A stretch of 64,000 bases of DNA from Candidatus Adlerbacteria bacterium. GTDB lineage: Bacteria; Patescibacteriota; Minisyncoccia; Phycocordibacterales; SBAW01. The stretch covers positions 83,178 to 147,177 of the forward strand of contig CAVVLG010000002.1 of assembly GCA_963749085.1 (NCBI GenBank). Reading direction: 5' to 3'. The notes beneath the pieces were generated by a model that saw only the letters and a list, made by a program, of their open reading frames with translations, had not been told where the DNA came from and did not search any database. Numbering within the stretch: the first letter of the stretch is position 1; every line of letters starts with the position of its first letter. The position numbers were made by a program, and so were the translations under genes. Positions 1 through 64,000 of the stretch are shown piece after piece.

Positions 1-2
1 CC

Positions 3-146
3 ACTGTCTATGGATGGCTCGGCAAGGGAGTCGAAAGCAAGCCCACCTACGGGCAGATGGCACGGCTCAGGAAAGAGAACGCCGAGCTCAAACAGCTCCT
101 GGGAGAGATTACCCTGAAGCTCTCCGAATCCCAAAAAAAGAGGTGA
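3..146 (+). CDS. IS3-family transposase OrfA, C-terminal fragment (N-terminus lies outside the window)
   Basis: Open from the window edge in frame 3. Leucine-zipper-like tail ends at TGA 144-146. Slippery AAAAAAG sits immediately before the stop. Confidence 0.7.
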   Translation, partial: TVYGWLGKGVESKPTYGQMARLRKENAELKQLLGEITLKLSESQKKR

Positions 147-960
147 GAGAAACAACCCTCGTCAACAAGACCCTGCTGGCGCGGGAGCTAGGGGTATCGC
201 GCCGGAGCCTGTACTACCGCCGCAGAAAGCCTCCGAAGGATTGGCTCCTCAAATGCCGCATCGAGGGGTGCTCCGGGAATATCCTTCCTACGGACATCGT
301 CGCCTGGCGCTCCACCTACGCCTCAACAGGAAACGCATCCGCAGAGTGATGCGCCTCTTCGGCATCAAGCCCTACCGCAGACGCGGGAGGAAACCGCCGA
401 GAATCAAAGGTCCAGCAAGCATCGAGTATCCCAACCTCCTCTTGGGCACCTTTCCCGCATATCCCAACCACATCTGGGTATCCGACTTCACCTACCTGCC
501 ATTCAAAGGAAAGTTTCTCTACCTCGCCACGGTGATGGATCTCTTCACAAGGGAGATCGTCGGTACGAGCGTCCTTACGGCGCATACCACCCAGCTGACG
601 CTCAATGCATTGCTCTCAGCGCTTACGCATCACCCCCGTCCGGCAATCTTCCACAGCGACAACGGCAGAGAGTACACGTCCTACGACTTTCTCTGCATGC
701 TTCTGTCATGCAACATTGCCCTCTCCCGAAGCCAGAAAGGCTGTCCCTGGGAGAACGGGTATCAGGAGTCCTTCTACAGCCATTTCAAGGTTGAGCTGGG
801 TGATCCGGGGCGTTTCAGTACGCTCGGTGAGTTGGTCTATGAAATCTACTCCCTCGTGTACCGCTACAATCACCACCGCATTCACTCGGCACTCAAGATG
901 CCACCGCGCCTCTTTGCATCAAAACACACATCGGTTACACTGCAGGGGATCATCAACTAG
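134..960 (+). pseudogene. IS3-family transposase OrfB (DDE/rve integrase), disrupted. Besides the programmed -1 frameshift at 134-140, it needs a second frame change in the G-run at about 265-268.
   Basis: Frame 2 (137-349) carries LARELGVSRRSLYYRRRKPPKDWLLKCRIEG. Frame 1 (from about 262) carries VLREYPSYGHRRLALHLRLNRKRIRRVMRLFGIK...HSDNGREYTS...KGCPWENGYQESFYSHFK. The join falls at the gagggg tract. Confidence 0.7.
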
Positions 961-1238
961 GTGAGAAAAGAAAGGGGTACGTTCCAGTCTCTCCCTCCAC
1001 CTATCCATCAAGTAGTCTCGAGTGCTTTTTGTAATGCAGGACTATTCTGGTAGTACTCCCAAAACCGAGAAAGATAGTCTTTCAGCCTGTTCGAGGTATA
1101 CTCCGTTGCGTCCACCAGTTCAGTTTACCCTTATTTTTCAACGTCTTGAAAGTTGGATTAGGGAGGAGTTCAGAACTTTTCTCATTAAGTAGTTTTAGAG
1201 TACAATCCCTTCAGAAGTAATGATTAAGGAGGACATTC

Positions 1239-1859
1239 ATGTCCATATTTGTCGCTGTGTGTGGCAACGAAGCGGTGGCTGAGCTCCTGGAAAATAAACT
1301 CCAGGTCCACTATCCGAAAGGACAGTGGAAGCTCGCATCATATGACATATATGTACCAAAAAGGATTTCGACTGACCTTTACGCACACCCCATGTCCGAA
1401 CGCACAGAGACTCGGGCATCACAAGTTCTCACGCAAGTACCTGAGTCGACTATCGCCGTCGCATTTGAGTCGGGCATCGTTCAAACGGCTATGGGTGTCG
1501 TCAATTTGGTGGACATGGATGTGCTAGAAATGAGTCCTGAAGAGTTGGACTCGCCTGAGGTCAAGAAGGAGATTCGCAGACGGAGTCTCGAAGCCGTAAA
1601 AGCCTCTCCCAGATTCGCTACTATCTCAGTCGCTTCAGTCGTTGATGCGCAGGGCAAAATCTTCGGCTGTATGGTGTTCGAAGTGGAGGAAGAACCTCAT
1701 GTGGTATTCCACTGGGGTGAAGGTAACGGTACCATCGAGCCAGCACTAGTGGAAGTGGGGGACAGAATTCCCAACCCTGCGCCATTCGTTCAGGCGGTTA
1801 GTGATGTCTTGCTTACCTACCACAAGTCTGCTGTCGAACTTCCTACTATGACGAACTAG
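1239..1859 (+). CDS. hypothetical protein (206 aa), no recognisable domain
   Basis: ATG preceded by a strong Shine-Dalgarno sequence AAGGAGG (about 1226-1232). A clean hairpin terminator follows. It lies next to the IS3 remnant. Confidence 0.6.
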   Translation: MSIFVAVCGNEAVAELLENKLQVHYPKGQWKLASYDIYVPKRISTDLYAHPMSERTETRASQVLTQVPESTIAVAFESGIVQTAMGVVNLVDMDVLEMSPEELDSPEVKKEIRRRSLEAVKASPRFATISVASVVDAQGKIFGCMVFEVEEEPHVVFHWGEGNGTIEPALVEVGDRIPNPAPFVQAVSDVLLTYHKSAVELPTMTN

Positions 1860-1860
1860 G

Positions 1861-1885
1861 GCCGCCTCACAGGCGGTCTTTCTTT
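1861..1885 (+). terminator. rho-independent terminator (ccgcc-tcaca-ggcgg followed by tctttcttt)
   Basis: GC stem-loop plus T-rich tract directly after the 1859 stop. It sits between convergent genes. Confidence 0.6.
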
Positions 1886-1997
1886 ATATGGGCAAGAGCT
1901 GTTCTAGCTCTCGTACACTGTCTCGTATCCTTTCTTTCTGCCCTAAAAGTTCTGAAAGCCACCCTATTTGCCTACCGGAATAGTTTGTAGTAGTCGT

Positions 1998-2588
1998 TCA
2001 ATACAGGAAGGGTATCAGTTTCCAATGAGTCTCCGAGAGATATTTTTGATACCGTTCATTCCGCGAGAGAAAGAGCTCTTCACGATTGATTCGAACGAGC
2101 ATAAGTCCGGTTGTGCCGATAACTATCGCTGCATTCGCCACCGACACATTCACCAATAGATACCCGAAAAGTGAGAGTAGCTCGCTGAGATACATGGGGT
2201 GTCGGACAATATGATATATTCCTCCCGTTTTTATGCTCCTCTCGGCCGGCACCATGGCGATGCTTCTGTTGAGAAACAGGACACTGATGACATTTATGAC
2301 AATGCCGATGACAATCAGCGTGCCGCCTAACAAAATGTTTATAGGATTCGCCGGCCTTAGCAGCGTTCCTAAAAAGGTCGCCGAGAAGGCTATGCCCCAG
2401 TCAAAGGGCGACGTTGATGTGACAACAGCCTTTTTCCGCACGAGGTAGAGCACAACGTACACGCTTTGATTGATTGCCACTAGCACGTAAGTGATATCCT
2501 TTGTGGCACCAAACGCCTTGAGGTTGATGAAGACGAACAAAAGCAAAAATACCGCAATGACCACATTGCCGATAAGATGCCTTGCCAT
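1998..2588 (-). CDS. isoprenylcysteine carboxyl methyltransferase / phospholipid methyltransferase family membrane protein (ICMT/PEMT-like)
   Basis: C-terminal motif KTGGIYHIVRHPMYLSELLSLFGYLL and EELFLSRNERYQKYLSETHW, with several transmembrane helices. Start set at the internal ATG (MARHLIGN). The longer track ORF (to 3056) overlaps the opposite-strand gene and its extra segment has T-rich third codon positions. An alternative ATG start is at 2738. Confidence 0.6.
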   Translation of the reverse strand: MARHLIGNVVIAVFLLLFVFINLKAFGATKDITYVLVAINQSVYVVLYLVRKKAVVTSTSPFDWGIAFSATFLGTLLRPANPINILLGGTLIVIGIVINVISVLFLNRSIAMVPAERSIKTGGIYHIVRHPMYLSELLSLFGYLLVNVSVANAAIVIGTTGLMLVRINREELFLSRNERYQKYLSETHWKLIPFLY

Positions 2589-2808
2589 AAATCGAATGCT
2601 ATCATAATGCCAGAGTAGGACTTGAGAGGGGATAGCAGATGGGAAAAAGGAAAAAGCACAAAGAAAAGAAGCGAAAACATAAAAAGAAGAAAAAGAAGAA
2701 CAAAGGACAATGGTTCCTTGTGAAGGTGCCACGCGCATCCGACGACTGACTTGTGTATCTGAGTAAAGCCCTGTCATAGCGGGGCTTTTCTGTGATATTA
2801 TTTTCACT

Positions 2809-3708
2809 ATGGTTCTTTCGGCAGATTTCTTCGGTCTCATTTTGTATTGCGTGCAGCAGCTCGGCGTTACTCTCGGCGTTGGCTCCCAGACCATTTTACT
2901 TGTGGCGTATCTTATTTCGATGCGCGACGGCATCCTCGACAGTAAAGAAGCCCAGTTTTCCCGCGCGGTACGCGCAGTCCTCAATACAGGACTCATGTGC
3001 ATAGTTATCTCAGGCGTCGGAATTACCTTTATGCACATCCTTGCGGGGGAGGGCACAACGGTACTAGCCCCTGCCTATCTTTTTAAATGGCTACTTATCA
3101 TATTGGCCCTTGGACTCACACTCATCTCCAAGGATTCCACAAAAAGCCTCCTCTATGGAGTTGCAGGTGGAACTTGGTACGCGCTTTTCTTGGTGCATAT
3201 CCTGGCGCCGGTCACCACCTGGAGCAACCTGTTCACGCTTTACGTGGTGTGGCTCGTCGGTTTTATATTGTGCTGGGAAGCGCTAACGTTCCTCATGCGC
3301 GATAGAGCCGGACGTCCCAAGCCGCAAGTTGTAACCGCGGTAAAAGCTCCTGTGAAAGAAGCCCCTCAAAAAATAATTCCTCCTGCCCTACCCGTGATGC
3401 CAAAAAAAGAATTTTCCCCTATACCTCCTCCGATACCAAAAAAAGAAATTCCTCCGACGCCCTCAAATCTTCCGACGCAGGAAGCACCAGTCATCATACC
3501 GAACCGGATCGTATCGCCCTCAAACGTTGTGGTATCAAACAGCAATACATTACCGCTCCAAAAAGATCCATTACCGACGACTCCGATGGTGTCGCAGAAG
3601 GACGCTCCCCTCACGCCAAGGTCGCCAGAAAAGGTCCCCAACGATGCCGCGTCCGGACTACCCACTATTCAGGTGATGCCGAAAACTCCGAATGATCTGC
3701 AGACGTAA
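2809..3708 (+). CDS. membrane protein (4-5 TM) with proline-rich low-complexity C-terminal tail
   Basis: Hydrophobic N-terminal 170 aa followed by PKKE/PPIP/TP-rich tail. Abuts the next gene. Confidence 0.55.
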   Translation: MVLSADFFGLILYCVQQLGVTLGVGSQTILLVAYLISMRDGILDSKEAQFSRAVRAVLNTGLMCIVISGVGITFMHILAGEGTTVLAPAYLFKWLLIILALGLTLISKDSTKSLLYGVAGGTWYALFLVHILAPVTTWSNLFTLYVVWLVGFILCWEALTFLMRDRAGRPKPQVVTAVKAPVKEAPQKIIPPALPVMPKKEFSPIPPPIPKKEIPPTPSNLPTQEAPVIIPNRIVSPSNVVVSNSNTLPLQKDPLPTTPMVSQKDAPLTPRSPEKVPNDAASGLPTIQVMPKTPNDLQT

Positions 3709-3713
3709 TTACC

Positions 3714-4325
3714 ATGGGATTTTTCAGCGAACGAAAAAAGAAAAAAATAACGCTTCTTTTGGGGCATCCGGACAAGGAGACGTTAAGCGGCGAGTTAGTC
3801 GATCTCTACGAGGGCGCCGCAAAAAAAGCCGGACACGAGGTACAGCGTTTCAACGTCGGCGATATGAGGTTCGACCCCATCCTCCATAAAGGCTACAAAG
3901 TTATCCAGGAATTGGAGCCCGACTTGCGGGAACTCCAGGAGTCGATAACCTGGTGTGACCATTTCGTTATTTTCTACCCTAACTGGTGGTCGACGATGCC
4001 AGCGTCCCTCAAAGGGTTGTTCGATCGCTTATGGCTACCGGGATTTGCTTTCAACATGCGTAAGCACAAGGACGGGACGCCCGCGATAGGGTGGAAAAAA
4101 AGAATGAAAGGCAAGACCGCTCGCGTCTTTGTGCTCTCGGGGGACCATCCCTTTTTCATTTGGCTTTTTTTCGGTGATTACACCAACGAGATACGCATGG
4201 GTATTTTATGGTTTGCCGGATTTAAGACGAAGCTCTCGCGCCTGGGTCCTACTGATTATCCTCCAGCGTGGAAAGTACACGAGTGGCAGCGCAAGGTACA
4301 AAAATTGGCTAAGTTGGCAGAATAA
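3714..4325 (+). CDS. flavodoxin-like NAD(P)H dehydrogenase (quinone) family protein (NQO1/MdaB/YwrO-like FMN reductase)
   Basis: ITLLLGHPDKETLSGELVDLYEGAAKKAGHEV...CDHFVIFYPNWWSTMPASLKGLFDRLWLPGFAF are classic Flavodoxin_2 motifs. Confidence 0.8.
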   Translation: MGFFSERKKKKITLLLGHPDKETLSGELVDLYEGAAKKAGHEVQRFNVGDMRFDPILHKGYKVIQELEPDLRELQESITWCDHFVIFYPNWWSTMPASLKGLFDRLWLPGFAFNMRKHKDGTPAIGWKKRMKGKTARVFVLSGDHPFFIWLFFGDYTNEIRMGILWFAGFKTKLSRLGPTDYPPAWKVHEWQRKVQKLAKLAE

Positions 4326-4491
4326 TAAAAGGATCGCGAACGCTAGCTGCCGCCTGCTGTTTGTTTCGGGCAAATCCAAGCCTGAGAACTTCATCCAAGA
4401 TTCATGTCGTTGCGATTATTGTGCTTACTCGTCCGACTTCTGCTGTGATGCCGCCCCCTTGGCTGCGCCTCATAGATGCTACTAAATCTTT

Positions 4492-4767
4492 ATGACACGA
4501 CTCGTTAACGCAATCATTGGAATTATTGAAGCACTTTTCCTCGTGCGATTAGGACTGCAACTATTCGCAGCTAACTCGTTATCACCATTTGTTGCATGGC
4601 TATACGCGGTCACCAATGGACTCGCTGGACCTTTTGCGGGGGCATTCCCGGCGTTCCCTTTAGGAAATGGCTCTGTCATTGACCTCTCGATCGTCCTCGC
4701 GATGATCTGTTATGCTATCTTGGGGTGGCTTATTGTTCTCCTCCTGTCGTTTGTGTTTAGCTCCTAA
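4492..4767 (+). CDS. YggT-family small membrane protein
   Basis: 91 aa, two hydrophobic segments, YGGT-like pattern (LIIRILLSW-like N-terminus). Confidence 0.5.
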   Translation: MTRLVNAIIGIIEALFLVRLGLQLFAANSLSPFVAWLYAVTNGLAGPFAGAFPAFPLGNGSVIDLSIVLAMICYAILGWLIVLLLSFVFSS

Positions 4768-4917
4768 CTCGGCTGGACCTTAAGGACCCCTAGGATGGCT
4801 CTTCAAACTCTTCTTTAACCCAATTTTGCAAGCATTTGAAAAAATAAGGCCGAGATCATGAACTGCAAGGCACTGCGGTTTCTGTAGAGCTTCTAGCAAA
4901 CGTTGCGTAGGACACGC

Positions 4918-4960
4918 GCCGGGGAGGCCCCTTGCATCAATGCCTTGGGGCCTCCCCGGC
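4918..4960. other. perfect 14-bp GC-rich inverted repeat (gccggggaggcccc / ggggcctccccggc) with a 15-nt loop that itself holds a 4-bp palindrome (gcat..atgc)
   Basis: Read directly from the sequence. It lies in a 394-nt gap between convergent genes, with no U-tract on either side. Confidence 0.6.
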
Positions 4961-5161
4961 TCAAACCATCAGTAAGTCCATACCGGAAGGATGATTGACT
5001 AATGACTCTCAGAAACAAGCGTGGCTTTCAGACAGTGGCGCGATTGCGCTCATCTCACCGCCTTAATATATAACGAGACGGTTTTAGTCTCGAGGGTGCA
5101 CTGTATCAAAACCAAGCTGAAAGTCGGATGAAATCGTTGCTCAAAAAGAATTGTGCTTCAA

Positions 5162-7189
5162 CTAATGCGGCACCTTCCTAAATGCCGTTTCAATTTCCTT
5201 AAGGCCGACGGGCTTAGTAAGATGAAGAGAAAAACCTGCTTTGAGCGCCTGTGCCTTGTCTTTAGGCTGGCCATACCCCGTGAGCGCAATGAGGGTGGAT
5301 GAAAAGTCTTTTTTTCCTTGCAATACGCGCGCGACTTCATATCCGTCTATATCCGGCAGTCCGATATCCAGGATGATGATCTGCGGGTGGAATTGTTGGG
5401 CCTTATATATCGCTTCGGAACCGTTGAGAGCGAGTTGGACCTCGTGTCCACGAAGCTCCAGAAGCCGTCCGAGTGCTTCAGCCGCCACCTCATTATCGTC
5501 AACAACAAGTATGGAGCGAGTATATTTAACCCGACGCAACGCCCGGCCGACGTGAAGTTTTGGCCGAACGACCGATGGCAGCTGTACATCCGCGGGCAAC
5601 GGCAAACGAACAATAAACTCGGAGCCGAGCCCTTCTCCTGGGCTAGTCGCTTCTATGCTGCCGCCGTGCATTTCGACAAGCTGGCGCGTCAGCGGCAAAC
5701 CAACGCCGAGTCCTTCGGTAGCCAGTTGTCCGCGCTCGACCTGAAAGAAAGGCTCAAAAATGCGCTTGAGCATGTTTTTCGGGATGCCGATACCGTTGTC
5801 GCGCACGCGGATGACCGCCGTAGTGCCCTCCTTCCGGGAGACCAGCTCTATGGACCCGTTGGGCTTGGTGTATTTTGCCGCGTTGTTAAGAAGGTTCACC
5901 AGTATCTGCTCAAGCCGTATGGGATCGGCGTCTAGATACAGCTCATGCTCCGGTTTTACGACGGCGAGAGTATGGCCGCGGCTGCGTATGAGTGTCTGAG
6001 CCGCGCGCACGGAACGGTCGATCAGGGAATCCAAAGAAAGTTTTTCCTTTCGCAGTGTCAGTTTATTCTGCGATATGCGGGAGACATCGAGCAGATCGTC
6101 CAGCATGCTGGTCATGGCGCGGACATGCTCGTCTATCGTCTGGAGGAGCAGAGCCGTGTCCGGCGCATGTGTTTCCTGCAGTCTCAGAAGTTCGGCCGAA
6201 CTCAGTATCGCCGAGAGCGGGTTGCGAAGCTCGTGGGCGAGGATCGCGAGGAAGTTTTTTCTCGCTTCGTCTTCGGATGAGACCTTGTGCAGTGCCTGCT
6301 CCAGCTCCTCGACGTGATGCCGCAGCAATCTCTGAGTGTTTTTGCGCTCCTCGACAACGGCGGCAAAAATAAGGAACACCGCGCTCGTGGTCCCTATGAA
6401 TAATTGGAGGTAGAACAATCCTTCAAAGGCGTACGGGCCGTACCCCGCAAATGCACCCGAAAGAGCTACGACTGCCACAAGAAAGAGCGCAAGCGTCGTG
6501 CCCCGCGGGCCAGTGCGCAGCGACGCCCAGGTCAGCGGGATAAAAAGGTAATAGACGAAATTTGTCTGCGGCGTCCAGAAAACGAAGAGGGAGACGCACA
6601 ACACCGTGAGCGCGACCGCGCCGAGCTCTATATACTGCAGCGGCGTTCTACTAAAAAACGGCTGGGAAATCCATTTGAGGAGAAAAGGCGAAACGATGAG
6701 AATACCGAGCACGTTTCCGATCCACCACTCCATCCCTGTTACTTGTATCGCTGCCGTACTGAGCCCTCCGAGCCGCAGACTTACCACCGCGAGGGCGACA
6801 CTTATCAAGCTGGCGCACAGTGCCACTGCAATAATGCCGATATTATCGCGCAATCGCGCAAAAGCCGGATTGAGACCGACATATCGCCGCAGCACATATG
6901 TGCCAGCGAGACTCTGAAGTGTATTTCCGAGCGCAATGCCAAGCGCCAGGAGGGGCGTTCCACCCGCGGAGAGATTCACCGCAAACGAAGCAAGGATAAC
7001 GGCAGGCCAAAGGCTGTACCCATATAAAAAGAGGGCGGCGAGCGCAATGCCTGCCTCCAGCGAGACTACAGGTACGAACGCAGTAACTGGATGAATGGCA
7101 AGCTCAAGGCGCCCGATGATGAAATAGGCTGCAAAAAGCCCCACATGGGGGCCAAACCGTTTGAGATAGTGGGAAAAAAGCTGAGGCAT
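5162..7189 (-). CDS. hybrid sensor histidine kinase. It has a polytopic membrane sensor domain, HisKA, HATPase_c and a C-terminal receiver domain.
   Basis: H-box FLAILAHELRNPLSAI. N/G boxes (NLLNNAAKYT, VRDNGIGIP, GLGVGLPLTRQ). Receiver ILVVDDNEVAAE...IILDIGLPDIDGYEV...LHLTKPV. The start is set at the ATG one nt after the regulator stop (TGAcATG). The track start at 7231 is a TTG with a 40-nt overlap. Confidence 0.88.
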   Translation of the reverse strand: MPQLFSHYLKRFGPHVGLFAAYFIIGRLELAIHPVTAFVPVVSLEAGIALAALFLYGYSLWPAVILASFAVNLSAGGTPLLALGIALGNTLQSLAGTYVLRRYVGLNPAFARLRDNIGIIAVALCASLISVALAVVSLRLGGLSTAAIQVTGMEWWIGNVLGILIVSPFLLKWISQPFFSRTPLQYIELGAVALTVLCVSLFVFWTPQTNFVYYLFIPLTWASLRTGPRGTTLALFLVAVVALSGAFAGYGPYAFEGLFYLQLFIGTTSAVFLIFAAVVEERKNTQRLLRHHVEELEQALHKVSSEDEARKNFLAILAHELRNPLSAILSSAELLRLQETHAPDTALLLQTIDEHVRAMTSMLDDLLDVSRISQNKLTLRKEKLSLDSLIDRSVRAAQTLIRSRGHTLAVVKPEHELYLDADPIRLEQILVNLLNNAAKYTKPNGSIELVSRKEGTTAVIRVRDNGIGIPKNMLKRIFEPFFQVERGQLATEGLGVGLPLTRQLVEMHGGSIEATSPGEGLGSEFIVRLPLPADVQLPSVVRPKLHVGRALRRVKYTRSILVVDDNEVAAEALGRLLELRGHEVQLALNGSEAIYKAQQFHPQIIILDIGLPDIDGYEVARVLQGKKDFSSTLIALTGYGQPKDKAQALKAGFSLHLTKPVGLKEIETAFRKVPH

Positions 7190-7190
7190 G

Positions 7191-7865
7191 TCATGCCACG
7201 AGGCGGTACCCGACGCCGCGGACTGTCTCAAAATGAGCCGAGTTGCTGTTCTGACCGAGTTTTTTGCGCAGATTCTTCATGTGCACGTCGAGAACGTTGC
7301 TGTACGTCAGAGCGTTAAAGTCCCACACTTTATTGGAGAGCTCTTCGCGCGTGAATACTTCTCCGGGCCGGCGAAGAAAACATTCAAGGAGAGAGTATTC
7401 CTTGAGGGTCAGGGGAATTTCGGTATCCCCGACGGACACGCGGCGGGCGCCGGTATTTATCGTAATATCGCCCACGGCATGTATCACCCTCGGTGCTGCC
7501 TTGGGGCGCCGCGATACGGAGTTAATGCGAGCGATGAGCTCTTCCGAAGAAAATGGTTTTACCACGTAATCGTCGGCACCCGAGTTCAAGAGCTCAACTT
7601 TATATTCCGTTCCGGATTGACCGGTAAGAATAATGACCGGTGTGGTGATATGGTCGGCTCGCAGGAACTTGGTAAGAGTAATTCCGTCGAGGCCCGGCAG
7701 CGTGAGATCAAGAATGATAGCGTCGTATTCCTTGTGATAGAGCGAGATGCGATTTCGCGCTTTCTCGCCATCCGCGAGCCAGTCTACCGCAAAACCCTTC
7801 AGTTCAAGGATTTTCTTGAGGTTTTTTGCAAGGGCCTCCTCGTCCTCTACGATTAAGAGTCTCAT
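7191..7865 (-). CDS. OmpR/PhoB-family response regulator (receiver plus winged-helix DNA-binding domain)
   Basis: MRLLIVEDEEALAKNL...ILDLTLPGLDG...ADDYVVKPFSSEEL. C-terminal TVRGVGYRL. Confidence 0.92.
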   Translation of the reverse strand: MRLLIVEDEEALAKNLKKILELKGFAVDWLADGEKARNRISLYHKEYDAIILDLTLPGLDGITLTKFLRADHITTPVIILTGQSGTEYKVELLNSGADDYVVKPFSSEELIARINSVSRRPKAAPRVIHAVGDITINTGARRVSVGDTEIPLTLKEYSLLECFLRRPGEVFTREELSNKVWDFNALTYSNVLDVHMKNLRKKLGQNSNSAHFETVRGVGYRLVA

Positions 7866-7960
7866 ACGATCATTCTACCTTATGTACGTCTATATGAATA
7901 TCTCATGAAGAAATATTCAGGAAAACGCACGAGGATGCAAGCCGGGCCTAGGAGTATCAA

Positions 7961-9232
7961 ATGCCGAGCAAGGAACAAATCGAGCGATACACCAAGGCCG
8001 CGCGAGAGATGATTAAGGGCTTGAATTTCGAGACGAAACGGGGGATAGTGCTTGATGTCGTAGATAAAATCGTCGCTAACCCGCAACAGCTAGAAGTCTA
8101 TGGATATGTTCGAATAACCAACATGTCGCATTCCGCTCTGAGCATAGGCATCGTGGGACTCCCCAACGTGGGTAAGTCAACCTTATTTCAGGCGCTCACC
8201 AAAAAGAGTGTTCTCATCGCCAATTACCCCTTCGCCACTATCGATCCTTCGGTCGGCGTGGTCGCAGTGCCCGATGAACGGATGGACAAACTGGCCACCT
8301 TTTCCTCGTCAGCTAAGAAGATCCCCGCCGCGATAGAGTTCGTCGATATTGCTGGATTGGTCAAAGGGGCTTCTGAAGGGGAGGGGTTGGGCAATAAATT
8401 CCTCTCGTATATCCGTGAGGTTGATGCCATAGCTCATGTCGTGCGGGTGTTTGATAACGTTAACATCACCCATGTTGAAGCGGAAGTTAATCCGGTACGC
8501 GATATCGAAACTATAAACCTAGAATTGGCGCTTGCTGATTTGGAAACGGCTACCAAGAAGCTCGATTCGCTGGAGCGCGATGTGCGTGCGGGCAAGAAAG
8601 AGGCGATGGTCGAGCAATCGGCAACCATGAAAGCAAAAAAAGTATTGGAGGCGGGAAGTTTGGCCGCCACGGCCCCATATACTCCTGAAGAGAGGAATGC
8701 GCTAAAGGGTCTACATTTGCTCACGCTTAAACCGATGCTCTATGTGCTCAATCGCGAAGCCGACGGACACAATCTCGACGAGCTTAAGGACGATCGCTGG
8801 CAGTCGCTCATGGAGTTTTTTGAAAAAAATAACGCCGCACACGTTATCGTAGACGCGCACATTGAGAATGAGCTCCGCGAACTTCAGGGAGAAGATAAAA
8901 CATCGTTCCGGCAGGAATACGGTATTTTCGACGACGGCATTAATGCGCTTATTAAAGCCGGATACGCGCTGTTGGGCCTCATTAGTTTCTTTACGACCGG
9001 CGAAGACGAGACTCGCGCTTGGACTATTCCCCAGGGCTCGGCGGCACCCGAGGCGGGCGCCACCATACACACCGATTTTTTTGATAAATTCATACGCGCT
9101 GAGGTCATTAACTGGCGGATACTGCTTAATGCAGGCTCCTATGCAATTGCGCGCGAAAAAGGTCTCATCCGTACTGAGGGAAAGGAGTACGTAGTCAAAG
9201 ACGGCGACGTTATAGAATTTCTTCACTCATAA
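7961..9232 (+). CDS. ychF: ribosome-binding ATPase YchF (Obg-family GTPase) with an in-frame 54-aa N-terminal extension. A canonical start would be 8123.
   Basis: G1 motif [18 protein letters not shown], the DxxG motif and the TGS C-terminus. The ATG at 7961 has a strong Shine-Dalgarno sequence AGGAG 6 nt upstream. The internal [12 protein letters not shown] start at 8123 has none. Confidence 0.85.
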
Positions 9233-9255
9233 AAAGAAAACGGCCAACTGTATGT

Positions 9256-9465
9256 TCAATCGGCCATTTTTATTCTTCGGTGTTTTGTGCTTTTAAGCCA
9301 TTGTCTATGGCGCAAAGCCGCGGTGCGCACTTTTGCGTGGGAGTGGTTGAGATAATAGCACCAGCCCTCGTCAGTGATGATCGCATTGGTGCCCCAAACG
9401 TCGACCTTCAAGATCGAAAGCATCAACTCGATCTTGCGGATGTTTCTGAGCAGAGGCGATTTCAT
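9256..9465 (-). CDS. small hypothetical protein (69 aa, basic C-terminus), translationally coupled to lysC
   Basis: Its ATG overlaps the lysC TGA stop (ATGA). Third-codon GC is clearly higher than in the antisense ORF 9280-9480. Confidence 0.4.
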   Translation of the reverse strand: MKSPLLRNIRKIELMLSILKVDVWGTNAIITDEGWCYYLNHSHAKVRTAALRHRQWLKSTKHRRIKMAD

Positions 9466-10760
9466 GTGAATGCCTCATAAATTGCACGCACCGCTCGAGC
9501 ATAGTCGCTGTTGGTCACCCCGACGATGATGCTTATCTCACTGGCACCCTGATCCATCATGCGTACATTTATATTCTGTTCGGCCAGGGCCTGAGCAAGC
9601 CTCGCGAGTACTCCGGGCTTATGCGCCATTGCGTGACCGACCGTACAAATGAGCGAAAGATCATCGGTAACGCTCAGTCGATCCGGGTTACATTCCCGCT
9701 TGATGTCTTTGATTAGTTGGTCGAGTTTTCCAGCAACCGTGTGGCTGTCGATGACGACGCTTACGCTATCAATGCTTCCCGGTAAATGTTCGAACCCCAC
9801 CCCGTTATCTTTGAGAACGCCAAGCAGCTTCCATACATAGCCGACCTCATTGTTCATGTTGGCCTTTTCAAGGGCCATGACGGTGAAGTGTTTTCGACCT
9901 GCAATGCCGGTTATAGAACCGGGCGCTCGCGCGGGTGCCTTATCGTCGGCGACTATCATCGTGCCAGCCCCGTGGTAGTCGTTCGTATTGCGTATACAGA
10001 TAGGAATACCGGCTTCCCGGACAGGGAAAACCGCTTCGTCATGCAATACGCGCGCGCCGGCATAAGCAAGCTCCCGCATCTCGCGGTAGGTCATAGCTTC
10101 TATCTTACGGGGATTCTCCACAATAGTGGGATCGGCCATGAGCACCCCCGATACATCAGTCCAGTTCTCATACATCGATCCACCAAGAGCCGCCGCCGCA
10201 ATCGCTCCAGTGATGTCAGAACCGCCACGGCTGAAGTTTCTTATCGAGCCGTCCGGCATTTCGCCATAGAATCCCGGGATGACCATGCCCCGTTTTGTAA
10301 ATGGAAGGAACCGCTCAAAGCGTGCAACGGTCTCCGACATATCGAGCGAGCCGTCAATCTTAAAGCAGATGAGACAGGTTGCATCCACGAACTGGTAGTC
10401 GAGAGCCTCGGCGAGCATCGTAGCCATGTAGTACTCACCACGGCTCACGAGCATGTCGCCGGTCATTCGGTAGAGGTCCGAAGTATCGGTATACAATCCG
10501 AGACCTGCTGCGAGGTCAGCGAAACGTTCTCGCACAAGTGCTACCTGGCCCGTGTAACTCGGCATGCCCCCGTAGAGATAGCTCCGGTAATCGATGAGAA
10601 TATCCGTCACTTTATTGTCGAAGGCATGGCGTTTTCCCGGTGCAGAAACGACCACTACTTTGCGGTGGGGATGATTCCTTACGATTCCGACGACTTTCTT
10701 TACTTGGGCAGCATCCGCGAGGGAAGTGCCGCCGAACTTTGCGATGACAAGATCACCCAT
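9462..10760 (-). CDS. lysC: aspartate kinase with C-terminal ACT domains
   Basis: N-terminus MGDLVIAKFGGTSLADAAQVKKV...VVVVSAPG. ACT repeats at the C-terminus. The ATG at 10760 is preceded by GGAAGG. The track start at 10796 is a GTG. Confidence 0.9.
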   Translation of the reverse strand: MGDLVIAKFGGTSLADAAQVKKVVGIVRNHPHRKVVVVSAPGKRHAFDNKVTDILIDYRSYLYGGMPSYTGQVALVRERFADLAAGLGLYTDTSDLYRMTGDMLVSRGEYYMATMLAEALDYQFVDATCLICFKIDGSLDMSETVARFERFLPFTKRGMVIPGFYGEMPDGSIRNFSRGGSDITGAIAAAALGGSMYENWTDVSGVLMADPTIVENPRKIEAMTYREMRELAYAGARVLHDEAVFPVREAGIPICIRNTNDYHGAGTMIVADDKAPARAPGSITGIAGRKHFTVMALEKANMNNEVGYVWKLLGVLKDNGVGFEHLPGSIDSVSVVIDSHTVAGKLDQLIKDIKRECNPDRLSVTDDLSLICTVGHAMAHKPGVLARLAQALAEQNINVRMMDQGASEISIIVGVTNSDYARAVRAIYEAFT

Positions 10761-10843
10761 GTGCACCTTCCTGTGATAGGACAAGTCTCGGCGCACTGTA
10801 CCAAACTTTAACAGAAGTTCAATTGTGGTATGATTTACGTGTC

Positions 10844-11794
10844 ATGGAAAAACCGAAAACGATGCCGAAAGATTTCTTTCTGTGGGCCGGAGCGATGCTT
10901 TCGCTATATGTGAGCGTCTTTTCATTTTTAGGCCTTATGTTCGATTTCGTCAATTACGCATTTCCCGATCCACTTGCGTACTATCCCGCTGATCCGTATT
11001 CAGGCAGCGTCAGCTACCAAATGGCCTCCCTCATCGTGCTTCTGCCTCTCTTTCTGGTGCTGATGTATTTTATCGATCGGGACATCAAGCGGGATCCGAC
11101 GCGCAGGGACATTTGGGTGAGGCGCTGGGCGCTGGTATTGACGATTTTCGTCGCGGGAGTGACCGTCGCCGTGGATCTTATTGTGCTTCTCATGAATTTC
11201 TTCAACGGGGGGCTTACGACGCCGTTTCTCCTCGACATTGTGATGGTATTTTTGGTTGCGGCGGGAGGTCTCATGCATTTCAGCGCAGATCTGCGCGATT
11301 ACTGGCAAAAAAATCCGCAGCTTCTCCATCGCGTGGGATGGGGAGTGGGGATACTTGCCGTACTCACCATTCTCTCCGGCTTTCTTATCATAGGCACTCC
11401 TTGGCAGGCGCGGTTGTATCAGTTTGATGCGGATAAAATAAGCGACTTGCAAAACATCCAATCGCAGGTCGTCTCCTACTGGCAGCAAAATGACAGACTT
11501 CCCTCAACGCTGAGCGATCTCAACGACTCGCTTTCGGGCTATTCGCTTCCGACTGACCCGCAAACTGGTCAGTCCTACACCTATCAGATAGAAGGCAAGT
11601 CATCGTTTCAATTGTGTGCCACGTTCAATACCGACAGCGGCGGCCTCAATATCATAAATCCTGGAGGGCCTATGATCCCGGCCGGCCCAGCCGGTGCCGG
11701 TGACATCGCCAATAATAACTGGCAGCATGGCTCGGGGCCGACCTGCTTCTTGCGCACCATTGACCCCGCGCTCTATCCTCCGGTTACGAAATAG
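10844..11794 (+). CDS. polytopic membrane protein (about 4 TM, DUF5671-like) fused to a C-terminal type IV pilin / GspG pseudopilin-like domain. It has no prepilin cleavage motif.
   Basis: C-terminal QARLYQFDADKISDLQNIQSQVVSYWQQNDRLPSTLSDL...LPTDPQTGQSYTYQ matches the pseudopilin pattern. There is no G/FTLIE motif. The ATG at 10844 is chosen over the TTG at 10823. Confidence 0.6.
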   Translation: MEKPKTMPKDFFLWAGAMLSLYVSVFSFLGLMFDFVNYAFPDPLAYYPADPYSGSVSYQMASLIVLLPLFLVLMYFIDRDIKRDPTRRDIWVRRWALVLTIFVAGVTVAVDLIVLLMNFFNGGLTTPFLLDIVMVFLVAAGGLMHFSADLRDYWQKNPQLLHRVGWGVGILAVLTILSGFLIIGTPWQARLYQFDADKISDLQNIQSQVVSYWQQNDRLPSTLSDLNDSLSGYSLPTDPQTGQSYTYQIEGKSSFQLCATFNTDSGGLNIINPGGPMIPAGPAGAGDIANNNWQHGSGPTCFLRTIDPALYPPVTK

Positions 11795-11827
11795 CAGCGG
11801 TATTTTCTCTATGCTAGGGTAGGGTGT

Positions 11828-14248
11828 ATGTCCGCGTACGACCATAAGAAGATTGAAGCCAAGTGGCAAAAAATTTGGCAGGAAACCGACGCATACAAGA
11901 CTGATACTGATACGAGCAAGCCCAAATACTACGTGCTCGACATGTTTCCATATGCTTCGGGCGCCGGCCTCCATGTGGGGCATCCCAAGGGATATATAGC
12001 CTCCGATATCCACGCGCGCAAACGGCGTATGGAAAGATATCGTGTGCTTCATCCCATGGGTTGGGACGCGTTTGGTCTGCCCGCCGAAAATTACGCAATA
12101 AAAACAGGGACATCGCCGCAGAAAACAACCGACGAATCAATAGCGACGTTCAAAAAACAAATTTCAATTCTCGGCCTCTCCTATGACTGGGCGCGGGAAT
12201 TGGCGACAGATAAACCCGAATATTACAAATGGACGCAGTGGCTTTTCATCAAATTTTTTGAGAAAGGATTGGCGTATAAAAAGAAAGCACTAGTCAATTG
12301 GGATCCGGTGGATCAGACCGTACTCGCTAATGAGCAAGTACTTCCCGACGGCACGGCCGAGCGCTCGGGTGCCAAGGTGGAGAAAAAAGAACTTGAACAG
12401 TGGTTTTTCAAGATTACCGAGTACGCCGATGAACTTATCGGAGATTTGGATAAGGTGGATTGGCCCGCATCAACAAAAATAAACCAGCGCAACTGGATAG
12501 GGAGAAGCGAGGGACTTGTTTTTCACTCACCGGTCAAAGATACCGACATCGTCATAGAAACGTTCTCGGCTCATTTTGAAGCATATTGCGCGGACACCTT
12601 TATTGTCATTGCCCCGGATCATCCGCTCTTGCCGGTGTTGCTCGAAGGAATTTCAAATAAAGAAGAAATTTTATTGGGAGCCAAGGATATGGTTCGCAAG
12701 CGCACTGAACAAGGTAGGGAGGAAGTGAAGGAAGTGGAAGGAATTTTTACTGAACGCTATACGGTGGATCCGATTGGAAACGGTGAGCTTCCTATCTGGA
12801 TCGCAAATTATGCCCTGGCGGATTACGGAACGGGGATAGTGAAATGTTCCGCTCACGATGAGCGCGATTTCGCCTTTGCAAAAAAATACAATATTCCTCT
12901 AAAGGCAGTGCTTGTTCCTGAGGAAAAGGAATCCCGCACTCAAGTGGAGCGCCTCGAAGTGTGTTACAGCGACATGAAAAACGGTATATTGCTTGAACCT
13001 CCAGCATTTGCCGGCAAGCGAGCGAGAGAAGTCCGAAATGAGATAATCGAATTTGTAGAAAAAGAAGGTCTCGCTAAACGTCGTACTACCTACCGCCTCA
13101 GAGATTGGCTTCTATCGCGACAGCGGTATTGGGGAGCGCCTATCCCGATAGTCTATGACTCTGAGGGAGTGCCCCATATCATTCCCGAAGAACATTTGCC
13201 GTGGCTTCTTCCCACCGATGTGGAGTACCTGCCTAAAGGAACCTCGCCGCTTGGTTCATCCAAGGAGTTGTTCGCGCGTACGGAAAAAATATTCGGCAAA
13301 GGATGGAAGCCCGAAATAGACACCATGGATACATTCGTATGCTCCTCGTGGTATTTTTTGCGTTTCGCCGATCCTCGCGACGATAAAGTATTCGCCTCCA
13401 AAGAAGCGCTGCAGAAGTGGCTTCCCGTCGATCTATACGTGGGCGGAGCGGAACACACAGTGCTCCATCTTATGTATGCTCGTTTCTTTACTAAAGTGCT
13501 GCGAGACATGGGGTGCCTCTCCTTTGGCGAGCCGTTTTTGAAACTGCGGCATCAGGGCCTTATTTTGGCCGAGGACGGGCGCAAAATGAGCAAACGCTGG
13601 GACAACGTCATCAATCCCGACGATATGGTTGGGCGCTTCGGGGCGGATTCCCTGCGCGTCTACGAGATGTTTATGGGCCCCTTTGAGCAGCAAATAGCCT
13701 GGAGCACCGACGGGGTGGTGGGCGTGCGCCGCTTTATCGAGCGGGTGTGGGCGATACAGGGCAAGGTAACGGGGTCGATGGTGGGGCAGGAGACTGCCGT
13801 TTTGCTTCAACAAACAATAGAGAAAGTGTCGCACGACATCGAGCTGTTCAAATTCAACACCGCTGTCTCTGCGCTCATGATTTTTTCAAATCACCTCGCT
13901 ACTTTGAAGGAGATCCCAGTATCGGCCTATGGTGTACTTCTGCAGTTGCTTCATCCCTTTGCACCGCATGTAACGGCGGAAATAGCATCGCTCGGGGGCT
14001 ATGAAAAACTCCTGCACACATGGCCTCAGTCAGAAGCACCCTCGGTCCATCGCACGAGCAAAGTGTCAGTTCAAATAAATGGCAAAGTGAGAGGGGCTCT
14101 GGTTCTTCCTCAGGGCGTCTCAGAAGTCGAGGCACTGCAGCTCGCGCGACAGGAGCCCACGGTGGCAAAATGGCTCTTGCAAGGCAAGGAAAAAAGAGCC
14201 ATTTATGTCCCTGGCAGGGCCATAAATTTCATCGTTGACACTATTTGA
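11828..14248 (+). CDS. leuS: leucine--tRNA ligase
   Basis: PYASGAGLHVGHPKGY (HIGH motif). KMSKRWDNV (KMSKS motif). Editing (CP1) domain present. 806 aa. Confidence 0.95.
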   Translation: MSAYDHKKIEAKWQKIWQETDAYKTDTDTSKPKYYVLDMFPYASGAGLHVGHPKGYIASDIHARKRRMERYRVLHPMGWDAFGLPAENYAIKTGTSPQKTTDESIATFKKQISILGLSYDWARELATDKPEYYKWTQWLFIKFFEKGLAYKKKALVNWDPVDQTVLANEQVLPDGTAERSGAKVEKKELEQWFFKITEYADELIGDLDKVDWPASTKINQRNWIGRSEGLVFHSPVKDTDIVIETFSAHFEAYCADTFIVIAPDHPLLPVLLEGISNKEEILLGAKDMVRKRTEQGREEVKEVEGIFTERYTVDPIGNGELPIWIANYALADYGTGIVKCSAHDERDFAFAKKYNIPLKAVLVPEEKESRTQVERLEVCYSDMKNGILLEPPAFAGKRAREVRNEIIEFVEKEGLAKRRTTYRLRDWLLSRQRYWGAPIPIVYDSEGVPHIIPEEHLPWLLPTDVEYLPKGTSPLGSSKELFARTEKIFGKGWKPEIDTMDTFVCSSWYFLRFADPRDDKVFASKEALQKWLPVDLYVGGAEHTVLHLMYARFFTKVLRDMGCLSFGEPFLKLRHQGLILAEDGRKMSKRWDNVINPDDMVGRFGADSLRVYEMFMGPFEQQIAWSTDGVVGVRRFIERVWAIQGKVTGSMVGQETAVLLQQTIEKVSHDIELFKFNTAVSALMIFSNHLATLKEIPVSAYGVLLQLLHPFAPHVTAEIASLGGYEKLLHTWPQSEAPSVHRTSKVSVQINGKVRGALVLPQGVSEVEALQLARQEPTVAKWLLQGKEKRAIYVPGRAINFIVDTI

Positions 14249-14298
14249 CCCATCGTCTACAGTGTGATATATTAAGCAGCATTAAAGAGCTGAAGTAT

Positions 14299-15342
14299 AT
14301 GGCACCCACGAGCGATAAAACCGGTTTCAAACCTAAAGCGATAGTACGCAAACTGCTCGCGAGTCTGCCGGAGCGCTCGCGCATAGTGCTGGAAGCCCGT
14401 TTTGGCCTCGGCACCAACCCCGAGCGCGTGACTTTGGAGTCTATAGGGAAGCGCTACAATATTACGCGCGAGCGGGTGCGACAAATAGAAAATCACGCCC
14501 TCACACAACTCAAAAAATCCCCTGCGTTTATCGACGCCGACGCGGCTTTTCATGAGCTTGAGCGTATCGTCGACTCTCTCGGCGGCATCGTCTGCGAGAG
14601 CGACCTTCTCAATTTCATTACCAAAGACAAGTCGATGCAAAACTATATTTATTTTCTCCTCGTGCTCGGCAACCCGTTCAAGTTCCGCAAAGAAGACGAT
14701 GAAGTAGAGCGCTGCTGGTACGTGGATCCGGAGCTTGCCAAGAAAGTGGAGCAGGCGCTGCGCAGCCTCTACGAGAGCCTCTCTGACGAAGACCTCATAC
14801 CGGAGGGAGAGATGATTGACCGCTTCCTTAAAGAGATGCAGGACATCAACGACAAGCACCGCAACGCCGAAGTTGCCAAGCGCTGGCTTTCTATTTCAAA
14901 GAAAATAGGCAAGAACCCGCTCGGCGAATGGGGCCATGCGTCTTCTCCCAACGTTAAAACCAAAGGGGTGCGCGATTACGCCTACTTGGCGGTCAAAAAA
15001 CACGGTAGCCCGTTGCACTTCAAAGAAGTTGCGGCTCTTATCGAAAAAATGTTCAACCGTGCGGCACATGTGGCGACCACGCACAACGAGCTCATCAAAG
15101 ATGATCGTTTTGTGTTGGTTGGTCGCGGGATGTACGCACTTAAAGAGTGGGGCTACGCCTCCGGGGTTGTGCGCGACGTCATCCGTAACATTTTGCGCGA
15201 CAACGGACCGCTCACGAAGGAGCAAATAATTGAGAAGGTGCTCAAAGAGCGCCATGTCAAACCTGGCACTGTGGTCGTCAACCTCCAAAATCAGAAATAT
15301 TTCAAGCGCGGCAAGGACGGCAAGTTCGTGTTGGTGAAATAA
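14299..15342 (+). CDS. putative transcription regulator with an N-terminal sigma-70 region-4-like HTH and a C-terminal HARE-HTH (RpoE-delta-like) domain
   Basis: RSRIVLEARFGLG...ERVTLESIGKRYNITRERVRQIENHALTQLKK. C-terminal HGSPLHFKEVAALIEKMF...DDRFVLVGRGMYALKEWGY. ATG at 14299. The track start at 14245 is a TTG overlapping the leuS stop. Confidence 0.6.
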   Translation: MAPTSDKTGFKPKAIVRKLLASLPERSRIVLEARFGLGTNPERVTLESIGKRYNITRERVRQIENHALTQLKKSPAFIDADAAFHELERIVDSLGGIVCESDLLNFITKDKSMQNYIYFLLVLGNPFKFRKEDDEVERCWYVDPELAKKVEQALRSLYESLSDEDLIPEGEMIDRFLKEMQDINDKHRNAEVAKRWLSISKKIGKNPLGEWGHASSPNVKTKGVRDYAYLAVKKHGSPLHFKEVAALIEKMFNRAAHVATTHNELIKDDRFVLVGRGMYALKEWGYASGVVRDVIRNILRDNGPLTKEQIIEKVLKERHVKPGTVVVNLQNQKYFKRGKDGKFVLVK

Positions 15343-15367
15343 ATCCCGCTCAGGCGGGATTTTTCAT
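15343..15367 (+). terminator. rho-independent terminator (atcccgc-tcag-gcgggat plus ttttt)
   Basis: Hairpin plus T-run immediately after the 15342 stop. Confidence 0.65.
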
Positions 15368-15384
15368 ATGCTAAAATAGTTTTC

Positions 15385-16704
15385 ATGGGTAAGTTCTATA
15401 AAAAATTCAGATTCTATCTCAATCTCTATGCCTTGGAAGGTCCATATATAGGTCTCATATTTCTTTACTTTATTATAGTGTGGGTACCATTCCACTGGGA
15501 TGTGTGGCTTCTCATCTGGGGGTTTTTAGTTGCCTCATTTCCATTCGTGTTGCCGTTGTTACTTGGTGTCATTTTTCTTAAAGCTTATCTGGAGTACAAG
15601 CGCAACCGGTATTACTTTGCCCAAGAATACTGCGTGCTGGAAGTCAAACTGTCCGAGGATATAACCCAGGGGCCCTACGCCATGGAGCTAGTGCTGCGTG
15701 CACTCTACGATACCGGTGAGGTGGATACACCCGCACATGAATGGCGCGGCAACACCAAACCATGGTTTTCGCTGGAGTTAGTTTCAACCGAAGGGGCAGT
15801 GCGTTTCTATCTCTGGATGCGCGTTAAATTCAAAGAGAGAATCAAAGCCCAATTGTATGCACACTATCCGACGGTGCAGGTCGTTGAGGTATCTGATTAC
15901 ACACTTGAGGTTCCGTGGGACAGCGGAGAATATGACCTGTGGGGTATCGAGCAAAATCTGCAGAAGCCCGACCCATATCCGCTCGCGACCTACATTGAGC
16001 AAGGGCTCACCAAGCCGGATCTCAAAGAGGAATTCAAATCAGATCCCATGGTATCGCTCATAGAATTTTTTGGCAGCATGGGCAAAGGAGAGCACGCGTG
16101 GCTTCAGATAATTATTCGTGGGCACACTAAGTGCTATTGGTCAGTCGAAAAATATCACGAACACCTCAAACTCGAAGATTGGACGGAACGCGAAGTGCTT
16201 GAACTAGGGAAAAAATTCGCTGATCAAGACGATCGGCCTAACTATTCGCGCTTGCCGGAGGGTGACAAGGAAGCCGTTAAAGCCATGCAGAACAAACTTA
16301 ACAAGCAGATTTTTGATGTCGGCATTCGCGCCATCTACATCGCTCGCAAGGAGGATTGGAAGGGAGGCATCCGCCAAAACGGGTTTCCGACCATGTTCCG
16401 CTCTTTTGAGCACGGTTCGGAGGGACGAGGGCTCAATGGGCTAAAACCCATTTTCTACATTGGTCCATTTAACGTAAAGTGGCACGATTTTTTAGGCATT
16501 CGTCGCAGAATGCTGAAGAAAAAATTCTATAACGGCTACGTATTGCGACAATATTTCTACGAACCCTACAAGGATCTTCACATAGCGCTTAATTCCGAAG
16601 AGATAGCGAGCATCTACCATTTCCCGGGCAAGGTAGCCCATACGCCGACCTTGCAGCGCATGCCCTCGAGACGCTCAGAAGCTCCCGCCAATCTGCCGGT
16701 CTAG
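15385..16704 (+). CDS. hypothetical membrane-anchored protein (two N-terminal TM helices, about 370-aa soluble domain), no recognisable family
   Basis: ATG 8 nt downstream of a TAAAAT hexamer. There is a long ORF with balanced composition. Confidence 0.6.
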   Translation: MGKFYKKFRFYLNLYALEGPYIGLIFLYFIIVWVPFHWDVWLLIWGFLVASFPFVLPLLLGVIFLKAYLEYKRNRYYFAQEYCVLEVKLSEDITQGPYAMELVLRALYDTGEVDTPAHEWRGNTKPWFSLELVSTEGAVRFYLWMRVKFKERIKAQLYAHYPTVQVVEVSDYTLEVPWDSGEYDLWGIEQNLQKPDPYPLATYIEQGLTKPDLKEEFKSDPMVSLIEFFGSMGKGEHAWLQIIIRGHTKCYWSVEKYHEHLKLEDWTEREVLELGKKFADQDDRPNYSRLPEGDKEAVKAMQNKLNKQIFDVGIRAIYIARKEDWKGGIRQNGFPTMFRSFEHGSEGRGLNGLKPIFYIGPFNVKWHDFLGIRRRMLKKKFYNGYVLRQYFYEPYKDLHIALNSEEIASIYHFPGKVAHTPTLQRMPSRRSEAPANLPV

Positions 16705-16803
16705 TACCACTCAATGGATCCCAAAGAACCCCTTCACCATAGGATTCGGCATCATATTGTGCACACGGCAGGCGTCTGTGACGCGTGGTGTAGGGAAGCG
16801 CGT

Positions 16804-17757
16804 ATGTATGACAGGATTTTGCCCGCCTCTTTTTTGGTCGGGGTGCTGTTGTTTCTTGTATATTTTGTCACGCTCGCAGCCCCTCTTAATTTCCCCAGTG
16901 CCTCGCTGGTGCATATTTCAGAAGGCGCAAATATCACCGAAGTGGCTCAGCTGTTGAAGCAAAAAAATATCATACGCTCGGCGCTCCTCTTCGAAGGTCT
17001 TGAGCGATTGCGTGGCGGCGGAGCCATAGTTATTGCTGGGGAATATTTTTTCCCCGGACCGGAGACAGTGATTACCGTGGCTAATCGCATTGCGTCAGGC
17101 GACCACGAGCTCACGCCGGTACGCGTGACGGTGCCCGAAGGCGTGACAGCAGTCCAGATATCGCATCTCCTCGCCCAGGACGTGCCGGATTTTGACAGTA
17201 CGGGGTTTCTCGCCCTGGCGCAGCCTAAGGAAGGGACCCTCTTTCCCGACACGTACTTTTTTCTGCCGGGGGAAGATGTCGACCTGGTCCTCACCACGTT
17301 CGAGAATGATTTCAACGAGCATATTGATGCCCCTACAGTTGCCGAAGCGATAACGACTTTTGGGAAACCGCAAAGCGAGGTCATTACCATGGCGTCTATC
17401 CTTGAGAAGGAAGCGCCCGATACGAAAGACAGGGAGATAATCTCCGGCATCTTGTGGAAGAGAATCTCCATTGGTATGGCGCTCCAGGTTGATTCAGCCT
17501 TTGTCTATATTTTGGGGGTTGATTCGCTGCAGCTAACCACAGCCGATTTGGCAACTTCCTCGCCGTACAATACCTACACCCATAAAGGGCTGCCGCCCGG
17601 ACCCATTTCTAATCCCTCCCTCGATTCTATCCTCGCAGCAGTGCAGCCGATACAAACAGACTACCTTTATTACCTATCGGATCTGCAAGGAAACATTCAC
17701 TACTGTGCGACGTATGCATGTCAACTCGTAAATCAAAGAAGATATTTAGGGGATTAA
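16804..17757 (+). CDS. mltG: endolytic murein transglycosylase MltG (YceG family)
   Basis: N-terminal TM, then YNTYTHKGLPPGPISNP signature. Start taken at the internal ATG (MYDRILPASFLVG), which follows AGGGAAG. Confidence 0.8.
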   Translation: MYDRILPASFLVGVLLFLVYFVTLAAPLNFPSASLVHISEGANITEVAQLLKQKNIIRSALLFEGLERLRGGGAIVIAGEYFFPGPETVITVANRIASGDHELTPVRVTVPEGVTAVQISHLLAQDVPDFDSTGFLALAQPKEGTLFPDTYFFLPGEDVDLVLTTFENDFNEHIDAPTVAEAITTFGKPQSEVITMASILEKEAPDTKDREIISGILWKRISIGMALQVDSAFVYILGVDSLQLTTADLATSSPYNTYTHKGLPPGPISNPSLDSILAAVQPIQTDYLYYLSDLQGNIHYCATYACQLVNQRRYLGD

Positions 17758-17759
17758 AG

Positions 17760-17810
17760 AAAAAAACACCCTCTACCATCGGACCGGCAGAAGGTGTGTG
17801 GGTGTTTCAG
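17760..17810 (-). terminator. rho-independent terminator for the minus-strand transporter gene (stem aacaccc/gggtgtt, then T7)
   Basis: On the minus strand the sequence reads aaacaccc...gggtgttttttt. Confidence 0.6.
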
Positions 17811-18280
17811 TGAAGGGACGATGCTTCGTGGATTTTACTTGTGGCGAGGATAATCCCCCCTGAAACTACGAGTCCACAGCCGAGCAACGCGCGCCACGGG
17901 TTCATCCTCATTTCGAGGAAGACGATTTCCCATACCGATGCCATGATCGGGGAAGAGGCAATAAGTCCAAGTACCAATGCGATGGGTGCCCGCGGTATGG
18001 CCAAAGCGCTGTTCATCAAGATGAAGGAACAGCTCGTGATAAGTCCGATGAGCAGGCATAGGCCGATGGTGGATGAGCCCCATCCAAATGTCAGCGGTAT
18101 AGAACGCACGCTCCACACGAAACTCATGAGTACAGACATCATTCCATAGAACAGAAGCAGAGTCGTTGGAGAAGCGCCCATTTTGACCATTGCCGTCTTC
18201 GACAGCACGGGCACAATGCTGTAGCACAGCGCCGCAAGAAGTGACAGAGCCACTGGGGAGGCGAGAAGTTGTTTGAGCAT
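17807..18280 (-). CDS. single-domain EamA/DMT-superfamily small membrane transporter
   Basis: About 5 TM helices, EamA-like. Start at the internal ATG (MLKQLLASPVAL), preceded by AAAGGAAAG. The track start is a TTG. Confidence 0.55.
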   Translation of the reverse strand: MLKQLLASPVALSLLAALCYSIVPVLSKTAMVKMGASPTTLLLFYGMMSVLMSFVWSVRSIPLTFGWGSSTIGLCLLIGLITSCSFILMNSALAIPRAPIALVLGLIASSPIMASVWEIVFLEMRMNPWRALLGCGLVVSGGIILATSKIHEASSLH

Positions 18281-18363
18281 CGGGCTTTCCTTTGGTGGGA
18301 ACGAAGGCTGATACACGGTGTAACATTTTTGTTTATCTTCGTCAAATAACCTATAGTGTGAGG

Positions 18364-19425
18364 GTGTCTCTGAAGAAAAAATCAAACGGAAAAGTCTTTG
18401 TGGGGCTTTCGGGTGGGGTGGACTCCGCGGTCTCTGCCGCGTTGCTTCAAAAAGAAGGCTACGAGGTGACCGGTGTCTTTATTCGCATCGCGCTCCCCGG
18501 CTATCCGTGCAGCGCGGGCGAGGATAAAATTGAAGCGCAACGCGCCGCAGCCCACTTGCGCATCCCGTTTATCGAGGTCGATCTATCGAAGGAATATGAG
18601 CAAGAAGTGTTTCGCACGACGCTCGATGAGTTTTCACGCGGTACAACACCCAACCCAGATACACTGTGCAACCAGAAAATAAAATTTGGTCATTTTTGGG
18701 AGTTCGCAAAATCCCGCGGAGCCGAGTATATAGCCACGGGCCATTACGCTCAGATAAAGAATGGGGAGCTTTTTGAGGGAGTGGATGAAGAAAAAGACCA
18801 ATCGTATTTTTTGTGGATGGTACCCGAGGAAGTCCTTCGTTACACACTGTTTCCGGTCGGACATCTGAAAAAATCGGAGGTGCGTACGCGTGCGGAAACA
18901 CTCGGTTTGCCGAATGCTACGCGAAAAGATTCCCAGGGCCTCTGCTTTCTCGGCGACACCTCAATTCAGAATATGCTGAGGAAAGAACTCTCCCCCCAGC
19001 CAGGTCAAGCGTTTGATGAGGAGGATGTGGTCGTCGGCTCGCACAATGGCGCCATGCTCTACACTCTCGGGCAGCGACATGGCTTCGCGCTTTTTTCTCA
19101 TACGCCGACGACGCCTCCGCATTTTGTCGTGGCAAAAGATGCGGCCCACAATAGCATTACCGTTTCAACATCGCGCGTCCCGCGTCACGCCAAAAAAACA
19201 GAAATCATCCTTTCCGATACAAATTGGATAGGGAAGGTGGTATCGGGGATCTATGCCGCTCGCTTTCGCTATCGTGCCGCACTCATACCGGCTCATGTGG
19301 CTGTTGAGACCAACACCGTCGTGCTTGAGGAGGCGCAGTACGTGCCCGAGGGGCAATCGCTCGTGCTCTACCGCGGCAAGCGCTGCCTCGGCGGCGGCAT
19401 CATTGAGAGAGCTTTGCTGCTATAA
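18364..19425 (+). CDS. mnmA: tRNA-specific 2-thiouridylase MnmA
   Basis: PP-loop KVFVGLSGGVDSAVSAALL plus C-terminal domains. A GTG start gives the N-terminus MSLKKKSNGKVFVGLSGGVDS. The track start at 18292 is a TTG. Confidence 0.85.
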   Translation: MSLKKKSNGKVFVGLSGGVDSAVSAALLQKEGYEVTGVFIRIALPGYPCSAGEDKIEAQRAAAHLRIPFIEVDLSKEYEQEVFRTTLDEFSRGTTPNPDTLCNQKIKFGHFWEFAKSRGAEYIATGHYAQIKNGELFEGVDEEKDQSYFLWMVPEEVLRYTLFPVGHLKKSEVRTRAETLGLPNATRKDSQGLCFLGDTSIQNMLRKELSPQPGQAFDEEDVVVGSHNGAMLYTLGQRHGFALFSHTPTTPPHFVVAKDAAHNSITVSTSRVPRHAKKTEIILSDTNWIGKVVSGIYAARFRYRAALIPAHVAVETNTVVLEEAQYVPEGQSLVLYRGKRCLGGGIIERALLL

Positions 19426-19434
19426 TTCTCAGCA

Positions 19435-20241
19435 ATGTCTATCCGCATAGCAAAGTCCGACGGCACAAGCCAAGAGTATCAACCGCAAAAACTTATTTCT
19501 TCTTTGGAGCGCTCTGGGGCTGAAAAGGAGGCCGCCGAGCGTATTGAGAGAGAAATAGAAAAGGAACTCTATGACGGCATTACCACGCAAGAAATCTACA
19601 GCCACGCCTTTTCTCGTTTAGGGAGCGAGCGCAGAGGTACTGCGGCGCGCTATTCGCTGAAGCGAGCAGTGTTGCAGTTTGGTCCTTCTGGTTTCCCCTT
19701 CGAGTCCTACATTGCAGAACTATTTCGTGCCGAAGGATACGAGGCGAAAGTTGATCAAATCATCAAGGGCAAATGCGTCGAACATGAAGTCGACGTGGTT
19801 GCCACGAAAGGGGGGCAGACGGTCTATGTGGAGGCGAAATTCCATAATACGCCGGGCTTCAAGAGTGACCTGCAAACCGTGCTCTACGTTGAGGCGCGGG
19901 TCGAAGACATCGGCGGCAAGGGTCTTGTGGTCACCAACACCAAATTTACCGACAAGGCCATCCAATATGCGCAATGCCGGGGGTTGGAGCTCCTCGCATG
20001 GGATTATCCACACGGAGCCACCCTCCACGACCGCATAGACCGCTCGGGAGTCTACCCCGTCACCGCCCTCACCACACTCTCAAAGCGCGAAAAAATGGCT
20101 CTGCTAGCTGAGCGGAAGGTCCTGTGCACGGCGCTACCGGGCGAGACGGATGTGCTTAGCCGGGCGGGAGTATCCGGCAAAAAGGCTCAGGCGGTATTAG
20201 AGGAAGCGGGCGCATTGTGCGTTCCCGGGAGAGATATATGA
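19435..20241 (+). CDS. ATP-cone domain protein fused to an Mrr-like (PD-(D/E)xK) restriction-endonuclease catalytic domain
   Basis: N-terminus IRIAKSDGTSQEYQPQKLISSLERSG...ITTQEIYSHAF is an ATP-cone. HEVDVVATKGGQTVYVEAKFH is a D...ExK core. Confidence 0.65.
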   Translation: MSIRIAKSDGTSQEYQPQKLISSLERSGAEKEAAERIEREIEKELYDGITTQEIYSHAFSRLGSERRGTAARYSLKRAVLQFGPSGFPFESYIAELFRAEGYEAKVDQIIKGKCVEHEVDVVATKGGQTVYVEAKFHNTPGFKSDLQTVLYVEARVEDIGGKGLVVTNTKFTDKAIQYAQCRGLELLAWDYPHGATLHDRIDRSGVYPVTALTTLSKREKMALLAERKVLCTALPGETDVLSRAGVSGKKAQAVLEEAGALCVPGRDI

Positions 20242-20280
20242 TAGGGGAGTACCCTATTATTTCATAACTCAGATCGCCGT

Positions 20281-20919
20281 ATGCAACCCAATCAGAATCC
20301 GCAGGGTCAGAATTCGCAGAACTCTCAGAATAAGCCGTCCCTTTCCTGGTCGCAGCCAACCGCTCCTAAAGTCGTCACCCCGAGTACACCCAAGGGACCG
20401 GATAGCACATCGAACACCGGCACCTACGCCGGCGTCTTTATCGGCGGCCTTATCGTCGGTGCGCTGCTGGGCTGGGGCGTTACTGATTTACATCAAGGAA
20501 GCTCAGAGGTGTCTATGAGCACGGGAAGCACCACCATGATGGACATGTCTTCAACTTCAGCTTCCACCATAAATCTTGCCGGCTCCATGGTTGGCGGGAC
20601 CTCCCTTGCAGTCGCCACGCAACCGGCAGGCTATTCTGTAGCGGTCTCGGGCGTCGACGTCACAGAGCCTACCTGGGTCGTTGTCTATGACGACAACAAT
20701 GGCGCCCCGGGCAACGCGCTCGGAGCGGGTCTGTTCTACCCTACCGCCATGGGAGGCACGACGAGCAGCAACATGCCACTCCTGCGTGCCACACTCCCGA
20801 ACACCAACTATCTGGTAGGGGAGAGTATCGACAACGGGACCCACCAATTCTCTCTGAAGGACAAGCAAGTGCTCGACACCTCTGGAAGTCCACTGTGGGT
20901 GACCTTCCAAACCAACTAA
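20281..20919 (+). CDS. hypothetical bitopic protein with a Q/N/S-rich N-terminus, one TM and an extracytoplasmic domain
   Basis: Low-complexity N-terminus, TM segment VFIGGLIVGALLGWGV, no known motif. Confidence 0.5.
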   Translation: MQPNQNPQGQNSQNSQNKPSLSWSQPTAPKVVTPSTPKGPDSTSNTGTYAGVFIGGLIVGALLGWGVTDLHQGSSEVSMSTGSTTMMDMSSTSASTINLAGSMVGGTSLAVATQPAGYSVAVSGVDVTEPTWVVVYDDNNGAPGNALGAGLFYPTAMGGTTSSNMPLLRATLPNTNYLVGESIDNGTHQFSLKDKQVLDTSGSPLWVTFQTN

Positions 20920-20921
20920 GC

Positions 20922-21407
20922 ATGATGCTCCACGTAGCTTCGCACTGGAATGGCTCGCTCTTCTTTCAATTGGCGTTCACGTGGCGTCTCCTTATTGCGG
21001 CGATTCTCGGCACTCTTCTGGGACTTGAGCGCTCCATTGCCGGCAAGCATGCGGGCATGCGTACCTATGCGTTGGTGTCCTTAGGCTCGTGTCTCTTCGT
21101 GGTCATGGGCACTATCGCGAGTTTGGAGTTGGGTGGTCTTTTCTCGGGGCTTAATCCGCTCCAAATAGCGTCCTCGGTCGTGCTCGGCATCGGATTCATC
21201 GGAGCGGGTCTCACCGCCTTTCGCGGCGAGCGCCCTGAGCTCACCACGGCGACCGGTACGTGGGTTGCCGCGGGTATCGGCATGGCGTGCGGTTTCGGCT
21301 CCTACATCATTGCGTTTGCCGCCACGGTCATCGCTATTCTCATTTTTTCCACACTCCTTAAACTGGAAAATTTCATTCGCGCGCGCTACGGCAAGGAGGA
21401 AGAATAG
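20922..21407 (+). CDS. MgtC/SapB-family membrane protein
   Basis: LLIAAILGTLLGLERSIAGKHAGMRTYALV...GIGFIGAGLTAFRGER...ATGTWVAAGIGMACGFGSY. Start at the ATG directly after the upstream stop. Confidence 0.8.
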   Translation: MMLHVASHWNGSLFFQLAFTWRLLIAAILGTLLGLERSIAGKHAGMRTYALVSLGSCLFVVMGTIASLELGGLFSGLNPLQIASSVVLGIGFIGAGLTAFRGERPELTTATGTWVAAGIGMACGFGSYIIAFAATVIAILIFSTLLKLENFIRARYGKEEE

Positions 21408-21428
21408 CGTCAATGATATACTGGCTTT

Positions 21429-22262
21429 ATGAGCCGGTATTACAAGCCCAACCGAAAACCGGACTGGAACTACGGCGGTTCGAGTTTTCGTCTCTCGCGC
21501 TCCAAAATCGGACTCTTTTTGGAGTGTCCGCGGTGTTTTTACCTCGACAACAAACTCGGGGTCGCCCGACCGCCTGGTTTTCCATTTAGTCTCAATTCGG
21601 CCGTCGATGTGCTCTTTAAAAAAGAATTCGATGTGCATCGAAAAAAAGGCTCGCCTCACCCGCTCATGGTCGAGTATGACCTTGAGGCGGTACCGTTCTC
21701 ACACCCGGACCTAGACGTGTGGCGCGAAAATTTCAAAGGCGTTGAGGTCAAGCATCAGGCAACCGGCTTTGTTGTTTCAGGTGCGCTTGACGATGTGTGG
21801 GTCAACAAAAAAGGCGAGCTTATCGTGGTCGACTACAAATCGACGAGCAAAGATCGGAAAATAGATAGCCTCAACGAGCCCTGGCAGGACGGGTATAAGC
21901 GCCAAATGGAGGTGTATCAGTGGCTGCTGCGGGAGCGCGGGTTTAACGTTTCCAACACCGGCTATTTCGTATACGCCAACGCTTCAAAGGAAGAAGAATC
22001 CTTCGGCGGGAGACTTCTCTTTGAAGTGACGCTCGTTCCATATATCGGCTCAAGCAAATGGGTGGAGGGAGCACTGCGCGCTATCAAGGAGTGTCTCGAT
22101 GGCGAGAAGCTGCCGGCGAGCGCCGCGGAATGCGATTATTGCAGTTATCGGCATGCCGCTGAAACCGTACTCGCTCGGTTTTCACTAGCGCCTTTGAAAA
22201 AGTCGACGAGAAGAAAGGCTGAAAAAAAAATTACGAAAAAAATATCACAGTCTCTTTTTTAA
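21429..22262 (+). CDS. Cas4-like / DUF83 PD-(D/E)xK nuclease with a predicted 4-Cys cluster
   Basis: N-terminal CPRCFYL, D..ELIVVDYKST core, YKRQMEVYQWLL (QxxxY), C-terminal CDYCSY. No CRISPR array anywhere in the window. Confidence 0.7.
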   Translation: MSRYYKPNRKPDWNYGGSSFRLSRSKIGLFLECPRCFYLDNKLGVARPPGFPFSLNSAVDVLFKKEFDVHRKKGSPHPLMVEYDLEAVPFSHPDLDVWRENFKGVEVKHQATGFVVSGALDDVWVNKKGELIVVDYKSTSKDRKIDSLNEPWQDGYKRQMEVYQWLLRERGFNVSNTGYFVYANASKEEESFGGRLLFEVTLVPYIGSSKWVEGALRAIKECLDGEKLPASAAECDYCSYRHAAETVLARFSLAPLKKSTRRKAEKKITKKISQSLF

Positions 22263-22263
22263 T

Positions 22264-22524
22264 ATGCAGAAAGAATTCAGCAAGAAAGTATATGCGATTG
22301 TGGCAAAGATTCCTAAAGGAAAAACTATGACGTATAAGCAAGTTGCCACGAAAGCGGGCAATCCGCACGCCGCGCGCGCGGTAGGGATGCTCATGTCGAG
22401 AAACTACAACCCGAAAATTCCGTGCCATCGTGTGGTGCGGTCCGACGGCAAGGAAAGCGGCTACAACCAAGGCGGCTGGGCACGGAAGCGGAAGCGTTTA
22501 CGAGAAGAGGGAGTTATGGTATAG
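22264..22524 (+). CDS. methylated-DNA--protein-cysteine methyltransferase (MGMT/Ogt) DNA-binding-domain protein, short single-domain form
   Basis: 86 aa with the active-site motif IPCHRVV and the helix-turn-helix of the Ogt C-terminal domain. Confidence 0.75.
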   Translation: MQKEFSKKVYAIVAKIPKGKTMTYKQVATKAGNPHAARAVGMLMSRNYNPKIPCHRVVRSDGKESGYNQGGWARKRKRLREEGVMV

Positions 22525-22565
22525 TGTGCCATGGACGTTACGCAAACATCAGCGAGGACTGAACA

Positions 22566-22802
22566 ATGAAGCTTACTTACTGGTTGCTGCTTTTTGCAGC
22601 CGCGATTGCGCTCGCAGTATGGGCACTGTGCCACAATGGCTGGGTGCTTTCGGGGCTCGTTTTGTTGCTTGTCTGCATCGTCATTGCAGTAGTGTATCTC
22701 GTTCTGGCGACGATAACGCAGCCTGCAAATCTCCATGATCTGTTCGGCGGTCAACGGCCGCTATACCTCGAGGGGATGCGCCGTGAAAAAATTTCTGTTT
22801 GA
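22566..22802 (+). CDS. small hypothetical membrane protein (78 aa, 2 TM)
   Basis: GAGGA Shine-Dalgarno 7 nt upstream. Hydrophobic throughout. Confidence 0.45.
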   Translation: MKLTYWLLLFAAAIALAVWALCHNGWVLSGLVLLLVCIVIAVVYLVLATITQPANLHDLFGGQRPLYLEGMRREKISV

Positions 22803-22878
22803 CTGGATCAATCGCATTCTCGATGTGTTTGATCCCGATTACACGGGCTTTGGGTGGAACTAAGCCCGTCCTTCTACC

Positions 22879-22912
22879 GCGACCTTCGGCTCAACGCCGG
22901 GGTCGTTTTTTT
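22879..22912 (+). terminator. rho-independent terminator (stem cgacc/ggtcg with a structured loop, then T7). A second perfect 8-bp hairpin lies at 22843-22869.
   Basis: GC hairpin followed by ttttttt just upstream of ung. Confidence 0.6.
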
Positions 22913-22926
22913 GTATACTCTCAGGT

Positions 22927-23592
22927 ATGGAGGTAAAAATAGATCCTTTGTGGAAGGAAGTTCTGAAGGATGAATTTGGCAAAGACTATTTTAAAACTCT
23001 TGCGAAGTTTGTACGTAGTGAATATAAACACGCCATTGTGTATCCACCGCCCAAGGATATATTCCGCGCGTTTAATCTCTGCCCGTTCGACAAAGTCAAA
23101 GTCGTGATTCTCGGTCAAGATCCCTATCACGGCCCAGGGCAGGCCAATGGCCTGTGCTTTGCGGTGGGGGAGAAGGTGCCGCTGCCGCCGTCGCTACAAA
23201 ATATTTTTAAAGAAATTGAACACGATCTTGGACAACCGCTCATGCACAAAAGCGGGGATCTCGAACGATGGGCGAAGCAAGGCGTACTTCTTTTGAACGC
23301 GACTCTTACGGTACGGGCCCACAAGGCCGGTTCGCATCAACACAAGGGGTGGGAGGAATTTACCGATGCGGTCATCCGAAACCTTGCGGAGCGCCGCGAG
23401 CATTTAGTGTTTATTTTATGGGGCAATTATGCCAAACAAAAAGGTGTGCAGATCGACCGGAGCAAACATTTAGTGATAGAATCCGCGCATCCCTCTCCGT
23501 TCTCCGCGATGAAGTTTTTCGGCTCAAAGCCGTTCAGCAAAGCAAACACGTATCTAAAGGAACACCATGAAAAGCCGATAGACTGGCTCTAA
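22927..23592 (+). CDS. ung: uracil-DNA glycosylase (family 1)
   Basis: VVILGQDPYHGPGQANGLCFAV and HPSPFSA motifs. Confidence 0.93.
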   Translation: MEVKIDPLWKEVLKDEFGKDYFKTLAKFVRSEYKHAIVYPPPKDIFRAFNLCPFDKVKVVILGQDPYHGPGQANGLCFAVGEKVPLPPSLQNIFKEIEHDLGQPLMHKSGDLERWAKQGVLLLNATLTVRAHKAGSHQHKGWEEFTDAVIRNLAERREHLVFILWGNYAKQKGVQIDRSKHLVIESAHPSPFSAMKFFGSKPFSKANTYLKEHHEKPIDWL

Positions 23593-23593
23593 C

Positions 23594-25567
23594 CTACCAA
23601 ATGTGTGCACGCTGTGCGGGAGGGCGATAGAGTTTGTTTTTTTTCGTAACGTCGAACGCCTTATAGAAGGGAGGAAAATTGGCGAGAGGTCCGTTTATCC
23701 GCGCCGGCGCGGGTGAGTGGACATCCACGAGGGCTATCGTTTTAGAATATTCCTCCCGCGTAAGCTCCTGCTCACTTTGAGCAAATCCTAAAAAGAACCG
23801 TTCCTCCGGAGAAAACCCCCCGATGTCTTTTTTGGAAGTTTTGGCGAGATGTTTTTGGTAGGCATCATAGGCAATAGCGACTCCGCCCAGATCCGCAATA
23901 TTCTCCCCTAGCGTTAGCTGGCCATTCACAGCCACGCCGCCCGCCGCGATGTAACGGTTGTACTGCTCCACCAGTATGTCTGCCTTCCGCATGAATTTTT
24001 TTCTATCTTGAGTAGTCCACCACAGATGCATATTACCGTTGCCGTCGAACTTCGATCCCTGATCATCAAATCCGTGAGTCATTTCGTGGCCGATGACGGC
24101 TCCGATTCCCCCGTAATTAACTGCCGCATCCGCGCGCGGGTCAAAGAACGGCCATTGCAGTATGGCGGCGGGGAAGACGATTTCATTGAGATTGAAATTG
24201 CAATAGGCGTTCACTGTTTGGGGAGTCATGTGCCACTCGCCCCGGTCGACCCGCTTGCGTAACTTCCGCATAGCTCGTCGGTGTTCAAAGACGCTTGAGC
24301 GCTTGATATTGCCGAAAAAATCATCCGGCTTGATGCGGAGCCCTTGGTATGTCTTCCATTTTTTTGGATACCCTATTTTGCGGCTCATCATGCGCAATTT
24401 TGTGACGGCTTTGCGTTTGGTTGGCGCGCTCATCCAACTCAGTTTTTTGATGCGTTCCTCGTACGCATCAAAGAGGTCGCTCACGAGTGCGTCCATGGCG
24501 ACCTTGGCGCTTTTGGAAAAAAAAGCTTTCACATAGAGTTGACCCACCGCTTCGCCGACGGTCGCGTTGGTGGCCCCCAGCGCGCGGCGCCATAGTGCGC
24601 GCATTTTTTTGCTCCCAGTGAGGATTTTGTAGAAATTGAAATTGGCGCGAACGAACTTCTCCGACAACAACGACGAGGAATCATTGATGAGATGCCACTC
24701 TAAATAGATTTTTAGATCGTCCAGCGGGCGATGTTTCAAAAGGCCATTGATGTCCTTAAAAAAATCCGGTTGGCCGATGATAACTGCCGCGAGCTTCTGT
24801 GCTCCGGTATGGGCAAAGTACTTCTTCCACGGGATATCGGGGGAGAGGCGCAGCAACTCCGCGATCGTTTTTTTATGGTAAGTCTTTTCCGCGTCGCGGG
24901 TGTCCTCTTTGCGCATGGAAGCCTTCGCCAGCGACGTTTCGATATCCAAAACTATCTTTACCATGCGTTCAATACGGATTTTATCTACGTTGACGAGTTT
25001 TAAGATAGTTCTGATATGAGCGACGTATGCCTCCCGCACCCGTTTTTGCTCCGGTTTGTTCTCGAGGTAATAGTCGCGGTCGGGCAACCCCAATCCTCCT
25101 TGCCATAGATGCAGGCGATAGACGCTGCTGTCTTTGGAATCCTGATCAATAAAGGTTGCCCAAAAACCCGAAACACCGAGGACATGAAATTTCGCGATAA
25201 GGTCAAAAAGATCTTGACGGGTAAGCACCTTTTCCACCATAGCGCGCCACTCCGCAAGCGGTTTGATGCCGAGCGCATCTCGTCGCTTCATGTCGCATGC
25301 CGAGCGGAACATGTCGGCGACCAATTGCCTTGGACTGCCGGCACGGTAGTGTTTTTTTTGTAAAATCTTTGCAACCAGCGTATGGAGTTGTTGCTCCGTC
25401 CTATAGCGCAATATGGTGAATGAACCCCATCGAGGCTCCTCGGGAGGAATGTGGGCGCGCTTCAGCCAGCCGCCGTTGGCGTAGTGATAGAAATCGTCTT
25501 GCGGTCGCACCGATCGGTCGATATTTTTCGTGTCAAAACCCCAGTATTTTTTTGCCTTTTTGCGCAT
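23594..25567 (-). CDS. M13-family zinc metalloendopeptidase (neprilysin/PepO-like)
   Basis: HEXXH (VIGHEMTHGFDDQG) and GENIADLGG motifs. 657 aa. Confidence 0.9.
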   Translation of the reverse strand: MRKKAKKYWGFDTKNIDRSVRPQDDFYHYANGGWLKRAHIPPEEPRWGSFTILRYRTEQQLHTLVAKILQKKHYRAGSPRQLVADMFRSACDMKRRDALGIKPLAEWRAMVEKVLTRQDLFDLIAKFHVLGVSGFWATFIDQDSKDSSVYRLHLWQGGLGLPDRDYYLENKPEQKRVREAYVAHIRTILKLVNVDKIRIERMVKIVLDIETSLAKASMRKEDTRDAEKTYHKKTIAELLRLSPDIPWKKYFAHTGAQKLAAVIIGQPDFFKDINGLLKHRPLDDLKIYLEWHLINDSSSLLSEKFVRANFNFYKILTGSKKMRALWRRALGATNATVGEAVGQLYVKAFFSKSAKVAMDALVSDLFDAYEERIKKLSWMSAPTKRKAVTKLRMMSRKIGYPKKWKTYQGLRIKPDDFFGNIKRSSVFEHRRAMRKLRKRVDRGEWHMTPQTVNAYCNFNLNEIVFPAAILQWPFFDPRADAAVNYGGIGAVIGHEMTHGFDDQGSKFDGNGNMHLWWTTQDRKKFMRKADILVEQYNRYIAAGGVAVNGQLTLGENIADLGGVAIAYDAYQKHLAKTSKKDIGGFSPEERFFLGFAQSEQELTREEYSKTIALVDVHSPAPARINGPLANFPPFYKAFDVTKKNKLYRPPAQRAHIW

Positions 25568-25588
25568 ACGATTGTACTCTAACAGACA

Positions 25589-27406
25589 ATGACCTTAAAC
25601 GAAATTCGTTCTGCATACCTGGAATTTTTTAAGGAGCGGGGGCACACCATCATTCCTTCTTCCTCCCTCGTGCCGCACAACGATCCGACGACGCTCTTCA
25701 CCGGCTCGGGTATGCAGCCGCTGATCCCGTACTTATTAGGCAAGAATCATCCGGAGGGCACGCGCTTAGTTGATTCGCAAAAGTGCTTTCGTGCCATGGA
25801 TATTGAAGAAATAGGCGACAACCGGCATACCACCTTCTTTGAGATGCTCGGCAACTGGTCGCTCGGCGATTATTTCAAAAAAGAGCAGCTGTTGTGGTTT
25901 TTCGAATTTTTGACGAAGGAAGTAGGCATTCCAGCCGAGAGATTATGGGTCACGTGCTTTGAAGGGGATGTGGCGCTCAATCTTCCCAAGGATACCGAGT
26001 CGGCGGAGATTTGGAGGAGCCTAGGCATACCTAAAAATCGCATCCGCTTTTACGATTCGAAGAAAAATTGGTGGTCCCGTTCGGGTGAGCCTGGACAGAT
26101 GCCGGCAGGCGAGCCGGGAGGCCCAGACTCTGAAGTCTTCTATGAATTTACCGAGGTTGCGCATGACACAACATTCGGCCCCGAGTGTCACCCCAACTGC
26201 GACTGTGGACGGTTTCTTGAAATAGGGAACTCGGTCTTTATGCAATATATAAAGAAGGAAGACGGCTCCTTCGGCCTTTTGCCTAAACAGAACGTCGATT
26301 TCGGCGGTGGACTCGAGCGCATCGCCGCCGTGTCACAGAATACGGATGATATTTTTCTAGTGGCGCATGCTCCCCTCATTGCGCATCTGGAAAAATCGTC
26401 CATTAAACGCTACGGCATGAATCCTCAAGATACACGCTCGTTTCGTATCGTGGCCGATCATATGAAAGCGGCTATTTTTCTCATGGCGGACGGCGTATAC
26501 CCCTCAAACAGCGACAAGGGATATTTCGTGCGCCGACTGATTCGCCGTAGTGTGTTATTCGCCGACAAACTTGGCATCAAACCAAATCTTTTCGTTGCCT
26601 TGGTAGAACCGGTCGCCGACATATACAGGGGCGTCTATCCCGAACTTGCAAAGAAGGCTCCCGAGATTCAGACCCTGATTGTGGATGAAGAAGGAAAGTT
26701 TCGCCGAACGCTTGACCGCGGCATCAAAGAACTCTCTCGGTTCACTGAAAAAGGGGAAGTGTCGGCGCAGGACGCCTTTAAGCTCTTCACCACATACGGA
26801 TTTCCTCTGGAGCTCGTCATTGAAGAAGCGGGCTCAAAAGGCATCAAGCACATCGACATTGATGGATTTAAAGAATTATTGAGAGCACATCAGGAACTTT
26901 CCCGCGCCGGGAGCGAACAAAAATTTAAGGGCGGTCTCGCCGATACTGCACAGGCAACCGTGCGGTTACATACCGCGCACCACCTTCTCCTTAAGGCCTT
27001 GCAGCTGGTGCTTGGACCTGATGTGCACCAGCGCGGCAGCAATATCACGCAGGAACGTCTGCGCATCGACTTTACCTACGGGCGAAAGATGACGGAGGAG
27101 CAAAAAAAGGAGGTTGAGCGGATCGTGAATGAAAAAATTGCAGAAGATCTGCCGGTCGTCCGCACGGAGATGAGCCGGGAGGAGGCCGAGAAGCTTCACG
27201 CCGAGCACGAATTCGGTGCAAAATATTCTGAGCGTGTTTCAGTGTACTCCGTTGGTCCTCTCAACAATGCATTTTCAATTGAATTTTGCGGCGGCCCGCA
27301 CGTCACGCATACCGGAGAGCTCGAATTGGGCGACAAACGGTTTACTATTCAAAAGGAGGAAGCGGTCGCGCAGGGTATTCGACGCATCAAGGCTACACTT
27401 CAATAA
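25589..27406 (+). CDS. alaS: alanine--tRNA ligase, short form (catalytic plus editing domains, no C-terminal C-Ala/DHHA1 region)
   Basis: Class II AlaRS N-terminus FTGSGMQPLIPYLLG. Editing-site HTAHHLL and CGGPHV motifs. 605 aa. Confidence 0.88.
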   Translation: MTLNEIRSAYLEFFKERGHTIIPSSSLVPHNDPTTLFTGSGMQPLIPYLLGKNHPEGTRLVDSQKCFRAMDIEEIGDNRHTTFFEMLGNWSLGDYFKKEQLLWFFEFLTKEVGIPAERLWVTCFEGDVALNLPKDTESAEIWRSLGIPKNRIRFYDSKKNWWSRSGEPGQMPAGEPGGPDSEVFYEFTEVAHDTTFGPECHPNCDCGRFLEIGNSVFMQYIKKEDGSFGLLPKQNVDFGGGLERIAAVSQNTDDIFLVAHAPLIAHLEKSSIKRYGMNPQDTRSFRIVADHMKAAIFLMADGVYPSNSDKGYFVRRLIRRSVLFADKLGIKPNLFVALVEPVADIYRGVYPELAKKAPEIQTLIVDEEGKFRRTLDRGIKELSRFTEKGEVSAQDAFKLFTTYGFPLELVIEEAGSKGIKHIDIDGFKELLRAHQELSRAGSEQKFKGGLADTAQATVRLHTAHHLLLKALQLVLGPDVHQRGSNITQERLRIDFTYGRKMTEEQKKEVERIVNEKIAEDLPVVRTEMSREEAEKLHAEHEFGAKYSERVSVYSVGPLNNAFSIEFCGGPHVTHTGELELGDKRFTIQKEEAVAQGIRRIKATLQ

Positions 27407-27438
27407 TTTTGGCTTCCAAAGTGCGCTATACTTTACGC

Positions 27439-28404
27439 ATGCGTGTGTTTGGACAGAGCAAAAACGAAGAACAAACAGTCTTAGTGCTCGATATCGAGCA
27501 GGGCAGCGTCGGAGGTGCGTTGGTGAGCCTCTCCAAAACTGAGCACCCGCGGCTTTTCGGCGATACTCGGGTATCGCTGCCGCTCCTCTCATCCCGCGAC
27601 AGCAACGTGCTGAGAGTCAACGTAGAAAAGGCCGGGCACGACGTATTGACTCACGTGCATACCGTTGCTGCGCGCCTGCGTACGCATCCCGAGGCCGCTT
27701 CCTTCGGCACCGTAACTCGAGCGGTCGTTTTTCTCAGCGCTCCCTGGGGTACGCCCAATTTCAGCAGGGGTAGGCCCGATTTTTTGCCCGGCATGCGTGA
27801 CTTTGTGGTGAAAGAGATGGAGAGTTTTGCTCCGGATATATCCCTTTCATTCTCCAGCGGCATTGAGCGCGCGGCAGCGGGTGTAGGAACCCTCTCCTCC
27901 GGCGGGGTGCTCCTGTGCATGGTCGGGGGAGAGGTCACAGAACTTCTCCTCATAGAGAAGGAAGGTCCGCGCGGATACGCGACCATTCCGCACGGCTCAC
28001 GGACATTTCTGAGGACCTTGAAAGTTCACGGGGGTCTCTCGGAGGCCGAAGTACATTCGCTGTTTTCTCTCCTTACACCGGATTCATCCGGGCACTATGA
28101 ACCGCTCGACGCGGCGGCGCAGCATTTTGCCGATCAATTTGCGAATGCCGCGCAACATCTGCTTGTTGAAGGAGGCACTGAGCGCGTCATCGTGGTAGCG
28201 CACGAGCCTTTAGGGGAGTGGCTCGCCAAGCTGTTGGGAGGAGAGGGGCGCAGCGCCTCTGCGATTCATGCGCTTTTTCCCGACGGAGGCACCATAACTG
28301 CGCTGCGACCGCAGCATTTAATTCCTTCCATTGCCGCGCATGCAAGCACGCCGGATCTCTCGCTTCTCCTCGATGCCCTTTATATTGATAGGGGGTTTAT
28401 CTGA
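27439..28404 (+). CDS. actin-like ATPase-fold (ASKHA) protein, Ppx/GppA-phosphatase-like or PilM-like
   Basis: VLVLDIEQGSVGGALVS (phosphate-1-like) and LCMVGGEVTELLL (GGxxTE-like). ATG 6 nt after a TATACT hexamer. The track start at 27286 overlaps alaS. Confidence 0.5.
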   Translation: MRVFGQSKNEEQTVLVLDIEQGSVGGALVSLSKTEHPRLFGDTRVSLPLLSSRDSNVLRVNVEKAGHDVLTHVHTVAARLRTHPEAASFGTVTRAVVFLSAPWGTPNFSRGRPDFLPGMRDFVVKEMESFAPDISLSFSSGIERAAAGVGTLSSGGVLLCMVGGEVTELLLIEKEGPRGYATIPHGSRTFLRTLKVHGGLSEAEVHSLFSLLTPDSSGHYEPLDAAAQHFADQFANAAQHLLVEGGTERVIVVAHEPLGEWLAKLLGGEGRSASAIHALFPDGGTITALRPQHLIPSIAAHASTPDLSLLLDALYIDRGFI

Positions 28405-28417
28405 TATAGTACGAACT

Positions 28418-29683
28418 ATGCCCGACCAAGCGCCTCTGGGAGACCGATCCATTCGCAATATTCCCGTCCCGGCCAGCCACCGGCGCCTCCCTATAGAAGA
28501 AGCACCCAAACCGAGCCCGCGCCGCCGCAGGCGTCGTAACCGTCTGTTTTTGTGGGTCGTGCTCGCGGTGGTGCTGCTGTGCATTGCAGGCGGCCTCCTG
28601 CTCTCGACCTCATTTTCAGGAACTACCATTCACGTCACCCCTCGCTCACAAGTCGTCACGGCTCCCGCCACCATGACTGCGGAGATAAATCCGGGCGTCG
28701 GGGTATTAGCCTACCAAGTGCTTACCGCCTCGCGCACCGCCTCGACCACGGTTGGAGCGACTGGTACCCAGCAAGTCTCTCAGGAGGCCTCCGGCATCAT
28801 CACTATTTATGACGACTACAGCACCGCAAATCAGGAATTGGTCGCCACCACTCGATTTGAGGCCCCCGACGGCACCATTTACCGCATACATAGCAACGTC
28901 GTCGTGCCGGGTGCTACAGAGAATTCGGACGGCTCGCTCACGCCCGGCTCGGTCTCTCTCACTGCCTACGCAAACGCCCCGGGCGCAAGCTACAACCGCG
29001 GAGCGACCCAATTCACTATTCCGGGCTTTGAGAACACTCCCCGCTACAGCAAGTTCTACGCACAGACGGAAGGCATGAGCGGCGGTTTCGTGGGTACGGA
29101 GCCCGCGGTCGCACCTGCGGATCTCGCTACAGCCGAGCTGGAATTGAAATCCGGCTTGGATGAAGCGCTGCAAGTTGCGGCTTCAACCGGCATACCGTCT
29201 GAGTTTTTGCCGATATCGGGCAGCCTCACCATAACGTACGATGACGTAGTGCAGTCTCCAGGTGAAGCAACAGGCACGGCCACGGTTTCCCAAACCGCGA
29301 GCGCAACCGAGGACGTGGTGCGCGCCACGGATTTGGCCGCGGCGATTGCCGCTCAGACCGTGCAAGGATACGGCGGGGAGGCGGTTGGTTTTGCGGATTC
29401 TTCGGCGATATCGGTAGCGCTTGCTTCAACTACCAAGCAAACCAACGGCGTGCTGGGCCTCACACTCTCGGGTATGCCCACATTGGTGTGGCAGTTTGAC
29501 CCGAATACACTGAAGCAAGCGCTACTCGGTAAACCCAAGAGTCAGTTTGAGACTATCGTGGAGTCATTCGCTCCGGCCATTCAGTGCACCGCAGCGACCC
29601 CCTGCAGCGCAAGTATTCGGCCCTTCTGGCTCTCGTCTTTCCCGACGGATCCAAATAAAATAACGATAGTGACCGGATCCTGA
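28418..29683 (+). CDS. hypothetical bitopic membrane protein with an Arg-rich cytoplasmic N-terminal tail, one TM and an extracytoplasmic domain of about 340 aa
   Basis: PRRRRRRNRLFLWVVLAVVLLCIAGGLLL, then a Thr/Ala/Ser-rich domain. ATG 7 nt after a TATAGT hexamer. Confidence 0.55.
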   Translation: MPDQAPLGDRSIRNIPVPASHRRLPIEEAPKPSPRRRRRRNRLFLWVVLAVVLLCIAGGLLLSTSFSGTTIHVTPRSQVVTAPATMTAEINPGVGVLAYQVLTASRTASTTVGATGTQQVSQEASGIITIYDDYSTANQELVATTRFEAPDGTIYRIHSNVVVPGATENSDGSLTPGSVSLTAYANAPGASYNRGATQFTIPGFENTPRYSKFYAQTEGMSGGFVGTEPAVAPADLATAELELKSGLDEALQVAASTGIPSEFLPISGSLTITYDDVVQSPGEATGTATVSQTASATEDVVRATDLAAAIAAQTVQGYGGEAVGFADSSAISVALASTTKQTNGVLGLTLSGMPTLVWQFDPNTLKQALLGKPKSQFETIVESFAPAIQCTAATPCSASIRPFWLSSFPTDPNKITIVTGS

Positions 29684-29696
29684 ATAGTGCTATAGT
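29669..29696 (+). promoter_or_regulatory. sigma70-like promoter GTGACC-N16-TGcTATAGT (extended -10) for the 29729 gene
   Basis: Sequence pattern. Followed by a leader carrying AAAGGAGAAGG Shine-Dalgarno. Confidence 0.5.
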
Positions 29697-29728
29697 AAAA
29701 TCCGGCAGAATCTTGAAAGGAGAAGGTC

Positions 29729-30163
29729 ATGCGGTTCCTCATGACGCTAGTGGTGTTGCTTGCGCTTGGTGGTGTGACGCGAGCCCAAGACGCCGAAGCA
29801 CCGCCACCATACTCGAGCGGGAACGACGAGATCATCGTCTGCATCGGTCGATTTGATGCGGAGCGCATCGTGCTTCAGGTCAGCGCCTGGGCGTCTACGC
29901 GTTCCTTTGTATCCGGGTTATATGGATGGGCCAGCAAAGAACTAAAGACCTTTAGGATGTTCCCGTTTGAGGTGTCCGGCCATATGTGGGTGCGCATGCC
30001 GCAATGTTTTGCGACCGCCCCTATGCTCTTTTCAAACAAGGTGTTCGTGCATTCAAAATCCATAGACCGCAACGGGTCAATCATCCGACTCAACGTCTCC
30101 GAAGTAATCTTCAAAGGCCAGCACCTCTTTGTCGTCGAGGCCGATCTGACTGAGGAGCTCTGA
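29729..30163 (+). CDS. hypothetical secreted protein (144 aa) with a signal peptide (AQ|DA cleavage)
   Basis: Strong Shine-Dalgarno sequence. Signal peptide MRFLMTLVVLLALGGVTRAQDA. Has its own promoter and terminator. Confidence 0.65.
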   Translation: MRFLMTLVVLLALGGVTRAQDAEAPPPYSSGNDEIIVCIGRFDAERIVLQVSAWASTRSFVSGLYGWASKELKTFRMFPFEVSGHMWVRMPQCFATAPMLFSNKVFVHSKSIDRNGSIIRLNVSEVIFKGQHLFVVEADLTEEL

Positions 30164-30190
30164 CTTCTACTCCAGACTGTGCTCCTTTGT

Positions 30191-30215
30191 GCCGCCCCTG
30201 AGGCGGCCTTTTTTC
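30191..30215 (+). terminator. rho-independent terminator (gccgcc-cctga-ggcggc plus cttttttc)
   Basis: Read from the sequence. Confidence 0.75.
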
Positions 30216-30253
30216 GTGCCCACCAATTTCCCCATATGTGGCAGGCTGCTTTA

Positions 30254-30282
30254 TTGACAGCCCTCTGAGGGCACGGTAGGAT
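30254..30282 (+). promoter_or_regulatory. candidate sigma70-like promoter TTGACA-N17-TAGGAT(aat) upstream of the infA/alpha operon
   Basis: Perfect -35 with a moderate -10. Confidence 0.45.
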
Positions 30283-30296
30283 AATCTCTGTCGCTA

Positions 30297-30506
30297 ATGG
30301 ATACGAAGAACGAGGAAGTACCGGGCGTGGTTGAAGAGGCCCTGCCCAATACCTTGTTTAGGGTGTCTCTCGAATCCGGAGAGGTCATTCTTGCGTATTT
30401 GGCAGGCAAAATGCGCCTACATCGCATCAAAGTACTCGTCGGCGATAAGGTGACGGTGCTTCTGGATCCGTACGGAGGCAAAGCACGCATAACCAGAAGA
30501 CTATAA
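30297..30506 (+). CDS. infA: translation initiation factor IF-1
   Basis: [59 protein letters not shown]. Confidence 0.95.
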
Positions 30507-30619
30507 TGAAAGTAAAAGCATCCATAAAAGCGCGTTGCGCCAACTGCACACTGATCCGCCGCAAAGGGCGGGTGTATGTTACCTGCAGCAACCCACGCCA
30601 CAAGCAGCGCCAAGGCTAA
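30506..30619 (+). CDS. rpmJ: 50S ribosomal protein L36
   Basis: The ORF is not on the track. ATG overlaps the infA stop (TAATG). Translation [37 protein letters not shown]. Confidence 0.9.
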
Positions 30620-30627
30620 TTTTTTAT

Positions 30628-31008
30628 ATGAGAATTTCCGGCATTACTATTCCAGATACTAAACGAATCAGCTACGCGCTGACGGCGATTTACGGCATCG
30701 GACATTCGCGCGCGCTCGTTATTTGCGCGCAGGCAAAAGTTGATCCCATGACGAAAACCTCCGAGGTATCAACCGAGGCGGAAAATAGCATCCGTCGCGC
30801 TCTTGAGGGGCTGAAACTAGAAGGCGATCTCAAACGCGAAGTCGCCGGCAACATCAAAAGACTCAAGGATATTGGTAGTTATCGCGGGGTGCGCCACACC
30901 AAGCATCTTCCTACCCGAGGACAGCGCACCAAGACCAACTCCCGCACCGTGCGCGGAAACGTCCGTAAGACTATGGGTTCCGGCCGCCGTAAGGTTAAAA
31001 AAACCTAA
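30628..31008 (+). CDS. rpsM: 30S ribosomal protein S13
   Basis: MRISGITIPDTKRISYALTAIYGIGHSRA... Internal ATG of the track ORF. Confidence 0.95.
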   Translation: MRISGITIPDTKRISYALTAIYGIGHSRALVICAQAKVDPMTKTSEVSTEAENSIRRALEGLKLEGDLKREVAGNIKRLKDIGSYRGVRHTKHLPTRGQRTKTNSRTVRGNVRKTMGSGRRKVKKT

Positions 31009-31037
31009 AAATCGTAGTATAGTATCCGACTACACCT

Positions 31038-31466
31038 ATGGGTAAGAAACGAATAGTCAAAAAAGGAGGGGAAAGCGAAGCGACCAAGGCGGGCGGTCAA
31101 TCGCGCGCTCCGCGCCGCAAAATGGAAAGTGGCATCGTCTACGTTGAAGCTACCTATAACAACACCAAAATGTCGCTCGCGGACGCAGTGGGAAACGTTG
31201 TCGTGTGGTCCTCAAGCGGCTCCTTGGGATTTTCTGGCGCTAAGAAAGGGACTCCCTTCGCCGCAGCCAAAGTAGGCGAACTTCTGGGAGAAAAAGCGGG
31301 TTCCATGGGAGTCAAAGAAGTGGCGGTCGTGGTTTCGGGCGTGGGCGCCGGGCGGGAATCCTCCATCCGCGCGTTCGCGACCAAGGGCATACACATCTCC
31401 TCCATCAAAGACACGACCCCGGTGCCGCATAACGGCCCGCGGGCGCCGAAACCCCGTCGCGTATAA
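31038..31466 (+). CDS. rpsK: 30S ribosomal protein S11
   Basis: GIVYVEATYNNTKMSLADAVGNVVVWSSSGSLGFSGAKKGTPFAA. Confidence 0.95.
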   Translation: MGKKRIVKKGGESEATKAGGQSRAPRRKMESGIVYVEATYNNTKMSLADAVGNVVVWSSSGSLGFSGAKKGTPFAAAKVGELLGEKAGSMGVKEVAVVVSGVGAGRESSIRAFATKGIHISSIKDTTPVPHNGPRAPKPRRV

Positions 31467-31472
31467 GCATCT

Positions 31473-32087
31473 ATGAAAGTCGGACCTAAATATAAAATAT
31501 GCAAACGCCTGGGCGCCTCGGTGTTTGAAAAATGCCAGACACAGAAATTTCAGCTGGCGGAAGCGCGCGCCCCGCGCCGCACGTCGCGCCCCAAGCGTGG
31601 GGGCGGAGGCGATTTCGGGGTACAGCTTTTGGAGAAACAAAAGGCCCGCTTTACCTACGGGCTCTCGGAGAGCCAGTTCAGCCGGTACGTGCATGAGGCG
31701 ATGGAGAAGCGCAGCGTCGATTCCAAATTGGGCCTCATCACCCGCCTTGAATCGCGCCTTGACAACGTGGTCTTCCGCGCCGGCTTCGTCAAAACCCGCC
31801 GCGCCGCCCGCCAGCTCGTCTCCCACGGGCTTGTGACTGTCAACGGCCGTCGTATGAATATCCCGTCCTTCTGCGTCTCGCTGGGAGATACCGTTGCCAT
31901 TCGTCCCGAGAGCCGGCAGAGTCCGTTGTTTGCAAACCGTGCCGAGGCGGCTGCGGAATGGAAGACGCCTGCGTGGCTTGAGATTGGCGACAACGGGTTC
32001 GCGGCGACCACAACGGCCGTACCGAGCATTGCTGAGACCGAGACGCCGTTTAATGCCGCCACGATTATTCAATTTTATAGTCGTTAG
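31473..32087 (+). CDS. rpsD: 30S ribosomal protein S4
   Basis: S4 N-terminal and S4 RNA-binding domain (LDNVVFRAGFVKTRRAARQLVSHGLVTVNGRRMNIPSF). Confidence 0.95.
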   Translation: MKVGPKYKICKRLGASVFEKCQTQKFQLAEARAPRRTSRPKRGGGGDFGVQLLEKQKARFTYGLSESQFSRYVHEAMEKRSVDSKLGLITRLESRLDNVVFRAGFVKTRRAARQLVSHGLVTVNGRRMNIPSFCVSLGDTVAIRPESRQSPLFANRAEAAAEWKTPAWLEIGDNGFAATTTAVPSIAETETPFNAATIIQFYSR

Positions 32088-32118
32088 TTAATTATTAGTC
32101 GCTAGCCTCATTTTAGAT

Positions 32119-33078
32119 ATGATGGAGTATTCAATCACATTGCCCGCTAAGCCGCGCGTCGTCTCCGAAGAGGAGATGAGCGGCGTGTATGAAATAGACG
32201 GGCTCTATCCCGGCTACGGGCACACGCTGGGTAACTCCCTGCGCCGTATTATTCTCTCCTCCTTGCCCGGCTCGGCCATCACGAGTGTAAAAATCGACGG
32301 GGTGAGCCATGAATTTTCCACCATGGACGGCGTGCGCGAGGACGTGGTCACCATTTTGCTTAATCTGAAAAAACTGCGCTTTGAAATCATCGGCGGGGAA
32401 GCCCAGACAGTGACGCTTGACGTCAAAGGTCCCAAGAAAGTTTCCGGCGCTGATCTCAAAATTCCCGGCCAAGTGCGCCTGCTCAATCCTAACTCCTACA
32501 TTTGCGAAATAACCGACAAGAAAGAATTCAGCGCTGAATTCCGCGTGGAGCGTGGCTTGGGCTATGTGCCGCGGGAGATGCTCAAGAAAGAGCGCGTCGA
32601 TATCGGCGAGATTTCAGTCGACGCCATTTTCTCTCCGATTCGACGGGTCAACTACGAAGTGGAGAATATGCGCGTCGGCGACCGCACCGATTTCAATCGT
32701 CTGCGCATCTCCATTGAAACCGACGGCACGATCGCACCTCGCGCGGCGCTCGAGCAGTCAATTGAGGTGATGATAAACCAGCTCAAAGCCATTGTGGGCT
32801 TCCGCGAGGAGGAATTGCCGCAGGCGGCTTCCGCCGAGATGCCCGCGGCCGAAGGCGCAACCACGGGAGAGGTCGCCGCGGAGGCACTCAAGACCCGTAT
32901 CGAGGATCTTGATCTCTCAAGTCGCACCGTTGCGGCGCTTGAGAAAGCCAACATCCGCACGGTCGGTGGGCTTGCCCGCAAAAAGGAAGGGGATCTTCTG
33001 GACATTGAAGGCCTCGGCCCTAAATCCATTCAGGAGATTAAACGCTCGCTCGCCAACTTCGGTATCTTGCTGAAATAG
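32119..33078 (+). CDS. rpoA: DNA-directed RNA polymerase subunit alpha
   Basis: GYGHTLGNSLRRIILSSLPGSAITSVKIDGVSHEFS... C-terminal domain with the helix-hairpin-helix fold. Confidence 0.95.
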   Translation: MMEYSITLPAKPRVVSEEEMSGVYEIDGLYPGYGHTLGNSLRRIILSSLPGSAITSVKIDGVSHEFSTMDGVREDVVTILLNLKKLRFEIIGGEAQTVTLDVKGPKKVSGADLKIPGQVRLLNPNSYICEITDKKEFSAEFRVERGLGYVPREMLKKERVDIGEISVDAIFSPIRRVNYEVENMRVGDRTDFNRLRISIETDGTIAPRAALEQSIEVMINQLKAIVGFREEELPQAASAEMPAAEGATTGEVAAEALKTRIEDLDLSSRTVAALEKANIRTVGGLARKKEGDLLDIEGLGPKSIQEIKRSLANFGILLK

Positions 33079-33089
33079 TCCTACCCGCC

Positions 33090-33437
33090 ATGAAACACCA
33101 CGCTAGAGGAAGAAAATTCGGTCGTGAGCGCAACCAGCGCAGCGCTCTTCTGCGCAGCCTCATGCGCTCACTCGTGTTGAAGGGTCGCATTACCACCAGC
33201 GAAGCGAAGGCCAAGGAAATTCGCCCGATGATAGAAAAACTCCTGACCCGGGGTAAAGTGGCAACCCTCCACAATCGCCGCCTCCTTATCACCGAGCTTG
33301 GCGACCCTGCAGTGGCCGCTAAATTAATGAAAACCGCCGAAAATTACACCGCGCGCGCAGGCGGCTACGTGCGCATCGTGAAGATGATGCCGCGCAAAGG
33401 GGATGCCTCGGCCCGGGCCATGATTGAATTCATCTAA
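33090..33437 (+). CDS. rplQ: 50S ribosomal protein L17
   Basis: MKHHARGRKFGRERNQRSALLRSLMRSLVLKGRITTSEAKAKE. Confidence 0.95.
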   Translation: MKHHARGRKFGRERNQRSALLRSLMRSLVLKGRITTSEAKAKEIRPMIEKLLTRGKVATLHNRRLLITELGDPAVAAKLMKTAENYTARAGGYVRIVKMMPRKGDASARAMIEFI

Positions 33438-33443
33438 TTTTTT

Positions 33444-33785
33444 ATGATAACGATTGACGCACAAGATATTACGCTCGGCCGGGTCGCCAGCGCCGCCGCC
33501 AAGGCGCTCCTCGGCAAGCACGAGGCTTCGTTTGCCAAAAACGTAGTGTTTCCAGTTGAGGTTAAAATCATTCACGCCTCGCGCGTGCGCCTTTCCGGAA
33601 CGAAAGAGAAAAACAAAGCCTACGTGCGCTATTCCGGCTATCCCGGCGGGCAAAAGAAAGAGAGCTATGCTATGCTCAGGGGCCGCCGCGGGCAGATAGA
33701 AGTCATCCGCCGCGCGGTGTTGGGCATGCTGCCGAAAAATAAGCTGCGCATGCGCCGCATCAAGAACTTAAAGATAGAAAACTAA
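33444..33785 (+). CDS. rplM: 50S ribosomal protein L13
   Basis: L13 pattern. 113 aa. Confidence 0.9.
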   Translation: MITIDAQDITLGRVASAAAKALLGKHEASFAKNVVFPVEVKIIHASRVRLSGTKEKNKAYVRYSGYPGGQKKESYAMLRGRRGQIEVIRRAVLGMLPKNKLRMRRIKNLKIEN

Positions 33786-33786
33786 T

Positions 33787-34197
33787 ATGGCTACCAAAGA
33801 AAAAGAAGAAAGATACATAGAAGCAACCGGCCGCCGCAAGGAAGCGGTCGCTCGCGCGCGCCTCATTCCGGGCACGCGCACTATCGTTTCGATAAATAAT
33901 AAGGATGCCCAAGTTTATTTCCCGACCGAGCAGCTTCGCGTCGCAGCACTCGAGCCATTTCTTAAGGTATCTCTGCCAACGCAATTTGCAATCACCGTTG
34001 TCGTGCGCGGTGGAGGGGTGGCGGGTCAGGCTATCGCCGTACGCCATGCTATCTCGCGCGCGCTGACCGAGTATGACACTACTCTGCGCGGGACGCTCAA
34101 GAAAGAAGGCTTCCTCAAGCGCGACCCGCGAGCCAAGGAGCGCCGCAAGCCGGGCCTCGTCAAGGCTCGCAAGCGCAAACAATGGAGCAAACGCTAG
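33787..34197 (+). CDS. rpsI: 30S ribosomal protein S9
   Basis: GRRKEAVARARLIPGTRTIVSINNKDAQVYFP...C-terminal KRKQWSKR. Confidence 0.95.
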   Translation: MATKEKEERYIEATGRRKEAVARARLIPGTRTIVSINNKDAQVYFPTEQLRVAALEPFLKVSLPTQFAITVVVRGGGVAGQAIAVRHAISRALTEYDTTLRGTLKKEGFLKRDPRAKERRKPGLVKARKRKQWSKR

Positions 34198-34252
34198 TTC
34201 TTTGTGGTTAGAGTGTTGCGGATGGTTTTGTGTTGACATCCGATGTGCACTC

Positions 34253-34288
34253 GGTCCCCGGACCTCACTAGGTTCCGGGGCTTTTTCT
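34253..34288 (+). terminator. rho-independent terminator (ccccggacc-tcactag-gttccgggg plus cttttt)
   Basis: Read from the sequence, after rpsI. Confidence 0.75.
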
Positions 34289-34296
34289 TATAAAAT

Positions 34297-34324
34297 TTGA
34301 CAGTAGTGTTTTTTTATGTAAAAT
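34297..34324 (+). promoter_or_regulatory. sigma70-like promoter TTGACA-N16-TAAAAT about 9 nt upstream of the grpE ATG. No CIRCE element.
   Basis: Consensus -35 with a near-consensus -10. Confidence 0.55.
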
Positions 34325-34333
34325 AGAGTGCCT

Positions 34334-34888
34334 ATGAGTGCTTCAGACAATACTTCGGAAGAGGAATTTATCCCCGAAGAGGAGGCCGAGGAAGGCCCGG
34401 TGCTCATAAAGGGGCTTCGCGAAAAATTAAGGAAGGCACTCGAGGAAAAACAGGAATATTTAGACTCCTGGCAGCGCTCACGGGCCGATTTCGCCAATTT
34501 CAAGCGTCAGGAAGCATCGCTGAATGCCGATAGGGAGGAGCGTTTGCGGGCGGAATTTGCCGAAGCGGTCATTCCCGCGCTTGATTCCTTCGAAATCGCC
34601 TTTCGGAGCCCCTCGTTTGAGACTGCGGCGCCGGATTGGAAAAATGGGGTCATACGGATTTATAAGGAGCTGCAGAAATCCCTTGAGAAGTTCGGCATCA
34701 TCTCCTTCTCTCCACTGGGCGAGCCTTTTGATCCCACACGGCATGAAGCGTTAAGGGAAGTGGAGATAGGTGAGGAAGATAAAGATCACACAGTTGCCTC
34801 GGTGGAGCGCTCCGGCTATACTCTTGGCGAAAAAGTAATCCGTCCGGCACAAGTCTCGATTGGCAGATTTAAACAACACAACAGTTAG
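34334..34888 (+). CDS. grpE: nucleotide exchange factor GrpE
   Basis: GrpE coiled-coil plus C-terminal beta domain (DPTRHEALREVEIGEEDKDHTVASVERSGYTLGEKVIRPAQV). Confidence 0.92.
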   Translation: MSASDNTSEEEFIPEEEAEEGPVLIKGLREKLRKALEEKQEYLDSWQRSRADFANFKRQEASLNADREERLRAEFAEAVIPALDSFEIAFRSPSFETAAPDWKNGVIRIYKELQKSLEKFGIISFSPLGEPFDPTRHEALREVEIGEEDKDHTVASVERSGYTLGEKVIRPAQVSIGRFKQHNS

Positions 34889-34908
34889 CAGTATAATTCA
34901 TAACCTAT

Positions 34909-36789
34909 ATGGCAAAAATACTTGGCATAGATTTGGGCACGACGAACTCCGCGATGGCTATTATGCGCGGCGGGGAGCCGCAGATTTTGGAGAATGCCGA
35001 AGGCGCGCGCACCACACCCTCCGTCGTCGCCACAAGCAAAACCGGCGAGCGCCTGGTCGGCCTTATCGCGCGTAGGCAGGCCGTCACTAACCCCAAAAAT
35101 ACTATTTATCAGATAAAGCGCTTTATCGGGCACAATTTCGACGAGCCCTTGGTTGAAAAAGACCGCAAAGCGGTACCGTTTGAGATGCGCAAGTCGCAGA
35201 CCGGAGGCATTGAGGTCAATATGGGCGGCAGCTGGTATCGGCCGGAGGAAATTTCGGCGATGATTCTGCAGAAGCTCAAAGTGGACGCTGAAAAACGCCT
35301 CGGCGAAACTATCACCCAGGCGGTTATTACCGTGCCGGCCTATTTCAACGATGCCCAGCGCCAGGCTACCAAGGATGCGGGCAAAATCGCCGGGCTTGAA
35401 GTCCTGCGCATTATCAACGAGCCAACTGCCGCGGCACTCGCTTACGGATTTGATAAGAAAAAGAACGAGAAGATTGCCGTCTTTGATTTCGGCGGGGGCA
35501 CCTTCGATATCTCGGTGCTTGAAGTGGGGGATGACGTCATTGAGGTCAAATCAACCGACGGCGACGCACACTTGGGCGGCAAAGATATTGATCAGAAAAT
35601 AATCGACTGGCTCGCCACCGAGTTCCAAAAGGAGAGCGGCATCGACGTGCGCAACGACCCGCTCGCCCGCCAGCGCCTTGACGAGGCCGCGGAGAAGGCA
35701 AAAATAGAGCTTTCGACCTCGATGGAAACCGAGGTTAATATTCCGTTCATCACCTCCGACTCCTCAGGTCCGCGCCACCTCTTGATTAAGATGAGCCGCG
35801 CGAAGCTTGAAGAAATTGCCGGTGAGTTCTTGCAGCGTGCGATGGACATCACCAAGCGCGCCATGGAAGCCTCACCGTTTAAAGTGGGAGATATCAACGA
35901 AGTGATTCTGGTCGGGGGACAGACCCGCATGCCGGCCATGCAAGCGGCTGTCGAAAAATTCTTCGGTAAAAAGGCGAATCTCAGCGTCAACCCGGACGAA
36001 GTCGTCGCCGTCGGCGCTGCCATTCAAGGAGGCATTTTAGGCGGCGAAGTGCGCGACGTCCTTCTGCTTGATGTCATTCCGCTGTCGCTTGGCATCGAGA
36101 CCATGGGCGGGGTCAACACCAAACTTATCGAACGCAACACCACTATTCCAACCAGCCGCACCCAGACCTTCTCGACCGCAGCCGATAATCAAACCAGTGT
36201 TGAAATTCATATCGTTCAGGGCGAGCGTGCGATGGCTGGCGACAACAAGTCGCTCGGCCGGTTTGTGCTCGACGGCATTCCTACAGCGCCGAGGGGACTC
36301 CCGCAAATAGAAGTTACGTTCGACGTTGATGCCAACGGTATTCTTTCAGTCAAAGCCAAGGACAAGGCGACGAGCAAAGAGCAAAGTATCCGCATCGAAG
36401 CGCGCTCGGGATTGACTGAGCAAGACATTGAACGCATGCGCAAAGACGCTGAGGCGAACGCGGGCGAGGATAAAAAGAAAGTAGAACTTGTGGAAGCGCG
36501 TAATATGGCGGAGCAAACACTCTATGCGGCCAAGAAAGCGCTTGATGAAAATAAAACCAAAATCCCGGCTGAACTTGGCACTTCGATTACTGAAAAAATA
36601 GCCGCATTGGAGAATAAAAAGGGGAGCGATGACACGGCGGGCATACGATCGGCGCTTGAGGATCTTCAAAAAGAACTCTCCAAAGTTTACGAAGCGGTGC
36701 AAAAAGCGGGAGGCACTCAAACGCCTCCTAACGAGCCCCCACCTCCTGGAACTCAAAGCGCTCCGCAGGATAACCCCGAGCAGAAATAA
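34909..36789 (+). CDS. dnaK: chaperone DnaK (Hsp70)
   Basis: [29 protein letters not shown]. 626 aa. Confidence 0.98.
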
Positions 36790-36793
36790 GTAA

Positions 36794-36822
36794 AGAAAAG
36801 CCGCCTTTTTTGTGGGCGGCCT
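36794..36822. terminator. bidirectional rho-independent terminator (gccgcc-loop-ggcggc) between dnaK and the convergent HD-domain gene
   Basis: The T-run lies in or after the hairpin on both strands. Confidence 0.6.
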
Positions 36823-36847
36823 AGTAGCTTTCTTCGGATCCCTATGC

Positions 36848-37474
36848 CTATTCCTTTAGCTTGGCGATGGCACGCTGTAAGTTTCTGCGCGCTGCTTGTT
36901 CATACCGCTTTCTGAAAAAAAGCAGATAGTAAATGTAGGGGCGGTCAAGAAACGATTGCAGAATTGCAATCCGTCCCTTGGCATATGCTGCCTTAGGTAC
37001 GAACGCATATTCTTTGCGGATAGCCTGACCGTCCGCGTCGAAGTCCTTGCTGTTCTTTCCGAGACCGGCGAGATCGATGTCGCACATGAGTTGATCGTCC
37101 AGCTCCGTCACAACAAAGGTATGCTTAGTGGCGCGTATGACTCGACGGACGTTCTTTTTAAAGTAGTCAGAGCCGCTAAGCCGTACTATTTCTTCTCCAG
37201 CCAGTCTGGCGCTTCGATCCTCGTTGTCTTTGCGTCTGGGATCGTAAATGGCGTCATGGAAAAAAATGGCTGCTTCGACGACCCAAGGATTCTGAGCCAA
37301 ATGGCGGGTTTGATCAAAGGTCGTGAGACACGATTCGATGTGATCAAGAGTGTGATACGCCCGATGTGGCTCTTGGTAGCGGTGCCACAGGCGCGAACGC
37401 ACGTGCAGGATCTCTTGCTTTGGTGCCGCTGGGCAACGTACCCAGAAGTCGTACCAACGTTTCTCCATACTCAT
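36848..37474 (-). CDS. HD-superfamily metal-dependent phosphohydrolase (COG4339-like)
   Basis: YHTLDHIESCL...FFHDAIYDP. ATG after GGAGAG. The track start is a TTG at 37534. Confidence 0.6.
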   Translation of the reverse strand: MSMEKRWYDFWVRCPAAPKQEILHVRSRLWHRYQEPHRAYHTLDHIESCLTTFDQTRHLAQNPWVVEAAIFFHDAIYDPRRKDNEDRSARLAGEEIVRLSGSDYFKKNVRRVIRATKHTFVVTELDDQLMCDIDLAGLGKNSKDFDADGQAIRKEYAFVPKAAYAKGRIAILQSFLDRPYIYYLLFFRKRYEQAARRNLQRAIAKLKE

Positions 37475-37554
37475 TGTTCTCTCCACGGTTTGCTGTTCTG
37501 GTGTACTCGTACCAGGTATAGGAGCTTTTGTCAAATTATGCTATACTGAAATAA

Positions 37555-39429
37555 ATGGAGAAAAAAAAGCCTGAAATTCAGGGGCAAAAGTCCCTGATAC
37601 AAATTTATATTGAGCACACGCTGCGGTATCCGTGGCTTTTTGCGCTAATGATCTTCGCCACCATAGGGATGCAGGCCGCTTCCTTGGCCTCGCCGCTCTA
37701 CCTCCGGGAGTTCTTCAATGATCTCGCCCTGAGCTCGCCCAGTGCGGCGATAGTAGAGCAACTGGTCTTCATCATCGTGATCATCGGCCTCCTTTCGTTT
37801 CTTAACTGGGTGATGAATCGGCTCCAGACGTACAGTCTCAACTATGTGGAATCGCGCGTCATAAGCGACCTCATGGCTTCCGCCTTTCAGTATCTGATAG
37901 GACACTCCTATAATTTCTTCATTTCGAACTTCGCTGGCACTCTTACCCATCGCGTGAGCCGCTTCGCCAAGGGCTATGAAAACATCCTCGACAGCATTAT
38001 GCTGCAGTTTTTTCCCGCGGCGCTCTTCGTCGGCGGTGCCATCATTATCCTCTCTCTGCGCAACCTCGTGCTCGGCCTTATCTTGGGCGCATGGGTGGTC
38101 GTCTTTTTGGCATTTCAAATTTGGATAGCGCGCAAGCGTCAGCCTATTCGCGCGTCTCGCGCTGCAGAAGAAAGCAAGACCACCGGTATGCTTGCAGATG
38201 CAGTCGGCAACCAGCTCAATATCGCGCTCTTCTCGGGCTCTTCGTTTGAGAATACCCGATTCGGCAGCGCGGTGGAGAGCCTGCGCGCAGCCACCATACG
38301 CTCCTGGAGGGCCGATGAATATACCTGGGCCGCGCAAAGCTTCCTCATGATATTCATAAATGTGGCGCTTCTCTACGGCGCGCTTCATTACTGGCAGCAG
38401 GGCATGCTCACGATAGGCGATTTCGTGCTTATTCAGTCATATCTCCTGAGCGCTTTCAACCAGCTGTTGGGCATCAACTGGCAATTGCGCCGGTTCTACG
38501 ATGTATATGCCGACGCAAAAGAAATGGTCACCATACTCAACGAGCCGCACGAAGTGGCCGATCTGCCGGATGCGCTGCCGCTTGTCGTGACCAAAGGATT
38601 GATTGAGTTCAAGGATGTGTCCTTCACCTTCAATAAAGAACGGGCGGTGCTTGAGCACTTCTCCTTGCGGGTGGATGCCGGAGAGAAAGTGGCCCTCGTG
38701 GGACCCTCAGGAGCGGGCAAGTCGACGCTTACGAAGCTTCTACTGCGCCTCTACGACGTGCAAGGCGGCACCATTGCGATAGACGGACAGAACATAGCCG
38801 CAGTGACTCAGGACTCGCTGCGAGATGCTATTGCCTTCGTTCCTCAAGAGCCAATACTGTTTCACCGCACCCTCATGGAGAACATTCGGTATGGGCGCCG
38901 AGGGGCAACAGACAAGGAAGTCATAGAAGCCGCCACGCAAGCCCATTGTCATGAATTCATTTCAGCCTTGCCTGAAGGCTACAACACGTTTGTGGGCGAG
39001 CGGGGCATCAAACTTTCGGGCGGCGAGCGCCAGCGCGTCGCTATCGCCCGCGCGATACTCAAAAACGCTCCCATACTGCTCCTTGATGAAGCGACATCCT
39101 CTCTTGATTCGGAATCCGAAGCGCTTATCCAAGATGCGCTCACACATCTGATGCGACAGAAAACCGTTATGGTGATTGCGCACCGCCTCAGCACCATCAT
39201 GAGAATGGATAGGATCATTGTCCTTGAGCACGGCACCATCGTTGCGCAAGGCACGCATGCGGAGCTTCTCCAAAAAGGGGGTCTCTACCACAAACTCTGG
39301 AGCATCCAGGCGGGAGGCTTTCTGGTTGATCCGGAGGAATTGGCCGAGGAATCCGTGGGGCTTGAGGAGGAAGAGGAGGAAGACACCAAAGACTTGCCGA
39401 AGGTGGTGAAGACGGGTAAAATCGAATAA
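37555..39429 (+). CDS. ABC transporter, fused permease/ATP-binding exporter (MsbA/ABCB-like) with an acidic C-terminal tail
   Basis: Six TM helices. Walker [10 protein letters not shown]. Signature [14 protein letters not shown]. Walker B LLLDEATS. Confidence 0.92.
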
Positions 39430-39434
39430 TCAGT

Positions 39435-40511
39435 ATGGCTAACAAACTCAATTACTACGAACTGCTCGGAGTCGATAAAAAGGCATCCAAGGATGATATC
39501 AAAAAAGCATTTCACAAACTCGCTCATAAATATCACCCGGATAAAAAAGAGGGCGACGCCGACAAATTCAAACAAGTAAGCGAAGCATACTCGGTACTCT
39601 CCGACGACAAAAAACGCGCCGAATATGACTCCTATGGTCGCGTCTTCAGCGAAGGAGCGGGCGCTGGGGCTTCGGGTGGCGCTGATTTTGATTTTTCGCA
39701 ATTCCAGGATGCGTTTTCGCAAGGTGGATTTGATTTTGGCGACATGTTCGGCGACCTCTTTACCGGCGGTATGGGGGGCACCCGCCAGAGACGCGGTCGC
39801 GACATCTCCATTGACCTTGAGATATCGTTCAAAGAATCAGTGTTCGGCACCAAGCGCACGGTCCTCTTGGCTAAGACGGCGCAGTGCGAAACGTGCCACG
39901 GCAGCGGCGCTGAGCCGGGTACGTCTCTGGAGACCTGCAAACAGTGCAATGGGACCGGCAAAGTCCACGAGACGAACAACTCGTTCTTCGGACAGATAAC
40001 GATGGTGACGGAGTGCCGGCAGTGCCACGGCACGGGCAAGATTCCAAAGGAGAAATGTCATACATGCCGCGGCGAGGGCGTCTATCGCAAACAAGAGGAG
40101 GTGGCGGTCATGGTGCCCTCGGGCATCGAGGGAGGGGAGATGATACGGCTCACCGGCATAGGCGAGGCGGTTCAAAACGGCCAACCGGGGGATTTGTATG
40201 TCAAAGTCCATGTGGAGAGGGACTCGCGCTTTAAAAAGGACGGTGCCAATGTGGTCACGGAGCTATCGATAAAACTATCGGACGCGCTCTTGGGGAGCGA
40301 GTATACCATACAGACGCTCGACGGCGAGGAGCTGCTTCCTATTCCGGCTGGCATTTCGCACGGCGAGGTACTCAAAGTGAAGGGTCGCGGCGTGCCTATG
40401 GGCCGGGGCAAGCGGGGCGATCTGTTTGTGAGAATCAAAATAACACTGCCACAAAAACTATCCCGCAGCGCCCGCGCACTCATCGAGAAGCTCAAGGAAG
40501 AAGGGGTATAG
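39435..40511 (+). CDS. dnaJ: chaperone DnaJ (J domain, G/F region, 4x CxxCxGxG zinc finger, C-terminal domains)
   Basis: [68 protein letters not shown]. Confidence 0.96.
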
Positions 40512-40522
40512 CCAATAAGGTA

Positions 40523-40550
40523 AAGACCGCATGCTCGATGCGGTCTTTTA
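40523..40550 (+). terminator. rho-independent terminator (aagaccgcat-gctcg-atgcggtctt plus tta). It overlaps the stop of the convergent gene.
   Basis: Read from the sequence. Confidence 0.7.
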
Positions 40551-40844
40551 GTCGAGATTGTGTTTTTGCAGCACCTCCTCTACTTTTGCTTCAATCTCGT
40601 GCCACGCGTACGCGTTCGCTTTGAGTACCGTTATCTTATAGGGATCGATGTAGATGCTGCATACGCCATCGATGGCAAGAAGATCGCTCGCGAGCCAGCC
40701 ATTTTTAAGCCGGTCCGCAGATAGAGGAATAGCCTGCTCCCAGTCGAGCCGGTCATAGCTGAGCGGCAGGGAAGTGATGAGGCGCTGCCGTACGTGAAAA
40801 CTTGCGAGATGCGGATGCTTGCGGAAGAGCTCAAGTTGAGACAT
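40548..40844 (-). CDS. hypothetical protein (about 99 aa)
   Basis: ORF with AAAGGA Shine-Dalgarno 6 nt before the second ATG. No known motif. Confidence 0.4.
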   Translation of the reverse strand: MSQLELFRKHPHLASFHVRQRLITSLPLSYDRLDWEQAIPLSADRLKNGWLASDLLAIDGVCSIYIDPYKITVLKANAYAWHEIEAKVEEVLQKHNLD

Positions 40845-40916
40845 CGGCATTCCTTTCTATGAGAAATCGTCCGACCTCAGTATAGCGAATAGGATTTTTT
40901 CTGCTATGCTGTCTTC

Positions 40917-41861
40917 ATGGTAGAGAAACGGCGCATTTTTACTGGTTTGAAACCAAGTGGCCAATTACATATTGGCAATTATTTTGGCGCGCTCTTGCCC
41001 ATGGTGGAAATGTTCAGGGATCACGAAGGACTCATCATGATTGCCGACTATCATGCAATGACGACTTTGAAAGATCCGAAGGCCATGCACGATAACATCC
41101 TTTCAATAGCTAAAGATTACCTGGCTGCGGGTATTAATCTTGAGAACGCCACCATGTTCAAACAGTCCGACATTCCAGAACATACTGAACTCGCGTGGAT
41201 ATTTGAGTGCCTCGTTAGTGTGCCGTTCTTGATGCAAGCGCATGCCTATAAGGACGCAATGGCGAAGGGTTTGGATGCCAACGCCGGGCTCTTTAATTAC
41301 CCCATGCTTATGGCAGCGGATATTCTGCTCTATGACACCGACGTGGTGCCGGTAGGGCAGGACCAGCGTCAACACATCGAGTACGCACGCGAGGCAGCCT
41401 CGAAGTTCAATCTCGCTTTTGGGCAGACGTTTAAAGAGCCTGAGGAGTTGATACAAACGCAAGTGGCTGTTGTGCCCGGAACCGATGGGCAGAAGATGAG
41501 CAAGAGCTATGGCAATATCATTCCGCTCTTTGGCACAAAAGACGAAATAACCAAAGCAGTTATGAGCATCGTGACCGACTCCTCCGGGGATAGACCGGCA
41601 AATGTCTATGCCATTCACGCACTATTTAAGTCGAGACCGGAGCTTGAAAGTCTCTACGCAGCCAATAAGGGCAACTACAAACTGCTCAAAGAAGCTCTTA
41701 TCGAGGACATTGAAGCGTCTGTCTCTCCCTTGCGAGCAAAGCGCGACATGATTTCAAACGATGACGTAAAAAGAACTCTGGCAGAAGGGGGGAAGAAAGC
41801 TCGAACGCAGGCCGAGGCGAAAATGAAAGAAGTACGGGAGAAAATAGGGGTAGCGCTTTAA
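40917..41861 (+). CDS. trpS: tryptophan--tRNA ligase
   Basis: TGLKPSGQLHIGNYFGA (HIGH motif) and KMSKSYGN (KMSKS motif). 314 aa. Confidence 0.88.
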   Translation: MVEKRRIFTGLKPSGQLHIGNYFGALLPMVEMFRDHEGLIMIADYHAMTTLKDPKAMHDNILSIAKDYLAAGINLENATMFKQSDIPEHTELAWIFECLVSVPFLMQAHAYKDAMAKGLDANAGLFNYPMLMAADILLYDTDVVPVGQDQRQHIEYAREAASKFNLAFGQTFKEPEELIQTQVAVVPGTDGQKMSKSYGNIIPLFGTKDEITKAVMSIVTDSSGDRPANVYAIHALFKSRPELESLYAANKGNYKLLKEALIEDIEASVSPLRAKRDMISNDDVKRTLAEGGKKARTQAEAKMKEVREKIGVAL

Positions 41862-41865
41862 TGCT

Positions 41866-43188
41866 ATGGAGAGGACTTTAATCGCGGATTTACATACAAA
41901 GATCGGAGGGCAGGCCTTGATACAAGGCTCAGTTTCGGTTCGACGCGATCAAGGCAAGATGGTGTTTTTCGACTTTCGCGATAGGTCAGGAAGCGTGCAG
42001 GGCGTGGCGCTTCCCTCCGAGGAGCTTGCCATGGCAGTTGCTAAAGAAGTTCGCGCTGAGTACGTCGTTACTGCCTCAGGGGTGGTTAACAAGCGCCCGG
42101 AGAAGAATGTGAATGAAGGCACTCTCAACGGCAACCTGGAACTCCACGTGCAGGCGCTTGAAATACTCTCCAAAGCTGAAATCCCGTTTGAGCTCGGCGC
42201 GGAACTCAATCTCGACACGTATCTCGACAATCTGCCCTTTACGCTGCGCAGCCAGCGTTCAAAGGACATCTTCACCGTCCAGTCTGAGATTATTGAAGCG
42301 TTCCGCGAAGCCCTGTGGGAGGAAGACTTTATGGAGTTTCAGGCTCCGGCCATAGTCGGGGGAGACGCTGAAGGCGGCGCTGCAGCGTTTAAGGTTGACT
42401 ACTATTATGATCAGAAGGCTTTCCTCGCCACCTCACCGCAGTTGTATAAGCAGATCATGACGGGGGTGTTTGAGCGGGTGTTCACGACACCAAAAATCTT
42501 CCGCGGGGAGAAACACTCCACGTCGCGGCACTTAAGTGAGCTCACCCAGATGGACTTCGAGATGGCGTTTATCAAAGACCACCACGACGTGATGGATATG
42601 CTCGAGCACGTCATGAAGCACATTGTCGCCAAGGTGATAGAGAAGCACGGCGATATTTTGCAAAGCATGAGCATTGAAGCGCCACTTCTGCCGAAAAAAT
42701 TTCCTTCGATAAAACTACGTAAGGCGCAGGAGATACTAGGCGCCGCCAAAGAGCCCGACCTTGATCCAGAGCAGGAGCGGGAGTTGTGGGAGTGGGCCAA
42801 ACGGGAGCATCAGTCCGACTTTGTGTTCGTGACGCATTTTCCGATAGAAAAACGTCCCTTTTATACCTACGAAGATGAAGATGACCAAGGTTACACCAAG
42901 TACTTTGACCTCTTATTCAGGGGGTTGGAAATAAACAGCGGGGGACAGCGAGTCCACAATTATGAAGAGCTGGTTGAGCGCATTAATGCTAAAGGACTTG
43001 ATCCGGCGAAATTCTCCTTCTATTTGCAGGCATTCAAAACGGGCATGCCACCTCATGGGGGATGTTCCACAGGACTTGAGCGCCTTACCGCAAAAATGTT
43101 GAATCTGCCGAACGTAAAAGAGGCGGCTCTCTTTCCACGGGACTTAAATCGTATAGATACGTTGCTGTCGAGTGATAAGAAAGACTAG
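41866..43188 (+). CDS. aspS: aspartate--tRNA ligase, archaeal/eukaryal-type (about 440 aa, possibly non-discriminating)
   Basis: Class IIb anticodon-binding OB fold. FLATSPQLYKQ. Motif 2 FRGEKHSTSRHLSELTQMDFEMAF. Motif 3 GMPPHGGCSTGLERL. Confidence 0.75.
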   Translation: MERTLIADLHTKIGGQALIQGSVSVRRDQGKMVFFDFRDRSGSVQGVALPSEELAMAVAKEVRAEYVVTASGVVNKRPEKNVNEGTLNGNLELHVQALEILSKAEIPFELGAELNLDTYLDNLPFTLRSQRSKDIFTVQSEIIEAFREALWEEDFMEFQAPAIVGGDAEGGAAAFKVDYYYDQKAFLATSPQLYKQIMTGVFERVFTTPKIFRGEKHSTSRHLSELTQMDFEMAFIKDHHDVMDMLEHVMKHIVAKVIEKHGDILQSMSIEAPLLPKKFPSIKLRKAQEILGAAKEPDLDPEQERELWEWAKREHQSDFVFVTHFPIEKRPFYTYEDEDDQGYTKYFDLLFRGLEINSGGQRVHNYEELVERINAKGLDPAKFSFYLQAFKTGMPPHGGCSTGLERLTAKMLNLPNVKEAALFPRDLNRIDTLLSSDKKD

Positions 43189-43288
43189 TTCGATTCCTAG
43201 ACACCCAGCCATTGACAGCTAGCACGATTCGCGTTGTTTTATGCTAGCTCAGGATACTTTGTAATATGAAGATATAATCTCTAAATCA

Positions 43289-43645
43289 ATGGATAAGAAA
43301 GTTATCTTTATTGGACACCCGATCAGTGGGGACATTGAAGGCAACGTACGTAAAGTACTTGCCATATGTGAACAGATCCACAAGAGCGGTTATATACCGC
43401 TGGTGCCCTATCTTGTATCTTTGCAGTATTTGAATGACGCAGTCACAGAAGATCGCGAACTTGGTATCGAAGTCAATCACGAGTGTTTCCGCAGACGTTT
43501 TGTGGACGAACTCTGGCTTTATGGAGAGCACATTTCTAAAGGTATGATCGGGGAAATAGAGCTTGCTAAAGAGCTTGGTATCCCAATTGTGCCAAAGACT
43601 GAGGGAACAAAACACGCCTTAAAAGAGCTTGAGCGGAATGTCTAG
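43289..43645 (+). CDS. DUF4406 / nucleoside 2-deoxyribosyltransferase-like small protein
   Basis: KKVIFIGHPISGDIEGNVRKVLAICEQIHKSGYIPLVPYL. Low-GC context. TATAAT 10 nt upstream. Confidence 0.5.
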   Translation: MDKKVIFIGHPISGDIEGNVRKVLAICEQIHKSGYIPLVPYLVSLQYLNDAVTEDRELGIEVNHECFRRRFVDELWLYGEHISKGMIGEIELAKELGIPIVPKTEGTKHALKELERNV

Positions 43646-43658
43646 CCCTATTACCTGG

Positions 43659-44126
43659 CTACTTGTACATTGTTACATCAGACATTTTGCCAGCGTTATC
43701 ATAAAACAAAGCAAAGTGTACCCGGCTGATGTCCGACGAACTTGTCCGCTGTAGTGCTTCGTAAACCAATTCACCCTGACGATAAGAGTTGAGATAGGGG
43801 ATGAATCGTAAACGGGTATACTGGCGACTCTCTGCGACTCGCGTGATGCAATTACCCGCTTCATCGAGCAAAAGACAACCGCCCCAATTTTTGATTCCAC
43901 CGAGCCAGAAGGGAACGTAAAACGGGGCGTAGAGGAAAATATCCACCAGGTTAGGAAGAGGTATGACCCTATTCAAGAACGCGAAATCGATGCGCTGCAC
44001 ACTCGTTCTCATCCTGTCTGGTTGAGTGCGCACCAGATTTCTGTACTTCCCTCTAATGAAGGGGAAGTCCTTTAGAAACAGCTCGTTCTTCCTTTGTTGT
44101 ACCAAGTCATGATTTACGTCTGTCAT
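43659..44126 (-). CDS. hypothetical protein (155 aa) in the low-GC island
   Basis: ORF with an ATG start. No recognisable motif. Confidence 0.45.
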   Translation of the reverse strand: MTDVNHDLVQQRKNELFLKDFPFIRGKYRNLVRTQPDRMRTSVQRIDFAFLNRVIPLPNLVDIFLYAPFYVPFWLGGIKNWGGCLLLDEAGNCITRVAESRQYTRLRFIPYLNSYRQGELVYEALQRTSSSDISRVHFALFYDNAGKMSDVTMYK

Positions 44127-44364
44127 GACACACCTTTCTGCGGCGTCCCGCCGCTACTATGAGATAGCGTCCCGCTACCTCCACCATTGGCTTCCCGCCA
44201 ACGGTTTCCGAGTTGTTTCTACCACAAGGAAGTGTATCGGGTCAAGTAATTGCCCTACAGAGGGCTTCCACTTCTTCATTTGCACTTTACCCAGCTATGG
44301 TATACACTGCATCTACAAACGGCTTCGGCCTGCCCCCCGCCAGAGATGGCGGGGGGAAAACATT

Positions 44365-44778
44365 TTACAGGTCTAAGTTAGGGAAACAGGCACTGACTAC
44401 TGCCTTGGTCAGAGCATTAAAAGTGTCCTGGTCCATCGTGGCGATTTTCATGGCTAATCGCTTGCGGTCAACAAAACGAATCTGCGAAAGCACCGCGACC
44501 GCGTCGCGTCCGGAGACATCGCCGACCGAGAAATAGTATTTGCCTTTTTTTGGCTTGGCAGTAAGCGGCACAATCAAACATGCATCAAGATTGAACTTGG
44601 AGAGTATGACCACAGGACGCGTGAATAGCTCACTACTACCATCTTGCTCGTAGCCGATGTTTGCGCCAAGTGCGCACCACCACACCTCGCGCTCATGGAA
44701 CAAAGCAGTACCTTCCACCTCATTGAGCTGTTCCTTCTTGCTATGCCACTTCCAAAAATCTTTTTTCATTTTTGCCAT
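44365..44778 (-). CDS. PemK/MazF/EndoA-family endoribonuclease toxin with a short N-terminal extension. No upstream antitoxin gene.
   Basis: REVWWCALGANIGYEQDG..RPVVILS...CLIVPLTAKPKK...LSQIRFVDRKRLAMKIATMDQDTFNALTKAV aligns along its whole length with Kid/EndoA. Start placed at an internal ATG. The track ORF extends to 44838. Confidence 0.6.
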   Translation of the reverse strand: MAKMKKDFWKWHSKKEQLNEVEGTALFHEREVWWCALGANIGYEQDGSSELFTRPVVILSKFNLDACLIVPLTAKPKKGKYYFSVGDVSGRDAVAVLSQIRFVDRKRLAMKIATMDQDTFNALTKAVVSACFPNLDL

Positions 44779-44874
44779 TGTAGCATTACTATCAACGCTT
44801 CTGGTATAAAAAAGGGGTGCAGTCGGCGTATAGATCATCTACCAAGTTCTCACTACGGCAAACCAGGAGTAATC

Positions 44875-46209
44875 ATGAAAAAAGAAAACCTACTCCGCGC
44901 GACCAAGTACCTAGAGTCGTGGGCTGATTTCAATTTCCCTTTTTCAAGGATGCCCGGCCTTGTAATAGCTCTCCAAGAGGGAGACAAGATAGTGTTTCAA
45001 AAAGCGTGGGGAATGGCCAATGTCGAAAGAAAAATCCGCATGCGAACAAATCATCTCTTCCGTATAGCCTCTCACTCAAAGATGTTCACGGCGGTCTCCA
45101 TCATGCAGTTGGTTGAGAAGGGCAAAATACGTCTCAATGAACCGCTCGTCACATATCTCCCGTGGCTCAAAGAAGCGAAGGACAACAGATACCGAAAGAT
45201 CACCGTGCGTCAGGTCATGGAACATGCGGCCGGTATTATCCGGGACGGTCTCGACTCAAACTACTGGGACCTGCAAGCTCCTTTCCCAACGAGGGAGAAA
45301 TTGATAAGGGACTTCAAGTCGACCAAGCTGGTATTCAATCCGAATAAGCAGTTCAAATACTCAAACTACGGTTTTTCTTTGCTCGGACTTTTGATAGAGG
45401 AGGTAAGCGGCATGTCGTACGCAGACTATCTCAAGAAAAATATCTTCACTCCCTTACGTATGCGCAATGCGGGAGCGGATATTGACGGGGTAGATAAGTC
45501 CCGCTTCCCAGTACCTTACTCACGAGAGAATAAAGCACTCAAAAGGTCTCCGTTGAAGAACCCCAGTAGCAGAGGCATGGCCGCGGCCACTGGGGTGTAC
45601 GCCTCCGCGGAGGACCTCTGCAAGTTCACGCGCATCTTCTACACTAAAAACAAGGTCATCTCCGAGAAAAGCATTCGCGAAATCACTCGTATGCACTGGC
45701 ACACCGACAAGAAGGATGCCACTAAACTCTACGGATTAGGATTTGACCGTCGTAAGATAGGCTCGAAGTGGTACGTGGGGCATGGGGGAGGATTCCCTGG
45801 GTTCATAACCCGCACCATGATTGACCGAAAGGATAAAATTACACTCGTGGTCCTTAAAAATTGCCTCTACGGGGCTGATTTCACTGCAAGTACGCTCACT
45901 ATCCTCCAGTTTTTTGAGAACATGAACATATCCTCTTCCACGAAAAAGGCGGACGTATATGAGGGGAGATACGAGAATCTCTGGAGCATACTGGATATCA
46001 TTAATCGTGGAGACAAGTTAATTGCTTTTAGTCCGATTGGTTGGGACACTCCCAAGGACGCGCAGGAACTTAAAAAGATTGGAAAAGATAAGTATCTGAT
46101 TACAAGGGCAGATAGTTTCTTCTCGCCCGGCGAGCTAGTAAAGTTCATGCACAAAAACGGTGCCATTCGGTCGGTTATTTATGCCGGTGCCAAAGCTTCC
46201 AAGGTATGA
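44875..46209 (+). CDS. serine hydrolase of the beta-lactamase / penicillin-binding-protein (class C-like) family
   Basis: SxxK (SHSKMF) and YxN (YSNYGF) motifs. AGGAG Shine-Dalgarno 7 nt upstream of the internal ATG. The track ORF start at 44644 overlaps the MazF-like gene. Confidence 0.75.
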   Translation: MKKENLLRATKYLESWADFNFPFSRMPGLVIALQEGDKIVFQKAWGMANVERKIRMRTNHLFRIASHSKMFTAVSIMQLVEKGKIRLNEPLVTYLPWLKEAKDNRYRKITVRQVMEHAAGIIRDGLDSNYWDLQAPFPTREKLIRDFKSTKLVFNPNKQFKYSNYGFSLLGLLIEEVSGMSYADYLKKNIFTPLRMRNAGADIDGVDKSRFPVPYSRENKALKRSPLKNPSSRGMAAATGVYASAEDLCKFTRIFYTKNKVISEKSIREITRMHWHTDKKDATKLYGLGFDRRKIGSKWYVGHGGGFPGFITRTMIDRKDKITLVVLKNCLYGADFTASTLTILQFFENMNISSSTKKADVYEGRYENLWSILDIINRGDKLIAFSPIGWDTPKDAQELKKIGKDKYLITRADSFFSPGELVKFMHKNGAIRSVIYAGAKASKV

Positions 46210-46352
46210 AAAATAAAAAGGTCGCCGATTACTACGATAAATTGTATTCCGATGATGAGAAGGCTTTTAGTGGGGAGCCGCTGCTTCTTGTAAAAGTGCT
46301 TACAGAGCAGCTTTCTTCAGGAAGTATTCTGGAGATCGGAGGGTGGGGTTGA
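46206..46352 (+). pseudogene. remnant of a class I SAM-dependent methyltransferase (N-terminal 48 codons only, ends inside motif I ILEIGGWG*)
   Basis: MKNKKVADYYDKLYSDDEKAFSGEPLLLVKVLTEQLSSGSILEIGG then stop. A different frame stays open for about 40 more codons. Confidence 0.5.
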
Positions 46353-46398
46353 ATTGAAGACAGAGATTTTGGATATTGCCGAGGGCAGGGTCCAAATA

Positions 46399-46427
46399 TT
46401 GGACAAAATAGAAAATTTTGGTATAGT
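46399..46427 (+). promoter_or_regulatory. sigma70-like promoter TTGGAC-N17-TATAGT, 9 nt upstream of the pepA ATG (leaderless-type)
   Basis: Read from the sequence. Confidence 0.55.
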
Positions 46428-46436
46428 TTCGGTCTT

Positions 46437-47816
46437 ATGGAATTCACCCCCTCACCTCCAAAAGGAGCCTTTAAAATAAGGCTTATTCTCGGCACTCTCA
46501 ACAAATTTACAGGCCAGGAGCTTCACATAGGCATCGGAAAGGAGAAAATCCTGCCCCGTCGCAAAATGATCCTTTTGATGCGCAAGGTCATATCCCTGGC
46601 AAAACAGAATCAATGCAAGGTCATCGAAATCGACTGGAAGGACATTCGAAAGGTGGCGGATAAGAGAATAAACGATTTTGATCTTGGGGTTCTCATCGGC
46701 ACGGCGTTCGTGATGGCTGACTACGAGCACAACAACTACAAAACTCCTCCTGAGGAAGGCTTTACCTTTATCAAGACAGCTGCTATTCCAAATACTCCTG
46801 CCGTAGGGAAAAATGGCGTGTGGAAAGGGGAGCAAATTGCCTACGCCGTGAACGCCTGCCGCGAGCTCTCCAACACGCCAGGCAGCGACATGACGCCGGA
46901 GCTTCTGAGCGAGGCGGCGATAAAGATGGCACGGGGGACCAAAGCCAAAGTGAAGCTTCTCGATCGCGCCGAGATGTGGAAACTGGGCATGGGCGCCATC
47001 CTCGGTGTAGGCAAAGGCTCTATACATGAGCCGCAGTTCATTATTGTCGAATACTGGGGCACCGACCGCTCAAAGAAACCGATAGTCCTCATCGGCAAAG
47101 GCGTCACCTTCGATACCGGCGGCCTCAACATCAAACCGGGCGATCATATGTACGAGATGCATATGGATATGTCGGGTGGCGCTGCAGTCATTCAGACGGT
47201 AATTTTGGCGGCAAAGCTCGGGATAAAAAAGAATGTGATTGCGCTCGTGCCGGCGGTCGAGAATAATCTGGCGGCCAATGCCATGCGGCCGGGGGACATC
47301 CTTACCTCGCTTTCAAAAAAGACTATCGAAATACTCAATACCGATGCGGAGGGCCGGGTCATATTGGCTGACGCAATAACCTACGCCAAAAAATACAATC
47401 CTGCAGCGGTCATTGATGTAGCGACGCTTGCCGGTGCCGCGCTCGTCGCAATGGGCACCGTTGCATCCGCTTTCATGACCAATAAACCATCCGCCATCGT
47501 GCCACTCATGGACATAGCGGAGCACTCCGGCGACTATATGTGGCCTTTTCCTTTGTGGGAGGAGTACGACGAAATGGTGAAAGGCACGTTCGGCGACGTA
47601 CCCAATATCTCAACCATGGGCAACAGCCGGGAAGGCGGCGTCATCGCCGGCGGAAAATTTTTAGAAGTGTTCGCCAAAGAGCTTAAGTGCCTCTGGGTGC
47701 ACATCGATATCGCACCCAGAATGGTTTCCTATCCGAGCGAGAATTTGGCCAAAGGAGCCGCGGGTGCCCCAGTCCGTTTTCTCCTTGAATTTATAGAGAA
47801 AAATAACGTCAGATAA
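46437..47816 (+). CDS. pepA: leucyl aminopeptidase (M17 family)
   Basis: GKGVTFDTGG, NTDAEGRVILADA, metal-binding residues. Confidence 0.9.
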   Translation: MEFTPSPPKGAFKIRLILGTLNKFTGQELHIGIGKEKILPRRKMILLMRKVISLAKQNQCKVIEIDWKDIRKVADKRINDFDLGVLIGTAFVMADYEHNNYKTPPEEGFTFIKTAAIPNTPAVGKNGVWKGEQIAYAVNACRELSNTPGSDMTPELLSEAAIKMARGTKAKVKLLDRAEMWKLGMGAILGVGKGSIHEPQFIIVEYWGTDRSKKPIVLIGKGVTFDTGGLNIKPGDHMYEMHMDMSGGAAVIQTVILAAKLGIKKNVIALVPAVENNLAANAMRPGDILTSLSKKTIEILNTDAEGRVILADAITYAKKYNPAAVIDVATLAGAALVAMGTVASAFMTNKPSAIVPLMDIAEHSGDYMWPFPLWEEYDEMVKGTFGDVPNISTMGNSREGGVIAGGKFLEVFAKELKCLWVHIDIAPRMVSYPSENLAKGAAGAPVRFLLEFIEKNNVR

Positions 47817-47830
47817 GGTAAAATAGGCCC

Positions 47831-48541
47831 ATGCCTATCAGTGTAAAGACCCCGGTCTACGAGGGCCCGCTTGATCTCCTTCTGGAGCTCATCGAGAAGC
47901 GCAAACTCCTCATAAACGACATCTCGCTTGCCGCCGTCACCGAGGAATATATCGCGCGCATTAACACTATGGAGGAGCTCCCGGTGGGGGAGACGGCGGA
48001 GTTCGTGGCGCTTGCCGCGACCCTCCTCCTCATCAAATCCCGCTCGCTGCTCCCAGTCCTCACCCTCTCCGATGAGGAATCGCAGGATATCAAGGAACTG
48101 GAGTACCGCCTTGCGCTCTACCAGCTCATAAAAGAGGCGGCAAAAGGCCTCAACCGAAGCTTAAGCAACCCCGCGCTCTACGAAGGTAACACCCCCGAGC
48201 AGGAGCCCCTTTTTATACCGGACGTCTCACTTACGCAGGAGAGTATCCTCACCTCGGCACACCTACTCATAGACGGCTTCCCACAGCACCTGGAACTCCC
48301 GAAAGTGAACGTCAAAAGAATAATTACCATAGAGGAGATGATAGATAGACTTGCCACACGGGTGAGCTCTGCCTTCACCTTGAGCTTTAAGGAATTCGCC
48401 GGCACAAAAGAGAAATCGGAGATAATTGTGAGCTTTTTAGCCCTTTTGGAGCTGGTAAAGCAAGGCATCATCAAAGCCACCCAGGAGAGCGGTGACATCA
48501 GACTTGAAGCCGATGCGGTCGCAACGCCCTCCTATGAATGA
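47831..48541 (+). CDS. scpA: segregation and condensation protein A
   Basis: LDLLLELIEKRKLLINDISLAAVTEEYI. Confidence 0.88.
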   Translation: MPISVKTPVYEGPLDLLLELIEKRKLLINDISLAAVTEEYIARINTMEELPVGETAEFVALAATLLLIKSRSLLPVLTLSDEESQDIKELEYRLALYQLIKEAAKGLNRSLSNPALYEGNTPEQEPLFIPDVSLTQESILTSAHLLIDGFPQHLELPKVNVKRIITIEEMIDRLATRVSSAFTLSFKEFAGTKEKSEIIVSFLALLELVKQGIIKATQESGDIRLEADAVATPSYE

Positions 48542-49094
48542 TATGAGCGACCTTTCCGCGCGTATTGAAGCCGTTCTGTTTGCACTGGGCCGACCCGCCT
48601 CGCGCGAAGAACTCGCTCGCAAGCTCAGCGTATCAGCTGATGCACTTGAAAAAGCGTTGAACGATCTAAGCGAGGAGAAGCACGGCGTCGTTGTGGTTGA
48701 CGACGGCAGAGAATTGCAGCTGCGCGCCTCGCCAAGGGTCGCAGAGCTTATCGAGCGCATCCGCAAAGAAGAGTACACCCGCGACATAGGCCGTGCGGGG
48801 CTTGAAGCGCTCTCCGCGATACTCTACCGCGGACCCCTCACGCGGGCGGAAATAGATTTCATACGCGGCGTCAATTCCTCGCAAACCTTGCGTACGCTCT
48901 CCGTGCGCGGACTCGTACGCAGAATCACCAATCCCAAAGACGAGCGGTCCTTCCTGTACGAGCCGACCACCGAGCTACTCTCACAGCTGGGTGTCGCGCG
49001 CGTGAGCGAATTGCCGGAGTTTAAACGTATTCAAGAGAAATTAGCCACGCTCGAAGAAGCGTACCGAGCGAAGGAGACTACGGATGCCGTATGA
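48534..49094 (+). CDS. scpB: segregation and condensation protein B
   Basis: Tandem winged-helix. IEAVLFALGRPASREELA...LEALSAILYRGPLTRAEIDFIRGVNSSQTLRTL. ATG overlaps the scpA stop. Confidence 0.85.
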   Translation: MNDMSDLSARIEAVLFALGRPASREELARKLSVSADALEKALNDLSEEKHGVVVVDDGRELQLRASPRVAELIERIRKEEYTRDIGRAGLEALSAILYRGPLTRAEIDFIRGVNSSQTLRTLSVRGLVRRITNPKDERSFLYEPTTELLSQLGVARVSELPEFKRIQEKLATLEEAYRAKETTDAV

Positions 49095-49993
49095 CCCTTA
49101 GGGAGATTCCCCCAACGCTTATGGTCTCCATTGCCGGCACCGTACTCGGGTGCTTGTTGTTCGCTGGATTCCTTGCGTACCACTATGCGCACCAAACTAC
49201 TGCCACTAAGGTAGCCTTCCAAGCGTCGCTCACGCTCAGTCCTACCTTGCTTCTCGCCCAGTCTGCCGTGTTGTACGACCCGAGCGACGGACGCATCCTG
49301 TTTGAAAAAAAAGCCGATGCCGTGCGTCCCCTGGCATCGCTAACGAAATTGATGTCGGCGGAGGTAGTACTCAATAACGAGGAACAATTCCTCAACACGC
49401 CCATTACCATGGCGACGTCAGACTTAGCCACGGCAGGAGATGCGGGGGATTGGGGTTTTCATGCGGGCGACGTGGTAACGCTGGGAAATTTGGTTAAATT
49501 CGGGCTCGTCGCTTCTTCAAACGACGCCATGGCCGCCGCGGCCACAAGCCTCGGCCCCAACTACATAAACGACATGAACCGCACGGCAGGAGCGCTCGGG
49601 CTCATGAGCACGTATTTTTTAAATTCAACCGGGCTTGACCTCAACGACGATACCTCAGGCGCCTACGGATCGGCAACGGATGTGGCGCGACTCGCGGCGG
49701 CATTTCTCAAGACCTATCCGCAATACTTTGAGCTAACCGAGTACCCGACTATAGCCATTGATGACAGCGGCAAAGTGCTCGTGGCCGACGCAACGGCACG
49801 GCCCATTCAAAATATCCCCGGGCTTATCGGCGCCAAGACCGGGTATACCGATTTGGCCGGCGGCAACTTGGTCGCGGCGTTTGATATTGATATCGGACAC
49901 CCCCTTATCGCGGTGGTGCTGGGGTCAACGGAGGAGGGCCGCTTCAGCGATATACGGACTATAATAAACGCTGCACGCACCCAATACCTATGA
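49091..49993 (+). CDS. D-alanyl-D-alanine carboxypeptidase (S11 peptidase, PBP5/6-like)
   Basis: SLTKLM (SxxK), SSND (SxN), KTGYT (KTG). Confidence 0.82.
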   Translation: MTLREIPPTLMVSIAGTVLGCLLFAGFLAYHYAHQTTATKVAFQASLTLSPTLLLAQSAVLYDPSDGRILFEKKADAVRPLASLTKLMSAEVVLNNEEQFLNTPITMATSDLATAGDAGDWGFHAGDVVTLGNLVKFGLVASSNDAMAAAATSLGPNYINDMNRTAGALGLMSTYFLNSTGLDLNDDTSGAYGSATDVARLAAAFLKTYPQYFELTEYPTIAIDDSGKVLVADATARPIQNIPGLIGAKTGYTDLAGGNLVAAFDIDIGHPLIAVVLGSTEEGRFSDIRTIINAARTQYL

Positions 49994-51039
49994 ACGCCTT
50001 CGACGTACTGCGCATATTCCTCCCCGCAACCGTCGCCTTTCTTTTCGGCATTGCGCTGACGCCTTTTTTGACCCACTTTCTCTACCAGCGGCAGATGTGG
50101 AAGCAAAAGGGGGGCAAAATAGGGCTCGACGGAAAGCCGGCCGAAGTATTCAATCAGCTCCACGAACACAAAGAAGTCGGCACGCCGCGCTTCGGCGGCG
50201 TCATCGTGTGGGGCAGCGTCGTCTTTACCGCCGCGCTCTTTCAGATACTGTATATATTCTTTCCCAGTTCCTTCAATAATTTGGCGTTCATAAGCCGCAG
50301 CCAGACGTGGGTTCCTCTCGCGGCGCTTCTCGTCGGTGCTCTGGTCGGACTCATGGACGATTTTTACGAAGTGCAGGGCAGGAGGGGACTGCCGTTACGC
50401 GTGCGGCTGAGCATCGTGGCGATAGTGGGACTTGTGTGCGCCTACTGGTTTTACGCCAAGCTCGGCGTTTCATCCATTTCCTCCTTCGGTGCGCCGATAG
50501 AGCTTGGCGTGTGGTTCATACCGTTCTTTATCCTCGTGACGCTCTTCATCTACGCCGGCGGTGTGATAGACGGCCTCGACGGCCTTGCAGGCGGCACCTT
50601 TTCCTCCGTGTTCGCCGCTTACGCCTGCATCGCGTACTTCCAGGACCAGATGAATCTCGCGGCTTTGTGCGCGGCCATAGCCGGAGGGCTCCTCGCCTTT
50701 TTGTGGTTTAACATTCCTCCCGCGCGCTTCTATCTCTCCGAAACCGGCACCATGGGTTTAACGCTTACCCTCGTCGTCGTAGCGTTTTTGACCGATAAAC
50801 TGGGGGGCGGCAGGGGAGTCATTGTGCTCCCTATTATTGCGCTGCCCTTGGTCGCGACTGTGCTTTCCAATATCGTGCAAATGCTGAGCAAAAAAATATG
50901 GGGGAGAAAACTGTTCCGCATCGCGCCGCTGCACCATCACTTTGAAGCCCTTGGCTGGCCCTCCTACAAGGTAGTGATGCGCTACTGGATAGTAGGACTT
51001 ATTGCGGCCATTATCGGCATAAGCATCGCGTTGCTGTGA
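49990..51039 (+). CDS. mraY: phospho-N-acetylmuramoyl-pentapeptide transferase
   Basis: Polytopic. GLMDDF, GGVIDGLDGLA motifs. Confidence 0.92.
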   Translation: MNAFDVLRIFLPATVAFLFGIALTPFLTHFLYQRQMWKQKGGKIGLDGKPAEVFNQLHEHKEVGTPRFGGVIVWGSVVFTAALFQILYIFFPSSFNNLAFISRSQTWVPLAALLVGALVGLMDDFYEVQGRRGLPLRVRLSIVAIVGLVCAYWFYAKLGVSSISSFGAPIELGVWFIPFFILVTLFIYAGGVIDGLDGLAGGTFSSVFAAYACIAYFQDQMNLAALCAAIAGGLLAFLWFNIPPARFYLSETGTMGLTLTLVVVAFLTDKLGGGRGVIVLPIIALPLVATVLSNIVQMLSKKIWGRKLFRIAPLHHHFEALGWPSYKVVMRYWIVGLIAAIIGISIALL

Positions 51040-52133
51040 AAAAGTCCATAGACACTCCATTCCTGCTGACGCTCTCCGCCTTGGTGGTGTGCGGATTGCT
51101 CATATTCACTTCCGCAGCGCTCTCGCTGTTAGCCGAGGACGGTGGTGCTACGTTTACGTCGGTTGCTGTAAGCCAGTTGCTCTTAGGTCTCGTGTGCGGA
51201 AGCATCGGCTTGGTGTTTTTCGCCAAGATAGATTATCGCATTTGGAAACCCTACACGATTTACCTTTTTGCTGTAGGCGTCATGCTTTCGCTCCTGACCT
51301 TTGTGCCCCATATCGGACTGTCACTGAAAGGTGCGGCCCGCTGGATTGTCGTCGGCCCTCTTTCCTTCCAGCCGGAGGAAATACTGAAATTCGCGACCGT
51401 AATGCTCTTGGCAGCGGTGTTTTCTGCGCGCATGCGCACAGTCAACACCATCCGTGGCGGCATCATTCCATTGATCCTTATCGCCGGTAGCGCAGGAGTT
51501 ATTTTGCTCATTCAGCCCGATACAGCAGGCGTCTTGGTCATCGGGATGGCGGGCTTGGCGATGCTATACGCTGCAGGAGGTAGGATCTCCCACATGCTCG
51601 CGCTCATCCTCCTCGGCGTCCTTATCATAGGCATCGCCGCCTATGAGCGACCCTATATCGCCCAGCGCATCGAGACTTTTCTTAATCAGTCCGCTGATCC
51701 GGAAGGTGCCGGCTTTCAGATTGAGCAGTCCCTTATTTCAGTAGGCTCGGGTGGTCTCACGGGGCAGGGCTTTGGCCAGGGTATAGAAAAATTTTCCTAT
51801 CTTCCCGAGCCCATAGGCGATTCTATTTTTGCTGTTGTGGGCGAGGAGTTTGGTTTTATCGGAAGCGCGGCACTTGTCCTTCTATATGCGGCTATAGCGC
51901 TCTTGGGGTTGCGCATAGCGGCGAAGGCGCCGGATCCCTTCGGAGGACTCTTGGTGGTCGGTTTTATCATCCTCATCGTCGGTCAGTCGTTTTTTAATAT
52001 TGCTTCGGCAATAGGGTTGGTACCCTTGGTGGGGGTTCCTTTAGTATTCGTCTCTCACGGTGGTACTTCGCTTGCGGTGTCACTTGCCGAAGTAGGCGTT
52101 GTTCTCAGTGTTTCAAGGAGAATGAAGAGTTAA
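51036..52133 (+). CDS. ftsW: SEDS-family peptidoglycan glycosyltransferase FtsW/RodA
   Basis: Ten TM helices and a SEDS pattern. The GTG start overlaps the mraY stop. Confidence 0.88.
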   Translation: MKKSIDTPFLLTLSALVVCGLLIFTSAALSLLAEDGGATFTSVAVSQLLLGLVCGSIGLVFFAKIDYRIWKPYTIYLFAVGVMLSLLTFVPHIGLSLKGAARWIVVGPLSFQPEEILKFATVMLLAAVFSARMRTVNTIRGGIIPLILIAGSAGVILLIQPDTAGVLVIGMAGLAMLYAAGGRISHMLALILLGVLIIGIAAYERPYIAQRIETFLNQSADPEGAGFQIEQSLISVGSGGLTGQGFGQGIEKFSYLPEPIGDSIFAVVGEEFGFIGSAALVLLYAAIALLGLRIAAKAPDPFGGLLVVGFIILIVGQSFFNIASAIGLVPLVGVPLVFVSHGGTSLAVSLAEVGVVLSVSRRMKS

Positions 52134-52201
52134 AAAAACGCCCCCAGAATATCCCCACGTCCTCCTTTGACAATAGCCAAGCAGACCACATACTTCACCA
52201 T

Positions 52202-54265
52202 ATGGAAGGAGCCCCTCGTCCTGAAGCGAAGACTGAACCTGTAGATTCTGAAGCGACAAAGAAAGGTGAGCAGCTAAGTAAATCGACATCAACCGGAGAG
52301 AAAGACTCTACAAAGGGAATGAAGGATATCGCCCTGGAGTATCTCGAAAAGTGGGAAAACCCCGCTCCAGACCTCTCTAAGGAAGGCATAGAAAGGAGAG
52401 CAACCCGCGTCACCGAAGCAATTGAGTTGGCAAAGACAAAGCGGGCAGAAGCAGAGAAAAAGAAGGGGGAGAGGGCGGCCCGCGTTGCTGAAGTAATTGA
52501 ACTTACCAAAGCGAAACGAACCGAATCGAAAGTACAGGAGGGCCCGCAGGAGACGACTCCCAAGGATTGGGAGGAAAGCCTCGGTGCGGTAAAGGCGCAG
52601 CAGGAAAAAGCCGCGGCTGAAGAAACACGAGAGGTGTCGGGAGGCGGCGTCCAAGCAACAAAGGCGGAAACAAAAGGAGCTTCTGAAGCTGCCCCTGTGA
52701 CTCTGGAACAGTTGAAACTAAACCTTGATAATGCCCGCGCGGAACAATTGAAGGCGGTGCACGACCACGAAGAGGCGCGTCGCCATCATATTGGCTTGTT
52801 CGGCCGAACACAAGAAAAAATATTCGGCAAGAAGGACACACTTGAAAAATCTGATTCGTATAAACGGGCCGAGAAAGAGTACCAGGAAGCAAAAGTCGGC
52901 TATGCACAATTCTTGCTCAAGAGTAGCTTAGATGAGAAAGGGGTGCCTTTGCCAAGGAAACAAAACGAGGTTATTGGTTTTGTGGAAGAGGAAATGAAGG
53001 CTTATGCGGCGCTTCTTACTCCCGTTTCAGTTGAAAAAGCGGGTTTGGTGCAGAAACTATGGCGCGGATACACGCAGATGCCGAGAGGAAATCGGATAGC
53101 GTTGACGCTTGCTCTTTCGGGAGTAGCCGCCGGACTCGTTTCATTTTCCCTTGGGGCAAGCGCCGCCGCTGCCGCCGGGGTCTTGGGGTACCGAATTGTA
53201 AGAGGAGGAATCGGAACTGCTGTTGGCACCATTTCTACTGGGCTTTATGGAAAGTATCGTGGTTCCAAAATCGAGAGACAGCAAGGTTTGCAGCGACAGA
53301 ACGTCATACGCGGACTTTCAATGACCAATATGAACGATGCCATTAAAACAGTAGAATCGCTCCAAAAAGAAAGAGAGAAATTCGATACCAGAACGGGTTG
53401 GAGAAAGGCACTCATCGCCGTAGCTGTTGGAGGTACAACAGCGGGAACGCTGTCGCTGCTCCACGGTGTTTCTGAAGCGGCGGTTGGAATACCAATTGCA
53501 GGAACTGGAGCCGACCTTCCACCTGGGCCAACTGGTGCGGCGGAAATAAAGGATTACTCTATATTCACCGGACCGCATGCAACCGGCGCAGGCATTGATC
53601 CAAGAACAGAAGGTCCGCCAATTATGCCTATGCCCAAAATGTCTTTCCCGGGCGATATCCAAAATCCAGGAGGTATGGCTGCACCCGGCACATCTTTCCC
53701 GGTTACTTCCGAAGCGCTGCCAGATATCACCCCGCCGAAGGATTACTCTATATTCACTGGCCCACATGCAACGGGCGCAGGCATTGATCCAAGAACAGAA
53801 ACTCCGCTGATGGGCGACGCACCTAAGGACTATTCAATCTTTACCGGACCGCATGCAACCGGCGCGGATATTGATCCGAGGACCGAGGGTCTGCCGTACG
53901 CGCCTGGAGGTTCCCTGGGGGGTGTAACGTTCCACGTCGGACCGGGAGACAATTTATGGAGGCTCAACGAACGAATGCTTAGTACGAATAAAGATTTTAC
54001 GACGCTCAATACGGCTCAAAAACATTGGATGCTCTCCACTATCGAGAAACAGTATCATCAGATGAGTCAGCAAGATCTTCAAGATAGGCATTTTTCGCGC
54101 GATACGAGCGGAAAATTCAATGTCAACAATATACAGACGGGTCAAGAGGTCAAACTGGTCAATGTGAGTGGGTCGAGGATGATCAATGATTTATTGCAGA
54201 GTGCTCGCAATCTCACTCCGGAGCAGCAGCGCAGTATTTTGCTGAACCGACTCGGAAAAAGATGA
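52202..54265 (+). CDS. hypothetical 687-aa membrane protein. It has a K/E-rich coiled-coil N-terminal region, two TM helices, three 21-aa tandem repeats (DYSIFTGPHATGAGIDPRTE) and a LysM-like C-terminal segment.
   Basis: Domain order read from the translation. VTFHVGPGDNLWRLNERML resembles the LysM core. CATACT hexamer 7 nt before the ATG. Confidence 0.6.
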   Translation: MEGAPRPEAKTEPVDSEATKKGEQLSKSTSTGEKDSTKGMKDIALEYLEKWENPAPDLSKEGIERRATRVTEAIELAKTKRAEAEKKKGERAARVAEVIELTKAKRTESKVQEGPQETTPKDWEESLGAVKAQQEKAAAEETREVSGGGVQATKAETKGASEAAPVTLEQLKLNLDNARAEQLKAVHDHEEARRHHIGLFGRTQEKIFGKKDTLEKSDSYKRAEKEYQEAKVGYAQFLLKSSLDEKGVPLPRKQNEVIGFVEEEMKAYAALLTPVSVEKAGLVQKLWRGYTQMPRGNRIALTLALSGVAAGLVSFSLGASAAAAAGVLGYRIVRGGIGTAVGTISTGLYGKYRGSKIERQQGLQRQNVIRGLSMTNMNDAIKTVESLQKEREKFDTRTGWRKALIAVAVGGTTAGTLSLLHGVSEAAVGIPIAGTGADLPPGPTGAAEIKDYSIFTGPHATGAGIDPRTEGPPIMPMPKMSFPGDIQNPGGMAAPGTSFPVTSEALPDITPPKDYSIFTGPHATGAGIDPRTETPLMGDAPKDYSIFTGPHATGADIDPRTEGLPYAPGGSLGGVTFHVGPGDNLWRLNERMLSTNKDFTTLNTAQKHWMLSTIEKQYHQMSQQDLQDRHFSRDTSGKFNVNNIQTGQEVKLVNVSGSRMINDLLQSARNLTPEQQRSILLNRLGKR
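53552..53890 (+). repeat. three intragenic copies of a roughly 63-nt repeat (starting at 53552, 53741 and 53828) encoding the 21-aa motif
   Basis: Near-identical nucleotide copies seen directly. Spacing is irregular (189 nt and 87 nt between repeat starts) and the copies are coding. Confidence 0.8.
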
Positions 54266-54298
54266 GCATTATTAACGTGTATAATACTTAAGATATAT

Positions 54299-54607
54299 AT
54301 GGATGCAGCTAAGATAAAACAATCGATGATAGAGCAGTGGGGGTTGAGCGCGGTGTCTCCCGCAGAGCAGGACGAGTATATCGACCGTATCGGTAAACTA
54401 CTCTATCAAGCTGTCATTTTGCGAGTAACGGAGGACATGACCGATGAGGACAAGGATGCCCTAGATACGTTCATGAGCCAAAACCCGGAAGCCGATGCGG
54501 TACAGATCCTTGATTTCCTCAGCACGCGTATCCCTGACTTTTCTCAGATACTGGGCGAAGAAACTGCGAAACTCAAGGAATTGATTGCTCCTCCCGTAGC
54601 GGCGTAA
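54299..54607 (+). CDS. small acidic hypothetical protein (102 aa)
   Basis: TATAAT 13 nt upstream. D/E-rich. No known motif. Confidence 0.45.
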   Translation: MDAAKIKQSMIEQWGLSAVSPAEQDEYIDRIGKLLYQAVILRVTEDMTDEDKDALDTFMSQNPEADAVQILDFLSTRIPDFSQILGEETAKLKELIAPPVAA

Positions 54608-54641
54608 AACCCTATCTCTTCGTTACTGCTGGAGTGAAGTC

Positions 54642-57371
54642 TCAACGTAACGCGGAAGCGATTTCTTTCTCTATGTTCTCCCGTGGACGCCCATACAACT
54701 GATAGGACAACTCCCGCATCGCATCAACCTGTTCCATACTTCCCCTCGCGAACGGCAGTGTTTCAATATTAAAGGGAGTTGCCGGTCTACCACCGATGAG
54801 CAAGCGCACAAATGCATTGAAGTTGTCGACCTGCATAAGGTCGCTAGCGGAAAACGGCGGGGAGAACTGTTTTTCCAGAAATTCGGCATCATCTGCTCCG
54901 ACGCGGAAGGCGCACAGGGAGCCGACGTTGCCGAACACCGCATCCCGTATCTCTTCGGTAAGCTGGGCAATGAACTGATGCGCCACGGTAAGCGATAACT
55001 TGTATTTCCGCGCTTCCGACAGAATGGTAGCGATTGAAGGGGTTGCAAAATTCTGGAACTCGTCGATATGGAGATAGAAGGGCGGCAACTCCTTGCCAAA
55101 GGAATCAGCCCTCGAAAGTGCTGCGATTTGAAATTTACCGACGATAACTAGCCCGAGCAAATTGGCGTTGAGATCGCCGATTCGGCCCTTAGCGAGGTTA
55201 ACCAAAAGAATTTTCCGAGTATCCATTATCTCCCTGAAGTTGAATGCAGATTTTTGCTGAGCAATAATCGGACGTACGAAATCGTTGGAGGTGAACTGAT
55301 CGAATTTGCTCGTGACGTATGGACCGTAGTTTTGCAAGCCCTGTTCGCCGGTAGCCTGCTCAGCTATGCCCTCCCAAAACGCTTTTACAATCGGGTTTTT
55401 GCATACAGTCAGTTTGTGGGCGCGAAAAACTGGGTCACTGAATATCCGCCCGATATCAAGGAGCGTGTTGCCGCTTGCCGGATCCTCCATTACGAGGAGC
55501 GCCGCGTTACGGAAGTACTGTAAGAATGCGGGTCCCATACTTTCCGGTATGTCACCAAACAATTTTTGAAAAATACCAATAAGCTCGTCGACGACCAACG
55601 TTTTCTGTTCGGGTCGTGTGACATCGTACTCGAGCATGTTAAGCCCCATCGGTCGCTCAGTGTGTGCCGGATCGAAATAAATAACATCCTGTTGACGCTC
55701 TGGAGGTATAGCGGAGAGAATGTCCAATACGTCAGTGCCATGCGGGTCGATGAAACAAACACCACTGCCGGCGCGGATATCCTGCACCACCATGTTTTTG
55801 AGAAGCGACGATTTGCCGGTGCCGGTTTGGCCCACCAAATAAAAGTGCCGCAATCTATCTTCGGCTTCGATATATACTTTGGTCTCAAGATTGCGGAAAC
55901 GGTTGATGCCAAGCAGAGTACCACCTTTCGGGAGCGTCGAAGGTGCGGGTGCTACCTGACTTTTCTCCTGTTGCAGCTGGGGCGCCGCCACAATGCCGCC
56001 CGGCCGGGGCAAGTGCGCCATGGTCGCAAGCTCAGTTGCAGAAAGGGGGAGTGAGGCGTCCTCATCGAGCGTGCGGTAGGAAAATGCATGAGCGAATTTT
56101 TTAATGCCGCGCGGCGAAATAACTTTAAACCGAAGTGCGTTACCTGCGGTGTCGGTAAATTGTTGAAACGGCGCCTCCAAATCGAGCAAAATGGCCTCTG
56201 CACGCTCCCGTGTCGGGGCCGACGCAACGAGGCGAATATCGGCATGAAGAATAGGACTTTCTATCTTGTGTTCGATATTTTTTATGCGTGGATCGTCGGG
56301 AGGCGGCCGTTTATCCTGCTCAAGTCTTTTATTCGGCCCAAAAAATGAAGCTATTTCTCCCAGTATACGAGGAATTCCCGTCTTAATGTCAGTGGCGCGA
56401 TTGATAGGGAAGCCCGCGCGAATATCCTGCAGAGCGCTCCGATAGCGGGCATCGAGTTCGTGGCCCTGGGGTGACACGACGAATTGCACAGCCGCGCCTT
56501 CGCTGATCTCGTCCAATTTGGAAAACGAATTGAGCAACACATCGAGCGGGTCGTTCGCGAAGGCCTCAAACGTGCGCAGCGAATAAATGCTTCGTGCCGT
56601 GAATGAGGCGCTCGCGGCGGCAATCTCGGCGCCCGGAGCAAACGCATTGTAGTCGTTGTGGCGTTCGGTCAAGCGCGCTGCGGGGTATAGGGAGAGTAGT
56701 TGTTTCTCAAAGAGTGCTTTGCGCGTGCTCGGTACGGCAATATATACCGTCGTGTGCACCAATCCCGCGGGATTGGCTATTTCGAAAGAAAAATATTCGC
56801 CATGTTTGGCATCCATTTGAAGCATGCCGCGGTAGAACTGCTCCATAAGAGAAATCGAGTCACGAATCGTTTTTACTGGATCGGTTGATGTATCATTCTC
56901 CGCAGTTGAGGAAGGAAGCGTTACCTCAAAAAGCGTCAGCGAAAGAGTTTGTCGGAGTGACTTTGTAACCGCGGCTTTGACAGGAAGTCCCTCGCGCACA
57001 TATTCGACCAGCACACGATGAAAATCGTCAGCGAGATGAGGGTTGCCGGTCGATTCAGCCACGGTTATAGCCTTCAAAACCCCTTTTTCTTGTAGGACCT
57101 GAATCAGTTCTCCCATCCGTTCATCGTGCTGCTCTGGGCTAAGTTCCAGCGTAATCATCCCAAGTTTCTCGGGAGAAATAGTTTGGCTTGAAATACTTTT
57201 TTGCCAGTGTTCAGAAACAGTTTGTTGTGCGGCGGCGGCACTGGAATGCTCTTGCGGCACACCCTCCGCTCGCAGCTTTGCTTCAAGCGCCGCTGCTTTA
57301 GCCCGCAGTTCCTGCAGTTCCGTCCGAGCGGCATTACTCGTCGGTACTTCGATAGAACGGGATGTCTCCAT
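54642..57371 (-). CDS. VirB4/TraC/TrbE-like ATPase of the FtsK/HerA superfamily. The soluble N-terminal domain of about 450 aa is VirB4-like.
   Basis: Walker A GQTGTGKSS. CFIDPHG. Walker B LHIDEFQNF. ARKYKLSLTVAHQ (Arg finger). 909 aa with no TM helix. TATACT 6 nt before the ATG. Confidence 0.75.
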   Translation of the reverse strand: METSRSIEVPTSNAARTELQELRAKAAALEAKLRAEGVPQEHSSAAAAQQTVSEHWQKSISSQTISPEKLGMITLELSPEQHDERMGELIQVLQEKGVLKAITVAESTGNPHLADDFHRVLVEYVREGLPVKAAVTKSLRQTLSLTLFEVTLPSSTAENDTSTDPVKTIRDSISLMEQFYRGMLQMDAKHGEYFSFEIANPAGLVHTTVYIAVPSTRKALFEKQLLSLYPAARLTERHNDYNAFAPGAEIAAASASFTARSIYSLRTFEAFANDPLDVLLNSFSKLDEISEGAAVQFVVSPQGHELDARYRSALQDIRAGFPINRATDIKTGIPRILGEIASFFGPNKRLEQDKRPPPDDPRIKNIEHKIESPILHADIRLVASAPTRERAEAILLDLEAPFQQFTDTAGNALRFKVISPRGIKKFAHAFSYRTLDEDASLPLSATELATMAHLPRPGGIVAAPQLQQEKSQVAPAPSTLPKGGTLLGINRFRNLETKVYIEAEDRLRHFYLVGQTGTGKSSLLKNMVVQDIRAGSGVCFIDPHGTDVLDILSAIPPERQQDVIYFDPAHTERPMGLNMLEYDVTRPEQKTLVVDELIGIFQKLFGDIPESMGPAFLQYFRNAALLVMEDPASGNTLLDIGRIFSDPVFRAHKLTVCKNPIVKAFWEGIAEQATGEQGLQNYGPYVTSKFDQFTSNDFVRPIIAQQKSAFNFREIMDTRKILLVNLAKGRIGDLNANLLGLVIVGKFQIAALSRADSFGKELPPFYLHIDEFQNFATPSIATILSEARKYKLSLTVAHQFIAQLTEEIRDAVFGNVGSLCAFRVGADDAEFLEKQFSPPFSASDLMQVDNFNAFVRLLIGGRPATPFNIETLPFARGSMEQVDAMRELSYQLYGRPRENIEKEIASALR

Positions 57372-57438
57372 ATGAGGGAAGTATAACAGTCTCTCCTACC
57401 CCACAAAGCTCTTTTTCTGATAAACTGGGAGCATAGGT

Positions 57439-58566
57439 ATGAAGATTTTATTCACCGGGGGAGGATCAGGAGGACATTTTTACCCCATAATTGCCGTAGC
57501 GGAAGCCGTAAACGACCTCGTGCGAGAGAGAAAGCTTCTTGAACCGCAGCTCTATTACGCGGCGCCCGAGCCCTATGATCGAGAGATGCTGGTGGCACAA
57601 AATATCATGTTCGTCCCCACTGCGGCGGGAAAGATTCGCAACTATTTCTCCGTCCTCAATTTTTTCGATTATTTCAAAACAGGGTGGGGGACCTTCCGTT
57701 CGGTACTGCGCATTTTCTTTCTCTACCCCGATGTGGTATTCGGCAAAGGAGGTTACGTGAGTTTCCCGACGTTGCTTGCCGCAAAGTTGTTCCGCATACC
57801 GGTTGTCATCCACGAGTCTGATGCCGATCCAGGCCGTGTAAATCGCTGGGCCGGAAAGTTTGCTCAAAAAATTGCGATTTCCTATCCGGAAGCCGCGCAC
57901 TACTTCCCGAAAGAAAAAGTCGCTTTTACCGGCAACCCCGTGCGCAAAGCGGCGCTATTCCCGGCGCGCGAGGGCGCGTTCGAGTTTCTTAAACTCAAAC
58001 ACGATATACCGGTCATCTTTATCACCGGTGGCTCACAGGGAGCACAAGCCATAAACGAATGCGTGCTTGAGGCTCTTCCACAGCTCATTGAGAAATATCA
58101 GCTAGTGCACCAGACCGGCGAGGAGAATTTCAAGGAGGTCGAGGGCAGAGCGAAGGTCGTTCTTGAAAATTCTCTCCATGCGGATCGCTACAAGCCGTTC
58201 GGCTATCTCAACGATCTTGCCATGCGCATGAGCGCGGGTGCCGCAGCTCTGGTCATCTCGCGCGCGGGCTCAACCATCTTCGAGATAGCCGGGTGGGGGC
58301 TACCGTCGATAATCATTCCCATACCGGAGCCCATCTCGCACGACCAGACGAAGAATGCGTTCGCCTACGCGCGCTCGGGTGCGTGCGTAGTTATCGAGCA
58401 GAACAATCTGACTCCCGGTCTCCTCGCTGCAGAGATACAGAGAATTTTGGACAAACCAGAATCCGTGCATAAGATGGCCGAAGCCGCGCGCGCATTTGCT
58501 CGGCCCGATGCTGCCAAAGCGATAGCCAACGCGCTCATTGATATTGCTCTCTCCCATGAAGTCTGA
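57439..58566 (+). CDS. murG: undecaprenyldiphospho-muramoylpentapeptide beta-N-acetylglucosaminyltransferase
   Basis: MKILFTGGGSGGHFYPIIAVAEA. C-terminal GT-B domain. Confidence 0.92.
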   Translation: MKILFTGGGSGGHFYPIIAVAEAVNDLVRERKLLEPQLYYAAPEPYDREMLVAQNIMFVPTAAGKIRNYFSVLNFFDYFKTGWGTFRSVLRIFFLYPDVVFGKGGYVSFPTLLAAKLFRIPVVIHESDADPGRVNRWAGKFAQKIAISYPEAAHYFPKEKVAFTGNPVRKAALFPAREGAFEFLKLKHDIPVIFITGGSQGAQAINECVLEALPQLIEKYQLVHQTGEENFKEVEGRAKVVLENSLHADRYKPFGYLNDLAMRMSAGAAALVISRAGSTIFEIAGWGLPSIIIPIPEPISHDQTKNAFAYARSGACVVIEQNNLTPGLLAAEIQRILDKPESVHKMAEAARAFARPDAAKAIANALIDIALSHEV

Positions 58567-59857
58567 CCCCGTCACGCGATTTGCGCCGTCGCCAACCGGC
58601 AATCTCAATTTAGGCGCTGTGCGCGCGGGTATTTTTGCTTATTTGTTCGCCCGACACGCCAAAGGCACCTTTATTGTACGCATCGAAGATACGGATAAGG
58701 AGCGATCAAAGAAGGAGTACGAGAAGGATATTTTGGATTCGCTGAAATGGCTCGGCATAGAGTACGATACCCTCTACCGACAAAGCGATCACGCCACGAG
58801 GCACGAGGAGCTGCTGCGCACACTCATAGCTGAAGATAAGGCGTATGTGTCCAAAGAAACTCCGCAGGAGGAAGGAGGAAGGGAGGAGGTCATACGCTTC
58901 CGCAATCCAAACAAGACACTTAACTTTACTGATCTGGTGCGCGGGGACATTAGTTTCGACACCACTGAACTGAAGGACTTTATCATTGCCAGAAGTCTTA
59001 CCGAGCCGGTGTTTCATTTCGCCGTGGTCGTAGACGACTGGGATGAAGGCGTAACTCATGTCATACGCGGGGAAGATCATATTTCAAACACGCCGCGCCA
59101 GATACTCATACAAGAAGCGCTCGGAGCTCCCCGGCCGCAGTACGCTCACCTGCCGCTTATCTTGGGGAGCGACGGTACCAAGCTCTCTAAGCGCAAAGGC
59201 GCTAAAGCCATAAGTGAATATCGCGAGATGGGGTATCTGCCTGAAGCCATTTTGAATTATGATGCGCTGCTCGGCTGGCATCCAGGAGATGATCAGGAAA
59301 TCTTAAACAAACAGCAGCTTATCGACAGATTTACGCTAGAGCGGGTGCAAAAAAGCCCCGCGACGTTTGATGACACCAAGCTGCTGTGGTTTAACCGTGA
59401 ACATTTAAAATTATTCTCTGAGGACGAGTTCGCACAACGCCTGGAGACTTTTAGTGGCAAAGAAATTGACGAGCGTCTGGTGCCCCTCTTGCGTGAGCGC
59501 TCGCAGACTCTTAAAGGAGCAGCGGACGCCCTTGAGGGGGGAGAATATGACTTTCTTGGCACGGTAGCAGTGAATAAAGAATTACTGCTTAAAGGAGCAA
59601 AGACCGATACTGCATTGGCAAAGAAACACCTTCAAACAGTTTCTGAGCTTCTCGAGCCGCTTAAGGACTTTACACCGGAGCACATAAAGGGCGTCGTATT
59701 CCCCTATGCGACCGAGCAGGGGAGGGCATCCGTATTGTGGCCCCTGCGGGTTGCTCTTTCGGGGAGGGAGAAGTCGCCCGATCCGTTCACTTTGGCCGCT
59801 CTTATAGGCAAAAAAGAAGCTCTGAAGCGCATACAAGAGGCTGTTTTAGCCCTTTAG
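58556..59857 (+). CDS. gltX: glutamate--tRNA ligase
   Basis: RFAPSPTGNLNLGAVRAGIFAYLFAR, HVIRGEDHISNTPRQ, KLSKRKG. ATG 11 nt inside the murG 3' end. The track start is a TTG. Confidence 0.9.
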   Translation: MKSDPVTRFAPSPTGNLNLGAVRAGIFAYLFARHAKGTFIVRIEDTDKERSKKEYEKDILDSLKWLGIEYDTLYRQSDHATRHEELLRTLIAEDKAYVSKETPQEEGGREEVIRFRNPNKTLNFTDLVRGDISFDTTELKDFIIARSLTEPVFHFAVVVDDWDEGVTHVIRGEDHISNTPRQILIQEALGAPRPQYAHLPLILGSDGTKLSKRKGAKAISEYREMGYLPEAILNYDALLGWHPGDDQEILNKQQLIDRFTLERVQKSPATFDDTKLLWFNREHLKLFSEDEFAQRLETFSGKEIDERLVPLLRERSQTLKGAADALEGGEYDFLGTVAVNKELLLKGAKTDTALAKKHLQTVSELLEPLKDFTPEHIKGVVFPYATEQGRASVLWPLRVALSGREKSPDPFTLAALIGKKEALKRIQEAVLAL

Positions 59858-59956
59858 TCATTATCCCCACCCATCTCTTTTAATCGCCCGCCAAAGAGCC
59901 ATACTTATGGGGCGGGGCGGTCGAGCCGCGGTAACATTTCCCTACAATACTCAATT

Positions 59957-60187
59957 ATGAAAGCACTCCATATGATAGCGTTTATCCTCCTTGTCATCGG
60001 GGGACTTAACTGGGGCCTTATCGGCCTTGGCGGTTTTGCCGGCGCTAACTGGAACGTTATTGATTTGATTCTTGGTTCGTGGCCGTCGATAGAATGGATT
60101 GTCTATGTCCTGGTAGGTCTCTCAGCAATTTGGCTTGCGGTGACCCACATGAAGGACTGCAAGACGTGCTCAATGAAAAGCATGTAA
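59957..60187 (+). CDS. DUF378-family small membrane protein
   Basis: MKALHMIAFILLVIGGLNWGLIGL is a DUF378 signature. TACAAT 8 nt before the ATG. Confidence 0.7.
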   Translation: MKALHMIAFILLVIGGLNWGLIGLGGFAGANWNVIDLILGSWPSIEWIVYVLVGLSAIWLAVTHMKDCKTCSMKSM

Positions 60188-60214
60188 ATTTAGTTTTTTC
60201 GCATCATACAAAAA

Positions 60215-60245
60215 ACTCCCCTTTGATTGGGGATTTTTTGTTTTG
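60215..60245 (+). terminator. rho-independent terminator (tcccc-tttgatt-gggga plus tttttt)
   Basis: Read from the sequence. Confidence 0.7.
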
Positions 60246-60247
60246 AG

Positions 60248-60282
60248 ACAAAAAGAACCGCCGGAGAGTTAGACTCCGGCGG
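60248..60282 (-). terminator. rho-independent terminator for purD (ccgccggag-loop-ctccggcgg, T-run on the minus strand). The purD stop codon sits in the loop.
   Basis: Read from the sequence. Confidence 0.7.
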
Positions 60283-61507
60283 CAATGCCATCGTGCACTT
60301 GCTCACCTCCACCAACAATAGAGACGAGGTGTGCGGCTATGTTGCCCCGTTCGCGAGCTAGCGTAAGGGTGGGGGCTATATTAACCACATTCAACACTCT
60401 TCCCTTATTGCCGGCCCGGTATAACCGAGTACCGGGAATCTGCAAGGCGAATTCCGTGCCGTGGAATCCACTTATTTCTTCAGAGTGTTCGGGATAGCCG
60501 CGAGAAGCAATCACGAAACACACGGCGGCGGATTTTTTCCAACGCAATGGCTTCATCTTCGAGAGGCCGCCGAACTCGGTACAGGCACAAAGATAGGGAA
60601 GTAGATCACTCTTAAGCCTGGGCAGCAGTACCTGTGCTTCGGGATCGCCAAATCTCGCGTTGACCTCCAGAAGCTTTGGGCCTTCATTCGTTACCATGAT
60701 GCCCGCATAGAGGACACCGTGATATGGCGTGCCTTCCTGACGCATGGCGTAGAGAAGCCGGTCAATTATTGTTCTTTTTATCTCCCTTAAGAGTTTACGA
60801 CTCACCCCTCGGACAACAGGAGAAAAGGCTCCCATGCCGCCGGTCATCAGTTTAGAACCTGGGAGCGTTTTGTAATCTCGGACAAGCTCCAGGAGCATGC
60901 TCCGTTTCCCGTCGCACAAGGCGGTGACCGACAACTCGTACCCGTATAGCTTGCATTCAATCACAATAGGTTCTACGGACAGAGTGTCCCCAAGTTCCTC
61001 TCGTGCGTCTGCAATAGCCTCCTCGATACTGTCGGGCATTTTCACCCCTTTGCCGTCACGCAGACCATCCGCTTTTATCACCACTGGGTATAAACGGTGG
61101 ATTAGTTCCTCCGCGCGCATCATATCGCGTGCGGTACCATAGTCCGCCGTAGGAATACCGTAGCGCCAGCAAATGAGCTTGCATCGCGCCTTGCTGCCTT
61201 CCAATTGCGCCGCTCCCTGAGACGGACTGAAGATGGAAAGTCCTTGGCGGGTGAATAGATCAGCAATGCCCTGTACGACTGGGCGATCTGGTCCAACGAC
61301 TGTAAACTTCACCTTCTCTTTTCTTGCCAGCCGAAGCAATCCTAAAAGATCGGTAGACTCAACTGGCCGTCTGTCTTTTTCTGGAATACCAGCGTTGCCG
61401 GGAGCAACAATAACCTCTCTTTTTCCATTTCTGGAAAGAGCGGGGTACATGGCATGCTCGCGGCCTCCAGAACCCACGAGCATAATTTTCTCGCGTTTCT
61501 TTAGCAT
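60269..61507 (-). CDS. purD: phosphoribosylamine--glycine ligase
   Basis: MLVGSGGREHAM plus ATP-grasp motifs. ATG preceded by GAGGAGAA. The track start is a TTG at 61531. Confidence 0.88.
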   Translation of the reverse strand: MLKKREKIMLVGSGGREHAMYPALSRNGKREVIVAPGNAGIPEKDRRPVESTDLLGLLRLARKEKVKFTVVGPDRPVVQGIADLFTRQGLSIFSPSQGAAQLEGSKARCKLICWRYGIPTADYGTARDMMRAEELIHRLYPVVIKADGLRDGKGVKMPDSIEEAIADAREELGDTLSVEPIVIECKLYGYELSVTALCDGKRSMLLELVRDYKTLPGSKLMTGGMGAFSPVVRGVSRKLLREIKRTIIDRLLYAMRQEGTPYHGVLYAGIMVTNEGPKLLEVNARFGDPEAQVLLPRLKSDLLPYLCACTEFGGLSKMKPLRWKKSAAVCFVIASRGYPEHSEEISGFHGTEFALQIPGTRLYRAGNKGRVLNVVNIAPTLTLARERGNIAAHLVSIVGGGEQVHDGIAAGV

Positions 61508-61553
61508 CAGATTTCTCCTCGTCTCAAGCAACTACTTCTGTATTAAATATACT

Positions 61554-62297
61554 TTACTTCTTAGAGCTTGACCATTCCTCAAGCTTCATTGCAGTCGTCT
61601 CTATCTTAGCCGCTGGACGGAGAATCTTTATTAGATTCTTCGGTACGGCAGGGGAGTGAGGTGAGGCATCCAAGTCTTCAGCCAGCCAATCGAGGTTTTT
61701 GGACTGCAATAATCGGGCAGGAGAATATCGGCGGAGATTAAATGGTTGAGAATATGTGCGGAGTGTTTTTTTGCCCAGATTTTTTTTATTCACTTTATGA
61801 TGTATGTCGTTCCATAAATAATACTCATGAAAATATGACATGGCTAACTCACGTGGACTTTGATAGACAGGATCGCGCCATCGCAATACTGGATGATTTG
61901 TTTTGCTAATCGCACCCCAGTATTTCCCTTCTTTAAAAATCGCCACTACATGATCCTCATCATCTTGGGTGGTTTGAAAATCCATAACCAACGGCTCCCT
62001 GCCGTGATAGGCGAGGGCAGTGGTCGCCAGTATCGCCCCCTCTATGCATTGAGCTTTCTTGCCCTTCAGCACCTGACGTGGGGTCTGTATCCCCTCCCTC
62101 CCGGTGGGGAAGTTCTCAGGAATACTATCTAGAAAATCTTGGATCTTTTTTGGAGAAAATAATTTATCAAGTATCCGCCGTTCGGCTGAGGAGAACTCCT
62201 CACGGAGTCTTGTTTGATATAAAAGTAATACTTTGTCCATGTCTGTGTTGCTGGGGTAGCCGAGGTTATAGGTCGCACAATATACCTTTTGCGACAC
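61554..62297 (-). CDS. transglutaminase-like (papain-fold) domain protein, putative cysteine peptidase
   Basis: KAQCIEGAILATTALAYHG...DHVVAIFKEGKYWGAI resembles the Transglut_core Cys-His-Asp arrangement. GTG start. An alternative ATG is at 62240. Confidence 0.45.
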   Translation of the reverse strand: MSQKVYCATYNLGYPSNTDMDKVLLLYQTRLREEFSSAERRILDKLFSPKKIQDFLDSIPENFPTGREGIQTPRQVLKGKKAQCIEGAILATTALAYHGREPLVMDFQTTQDDEDHVVAIFKEGKYWGAISKTNHPVLRWRDPVYQSPRELAMSYFHEYYLWNDIHHKVNKKNLGKKTLRTYSQPFNLRRYSPARLLQSKNLDWLAEDLDASPHSPAVPKNLIKILRPAAKIETTAMKLEEWSSSKK

Positions 62298-62462
62298 TTA
62301 ATACTAGCGTCGTTAAGGCATTAAACATCCATTATAATACGATCTAAATTGTCTCCTACGTCTCCTGAGCAATATCTTTCGCAACATAGCGGCTATGAGG
62401 TTATAATCCCGTTTGTAGCATTACTCTTCTCTTGGTGTTTGGTATACTAAAAACCCAAACCT

Positions 62463-62744
62463 ATGCCCTTAGAACGAATTTTGAACGAGATTTTAAACGT
62501 TAATGGTGAGACGGCCTGGATTTCCGTAGAAGGTCTTTACTCATTAAATGAAGTCACCGTGCCACGATATGCAACTCCACCAGGAAGTGTTGCTGGACTG
62601 CTTCAAATCAATCCTATTCGTAGACTCAACTTTAACCCCAATCAGGGGCTAGTTATAAAAGCCTTTATAAATACACGCACAGGAGAGATAAAAACATTCT
62701 TGGCAAAAAATATAGCCGACTTACCAGAAAGAGGACTATTATAG
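62463..62744 (+). CDS. hypothetical protein (93 aa)
   Basis: ORF in a low-GC region. TATACT upstream. Confidence 0.35.
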   Translation: MPLERILNEILNVNGETAWISVEGLYSLNEVTVPRYATPPGSVAGLLQINPIRRLNFNPNQGLVIKAFINTRTGEIKTFLAKNIADLPERGLL

Positions 62745-62746
62745 AT

Positions 62747-63040
62747 ATGGTTGAAGAACTTAAAAAGAGAGCTGCCGAATCCAAGGGAAAAGAAACGGTG
62801 GAAAGAAGCGAATTTGAGGCTGTCATTGAAGCTTTAAATAGAAACCACAATCTTGTTCTTGGATTAACCGTTGGGGTTATTGTTGTTATGCTTGTACTCT
62901 TGATCACGTTAGTAATTCAATCGTTTGACGGGAGTGAGGCTTCTTACCAGAATTTGAATAATCAAATTGCAGAACAAAATGCTAAAATAGATGAGATGTA
63001 CACCATCCTCCAACTTGATTACGCCAATAAGAATCCCTAA
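62747..63040 (+). CDS. small bitopic protein with a C-terminal coiled coil (FtsB/DivIC-like topology)
   Basis: Cytoplasmic N-terminus, one TM, coiled-coil tail. Starts 2 nt after the previous stop. Confidence 0.4.
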   Translation: MVEELKKRAAESKGKETVERSEFEAVIEALNRNHNLVLGLTVGVIVVMLVLLITLVIQSFDGSEASYQNLNNQIAEQNAKIDEMYTILQLDYANKNP

Positions 63041-63108
63041 TTTCTCGCCTATCGGAGGGGGAGTGATTCCCCTATTACCAGTGTCAACTTAGGGGGTATA
63101 ATTGGGAC

Positions 63109-63573
63109 ATGACTAAGACACGGGGGTGGCTTCTCGTGGGTGTGCTGGCAGTGATAATCGTTGGGGTTTACTTTGCAGATCAGAGTCAAAGCTCACCTCC
63201 ATACACGGTGTACCCTGTCTTTTGCGAGGACTGGGGAAACAACCCGCCAGCGGTAGAAGATTTTGCCAATTGCCAAAAGCTGTATGCTTATCCGCGAGAA
63301 ACTTTCACCCTCGATGAAAGTAAAAACCAAATTACAGAAATTTCTCCTGATAGTTCCAGTTTCTATGTCTTAAACAATTGCACTATTGTAGATACAGAAC
63401 ATTGGGAGTGCAGAGGAAATAATGATTTTTTTGGTGAAGTGTCGCCAAGTAGAAATGGGGATAACTTCAGCGAAAATGCTGATGACGGAGGGCCATTCAA
63501 TACTATTTTTGCAACACAAGCGCAATGGGATTCCATAAATAATGGACTTCCTAGCTTACCGCAGGGTAGTTAA
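63109..63573 (+). CDS. hypothetical secreted or membrane-anchored cysteine-containing protein (154 aa)
   Basis: AGGGGG plus TATAAT upstream. N-terminal signal/anchor. Confidence 0.5.
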   Translation: MTKTRGWLLVGVLAVIIVGVYFADQSQSSPPYTVYPVFCEDWGNNPPAVEDFANCQKLYAYPRETFTLDESKNQITEISPDSSSFYVLNNCTIVDTEHWECRGNNDFFGEVSPSRNGDNFSENADDGGPFNTIFATQAQWDSINNGLPSLPQGS

Positions 63574-63612
63574 AGTGACAGTTATCTGTGTTTAATACGT
63601 TACAATGAACCT

Positions 63613-63990
63613 ATGTACCGTTGGTCCGATATCTTTGCCCCGCTCATCGGGCGAATACTCGTGGGCGGCTACTTCTTATGGAACGGTATAGAAACTACGC
63701 TCAACTTCCCTGCTGCCGTAGCTAAAATCGCAGCCACTACTACGCCAGACCCAATTGTCGCCACCGTTATATTCATCGCTATACAGGTACTCGGCGGCAT
63801 AGTGCTGGTCGTAGGCTTCAAAACACGCTCCGTAGCCCTCATTCTCGCTCTCTACACCATCGCAACGGCAGTTGCATATACAGACTTCTCAAACGATCTA
63901 CAGCAAGCGCTGTTTCTGCAAAGCATAGCGGTCATCGGCGGCCTTCTGTATATCTCGGCATTCGGCTCGGGACTTTGGGCCATGGAGTGA
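63613..63990 (+). CDS. DoxX-family membrane protein
   Basis: RILVGGYFLWNGIETTLNF plus four TM helices. TACAAT 6 nt before the ATG. Confidence 0.7.
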   Translation: MYRWSDIFAPLIGRILVGGYFLWNGIETTLNFPAAVAKIAATTTPDPIVATVIFIAIQVLGGIVLVVGFKTRSVALILALYTIATAVAYTDFSNDLQQALFLQSIAVIGGLLYISAFGSGLWAME

Positions 63991-64000
63991 CGCAAAGAGA

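Follow-up and report, generated by a model that had tools for sequence, protein, structure and literature searches.

Between aspS and pepA, this tiny Candidatus Adlerbacteria genome (Paceibacteria, Parcubacteria) carries a 3.2-kb block of DNA that encodes, among other things, a toxin of the MazF family. The locus raises the question of how the block came together and what controls the toxin. The answer that we favor, with moderate confidence, is that the block is an accessory mosaic at a variable junction and that its mazF module is controlled by a predicted cis-antisense RNA antitoxin. The window refers throughout to the whole 64-kb stretch of DNA that was analyzed.

Gene Order and Borders of the Block

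The borders of the block are marked by the following features:

41866–43188, + strand: aspS (440 aa), left backbone flank (Pfam tRNA-synt_2, 9.1e-80)
43188–43211, + strand: 24-mer GTTCGATTCCTAGACACCCAGCCA, a tRNA-Gln-type 3′-end fragment (T-loop, 3′ T-stem, and 3′ acceptor strand with A72, G73, and CCA)
46400–46427, + strand: pepA promoter (TGGACA, 16 nt, TATAGT, with TG; promoter scan 10/12)

The backbone order dnaJ-trpS-aspS-(pepA)-scpA-scpB-dac-mraY is kept in 80 related loci (synteny comparison). Between aspS and pepA, these loci, whose AspRS identities range from 57% to 77%, lack all four insert genes; in 21 of 30 relatives, the two backbone genes are separated by no more than 150 nt. The accessory block extends from 43189 to ~46399, with the aspS stop codon (43188) on its left and the pepA promoter and start on its right. 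The pepA ATG is at 46437, and the encoded N-terminus matches those of relatives in which pepA lies directly 3′ of aspS; the backbone resumes at the pepA promoter, at 46400. The region had been proposed to be an insert, and the comparison of the 80 loci bears this out: a gene order that is widely conserved is interrupted here by the block. Four relatives carry other inserts of 1.9–3.7 kb at this junction, with unrelated cargo and, in three of them, clearly low GC content; the comparison thereby indicates that the junction is recurrently variable in the clade.

The GC content of the insert is 47.1% versus 52.0% for the window, a difference of ~2 SD (one SD being 2.3% among equally long windows) that places it within the lowest 1.9% of such windows. 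Only the last part of the window, from ~59.7 kb to its end at 64 kb, has an equally low GC content, and the tetranucleotide distance of the insert ranks in the top 2.5%. The dip is genuine, if modest. The preliminary description had GC falling from ~57% to ~45–47% after aspS; the fall itself stands, but aspS has 51.3% GC rather than 57%, and trpS, also in the left flank, has 48.9%.

Conceivably, the site had the four genes ancestrally and all sampled relatives lost them, which would make the pattern one of genome reduction and not of gain. Candidate Phyla Radiation (CPR) genomes are reductive, and the sample contains no close relative, the best AspRS identity found being the 77% to Adlerbacteria/Parcubacteria enzymes. 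Against such a history stand the absence of the genes from all 80 loci, the atypical composition of the insert, a hydrolase whose nearest named relatives are in Saccharibacteria and Microgenomates, and a MazF that shares 94% identity with copies found in unrelated contexts, versus 77% for AspRS. We consider it very improbable.

A tRNA-Derived Fragment and the Origin of the Block

The 24-mer adjoins the aspS stop codon (TAG, 43186–43188) and is unique in the window, with a chance expectation of 0. The 5′ half of a tRNA is absent at this position, and ARAGORN calls no full tRNA anywhere in the 64-kb window. In IMG/VR, a degenerate pattern of the 24-mer matches tRNA 3′ ends only, four of the five being tRNA-Gln(ttg). 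These matches indicate that the sequence is genuinely tRNA-derived, so the tRNA 3′-end-like motif that had been noticed at the left boundary is confirmed, as is the lack of a full tRNA.

The motif invites the reading that the block is one island brought in by a tRNA-targeting integrase, with the fragment as a decayed att site and with the integrase and the second repeat lost later. The fragment sits exactly on the left border of the insert, the same motif directly follows the aspS stop codon in one relative (L008, whose contig ends 94 nt further on), and both the repeated variability of the junction and the deviating composition would suit an island. However, a search for direct repeats of the fragment, which had been suggested for the right border, gave none: the best match there is 12–14 of 24 positions, which is background, the 64 kb contain no further copy even when up to 3 mismatches are allowed, and a repeat scan finds no direct repeats flanking the insert. 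No integrase, recombinase, or transposase is found among the insert ORFs (Pfam, NCBIfam, and PHROG) or in the inserts of the four relatives, and the relatives have no tRNA gene 3′ of aspS. Nor does the position of the fragment suit a simple attR: the DNA 5′ of it is aspS and not the island. Thus, of the proposal that this is a decayed integration site, the tRNA origin of the motif and the variability of the junction hold, but the site itself stays unproven because there is neither a second copy of the fragment nor an integrase nearby. Import as a single island is, in our view, unlikely. The insert looks more like a mosaic of independent units than one integrated element because the mazF–RNA unit occurs alone in many other contexts. 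At least three such units may be distinguished: a convergent pair consisting of a DUF7768 nucleoside-deoxyribosyltransferase-like gene and a near-orphan 155-aa gene, a self-contained toxin module of ~0.5 kb, and a putatively cytoplasmic serine hydrolase of the beta-lactamase fold with a short trailing ORF.

Accessory Genes on Either Side of the Toxin Module

The first and third of these proposed units comprise the following genes:

43289–43645, + strand: DUF7768/nucleoside 2-deoxyribosyltransferase-like gene (118 aa; Pfam PF24963, 8.6e-24)
43659–44126, − strand: orf155, a near-orphan 155-aa gene (ORF without a family match)
44875–46209, + strand: serine hydrolase of the beta-lactamase/AmpH/D-aminopeptidase fold (444 aa; Pfam PF00144, 1e-65, full-length domain)
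46206–46352, + strand: 48-codon ORF overlapping the hydrolase stop codon (ATGA), called as a gene in a Logan contig

The product of the first gene scores 84.1 bits against a cutoff of 26 for DUF7768, covers 96 of the 98 profile positions, and also matches phrog_355 (nucleoside 2-deoxyribosyltransferase, 1.4e-15). The gene has a GC content of 44.3% and a GC3 of 45.4%. It had been called DUF4406-like, which is close, although the Pfam assignment is DUF7768. The 155-aa gene, which the preliminary description had left unassigned, is present as an ORF and keeps that status, with no match in Pfam, NCBIfam, PADLOC, or PHROG. A search of 5.8e9 proteins returns only the protein itself, and one of 1.8e9 representatives returns three remote relatives (E values of 1e-6 to 6e-5) that share motifs with it in alignment. 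Its AF2 model has a pLDDT of 56 and no fold match.

The Pfam match establishes the hydrolase as a member of the beta-lactamase/penicillin-binding-protein family, as had been proposed. Its SxxK (SHSK), YxN (YSN), and HxG (HGG) motifs are readable in the sequence, and the protein has no evident signal peptide. All NCBIfam equivalogs fall well short of their cutoffs, the best being AmpH (107.6 versus 266 bits), with class C at 78.9 versus 415 bits. The closest relatives, on short contigs, are 52–60% identical, followed by proteins of ~40% identity in Saccharibacteria and Microgenomates.

The ORF that trails the hydrolase had been taken for a truncated SAM-methyltransferase. Homology searches lend no support to a class I SAM-methyltransferase remnant: neither the 48-aa product nor a frame-joined 77-aa version has a Pfam match at E values up to 10, the 48-codon ORF has no NCBIfam match and no relevant PDB match, and tblastn in related loci returns only chance-level SGSIFEIAxWG segments downstream of mraY.

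The mazF Gene

The toxin module is predicted to span 44280–44785 and to combine mazF, whose leaderless mRNA would be made from an extended −10 promoter, with a small RNA encoded on the opposite strand:

44280–44308, + strand: predicted small RNA promoter, with −35 TTGCAC (44280–44285), a 17-nt spacer, and −10 TACACT (44303–44308) (family alignment)
44315–44366, + strand: predicted small RNA of ~51 nt, antisense to the mazF 3′ UTR and stop codon (conservation, covariation, and fold)
44365–44769, − strand: mazF/pemK-family endoribonuclease toxin gene (134 aa, homologue-supported start; Pfam PF02452 PemK_toxin, 8.5e-12)
44777–44785, − strand: mazF promoter, an extended −10 (TGcTACAAT) ending 7 nt before the ATG (homologous loci)

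The protein has 227 homologues, mostly of 134 aa, and a remote match to Bacillus subtilis EndoA/YdcE (PDB 1ne8/4mdx). All members of the family have Arg51 and Thr70, which align with the catalytic Arg and Thr of EndoA; together with the Pfam match, this upholds the initial call of a MazF/EndoA-like toxin. The family also has a conserved N-terminal extension of ~25 aa (F5, W8, and K12). Among 37 unique homologous loci, a TAnnnT element ends 6–12 nt (mostly 7) before the mazF ATG in 31, and no Shine–Dalgarno sequence precedes the ATG. With the −10 element ending 7 nt before the ATG, the mRNA would be leaderless or near-leaderless.

The gene had also been described as solitary. The gap to the divergent hydrolase gene, ~96 nt from the start assigned initially and 105 nt from the homologue-supported start, would not accommodate an upstream antitoxin gene, and no protein antitoxin gene adjoins mazF here or at any homologous locus examined. 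Nor is there a conserved protein partner, because the neighbor genes of mazF differ at every locus. A MazE may be encoded in trans elsewhere in the genome, outside the 64-kb window. The description as solitary is correct as far as proteins are concerned but overlooks the conserved small RNA gene that accompanies mazF in convergent orientation.

A Predicted Convergent Small RNA Gene

The promoter of the small RNA is best seen in the family alignment. A −10 element TAnnnT lies 10–13 nt 5′ of GGCUUCGGCC in all 43 variants, a −35 TTG is found at 16–18 nt spacing in 35 of them, and a TG-extended −10 in 22. The −35 of the window itself (TTGCAC) is weak and is missed by a simple promoter scan.

From its 5′ end, the predicted RNA comprises ACAAAC, a mini-hairpin P1 (GGC-UUCG-GCC, 44321–44330), a second hairpin P2, AAAAC, and a U-run (44363–44366) that overlaps the mazF stop codon. 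P2 consists of 10 bp, formed between 44333–44342 and 44347–44356. Both sides have changed in 7 of its 10 pairs, and the covariation score of 0.257 is reached by none of 500 shuffles and compares with 0.05–0.09 for slid controls. The RNA has an MFE of −29 kcal/mol (z −4.2), its fold is identical in all 43 variants (median length 51 nt), and a covariance model (R1) has a single match in the window, at 82 bits. No Rfam 15 family matches any part of the window at the gathering threshold, or any part of 43100–46600 at E values up to 1. A 19-mer of the RNA is more conserved than the mazF coding sequence. Termination at the U-run would not be canonical because ~5 A-rich nt separate it from the hairpin in most members.

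Nucleotide similarity between the loci is limited to mazF plus ~20 nt 5′ and ~60 nt 3′ of it, with conservation reaching up to ~100 nt on the 3′ side. In ~50 of 66 metagenome occurrences, the exact 19-mer lies 30–49 nt after a MazF homologue of 41–94% identity; this sample was retrieved through the RNA motif and is biased toward RNA-positive loci for that reason. An unbiased sample is provided by the loci reached via the MazF protein for which DNA was returned, and the small RNA gene is found in seven of seven (eight with L037). L037 encodes a distant MazF (41% identity) in the same layout, with a canonical hairpin and U6 terminator in the antisense direction. At two loci, L122 and L128, the RNA gene is kept beside only a stump of mazF. 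Together, the sampled loci indicate that, across unrelated contexts, this MazF family and the small RNA gene are strictly co-inherited. A convergent MazF–small RNA arrangement did not turn up in literature searches, and the ~51-nt gene is previously undescribed.

Proposed Function of the Small RNA

The convergent small RNA is likely the missing antitoxin of MazF. It would be made from its own sigma70-type promoter as a UUCG-capped mini-hairpin followed by a GC-rich hairpin and a U-run, and would most likely pair with the mazF mRNA, to which it is fully complementary in the 3′ UTR, leading to decay by double-strand-specific cleavage as in type I systems with 3′-overlapping transcripts. The existence of the RNA, the position of its ends, and its action on MazF are all predicted from sequence. 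GGCUUCGGCC and its flanking bases are invariant while MazF identity drops from 94% to 41%, which exceeds the needs of cis-antisense pairing and may point to a further function, for example in protein binding or RNA stability.

Such invariance would also suit an element that is recognized by a protein and is no antitoxin at all. The 3′ element could simply serve mazF as a terminator or mRNA-stabilizing structure, or it could be a site of mobility or recombination; in that case, MazF might be a solo RNase, either domesticated or regulated in trans. Solo homologues of MazF, for which control in trans has been proposed (PMC2701414), are common, the hairpin is placed where a terminator would be, and Y1 transposase genes (IS200/IS605-type) lie within ~1.3 kb of the module in two contexts. 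Yet, read in the sense of mazF, the sequence after the hairpin is GCAGGCC, and the U-run appears only in the antisense direction (U6 in L037); a terminator alone leaves no role for a conserved −35, spacing, and −10 aimed into mazF. For a mobility site, the element is at one end of the unit only, with no matching hairpin upstream of mazF, and there is a single copy of it per window, in contrast to the dispersed REP or MITE repeats. We regard a non-antitoxin role as improbable. Slightly less probable still is a type III-like antitoxin that binds and inhibits the MazF protein directly, possibly as a pseudo-substrate. The invariance beyond what antisense pairing requires would fit such an RNA, and ToxN, a type III toxin, has a Kid/MazF-like fold. 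However, TRF finds no tandem repeats in 43100–46600, and the RNA gene is single-copy, downstream, and antisense, whereas toxI, cptI, and tenpI precede their toxin genes on the same strand; moreover, complete complementarity to the mazF 3′ UTR is a hallmark of cis-antisense control. The cis-antisense reading is preferred on these grounds.

Comparison with Known Systems

As an insertion of atypical composition beside tRNA-derived 3′-end sequence, the block resembles tRNA-targeted genomic islands, from which it differs in lacking an integrase, a flanking direct repeat, and an intact tRNA and in its mosaic content. The hydrolase shares the PF00144 domain and the three active-site motifs with AmpH, class C beta-lactamases, D-aminopeptidases, and family VIII esterases, but departs from the AmpH and class C equivalogs in its sub-cutoff scores, an extra ~100 aa at the C-terminus, and the absence of an evident signal peptide.

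With the type II systems MazEF/PemIK (Escherichia coli MazF and B. subtilis EndoA–EndoAI), the toxin shares the PemK/MazF fold and the catalytic Arg and Thr. Unlike in those systems, no MazE/PemI-type antitoxin gene (AbrB or RHH fold) adjoins mazF at any locus, the toxin has its N-terminal extension and a predicted leaderless mRNA, and a convergent small RNA gene stands in place of the partner.

Type I systems with 3′-overlapping antisense RNAs include B. subtilis txpA/RatA and bsrG/SR4 and Enterococcus faecalis par RNA I/RNA II. The module described here is predicted to resemble them in the convergence of toxin and small RNA genes, with transcripts that overlap at their 3′ ends, in an RNA with its own promoter and terminator, and in being compact and mobile. 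In contrast to the small hydrophobic peptide toxins of type I, the toxin is a soluble MazF-fold endoribonuclease of 134 aa, the overlap is only ~50 nt (3′ UTR and stop codon), and the RNA has an invariant UUCG mini-hairpin. The putative pairing of a protein endoribonuclease with an RNA partner is shared with type III systems (ToxIN, CptIN, and TenpIN), although type III antitoxins are tandem repeats that precede the toxin gene on its own strand and are processed by the toxin, in contrast to the repeat-free, single-copy, downstream, antisense gene found here.

Makarova et al. (2009) described many "solo" toxins and suggested small RNAs as possible antitoxins for them (PMC2701414). Like solo MazF toxins such as MazF-mx of Myxococcus xanthus, the present enzyme has no adjoining protein antitoxin; unlike them, it is physically linked in every sampled locus to a specific, conserved, structured RNA gene.

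Insertion at the aspS–pepA Junction

The region around aspS combines a conserved backbone with a block of additional genes.

39435-40511: dnaJ, backbone
40548-40850, minus strand: Nfu-like gene, backbone
40917-41861: trpS, backbone
41866-43188: aspS (short AspRS), backbone
43289-43645, plus strand: DUF7768 protein gene (Pfam, 8.6e-24; phrog_355 match)
43659-44126, minus strand: orf155, a real but near-orphan gene for a 155-aa protein
44365-44769, minus strand: mazF
44875-46209, plus strand: serine hydrolase gene, full-length PF00144 (1e-65)
46206-46352: 48-codon ORF, overlapping the hydrolase stop by ATGA
46437-47816: pepA, backbone, right of the insert

Beyond pepA, the window contains scpA, scpB, a D-Ala-D-Ala carboxypeptidase gene, and mraY. 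An AspRS scan with one genome per GTDB species gave 80 comparison loci, all from Patescibacteria/Parcubacteria (Adlerbacteria, Kaiserbacteria, Paceibacterota) with a top identity of 77%, which assigns the window to a Paceibacteria genome. In these loci, tblastn of the window proteins recovers the order dnaJ-trpS-aspS-(pepA)-scpA-scpB-dac-mraY throughout. The gap from aspS to pepA is ≤150 nt in 21 of the 30 pepA-bearing loci and ≤730 nt in 26, and none of the 80 loci harbors a homologue of the DUF7768, orf155, hydrolase, or 48-codon ORF products at this site (tblastn). The window pepA has a normal N-terminus and a promoter (TGGACA, 16 nt, TATAGT; 46400-46427) resembling those of its relatives. 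The conserved order, the absence of these genes at this site in relatives, the variable gap, and the intact pepA start together indicate that 43189 to ~46399 is additional DNA at a junction that varies recurrently. Four relatives (loci L002, L003, L018, and L032) carry other inserts of 1.9-3.7 kb at the same junction, three of which are clearly under the GC content of their own locus. Their cargo (EamA transporter, amine oxidase, PDZ protein, NUDIX, IalB, FMN reductase, and unknowns) is unrelated to that of the window insert, and no mobility gene was found in them.

The preliminary description placed a GC drop from 57% to 45-47% at this point. A dip is present (47.1% in the insert vs 52.0% in the window), but the step was overstated, with aspS at 51.3% and trpS at 48.9%. 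Windows of the same size have a mean GC of 52.2% (SD 2.3%), only 1.9% of them being as low as the insert, and the tetranucleotide distance of the insert ranks in the top 2.5%. The case for an insert is carried by synteny, and composition on its own is weak evidence. The only other stretch as GC-poor (~44-46%) runs from ~59700 to the window end at 64000 and contains purD (GARS), a weak transglutaminase-like ORF, a DoxX-family ORF, and three small ORFs with no Pfam match. As an island alone, the region is an ordinary, small flexible-genome islet in an ultra-small Candidate Phyla Radiation (CPR) genome.

The tRNA-Derived Fragment

At the left border of the insert lies GTTCGATTCCTAGACACCCAGCCA (43188-43211), whose first base is the G of the aspS stop codon. 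The sequence occurs once in the window (0 expected by chance), and its degenerate pattern has five matches in IMG/VR, all at tRNA-gene 3′ ends and four of them at tRNA-Gln(ttg). A CPR tRNA-Gln on a metagenome contig (L112) also has U1 and A72-G73. The fragment is tRNA-derived, and it probably marks some past recombination at the aspS|pepA junction. Its earlier reading as a tRNA 3′-end-like motif is thereby borne out, but the accompanying proposal of a decayed integration site is unproven and unlikely: no tRNA gene is called within the window, ARAGORN finds none downstream of aspS in loci L002-L061, and no 5′ half is readable. Moreover, no second copy of the fragment was found at the right border of the insert, where a search for direct repeats had been suggested, and no integrase was found in the insert.

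Directly 3′ of the aspS stop in L008, a Patescibacteria locus with a 69% identical AspRS, lies another tRNA-Gln-type 3′ fragment, GTTCGAATCCCAGACGGCCAGCCA (7257-7283; aspS ends at 7256). Its position is within 1 nt of that in the window, and 94 nt of contig follow it. The fragment may reflect common descent, a target site used in both genomes, or a function. A tRNA-like minihelix at the aspS 3′ end was rejected, as there is no readable 5′ acceptor strand upstream in either the window or L008.

Other Genes of the Insert

A further match for the product of the DUF7768 gene is phrog_355, a phage family of nucleoside 2-deoxyribosyltransferases. The stretch from the tRNA-like fragment to the start of this gene (43212-43288) contains an inverted repeat of 8 bp (AGCTAGCA, 17 nt, TGCTAGCT) as well as a TATAAT box at ~43270; the two may form the promoter or operator of the gene.

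The homology search recommended for orf155 returned only the protein itself from a k-mer-indexed set of 5.8 billion proteins, while exhaustive HMMER against 1.8 billion representatives gave three weak relatives (E 1e-6 to 6e-5) with common motifs, e.g., VQRID-AF and LLDE-G. The AF2 model based on these four sequences is poor (pLDDT 56), and Foldseek finds no fold match in the PDB at E up to 0.001. Kinship with a 119-aa ORF downstream of mazF in another locus (L082) was rejected, the two being unrelated.

The hydrolase harbors the motifs SHSK, YSN, and HGG. All scores against NCBIfam equivalogs are far under their cutoffs, leaving sub-threshold matches only. Its closest relatives (52-60% identity) are on short metagenome contigs and the next (~40%) in Saccharibacteria and Microgenomates, a distribution that fits spread by transfer within the CPR. 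The 48-codon ORF, formerly described as a methyltransferase remnant, has no detectable homology to methyltransferases or anything else in Pfam at E up to 10, in the PDB, or by tblastn against every retrieved locus, and on the short contig with the nearest hydrolase homologue, the downstream ORF is unrelated to it. PADLOC finds no defence-system match for any insert protein. Of the island first described, the extra DNA set against a gene order conserved in 80 loci stands, the integration site is unproven, and the methyltransferase is unsupported.

The MazF Family

The interest of the region lies in the MazF module more than in the island. The mazF start is fixed at 44769 because its homologues are almost all 134 aa. 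Window MazF is a remote match to Bacillus subtilis EndoA, and the family is invariant at the residues aligned with the catalytic Arg and Thr of EndoA, as well as at F5, W8, and K12 of an N-terminal extension. MazF homologues (227 matches) are abundant in Paceibacteria and reach 94% identity, far above the AspRS of any relative, which argues for a mobile family. Eight homologous loci with available DNA show eight different contexts, among them a PD-(D/E)XK gene, Fic/NTPase genes, FtsW/glycosyltransferases, the interior of a type IV pilus operon, trypsin/HicA, and T4SS genes. Between loci, nucleotide similarity is confined to the mazF coding sequence, ~20 nt upstream, and ~60 nt downstream.

Since neighbours differ among the eight loci, there is no conserved protein partner, and neither PADLOC nor NCBIfam recognises the toxin as part of a system. 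A presumably active RNase without an antitoxin needs explanation. The earlier view of a MazF lacking an antitoxin gene holds for protein partners, but the label "solitary" fails: a conserved, structured antisense RNA gene accompanies mazF.

In L154/L155 (1787-4148), the type IV pilus operon is interrupted by the module: a T2SSF/PilC gene stops 8 nt ahead of the mazF start, and a prepilin gene lies on the other side. Two unrelated contexts have IS200/IS605-type Y1 transposase genes downstream, ≤~1.3 kb from the module (L084:6618-7316 and L084:1-295; L154/L155:4284-4955); this proximity may be fortuitous or may hint at the means by which the module spreads. On one metagenome contig (L112:7-186), an intact tRNA-Gln(ctg) gene follows the module at a distance of ~90 nt; the window module is ~1.1 kb from the tRNA-Gln-type fragment at the insert border.

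A Predicted Convergent Small RNA Gene

The whole module spans ~0.5 kb, with two promoters that face each other.

44280-44285, plus strand: small RNA -35 box, window copy
44303-44308, plus strand: small RNA -10 box, window copy
~44315, plus strand: predicted transcription start
44321-44330, plus strand: P1, the UUCG mini-hairpin
44333-44356, plus strand: P2, the long helix
44363-44366, plus strand: U-run, overlapping the mazF stop codon (44365-44367)
44777-44785, minus strand: mazF -10 box, window copy

The ~55 nt 3′ of the mazF stop are better conserved than the coding sequence itself: a GC hairpin that shows compensatory changes precedes an invariant GCAGGCCGAAGCCGTTTGT. When metagenome contigs are scanned for exact matches, 58 loci are obtained. 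Together with the window and earlier look-up loci, these make 66 occurrences, ~50 of which have a MazF homologue (41-94% identity) ending 30-49 nt before them; the others mostly lack the hairpin and have the appearance of chance matches. The RNA gene is also present in all seven MazF look-ups that began from the protein and returned DNA.

On the opposite strand, an alignment of 41 unique copies reveals a sigma70-type promoter (TTGaca/TTGCnn, ~17 nt, often TG, TAnnnT) and, 6-7 nt past it, ACAAAC-GGC-UUCG-GCC-UGC, a hairpin, and then (G)A(A/G)AAC-U-run. TAnnnT is found in 43/43 unique variants, TTG at 16-18 nt spacing in 35, and the extended -10 TG in 22. All 43 adopt the same two-hairpin fold, with a median length of 51 nt through the end of the U-run. 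The long helix changes on both sides at 7 of its 10 pairs, and its covariation score is 0.257 vs 0.119 ± 0.012 for shuffles (0/500 reach it) and 0.05-0.09 for slid partners. For the window RNA, the predicted folding energy is -29 kcal/mol (z -4.2). Searched with a covariance model, the window yields a single copy (44315-44376, 82 bits) and the 80 aspS loci yield none at E below 0.01; no Rfam 15 family matches the region at the gathering threshold or at E up to 1. An attC site, a REP element, and an IS end were rejected as identities for the element on the basis of its single copy, the lack of a partner hairpin upstream of mazF, and the inward-facing promoter.

The orientation of the small RNA is settled by L037 (7560-8060), in which trpS and aspS are separated by an inserted gene for another MazF (41% identical) with the same convergent design. 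Its RNA gene reads TTGACT, spacer, TATCAT, and then CACAUU-GGCUUCGGCC-UCCGA-[9-bp hairpin]-GUUUUUU, providing a canonical intrinsic terminator (hairpin and U6) in the antisense direction. Two contigs have an intact RNA gene beside a mazF stump near the contig end: L122 (8281-8460), with the last 26 codons and a HicA-like ORF upstream, and L128, with ~6 codons. Such apparent toxin decay with the RNA retained is the asymmetry expected of toxin-antitoxin modules.

Upstream of mazF, 31 of 37 unique loci have a TAnnnT box (in many cases TGcTACAAT) whose end is 6-12 nt (mostly 7) from the ATG, and a Shine-Dalgarno sequence is absent there. Because of this close -10 box and the missing Shine-Dalgarno sequence, the mazF mRNA is predicted to be leaderless or nearly so. 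For both pepA (46400-46437) and mazF (44770-44785), 7-9 nt separate the -10 box from the ATG and no Shine-Dalgarno sequence is present; mRNAs that are leaderless or nearly so may be widespread in this genome.

A possible analogue occurs in Campylobacter phage CJIE4-3 (KF751795.1; L160:1480-2010). There, a solitary MazF (33% identical, with the same N-terminal extension) is encoded between the terminase and portal genes. The opposite strand has a TGaTATAAT box at ~90 nt downstream, and the 3′ end of mazF itself contains a CCCCGC hairpin. The locus does not resemble the CPR RNA in sequence, and a covariance-model search gives it no significant match; nevertheless, CJIE4 prophages may carry an analogous convergent antisense RNA beside a solitary MazF.

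Proposed Role of the Small RNA

Comparison of ~45 independent loci shows a MazF without a protein antitoxin that is always linked to a predicted structured, promoter-bearing antisense RNA gene. This gene is very probably real and functionally tied to mazF. Whether the RNA is the antitoxin, by either of the mechanisms considered here, is an evenly balanced question. The RNA is complementary to the mazF 3′ UTR and stop codon, and it could pair with the 3′ end of the mRNA to form a duplex that would lead to mRNA decay. Masking of a ribosome-binding site is unlikely because the mRNA appears to be leaderless. The invariance of GGCUUCGGCC exceeds the need of antisense pairing, leaving room for direct binding of the RNA to MazF in a type III-like manner, or for a role of GGCUUCGGCC in RNA stability.

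Somewhat more tentatively, the MazF widespread in Paceibacteria is proposed to be the toxin of an unrecognised toxin-antitoxin architecture, in which a leaderless mRNA would be neutralised not by MazE but by a ~51-nt convergent antisense RNA. The terminator hairpin of this RNA would overlap the mazF stop codon, and the RNA would also carry the UUCG mini-hairpin.

An excess of solo toxins has long been noted, and small RNAs have been suggested as possible antitoxins (Makarova et al. 2009, PMC2701414). If true, the proposed architecture offers a concrete explanation, at least in part, for the "solo" MazF toxins. In the full-text literature searched, no report was found of a MazF with a cis-antisense or RNA antitoxin, or of the module in Patescibacteria. 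An antitoxin role would blur the type I/type II/type III classification and bring an RNA family to a phylum in which hardly any regulatory RNAs have been characterised. At ~0.5 kb, the module is small enough to synthesise, making direct testing in E. coli feasible.

In the 3′-overlapping type I systems txpA/RatA, bsrG/SR4, and par, the RNA acts on the mRNA, and duplex formation leads to mRNA decay. The mazF-RNA module has the same 3′-overlap geometry and is best described as joining a type II toxin to a type I-style (or type III-like) RNA partner.

Follow-up and report, generated by a model that had tools for sequence, protein, structure and literature searches.

The three genes found between ftsW and murG constitute a native, lineage-conserved gene set, and neither a foreign island nor a new secretion system; their family has been catalogued in Patescibacteria before, and their relocation into the cell-wall cluster, at the ftsW-murG junction, concerns one lineage only. 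The reading we favour, at a probability of roughly 0.5, is that of a native coupling-ATPase module which was relocated within its genome and serves the patescibacterial type IV secretion system (T4SS). That it stands beside ftsW and murG most likely reflects a rearrangement and has no functional meaning.

The window, i.e. the whole 64-kb stretch of DNA that was analysed, stems from an ultra-small Patescibacteria bacterium (Paceibacteria/Parcubacteria group, Adlerbacteria-like), the host of the trio, and carries the following features:

51036..52133, plus strand: ftsW (FtsW/RodA/SpoVE family; Pfam PF01098, E 2e-85), left border of the insertion
52167..52194, plus strand: promoter-like TTGACA-16-CATACT, its end 7 nt 5' of the start codon of the 687-aa gene
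52202..54265, plus strand: 687-aa membrane protein, a divergent member of the family encoded just before DUF5663 genes
53549..53894, plus strand: 70-nt repeat in three dispersed copies (53549-53618, 53738-53807 and 53825-53894; 81-91% identity)
53930..54199, plus strand: C-terminal domain of LysM-like type (residues 577-666), its two LysM halves separated by ~45 aa of putatively helical insert
54299..54607, plus strand: 102-aa protein, acidic (pI 4.2) and helical, a probable DUF5663 member; TATAAT 12-13 nt before the ATG
54642..57371, minus strand: 909-aa ATPase
54642..55955, minus strand: C-terminal P-loop motor of the ATPase (residues 473-909), assigned to the coupling-protein (VirD4/TraG/TrwB) type
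55050-55079, minus strand: Walker B region FYLHIDEFQN of the motor domain
55809-55832, minus strand: Walker A motif GQTGTGKS of the motor domain
55956..57371, minus strand: N-terminal domain of the ATPase (residues 1-472, Pfam DUF8128), with a predicted VirB4 N-terminal docking-domain fold and no transmembrane segment
57372..57438, no strand: divergent intergenic region, with TATACT on the minus strand 8 nt 5' of the ATPase start codon, and GGGAG on the plus strand before that of murG
57439..58566, plus strand: murG (Pfam PF03033 and PF04101; 80 related loci), right border of the insertion

The three open reading frames, the convergent orientation of the ATPase gene relative to the two plus-strand genes, and the flanks assigned by Pfam (dacA-like, mraY and ftsW upstream, murG and gltX downstream) were all confirmed as the sequence-only reading had described them. 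The insertion it had proposed was borne out by the relatives: ftsW and murG were adjacent in 64 of the 66 related contigs having both genes, with a median gap of 10 nt, and the trio genes stood at this junction in none of the 66. The trio is a true insertion that interrupts an mraY-ftsW-murG-gltX run otherwise conserved in the relatives, and because of this interruption the synteny comparison does not support ftsW-[trio]-murG as the ancestral gene order.

The 909-aa protein is a soluble member of the VirB4/VirD4 radiation, in agreement with its first placement among T4SS ATPases. Judged by sequence, its motor domain is of the coupling-protein (VirD4/TrwB/TraG) class and not of the VirB4 class. 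Pfam matches were obtained to TraG-D_C (25.1 bits, cut-off 22), T4SS-DNA_transf (21.6 bits, cut-off 20.1) and DUF87, TrwB_AAD_bind scored 16.9 bits, which is under its cut-off, and NCBIfam gave partial TraD and VirD4-like matches. TrwB was the only match in a sequence search of the PDB, Foldseek also returned Cagbeta and DotL besides TrwB, and the ATPase is 29-35% identical to annotated plasmid coupling proteins (T4CPs). In the model, Walker A and Walker B are separated by a helical block of ~130 aa (residues 589-717), a candidate for the all-alpha domain inserted in coupling-protein motors. The claim that VirD4 is missing from the module was mistaken, because the ATPase gene is itself the VirD4-class one.

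Of the original VirB4/TraC-like label, the part that stood concerns the N-terminal domain, which structural modelling indicates to have the VirB4 N-terminal fold and to replace the usual membrane anchor, whereas the motor appears to be of the VirD4/TraD/TrwB type. No hydrophobic segment was detected in residues 1-470, the peak 19-residue hydropathy of the protein (1.55) falls within the RecA-like core, and the AF2 model consists of soluble helices and an alpha/beta domain. Precomputed annotation assigns PF26449 (DUF8128) to the identical protein and, among 120 listed homologues, to nearly every one; the separate Pfam scan run here did not report it for the ATPase. A profile of the N-terminal domain matched 2,215 clusters at 50% identity, always in N-terminal position, and hhalign found no similarity between this domain and the TraC-like/TrsD protein of the clade.

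As first proposed, the 687-aa gene encodes a repeat-bearing membrane protein, with a highly charged N-terminal third (residues ~1-281), probably on the cytoplasmic side, then a hydrophobic stretch (residues 282-425), Pro/Gly-rich repeats and a LysM-like C-terminus that is presumably external. Hydropathy peaks near residues 299 and 403, and one to three hydrophobic segments are predicted. The 70-nt repeat encodes the 21-aa peptide KDYSIFTGPHATGA[G/D]IDPRTE, with copies at residues 450, 513 and 542; no tandem repeats were detected by TRF. A word-indexed homologue search with the protein retrieved itself alone, no Pfam or NCBIfam family was assigned to it, and BLAST and default phmmer searches against the neighbour proteins returned nothing. 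The link to its family was obtained only with a family profile and with the HMMER filters switched off: the profile of the proteins encoded upstream of DUF5663 at other loci matched residues 282-422 (14.6 bits) and 577-666 (30.1 bits), both segments standing in the family's order, and the whole protein scored 37.6 bits (E 6.4e-10 against 7,071 ORFs) as compared with 5.7 bits for the best of 500 shuffles. The LysM-like label fits a plausible wall-binding end, as the family profile (A4) matches the LysM proteins LytE (8i2e, E 3e-7) and SafA (7r1l, E 3e-3), but it is weak, since Pfam LysM reached only E 2.9e-3 (18.0 bits, cut-off 20.9) on the C-terminus and over profile positions 2-28 only.

The 102-aa protein matched Pfam PF18908 (DUF5663) at E 1.7e-3 (19.3 bits, under the cut-off of 23.7), and both phmmer and a custom profile grouped it with DUF5663 proteins at 17 other loci, its grouped relatives including neighbours with clear PF18908 matches. 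A DUF5663 gene was present within 10 kb of the ATPase at 17 of 86 independent loci, as against 0 of 80 control (murG) loci, and nearly all such genes are preceded, at a distance of 4-39 nt, by one for a large and charged membrane protein of 580-1064 aa. These two genes make up a conserved pair, a frequent companion of the ATPase, to which the 687-aa and 102-aa genes belong as divergent members.

The ATPase family is near-universal in the class and not patchy: the ATPase shares 50-77% identity with hundreds of Patescibacteria clusters, and at least 593 GTDB species genomes have it. Only in the four closest relatives is the ATPase (72-77% identity) linked to a VirB4 cluster, lying inside a T4SS cluster near dnaA between PrgI/TraC-like/VirB4/pilin genes and four further conserved genes. 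The commonest context of the gene is secY-adk-map-[ATPase]-ndk, which is devoid of secretion genes. Within the 64-kb window, tblastn and phmmer searches with the relatives' VirB4, PrgI, TraC-like, pilin and neighbouring genes revealed no other T4SS genes, as the sequence-only reading had noted, and neither a relaxase nor a VirB4 gene set is linked to the ATPase there. A full T4SS set just outside the window, which that reading had named as refuting evidence, was borne out only in so far as the closest relatives do carry the ATPase within such a cluster, but the cluster is not just outside here. With a relative's VirB4 as query, the best 120 matches were all >90% identical and none was on the 518,058-bp source contig. 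The module had also been held unplaceable in any described system, yet it finds its place among the T4CP homologues of Patescibacteria, of which 5,713 in 2,918 genomes are reported, mostly far from virB4, in a recent survey (Quinonero-Coronel et al., 2025, Microb Genom, PMC12102498). That count very probably covers the class to which the ATPase gene belongs.

For a module serving the T4SS, the ATPase would form a hexameric ring, as TrwB or VirB4, and its VirB4-like N-terminal domain could hold it at the membrane. In the R388 T4SS structure, the VirB4 N-terminal domain is a platform held by VirB3 and by VirB8 through its cytoplasmic tails (PMC9259494). The LysM-like end of the 687-aa protein may fix the complex to peptidoglycan, the DUF5663 protein might act as adaptor, chaperone or substrate, and proteins or nucleic acids would be recruited and energised by the module as a whole, as substrates of the patescibacterial Gram-positive-type T4SS. 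Speaking against this reading are the lack of a VirB4 cluster in the window, the presence of the partner pair at only ~20% of the ATPase loci and the LysM score under the Pfam threshold.

A possible, though less probable, alternative is that the three proteins, i.e. the ATPase lacking an anchor, the membrane protein with its LysM-like end and the DUF5663 protein, form a minimal membrane-bound machine of their own that is independent of the T4SS. Such a machine might transport DNA or RNA or take them up, export protein, or pump septal DNA like FtsK, and its coupling-protein ancestry would be history and not present function. Several observations favour it and count against coupling to a T4SS: most family members stand among housekeeping genes, and the survey places only 148 of the 5,713 patescibacterial T4CP genes near virB4 (PMC12102498); a T4SS cluster in a related genome (L168) does not contain the ATPase gene; and full-length homologues occur in the Bacillus phages G and JL, which have no T4SS, and in phrog_5156. 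According to the same survey, the t4cp of Southlakia, which may or may not be of the DUF8128 subfamily, is dispensable for epibiotic growth, with the T4SS being essential, and possible exaptation is raised by the authors (PMC12102498). The recurrent membrane partner pair of the ATPase and the location of its gene near ftsW or mraY in several lineages (L070, L073, L076, L079, L083 and L086) point in the same direction. However, no channel-forming part is evident, the 687-aa protein having only one to three hydrophobic segments, the pair was seen at only ~20% of the loci, the ATPase is embedded in the T4SS cluster of the four closest relatives, and N-terminal domains of the VirB4 type are known to serve the docking of T4SS membrane parts (PMC9259494).

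A farther-reaching reading, which we regard as doubtful, would make the DUF8128 ATPases with the LysM-like and DUF5663 proteins a third VirB4/VirD4 branch, in which a VirB4-type docking domain is fused to a VirD4-type motor without a membrane anchor, and which would operate in Patescibacteria, with a related form in large Bacillus phages, as an autonomous minimal wall-anchored translocation machine independent of the canonical T4SS.

It is unlikely that the ATPase is instead a second VirB4-like assembly ATPase, i.e. a diverged VirB4 paralogue that powers pilus or channel assembly and not substrate coupling. The VirB4-like fold of its N-terminal domain would agree with such an origin, but none of the VirB4 families CagE_TrbE_VirB, AAA_10 and P-loop_TraG matched at E <= 0.01 in Pfam, the coupling-protein families being hit instead; BLASTP against the clade's own true VirB4 aligned the Walker A region only (E 0.10); full-length TM-scores to VirB4 in Foldseek were low (0.25-0.30); and the genomes of the clade already have a VirB4 that is >90% conserved.

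The foreign look ascribed to the module was not upheld. Its GC content (51.2%) compares with 54.6% in the upstream flank, 52.1% in the downstream flank and 52.0% in the whole window, and 29% of all 5.3-kb windows are no richer in GC than the module; the contrast of ~50% against ~57% first reported was overstated. Each trio gene has a -10-like box 7-13 nt 5' of its ATG, and no Shine-Dalgarno motif precedes the 687-aa gene. The promoter-like hexamers claimed as the module's own do exist near each ATG, but this leaderless-style layout was found at 16 of the 59 ORFs of the window, where only 6 ORFs have a Shine-Dalgarno-like motif, and therefore the box is no special mark of the module. Neither flanking repeats longer than 7 nt nor terminal repeats were detected at the module borders, the flanking genes scanned included no integrase or relaxase, and an Rfam scan of the window gave no RNA family, tRNA included. 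A foreign island was rejected on account of the typical GC, the native promoter style, the lack of border repeats and the core orthologues in relatives. Likewise, a defence system was rejected after a search with PADLOC, which gave generic ATPase matches only and none for the 687-aa and 102-aa proteins, and the suggested defence or self-contained pilus module found no support. It is most improbable that the cell-wall cluster received the trio by horizontal transfer, as a cassette from a mobile element, a prophage remnant or an anti-phage defence system: the insertion relative to all relatives sampled, the 687-aa protein with no close homologue, and the matches of the ATPase to PADLOC mad8 (E 4.8e-14), weakly to HerA, and to PHROG 5156 (E 1.9e-66) would favour it, but besides the compositional and border evidence above, the orthologues in the nearest relatives are chromosomal core genes of a family found throughout the class, and the PADLOC matches cover the generic P-loop domain only, other MADS/HerA partner genes being absent.

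To the picture of orphan coupling proteins, the locus adds an anchor swapped for a VirB4-like docking domain, the recurrent company of a small acidic protein and of a membrane protein that resembles wall binders, and full-length relatives of the ATPase in Bacillus phages; these features bear on the divergence of VirB4 and VirD4 and provide concrete testable partners for the motor. The cell-wall-cluster insertion, probably a mere rearrangement, represents a clean case of gene mobility in small, otherwise syntenic genomes.

When compared with known systems, the C-terminus of the 687-aa protein appears to keep both halves of LysM domains such as those of Bacillus subtilis LytE and SafA, with the V-x-x-GD-x-LW start and the I-x-x-G-x-x-[IV]-x-L end, but has ~45 extra residues between the halves and stays under the Pfam cut-off. 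The patescibacterial VirD4-type T4CPs are, like the gene of the window, chromosomal and from the same phylum, were likewise detected with VirD4/T4CP profiles, and usually lie far from virB4 with no relaxase nearby, whereas the DUF8128 domain, the VirB4-like fold, the missing anchor and the LysM-like/DUF5663 pair are features of the window that the cited survey passages do not describe (PMC12102498). In contrast to VirB4/TrwK (R388; PDB 7o42 and 8rtd), the ATPase has a motor that matches no VirB4 sequence family, and its gene in the window does not adjoin a VirB3/PrgI gene. With TrwB/VirD4/TraD/TraG (R388 TrwB; PDB 1e9r/1gki) it has in common a motor with Walker A and Walker B, the likeness to TrwB comprising a TM-score of 0.60-0.65 over ~450 residues and, putatively, a long helical insert between the two motifs; unlike these proteins it has a soluble domain of ~470 aa in place of the N-terminal transmembrane anchor, and unlike conjugative coupling proteins it is a chromosomal core gene, not of a plasmid or ICE, and has no relaxase/oriT context. 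The homologues in the phages of Firmicutes, namely gp156 of Bacillus phage G, S5MSQ0 of phage JL and PHROG 5156, are only ~20-23% identical to the ATPase, but match it over its full length with both domains (phrog_5156 over residues 145-904; Foldseek TM 0.61 for the phage JL protein).

The three open reading frames (ORFs) that the sequence-only reading had described between ftsW and murG were confirmed in position, strand and length, and Pfam analysis agreed with its assignment of the flanking genes.

Genes of the three-gene module and its flanks, in window coordinates
49091-49993, upstream flank, D-Ala-D-Ala carboxypeptidase (Pfam)
49990-51039, upstream flank, MraY (Pfam)
51036-52133, upstream flank, FtsW (Pfam)
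52202-54265, + strand, 687-aa membrane protein (ORF)
54299-54607, + strand, 102-aa acidic protein (ORF)
54642-57371, - strand, ATPase of 909 aa (ORF)
57439-58566, downstream flank, MurG (Pfam)
58538-59857, downstream flank, GltX (Pfam)

The remaining genes of the window are housekeeping genes (LeuRS, AlaRS, DnaK/DnaJ, an ABC exporter, an M13 peptidase and a hybrid histidine kinase), and an Rfam scan of the window returned zero families. The hybrid histidine kinase (5162-7231, - strand), which has a MASE1 sensor and a receiver domain, lies amid an otherwise minimal set of housekeeping genes.

The genes of 80 metagenomic loci carrying MurG relatives (55-83% identical) were mapped for comparison. 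The order dacA-mraY-ftsW-murG-gltX-purD recurred throughout, and in 64 of the 66 loci having both genes ftsW and murG were direct neighbours, separated by a median of 10 nt. At the two exceptions, L091 (about 1-1430) and L095 (about 1-1240), some 0.9 kb separated the two genes and carried small ORFs of 118-234 aa on the opposite strand, and the junction may be a recurrent insertion point. Because of this adjacency, and because the ATPase gene, a DUF5663 gene and a large membrane protein gene were absent from the junction in all 66 loci, the 5.3-kb module is a lineage-specific insertion; the proposed insertion of a real three-gene unit into the ftsW-murG run thus stands, and ftsW-[trio]-murG is not the ancestral order.

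The GC contrast first given for the module (50% against 57%) was overstated, as we obtained 51.2% for the module, 54.6% and 52.1% for the left and right flanks, and 52.0% for the whole window, and 29% of all 5.3-kb windows had a GC content equal to or lower than that of the module. The promoter-like hexamers ascribed to the module do exist, as -10-like hexamers 7-13 nt upstream of each ATG, but are not special to it, since 16 of the 59 window ORFs (e.g. 19435, 34909, 43289, 54299 and 63109) have such a hexamer ending 4-14 nt ahead of their start codon. A Shine-Dalgarno-like motif was found in only six of these 59 ORFs. Having the promoter close to the ATG is the normal, apparently leaderless style of this genome and points to frequent leaderless or near-leaderless mRNAs. 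Neither repeats longer than 7 nt bracketing the insert nor terminal inverted repeats were detected, and no integrase or relaxase was present among the neighbouring genes scanned. Hence, a foreign origin of the module is not supported.

The ATPase carries a conserved and intact P-loop motor, with the Walker A motif GQTGTGKS (residues 514-521) and the Walker B region HIDEFQN invariant across its family. Three Pfam families passed their cut-offs (TraG-D_C, DUF87/HerA-central and T4SS-DNA_transf) and TrwB_AAD_bind scored under its own, NCBIfam gave partial TraD/VirD4-like matches, and a 56-sequence profile matched only TrwB among all PDB sequences. Using tblastn against plasmids, residues ∼460-900 aligned at 29-35% identity with proteins annotated 'type IV secretion system DNA-binding domain', 'TraM recognition domain' or 'conjugative DNA transfer family', and alignment with the clade's own VirB4 was limited to the Walker A region (E 0.10). 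Judged by these sequence comparisons, the motor domain is that of a type IV secretion system (T4SS) coupling protein (T4CP), not of VirB4. The architecture differs from that of a canonical coupling protein, however: no transmembrane segment was found in the ATPase, and residues 1-470 form a soluble domain, DUF8128 in the database's precomputed Pfam annotation, which resembles VirB4 and stands where the membrane anchor would be. An AlphaFold2 model of the full protein (pLDDT 83) gave R388 TrwK/VirB4 as the best full-length structural matches (E 3e-14, ∼900 aligned columns, with a TM-score of only 0.25-0.30), while TrwB, Cagbeta and DotL aligned with just the C-terminal half, at target-normalised TM-scores of 0.52-0.65. 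Since no other P-loop ATPase appeared among the top structural matches, the full-length match concerns VirB4's own N-terminal domain and not the RecA-like domain. The protein thus joins an N-terminal domain of VirB4 type to a motor of VirD4 type, so that the earlier label 'VirB4-like' was half right, fitting the former but not the latter, and the statement that VirD4 was lacking was wrong because the ATPase gene is itself a VirD4-class gene. Remote full-length homologues of the ATPase (54642-57371) with both domains occur in Bacillus phages (G, at JN638751 90946-93117, JL and SP-10): phrog_5156 matched it with E 1.9e-66, phage G gp156 is 23% identical to it, and phage JL protein S5MSQ0 reached TM 0.61. 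The neighbouring phage G gp155 also matches the ATPase.

The ATPase gene has recurrent genetic partners, a membrane protein and a small acidic protein. The 102-aa protein (pI 4.2) matched Pfam DUF5663 weakly (E 1.7e-3) and grouped with clear DUF5663 genes by phmmer and a custom profile. Of 86 independent loci, 17 had a DUF5663 gene within 10 kb of the ATPase, compared with 0 of 80 murG control loci. The ATPase usually came first, followed by a large gene and then DUF5663, and in nearly all 17 loci the gene 4-39 nt upstream of DUF5663 encoded a protein of 580-1064 aa that is strongly charged in its N-terminal region and has hydrophobic segments in the centre. Sequence similarity links ten of these large proteins. 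The 687-aa protein found only itself in a word-indexed search of 5.8 billion proteins. A family profile built from the large proteins of other loci matched it with filters off and missed it with default filters; the matching segments were in the same order, a hydrophobic region (residues 282-422, 14.6 bits) and a C-terminal domain (residues 577-666, 30.1 bits), and the whole protein scored 37.6 bits (E 6.4e-10 against 7,071 ORFs), compared with 5.7 bits for the best of 500 locally shuffled copies. Both halves of the LysM motif are kept in the C-terminal domain, with ∼45 extra residues between them. As Pfam LysM fell below the cut-off (E 2.9e-3) and the family profile picked up two LysM proteins in the PDB, LytE at E 3e-7 and SafA at E 3e-3, the earlier term 'LysM-like' is plausible for this sequence but not established. 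The gene also contains three dispersed 70-nt repeats, encoding KDYSIFTGPHATGA[G/D]IDPRTE.

A word-indexed search with the ATPase returned 592 proteins, the best 120 of which were 49-76% identical over the full length, with all named proteins among these 120 from Patescibacteria. Scanning one genome per GTDB species gave at least 593 carriers, and the matches listed include Adler-, Taylor-, Nomura-, Kaiser-, Zambryski-, Sung-, Morani- and Portnoybacteria. An N-terminal-domain profile found 2,215 clusters at 50% identity, the domain being N-terminal every time. Gene context was read in 87 loci, and the commonest (∼25) had the ATPase gene where the ribosomal-protein operon ends, as secY-adk-map-[ATPase]-ndk-DUF2238-RNase J. 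At the four closest relatives (L001, L002, L006 and L007; ATPase 72-77% identical), the gene lies on the opposite strand, embedded in a T4SS cluster adjoining dnaA/rnpA/yidC, with the coding-strand order (right to left in L006) uvrD, ksgA, four conserved genes, [ATPase], PrgI, TraC-like, VirB4, two genes, T4SS pilin and one gene. A further relative (contig Ga0207663_10000002) has the dnaA-proximal T4SS cluster without the ATPase gene (L168, 485764-507578) and an intact ftsW-murG junction (L099, 127581-144702), and its ATPase gene must sit at a third position. As the operon end, the T4SS cluster and a cluster without the gene all occur among relatives, the position of the ATPase gene is fluid even within the clade, and the window therefore represents one more relocation. 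Patescibacterial T4CP homologues have already been catalogued, and the module is one of them, native to the genome and moved to a new place within it; the reading first proposed, a foreign, unplaceable minimal secretion module, is not supported.

Several further observations were made at these loci. The T4SS genes of the closest relative, L001 (6955-9281; ATPase 77% identical), look fragmented, e.g. a VirB4-like ORF of only 212 aa, which could reflect pseudogenisation or assembly error. In several other lineages (L070, L073, L076, L079, L083 and L086) the ATPase lies no more than a few genes from ftsW or mraY, never between ftsW and murG; the proximity may be coincidental, the genomes being small and dense, or may reflect a weak, recurring association with envelope genes. 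More distant lineages (L065-L087, e.g. L070, L079 and L083) show a ∼130-156-aa ORF followed by a ∼800-aa ORF as the ATPase homologue, which may reflect a real split that sets an N-terminal coiled-coil piece apart, or an ORF-calling artefact. Among the matches listed, the clade's VirB4 (L007:7226-9073, protein matches P0122-P0241) stays above 90% identity in more than 120 clusters, themselves drawn at a 90% threshold, against 49-76% for the DUF8128 ATPase, and constraint is therefore far stronger on VirB4.

VirB3 of R388 wraps the N-terminal domain of VirB4, and the cytoplasmic tails of VirB8 bind the same domain (PMC9259494). By analogy, the ATPase would be recruited to the membrane via its N-terminal domain, by the 687-aa protein through its long, charged N-terminal region, by VirB3/VirB8-like parts of the T4SS, or by both; the LysM-like end of the 687-aa protein would tie the assembly to the wall, DUF5663 would act as adaptor, chaperone or substrate, and the motor, as a hexamer, would deliver substrates to the T4SS. 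We give this T4SS-coupling mechanism as a whole a probability of about 0.5. The main rival, which is less probable, is that the ATPase family was exapted into a machine working without a T4SS; it draws on the housekeeping gene contexts, the T4SS cluster of L168 without the ATPase gene, the full-length homologues in Bacillus phages and, according to PMC12102498 (also PMC12857230), a t4cp that is dispensable in Southlakia although the T4SS is essential. A role as a VirB4 paralogue fits the data poorly and seems improbable. Very improbable, and likewise a poor fit, is a mobile-element or defence origin of the module.

Coupling of the ATPase to a T4SS, our preferred reading, concerns a class that is already known: the published survey (PMC12102498) counts 5,713 VirD4-type T4CP homologues across 2,918 genomes of Patescibacteria and places only 148 of these homologues near virB4. 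It also records few relaxases and virB4 clusters that commonly adjoin dnaA, dnaN, rnpA and ksgA (also PMC12857230). The gene contexts found here match that survey. As far as its available text goes, three features seem to be undescribed: an N-terminal domain of VirB4 type in the place of the anchor, the conserved pairing of DUF5663 with a LysM-like membrane protein, and the phage homologues of the ATPase.

Follow-up and report, generated by a model that had tools for sequence, protein, structure and literature searches.

A candidate envelope-spanning tether with a fixed DUF5663 partner gene downstream of ftsW

The divisome protein FtsN has its N-terminus in the cytoplasm and is anchored in the membrane; a long, disordered, proline-rich linker bearing a short conserved peptide leads on to a C-terminal domain that binds peptidoglycan. 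In MapZ (also known as LocZ), the division-site landmark of streptococci, a transmembrane (TM) helix follows a cytoplasmic N-terminal region, and a flexible linker extends from it to a domain outside the cell that binds the wall. YneA of Bacillus subtilis is a protein of roughly 100 residues, and the LysM domain is a compact β-α-α-β fold of about 44 residues. YneA consists of a TM segment plus a LysM domain and acts on FtsW, and it requires its own peptidoglycan-binding LysM domain (PMC13396833). In Patescibacteria, 5,713 VirD4-like genes have been counted, of which only 148 lie near virB4 by a proximity criterion of about 20 genes, and these VirD4-like genes have possibly been exapted for other functions; equivalents of VirB8 were largely undetected, and many T4CP genes are remote from virB4 (PMC12102498).

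Here we analyse a gene that begins 68 nt past the stop codon of ftsW in the window (the whole 64-kb stretch of DNA under study) and that encodes a 687-residue protein, identical to a product on record (P0001) from a 518-kb contig. The open reading frame proposed in a preliminary description of this DNA is borne out (Table 1), and it is a coding sequence because homologues of the product exist and its internal repeats differ synonymously. The gene is real, and its product belongs to a rare family of membrane proteins whose members carry no annotation in any database. The modular build that had been read from the sequence is also real, backed by family comparison and by modelling. Together with a partner gene for a DUF5663 protein and a gene for a T4CP/HerA-like ATPase, the gene forms a three-gene block between ftsW and murG, for which a foreign origin finds no support, as the GC content stays at 0.49–0.57 throughout.

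Table 1 Features of the 687-residue protein and its surrounding genes (positions in the window)
Feature	Residues	Nucleotides	Strand	Basis or remark
mraY		49990–51039		precedes ftsW
ftsW		51036–52133	+	directly upstream of the 687-residue protein gene
Whole open reading frame	1–687	52202–54265	+	ATG to stop, 687 residues plus stop
Variable K/E/A-rich, highly charged N-terminal region, predicted cytoplasmic	1–171	52202–52714	+	composition, net charge
Conserved three-helix bundle, predicted cytoplasmic	173–277	52718–53032	+	AlphaFold2, conservation
Uncharged Gly/Ala/Ser-rich 32-residue stretch, read as a membrane hairpin	299–330	53096–53191	+	hydropathy, family charges
Basic, mostly helical loop, predicted cytoplasmic	331–401	53192–53404	+	net charge, AlphaFold2
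22-residue TM helix, predicted to lead the C-terminal half out	402–424	53405–53473	+	hydropathy maximum 1.47
Pro/Gly-rich stalk (16% Pro), predicted extracellular, probably disordered	425–572	53474–53917	+
Repeat copy 1, KDYSIFTGPHATGAGIDPRTE	450–470	53549–53611	+
Repeat copy 2, KDYSIFTGPHATGAGIDPRTE	513–533	53738–53800	+
Repeat copy 3, KDYSIFTGPHATGADIDPRTE	542–562	53825–53887	+	one residue changed relative to copies 1 and 2
C-terminal globular domain, LysM-like	573–687	53918–54262	+	AlphaFold2, profile comparison
Partner gene, DUF5663, 102-residue acidic soluble protein		54299–54607	+	33 nt downstream
T4CP/HerA-like ATPase, 909 residues, soluble, DUF8128		54642–57371	−	convergent with the gene pair; possible associate
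murG		57439–58566		after the three-gene block

A HMMER search among 1.84 billion proteins identified 31 other cluster representatives, giving 32 with the protein described here, and no Pfam family covers any of the other 31. The protein carries the module that defines the family, which consists of the three-helix bundle, an uncharged hairpin of 24–37 residues, a basic helical loop of about 72 residues and a TM helix; a local profile built on residues 170–440 matches 29 of the 32 representatives with E values of 1e-35 to 1e-88. Identity across the family is 17–32% (19% between P0001 and P0008). At the C-terminus, 12 of the 32 representatives carry a different region with no detectable kinship to the LysM-like domain. 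A word-indexed protein search with the full protein returned only the query itself, and it returned nothing with the alignments A4 and A3 (371 candidates were collected for A3), a null that for A4 is probably due to low-complexity words filling the candidate list. Likewise, no relative was found in genome contigs with the full protein or the DUF5663 alignment, in metagenome contigs with an alignment of the three closest members, or, for the 687-residue protein, in viral contigs, GenBank phages and plasmids.

The first 300 residues contain 12% lysine, 15% glutamate and 12% alanine, and they include a 25-residue tandem duplication (residues 66–90 versus 91–115, nucleotides 52397–52546), in which the best pair of 13-residue windows is identical at 9 of 13 positions, a value reached by none of 200 shuffles (maximum 8). 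Composition and duplication thus confirm the earlier reading of this part as K/E/A-rich with internal repeats. The variable N-terminal region could not be aligned even with P0002 and P0003. The adjoining bundle was modelled by AlphaFold2 on the 24-sequence alignment A4 as three helices (residues 173–208, 218–240 and 251–277) with block-mean pLDDT values of 84–97, and the stretch is kept in 29 of the 32 representatives; it has no significant match in the PDB, by fold or by sequence.

The membrane region comprises the uncharged stretch, a weakly hydrophobic Gly/Thr segment, the basic loop and one true TM helix. The uncharged stretch has a modal length of 32 residues across the family, and both of its flanks are basic (+4.6 and +5.7 on average); the AlphaFold2 model is poorly confident over it. 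Following the positive-inside rule, we read this stretch as a helical hairpin that enters the membrane and has both of its ends on the cytoplasmic face. The basic loop opens with the family consensus motif YxGxRxxRGxxGxxxG and has a net charge of +9 in this protein, with a family mean of +5.7; its helix at residues 336–370 has block-mean pLDDT values of 66–94, mostly above 85. The 30 residues after the TM helix are net negative in most of 24 members (mean −1.6). From the charges in these 24 members, the protein is predicted to have its N-terminus inside and its C-terminus outside, by way of the hairpin plus one TM helix, and the two Gly/Ala-rich TM helices of the preliminary description therefore capture the region incompletely. 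If the chain crossed the membrane just twice, the LysM-like domain would lie in the cytoplasm. Foldseek matches of the membrane module to the α-pore-forming toxins MakA and AhlB are meaningless, because their TM scores are 0.16–0.17 with E > 0.6. A holin identity was also rejected, the weak matches (phrog_20, E = 0.059; PF07332 in one member) being attributed to Gly/Ala-rich helices.

The stalk varies in length from 44 to 179 residues among the 18 members that also bear the LysM-like domain, and 7 of these 18 have their own, unrelated short repeats in it. In the present protein, a 21-residue peptide occurs three times, as originally noticed, with copies 1 and 2 identical and a single change in copy 3; shuffles of the region never exceed 11 of 21 matches. 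The copies had also been described as tandem, nearly identical in DNA and suggestive of recent duplication, and these points have to be revised. The repeats are interspersed, with start-to-start distances of 189 and 87 nt that correspond to spacers of 42 and 8 residues, Tandem Repeats Finder reported nothing there, and the flanks are unrelated (8–13 of 30 nt identical). The 63-nt cores are 94, 81 and 75% identical: copies 1 and 2 differ at 4 positions, all synonymous, and copy 3 differs from them at 12 and 16 positions, respectively. The ratio of synonymous to non-synonymous changes among the differing codons is 4:0, 10:1 and 14:1, and P0002, a homologue with 41% identity, has one copy of the motif with 19 of 21 residues conserved. 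Because the copies diverge synonymously and P0002 keeps the motif, the pattern indicates that the peptide is under purifying selection rather than only the product of recent duplication, which is not the main story here. The motif has no match in Pfam, NCBIfam, PHROGs or PADLOC, in agreement with its description as lying outside any recognised family, and a degenerate DNA pattern for DYSIFTGPHAT had 0 matches in JGI metagenome contigs.

The C-terminal domain, which contains the strings quoted in the preliminary description, was found in 20 of the 32 representatives. Its AlphaFold2 model (pLDDT 91.3, pTM 0.82) has the elements E3-6, H13-21, H25-28, H32-47, H51-56, E77-80, H87-97 and H101-114, which form a β-α...α-β core in which a helical insertion of about 25 residues separates helix 1 from helix 2; after the core comes a conserved helical hairpin with the motif A..LT..Q...I. 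The domain appears to resemble LysM (PF01476) in its first strand/helix motif (V..GD.LW.I), its last helix/strand motif (L...G.....I..G..I.L) and the two-stranded sheet of the model, but differs from it in the inserted helix, in the extra C-terminal hairpin and, in this protein's copy, in five additional residues before the last strand. The whole protein was assigned to no Pfam family and gave no LysM match at E ≤ 1, and the C-terminal 125 residues alone matched Pfam LysM at E = 0.0057 and 17.0 bits, below the gathering threshold of 20.9, over profile positions 2–28 of 43 only. When the insertion was excised, this protein scored 15.6 bits, still below the threshold, two of ten homologues passed it (22.2 and 22.1 bits, positions 3–42 and 1–41) and a third reached 18.9 bits. 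The top two matches of the family profile A3 among all PDB sequences were the LysM domains of LytE (8i2e, E = 0.0018) and SafA (7r1l, E = 0.0028), with both LysM halves aligned. An hhalign comparison with four bona fide LysM domains covered the first 16 columns only (P = 7.7e-4, probability 25%), and the best Foldseek match was likewise a LysM structure, although not a significant one (E = 0.5). A Tox-REase-5 match (E = 0.012) was below threshold and was rejected. The LysM-like reading of the C-terminus thus stands as probable remote homology to LysM, and the domain is not a canonical one.

A gene for a DUF5663 protein of about 100 residues adjoins the family gene in 11 of 11 loci (the present one, L002, L003, L004, L005/6, L008, L009, L012, L013, L014 and L015), usually at a distance of 7–66 nt and once with a 4-nt overlap. 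The partner encoded here has a net charge of −11 and no TM segment, matches Pfam DUF5663 at E = 0.0017 and 19.3 bits (cut-off 23.7) and is 52% identical to the product of the equivalent gene beside P0003. PADLOC yielded nothing for either protein of the pair, and a role in a defence system was rejected on this ground; a literature search found nothing on DUF5663 or DUF8128. Wall or division genes neighbour the pair in 4 of the 7 loci with enough flank: ftsW and murG in the present locus, ftsA–ftsZ at 1.8 kb from the family gene in L009 and a divergent gene for a LysM-LysM-M23 peptidase in L003 and L004. Except for DUF5663, the genes around the family gene vary between loci (NusA/EF-Tu, ProRS, UvrD), so the division link rests on few loci.

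The protein shares its overall layout and a genomic link to division genes with FtsN and other SPOR divisome proteins, but the likeness is purely one of analogy: the sequences are unrelated, no SPOR domain was detected by Pfam (or in the C-terminal fragment to E ≤ 10), the membrane part consists of a hairpin and a TM helix whereas FtsN has one TM helix, and the cytoplasmic part is a 300-residue region with a folded bundle. The order of parts is the same as in MapZ, again by analogy only, and the family has no MapZ-family match in Pfam; in a single locus, L009, a PP2C phosphatase gene lies immediately upstream of the family gene, which recalls the control of MapZ by StkP/PhpP. As in YneA, a LysM-like domain is predicted to lie outside on a membrane-anchored protein, and the FtsW that YneA targets is encoded directly upstream here. 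However, the present protein is about six times as large, a sizeable part of it is a conserved module in the cytoplasm, its partner gene is obligatory, and its gene shows no evidence of SOS control.

We tentatively propose, with a probability of about 45%, that the 687-residue protein is an envelope-spanning tether, probably of Patescibacteria, that couples a cytoplasmic partner to the wall during growth or division. The variable charged N-terminus and the three-helix bundle would sit in the cytoplasm, the hairpin and the TM helix would hold the protein in the membrane, and the proline-rich stalk would point outward, bearing the three selectively kept peptides. The LysM-derived tip at the end of the stalk would most likely bind peptidoglycan. 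The DUF5663 protein, presumably made together with the tether, may dock on the cytoplasmic bundle, and the pair would then physically join some component of the cytoplasm to the wall as the wall grows or the cell divides, a role that we favour because the gene directly follows ftsW. The 21-residue motif may be a short peptide on which an extracellular partner docks or by which it is regulated, comparable to the FtsN linker peptide that acts on the septal synthase.

The neighbouring ATPase suggests other readings. Canonical coupling proteins attach to the membrane through their own N-terminal TM helices, and the 909-residue ATPase, which has a Walker A motif at residue 514 and weakly matches TraD/VirD4-type families in Pfam and NCBIfam, has no N-terminal TM segment. 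The 687-residue protein might anchor a translocation machine centred on this ATPase to both membrane and wall, supplying its membrane attachment and its passage through the wall, with DUF5663 as a possible adaptor, a reading that would fit the scarcity of virB4 near VirD4-like genes and their possible exaptation (PMC12102498). Like the monoderm-type T4SS accessory proteins of Patescibacteria (VirB8-like, or VirB1-like with LysM or M23), it is membrane-anchored and encoded beside a T4CP-like ATPase. Of the 7 loci with enough flank, 2 have a DUF8128 ATPase no more than three genes away from the pair (the very divergent members P0001 and P0008; two genes downstream in L005/L006), against a chance expectation of about 1.5% per locus, a rough estimate based on about two such genes per genome (PMC12102498). 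In the other five loci, however, the ATPase is not near the pair, and in the present locus its gene is on the opposite strand. Furthermore, the protein has no similarity to T4SS component families (VirB1/6/8/10-like, PrgK/PrgL-like) in Pfam or NCBIfam, DUF5663 and the N-terminus of the ATPase show no significant similarity (E = 0.14), and no VirB4-like product was found among the open reading frames of the window that were scanned. We consider the translocation anchor unlikely.

Another reading makes the protein an adhesin or host-contact factor on the surface of an epibiotic bacterium. Its stalk and LysM-like head would extend past the cell's own wall and bind that of a host cell, and the repeats would set reach or valency. 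The fast-evolving N-terminus and stalk, with its lineage-specific repeats and variable length, the swapping of the LysM-like head for another in the remaining representatives, the very low identity within the family and the attachment of cultivated Patescibacteria to host bacteria (PMC10633639) agree with this. Nevertheless, it is the cytoplasmic and membrane module, along with its partner in the cytoplasm, that is conserved, an unusual pattern for a simple adhesin, and the gene lies, without any anomaly in composition, in a neighbourhood of single-copy housekeeping genes; we judge this reading less likely still. Lower again in likelihood is a Patescibacteria-specific envelope machine, hitherto unrecognised, made of the 687-residue protein, DUF5663 and the soluble ATPase. 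Here the ATPase would have been repurposed from conjugation and tethered to membrane and wall by the 687-residue scaffold; the machine might act at the division site or a host-contact site, where it would, for instance, carry DNA or protein through the envelope or drive wall remodelling, with the repeated peptide as an extracellular control element. An ordinary LysM-containing cell-wall hydrolase or autolysin is highly improbable. LysM is commonly paired with hydrolase domains, and a LysM-LysM-M23 peptidase is encoded beside the pair in two loci, but Pfam detected no catalytic domain (M23, NlpC/P60, amidase, lysozyme, transglycosylase or CHAP) in any of the 32 representatives, nor did NCBIfam, PHROGs, PADLOC or a PDB sequence search in the present protein, and what joins the TM helix to the LysM-like domain is a proline-rich stalk of low complexity. 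Because no catalytic domain was found, and no part could be confidently assigned to a characterised domain, for example that of a wall hydrolase, the preliminary description is not overturned on this account.

Much of the diversity of uncultivated bacteria belongs to the Patescibacteria, whose envelope and division machinery is for the most part unassigned. Our analysis adds a protein family with a fixed DUF5663 partner gene and confident models of two domains, one of them a probable LysM variant with a helical insertion that standard domain searches overlook, and provides a first functional context for DUF5663. The protein is also a candidate for the membrane partner of those "orphan" ATPases, akin to coupling proteins, that are reported by the thousands from Patescibacteria (PMC12102498). 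The 21-residue motif offers a clean example of a short, predicted extracellular peptide that is selectively kept in several copies, and it is therefore a concrete bait for an interacting protein. If the link to division is true, the 687-residue protein would be a lineage-specific counterpart of the wall-anchored regulators of the FtsN and MapZ type.

The 687-aa open reading frame named in the preliminary description is real: it runs from ATG to stop, and an identical protein is recorded in one assembly, on a 518-kb contig. That description was largely correct, and the finding that it reported stands. The K/E/A-rich composition over residues 1 to 300 is confirmed, as are the internal repeats claimed for this region, which include a genuine 25-aa duplication (residues 66 to 90 versus 91 to 115), whose best pair of 13-aa windows matches at 9 of 13 positions, compared with at most 8 in 200 composition-preserving shuffles. 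A promoter-like site lies near the start codon, and is weak evidence because our scan found 9 such sites when 5.7 were expected. There is no Shine–Dalgarno sequence upstream of the ATG, AAGGAG occurs immediately past it, and the next in-frame methionine is residue 40; either a leaderless mRNA or a true start further downstream is possible.

In an AlphaFold2 model from a 24-sequence alignment, residues 173 to 277 form a three-helix bundle (block-mean pLDDT 84–97). The bundle is followed by an uncharged Gly/Ala/Ser-rich stretch of 32 residues (24–37 across the family), which is too short to hold two full transmembrane (TM) helices and a loop. The hairpin proposed earlier is retained in the predicted topology but its two full TM passes are not, and a separate TM helix is predicted at residues 402 to 424. 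The uncharged stretch is flanked by basic residues on either side (family means +4.6 and +5.7), and the 30 residues beyond the final 22-aa hydrophobic helix carry a mean charge of −1.6 across the family. On the positive-inside rule, and given a charged 300-aa N terminus lacking a signal peptide, the most consistent topology would place the N terminus inside, followed by a membrane hairpin, a cytoplasmic helical loop of about 72 residues, the TM helix and, outside the cell, the C-terminal 260 residues. No PDB structure matches the fold of the membrane module significantly.

The stalk (residues 425 to 572) contains 16% proline, and its length ranges from 44 to 179 residues in the 18 members that have both modules, 7 of which carry their own unrelated short repeats (SDNYADNPP four times in the homologue P0002; VNDAAFA three times in P0006). 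In the 687-aa protein, KDYSIFTGPHATGAGIDPRTE occurs three times, starting at residues 450, 513 and 542, with one substitution in the third copy; shuffles of the region never gave a 21-aa match better than 11/21. The three copies claimed earlier are therefore present, but not in tandem, as unrelated spacers of 42 and 8 residues separate them and Tandem Repeats Finder detected no array there. Near-identity in DNA also holds for one pair only: the 63-nt cores differ pairwise at 4, 12 and 16 positions (94%, 81% and 75% identity), the differing codons being synonymous and non-synonymous in ratios of 4:0, 10:1 and 14:1, and identity in the flanks is at the random level (8–13 of 30 nt). P0002, the closest homologue (41% identity across 488 aligned residues), keeps a single copy, KDYSIFTGPHATEAGIDPRSE, which matches at 19 of 21 residues, and its DNA differs from the window cores at 15–18 of 63 positions, mostly synonymously. 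Because gene conversion would homogenize silent sites too, this pattern points to a discrete peptide motif kept under purifying selection. In agreement with the preliminary description, the motif matches no family in Pfam, NCBIfam, PHROG or PADLOC, and a degenerate DNA pattern for DYSIFTGPHAT found no match among JGI metagenome contigs.

The C-terminal domain is modelled with high confidence (pLDDT 91.3, pTM 0.82) as a strand, a helix, three inserted helical elements, a second strand and a helical hairpin. Its reported resemblance to LysM is supported as a probable remote relationship: Pfam LysM matches the first half (E = 0.0057), and the top two hits of the family profile among 177,635 PDB sequences are the LysM domains of LytE and SafA, both halves aligning across a gap. 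After excision of about 25 residues between helices 1 and 2, LysM was the only or top Pfam match in 6 of 10 members, and 2 of the 10 passed the gathering score over nearly the whole profile. Against membership, the window protein stays under the threshold, with 17.0 and 15.6 bits against 20.9. The best Foldseek match is a LysM structure, at a non-significant E = 0.5, and hhalign aligned only 16 columns with four bona fide LysM domains from neighbouring M23 peptidases. Together, these comparisons suggest that the domain may be a LysM derivative with an insertion, LysM-like in its working at best.

An exhaustive HMMER search with residues 200 to 687 against 1.84 billion cluster representatives yielded 32 proteins at E ≤ 1e-3, of which 5 fell under 1e-10 (query included in both counts). 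Local profile iteration placed the membrane module (residues ~172 to 430) in 29 and the C-terminal domain (residues ~573 to 687) in 20 of these 32, so the two modules are separable. Pfam gave no meaningful match for any of the 32, the 687-aa protein has none in NCBIfam, PHROG, PADLOC or by PDB sequence search, and the module profiles gave no significant PDB match other than LysM. Each locus examined holds one copy of the gene.

The window carries, in this order, scpA, scpB, S11 D-Ala-D-Ala carboxypeptidase, mraY, ftsW, the 687-aa gene, DUF5663, the ATPase, murG and gltX, with even GC content from ftsW to murG. The wall and division cluster is rearranged: mraY comes after the carboxypeptidase gene and overlaps ftsW by 4 nt, murD being absent from between the two, and three genes outside the dcw set stand between ftsW and murG.

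Coordinates of features in the window and in homologous loci
Feature	Sequence	Position (nt)	Strand	Details
365-aa protein	window	14245-15342	+	sole Pfam match Sigma70 region 4 (N-terminal aa 37-91); ~270 aa beyond without match
Wall/division cluster, first part	window	49091-52133
Promoter-like site and start-codon region	window	52167-52211		TTGACA, 16 nt, CATACT (10/12 matches); ends 8 nt before ATG
687-aa gene	window	52202-54265	+
DUF5663 gene	window	54299-54607	+	102 aa; 33 nt downstream of 687-aa gene
DUF8128 T4CP/HerA-like ATPase	window	54642-57371	-	909 aa; convergent with gene pair
Wall/division cluster, second part	window	57439-58566
PP2C-type phosphatase gene	L009	3984-5087		directly upstream of homologue P0013
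Stretch without called gene	L010	4877-8476		3.6 kb; downstream of P0019
Stretch without called gene	L011	4877-8481		3.6 kb; downstream of P0019

A DUF5663 gene of about 100 codons adjoins the family gene in each of the 11 loci recovered for members that carry the membrane module, usually immediately downstream and in two loci upstream, once with a 4-nt overlap. Its product is acidic (net charge −11), with neither a TM segment nor a signal peptide found. The other neighbours vary, including ribosomal, NusA and tRNA-synthetase genes, whereas DUF5663 is constant, and therefore the conserved unit is the gene pair, set among housekeeping genes. A divergent LysM-LysM-M23 peptidase lies upstream of the pair in L003 and L004, and in L009 ftsA-ftsZ follows 1.8 kb downstream; together with the phosphatase gene, the arrangement in this one locus is reminiscent of the control of division scaffolds like MapZ by Ser/Thr phosphorylation. 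The C-terminal third of the DUF5663 profile has non-significant PDB matches (E = 0.07–0.09) to Helicobacter pylori HP0062 (2gts, 3fx7), a small protein of WXG100/ESAT-6-like type that forms a helical hairpin; if real, the resemblance would fit a secreted or ATPase-recognized substrate. DUF5663, DUF8128 and DUF5667 (the last seen in L010) are presumably metagenome-derived Pfam families. Their presence, the many orphan T4CP genes described from Patescibacteria (PMC12102498), a longest contig of 518 kb and a compact set of housekeeping genes together suggest that the host probably belongs to that phylum. P0019 is a relative with the C-terminal domain only, with ftsW about 5 kb beyond; the stretch downstream of it that lacks a called gene could be a non-coding element or a pseudogene, or could reflect an alternative genetic code. 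Rfam detected no family at gathering score across the whole 64 kb (1–64000), so that known RNAs, tRNAs and riboswitches included, went undetected.

The best-supported reading is that the 687-aa protein would act as an envelope-spanning tether, in which the cytoplasmic bundle, with DUF5663 probably bound to it, would be linked, across the membrane and by way of a flexible stalk, to a predicted wall-binding head, the 21-aa motif being a putative docking or regulatory peptide. The model of a division-linked tether has moderate support as a hypothesis; a role in wall growth or division is favoured because the gene immediately follows ftsW and precedes murG, and because 4 of the 7 informative loci have wall or division genes adjoining the pair. 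The predicted architecture parallels those of FtsN and MapZ. It likewise resembles that of YneA, a LysM protein with a TM anchor whose target is FtsW and which requires peptidoglycan binding (PMC13396833).

As a rival to the tether, the protein could anchor the neighbouring ATPase, which has a Walker A motif (GQTGTGKS at residue 514) and, unlike canonical VirD4/TraD coupling proteins, no N-terminal TM anchor, and which recurs near the pair in L005/6. This ATPase matches phrog_5156, a family of unknown function, along almost its entire length (E = 1.9e-66) and PADLOC mad8 (E = 4.8e-14), and has relatives 22–23% identical in Bacillus phages, such as phage G gp156. Orphan T4CP genes are abundant in Patescibacteria, with thousands distant from virB4 (PMC12102498), in line with the anchoring reading. 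As another rival, the stalk evolves fast and the heads are interchangeable, which suggests a surface adhesin. A cell-wall hydrolase, the preliminary description's own example of what would contradict it, is effectively excluded, as no catalytic domain was found by Pfam in any of the 32 representatives or by NCBIfam, PHROG, PADLOC or PDB sequence search in the 687-aa protein. Collectively, the family is sparse, unannotated and previously undescribed; its partner gene is fixed, and its LysM-type domain is non-canonical. It would belong to a known kind, the membrane-anchored wall-binding scaffolds, and introduces no new principle.
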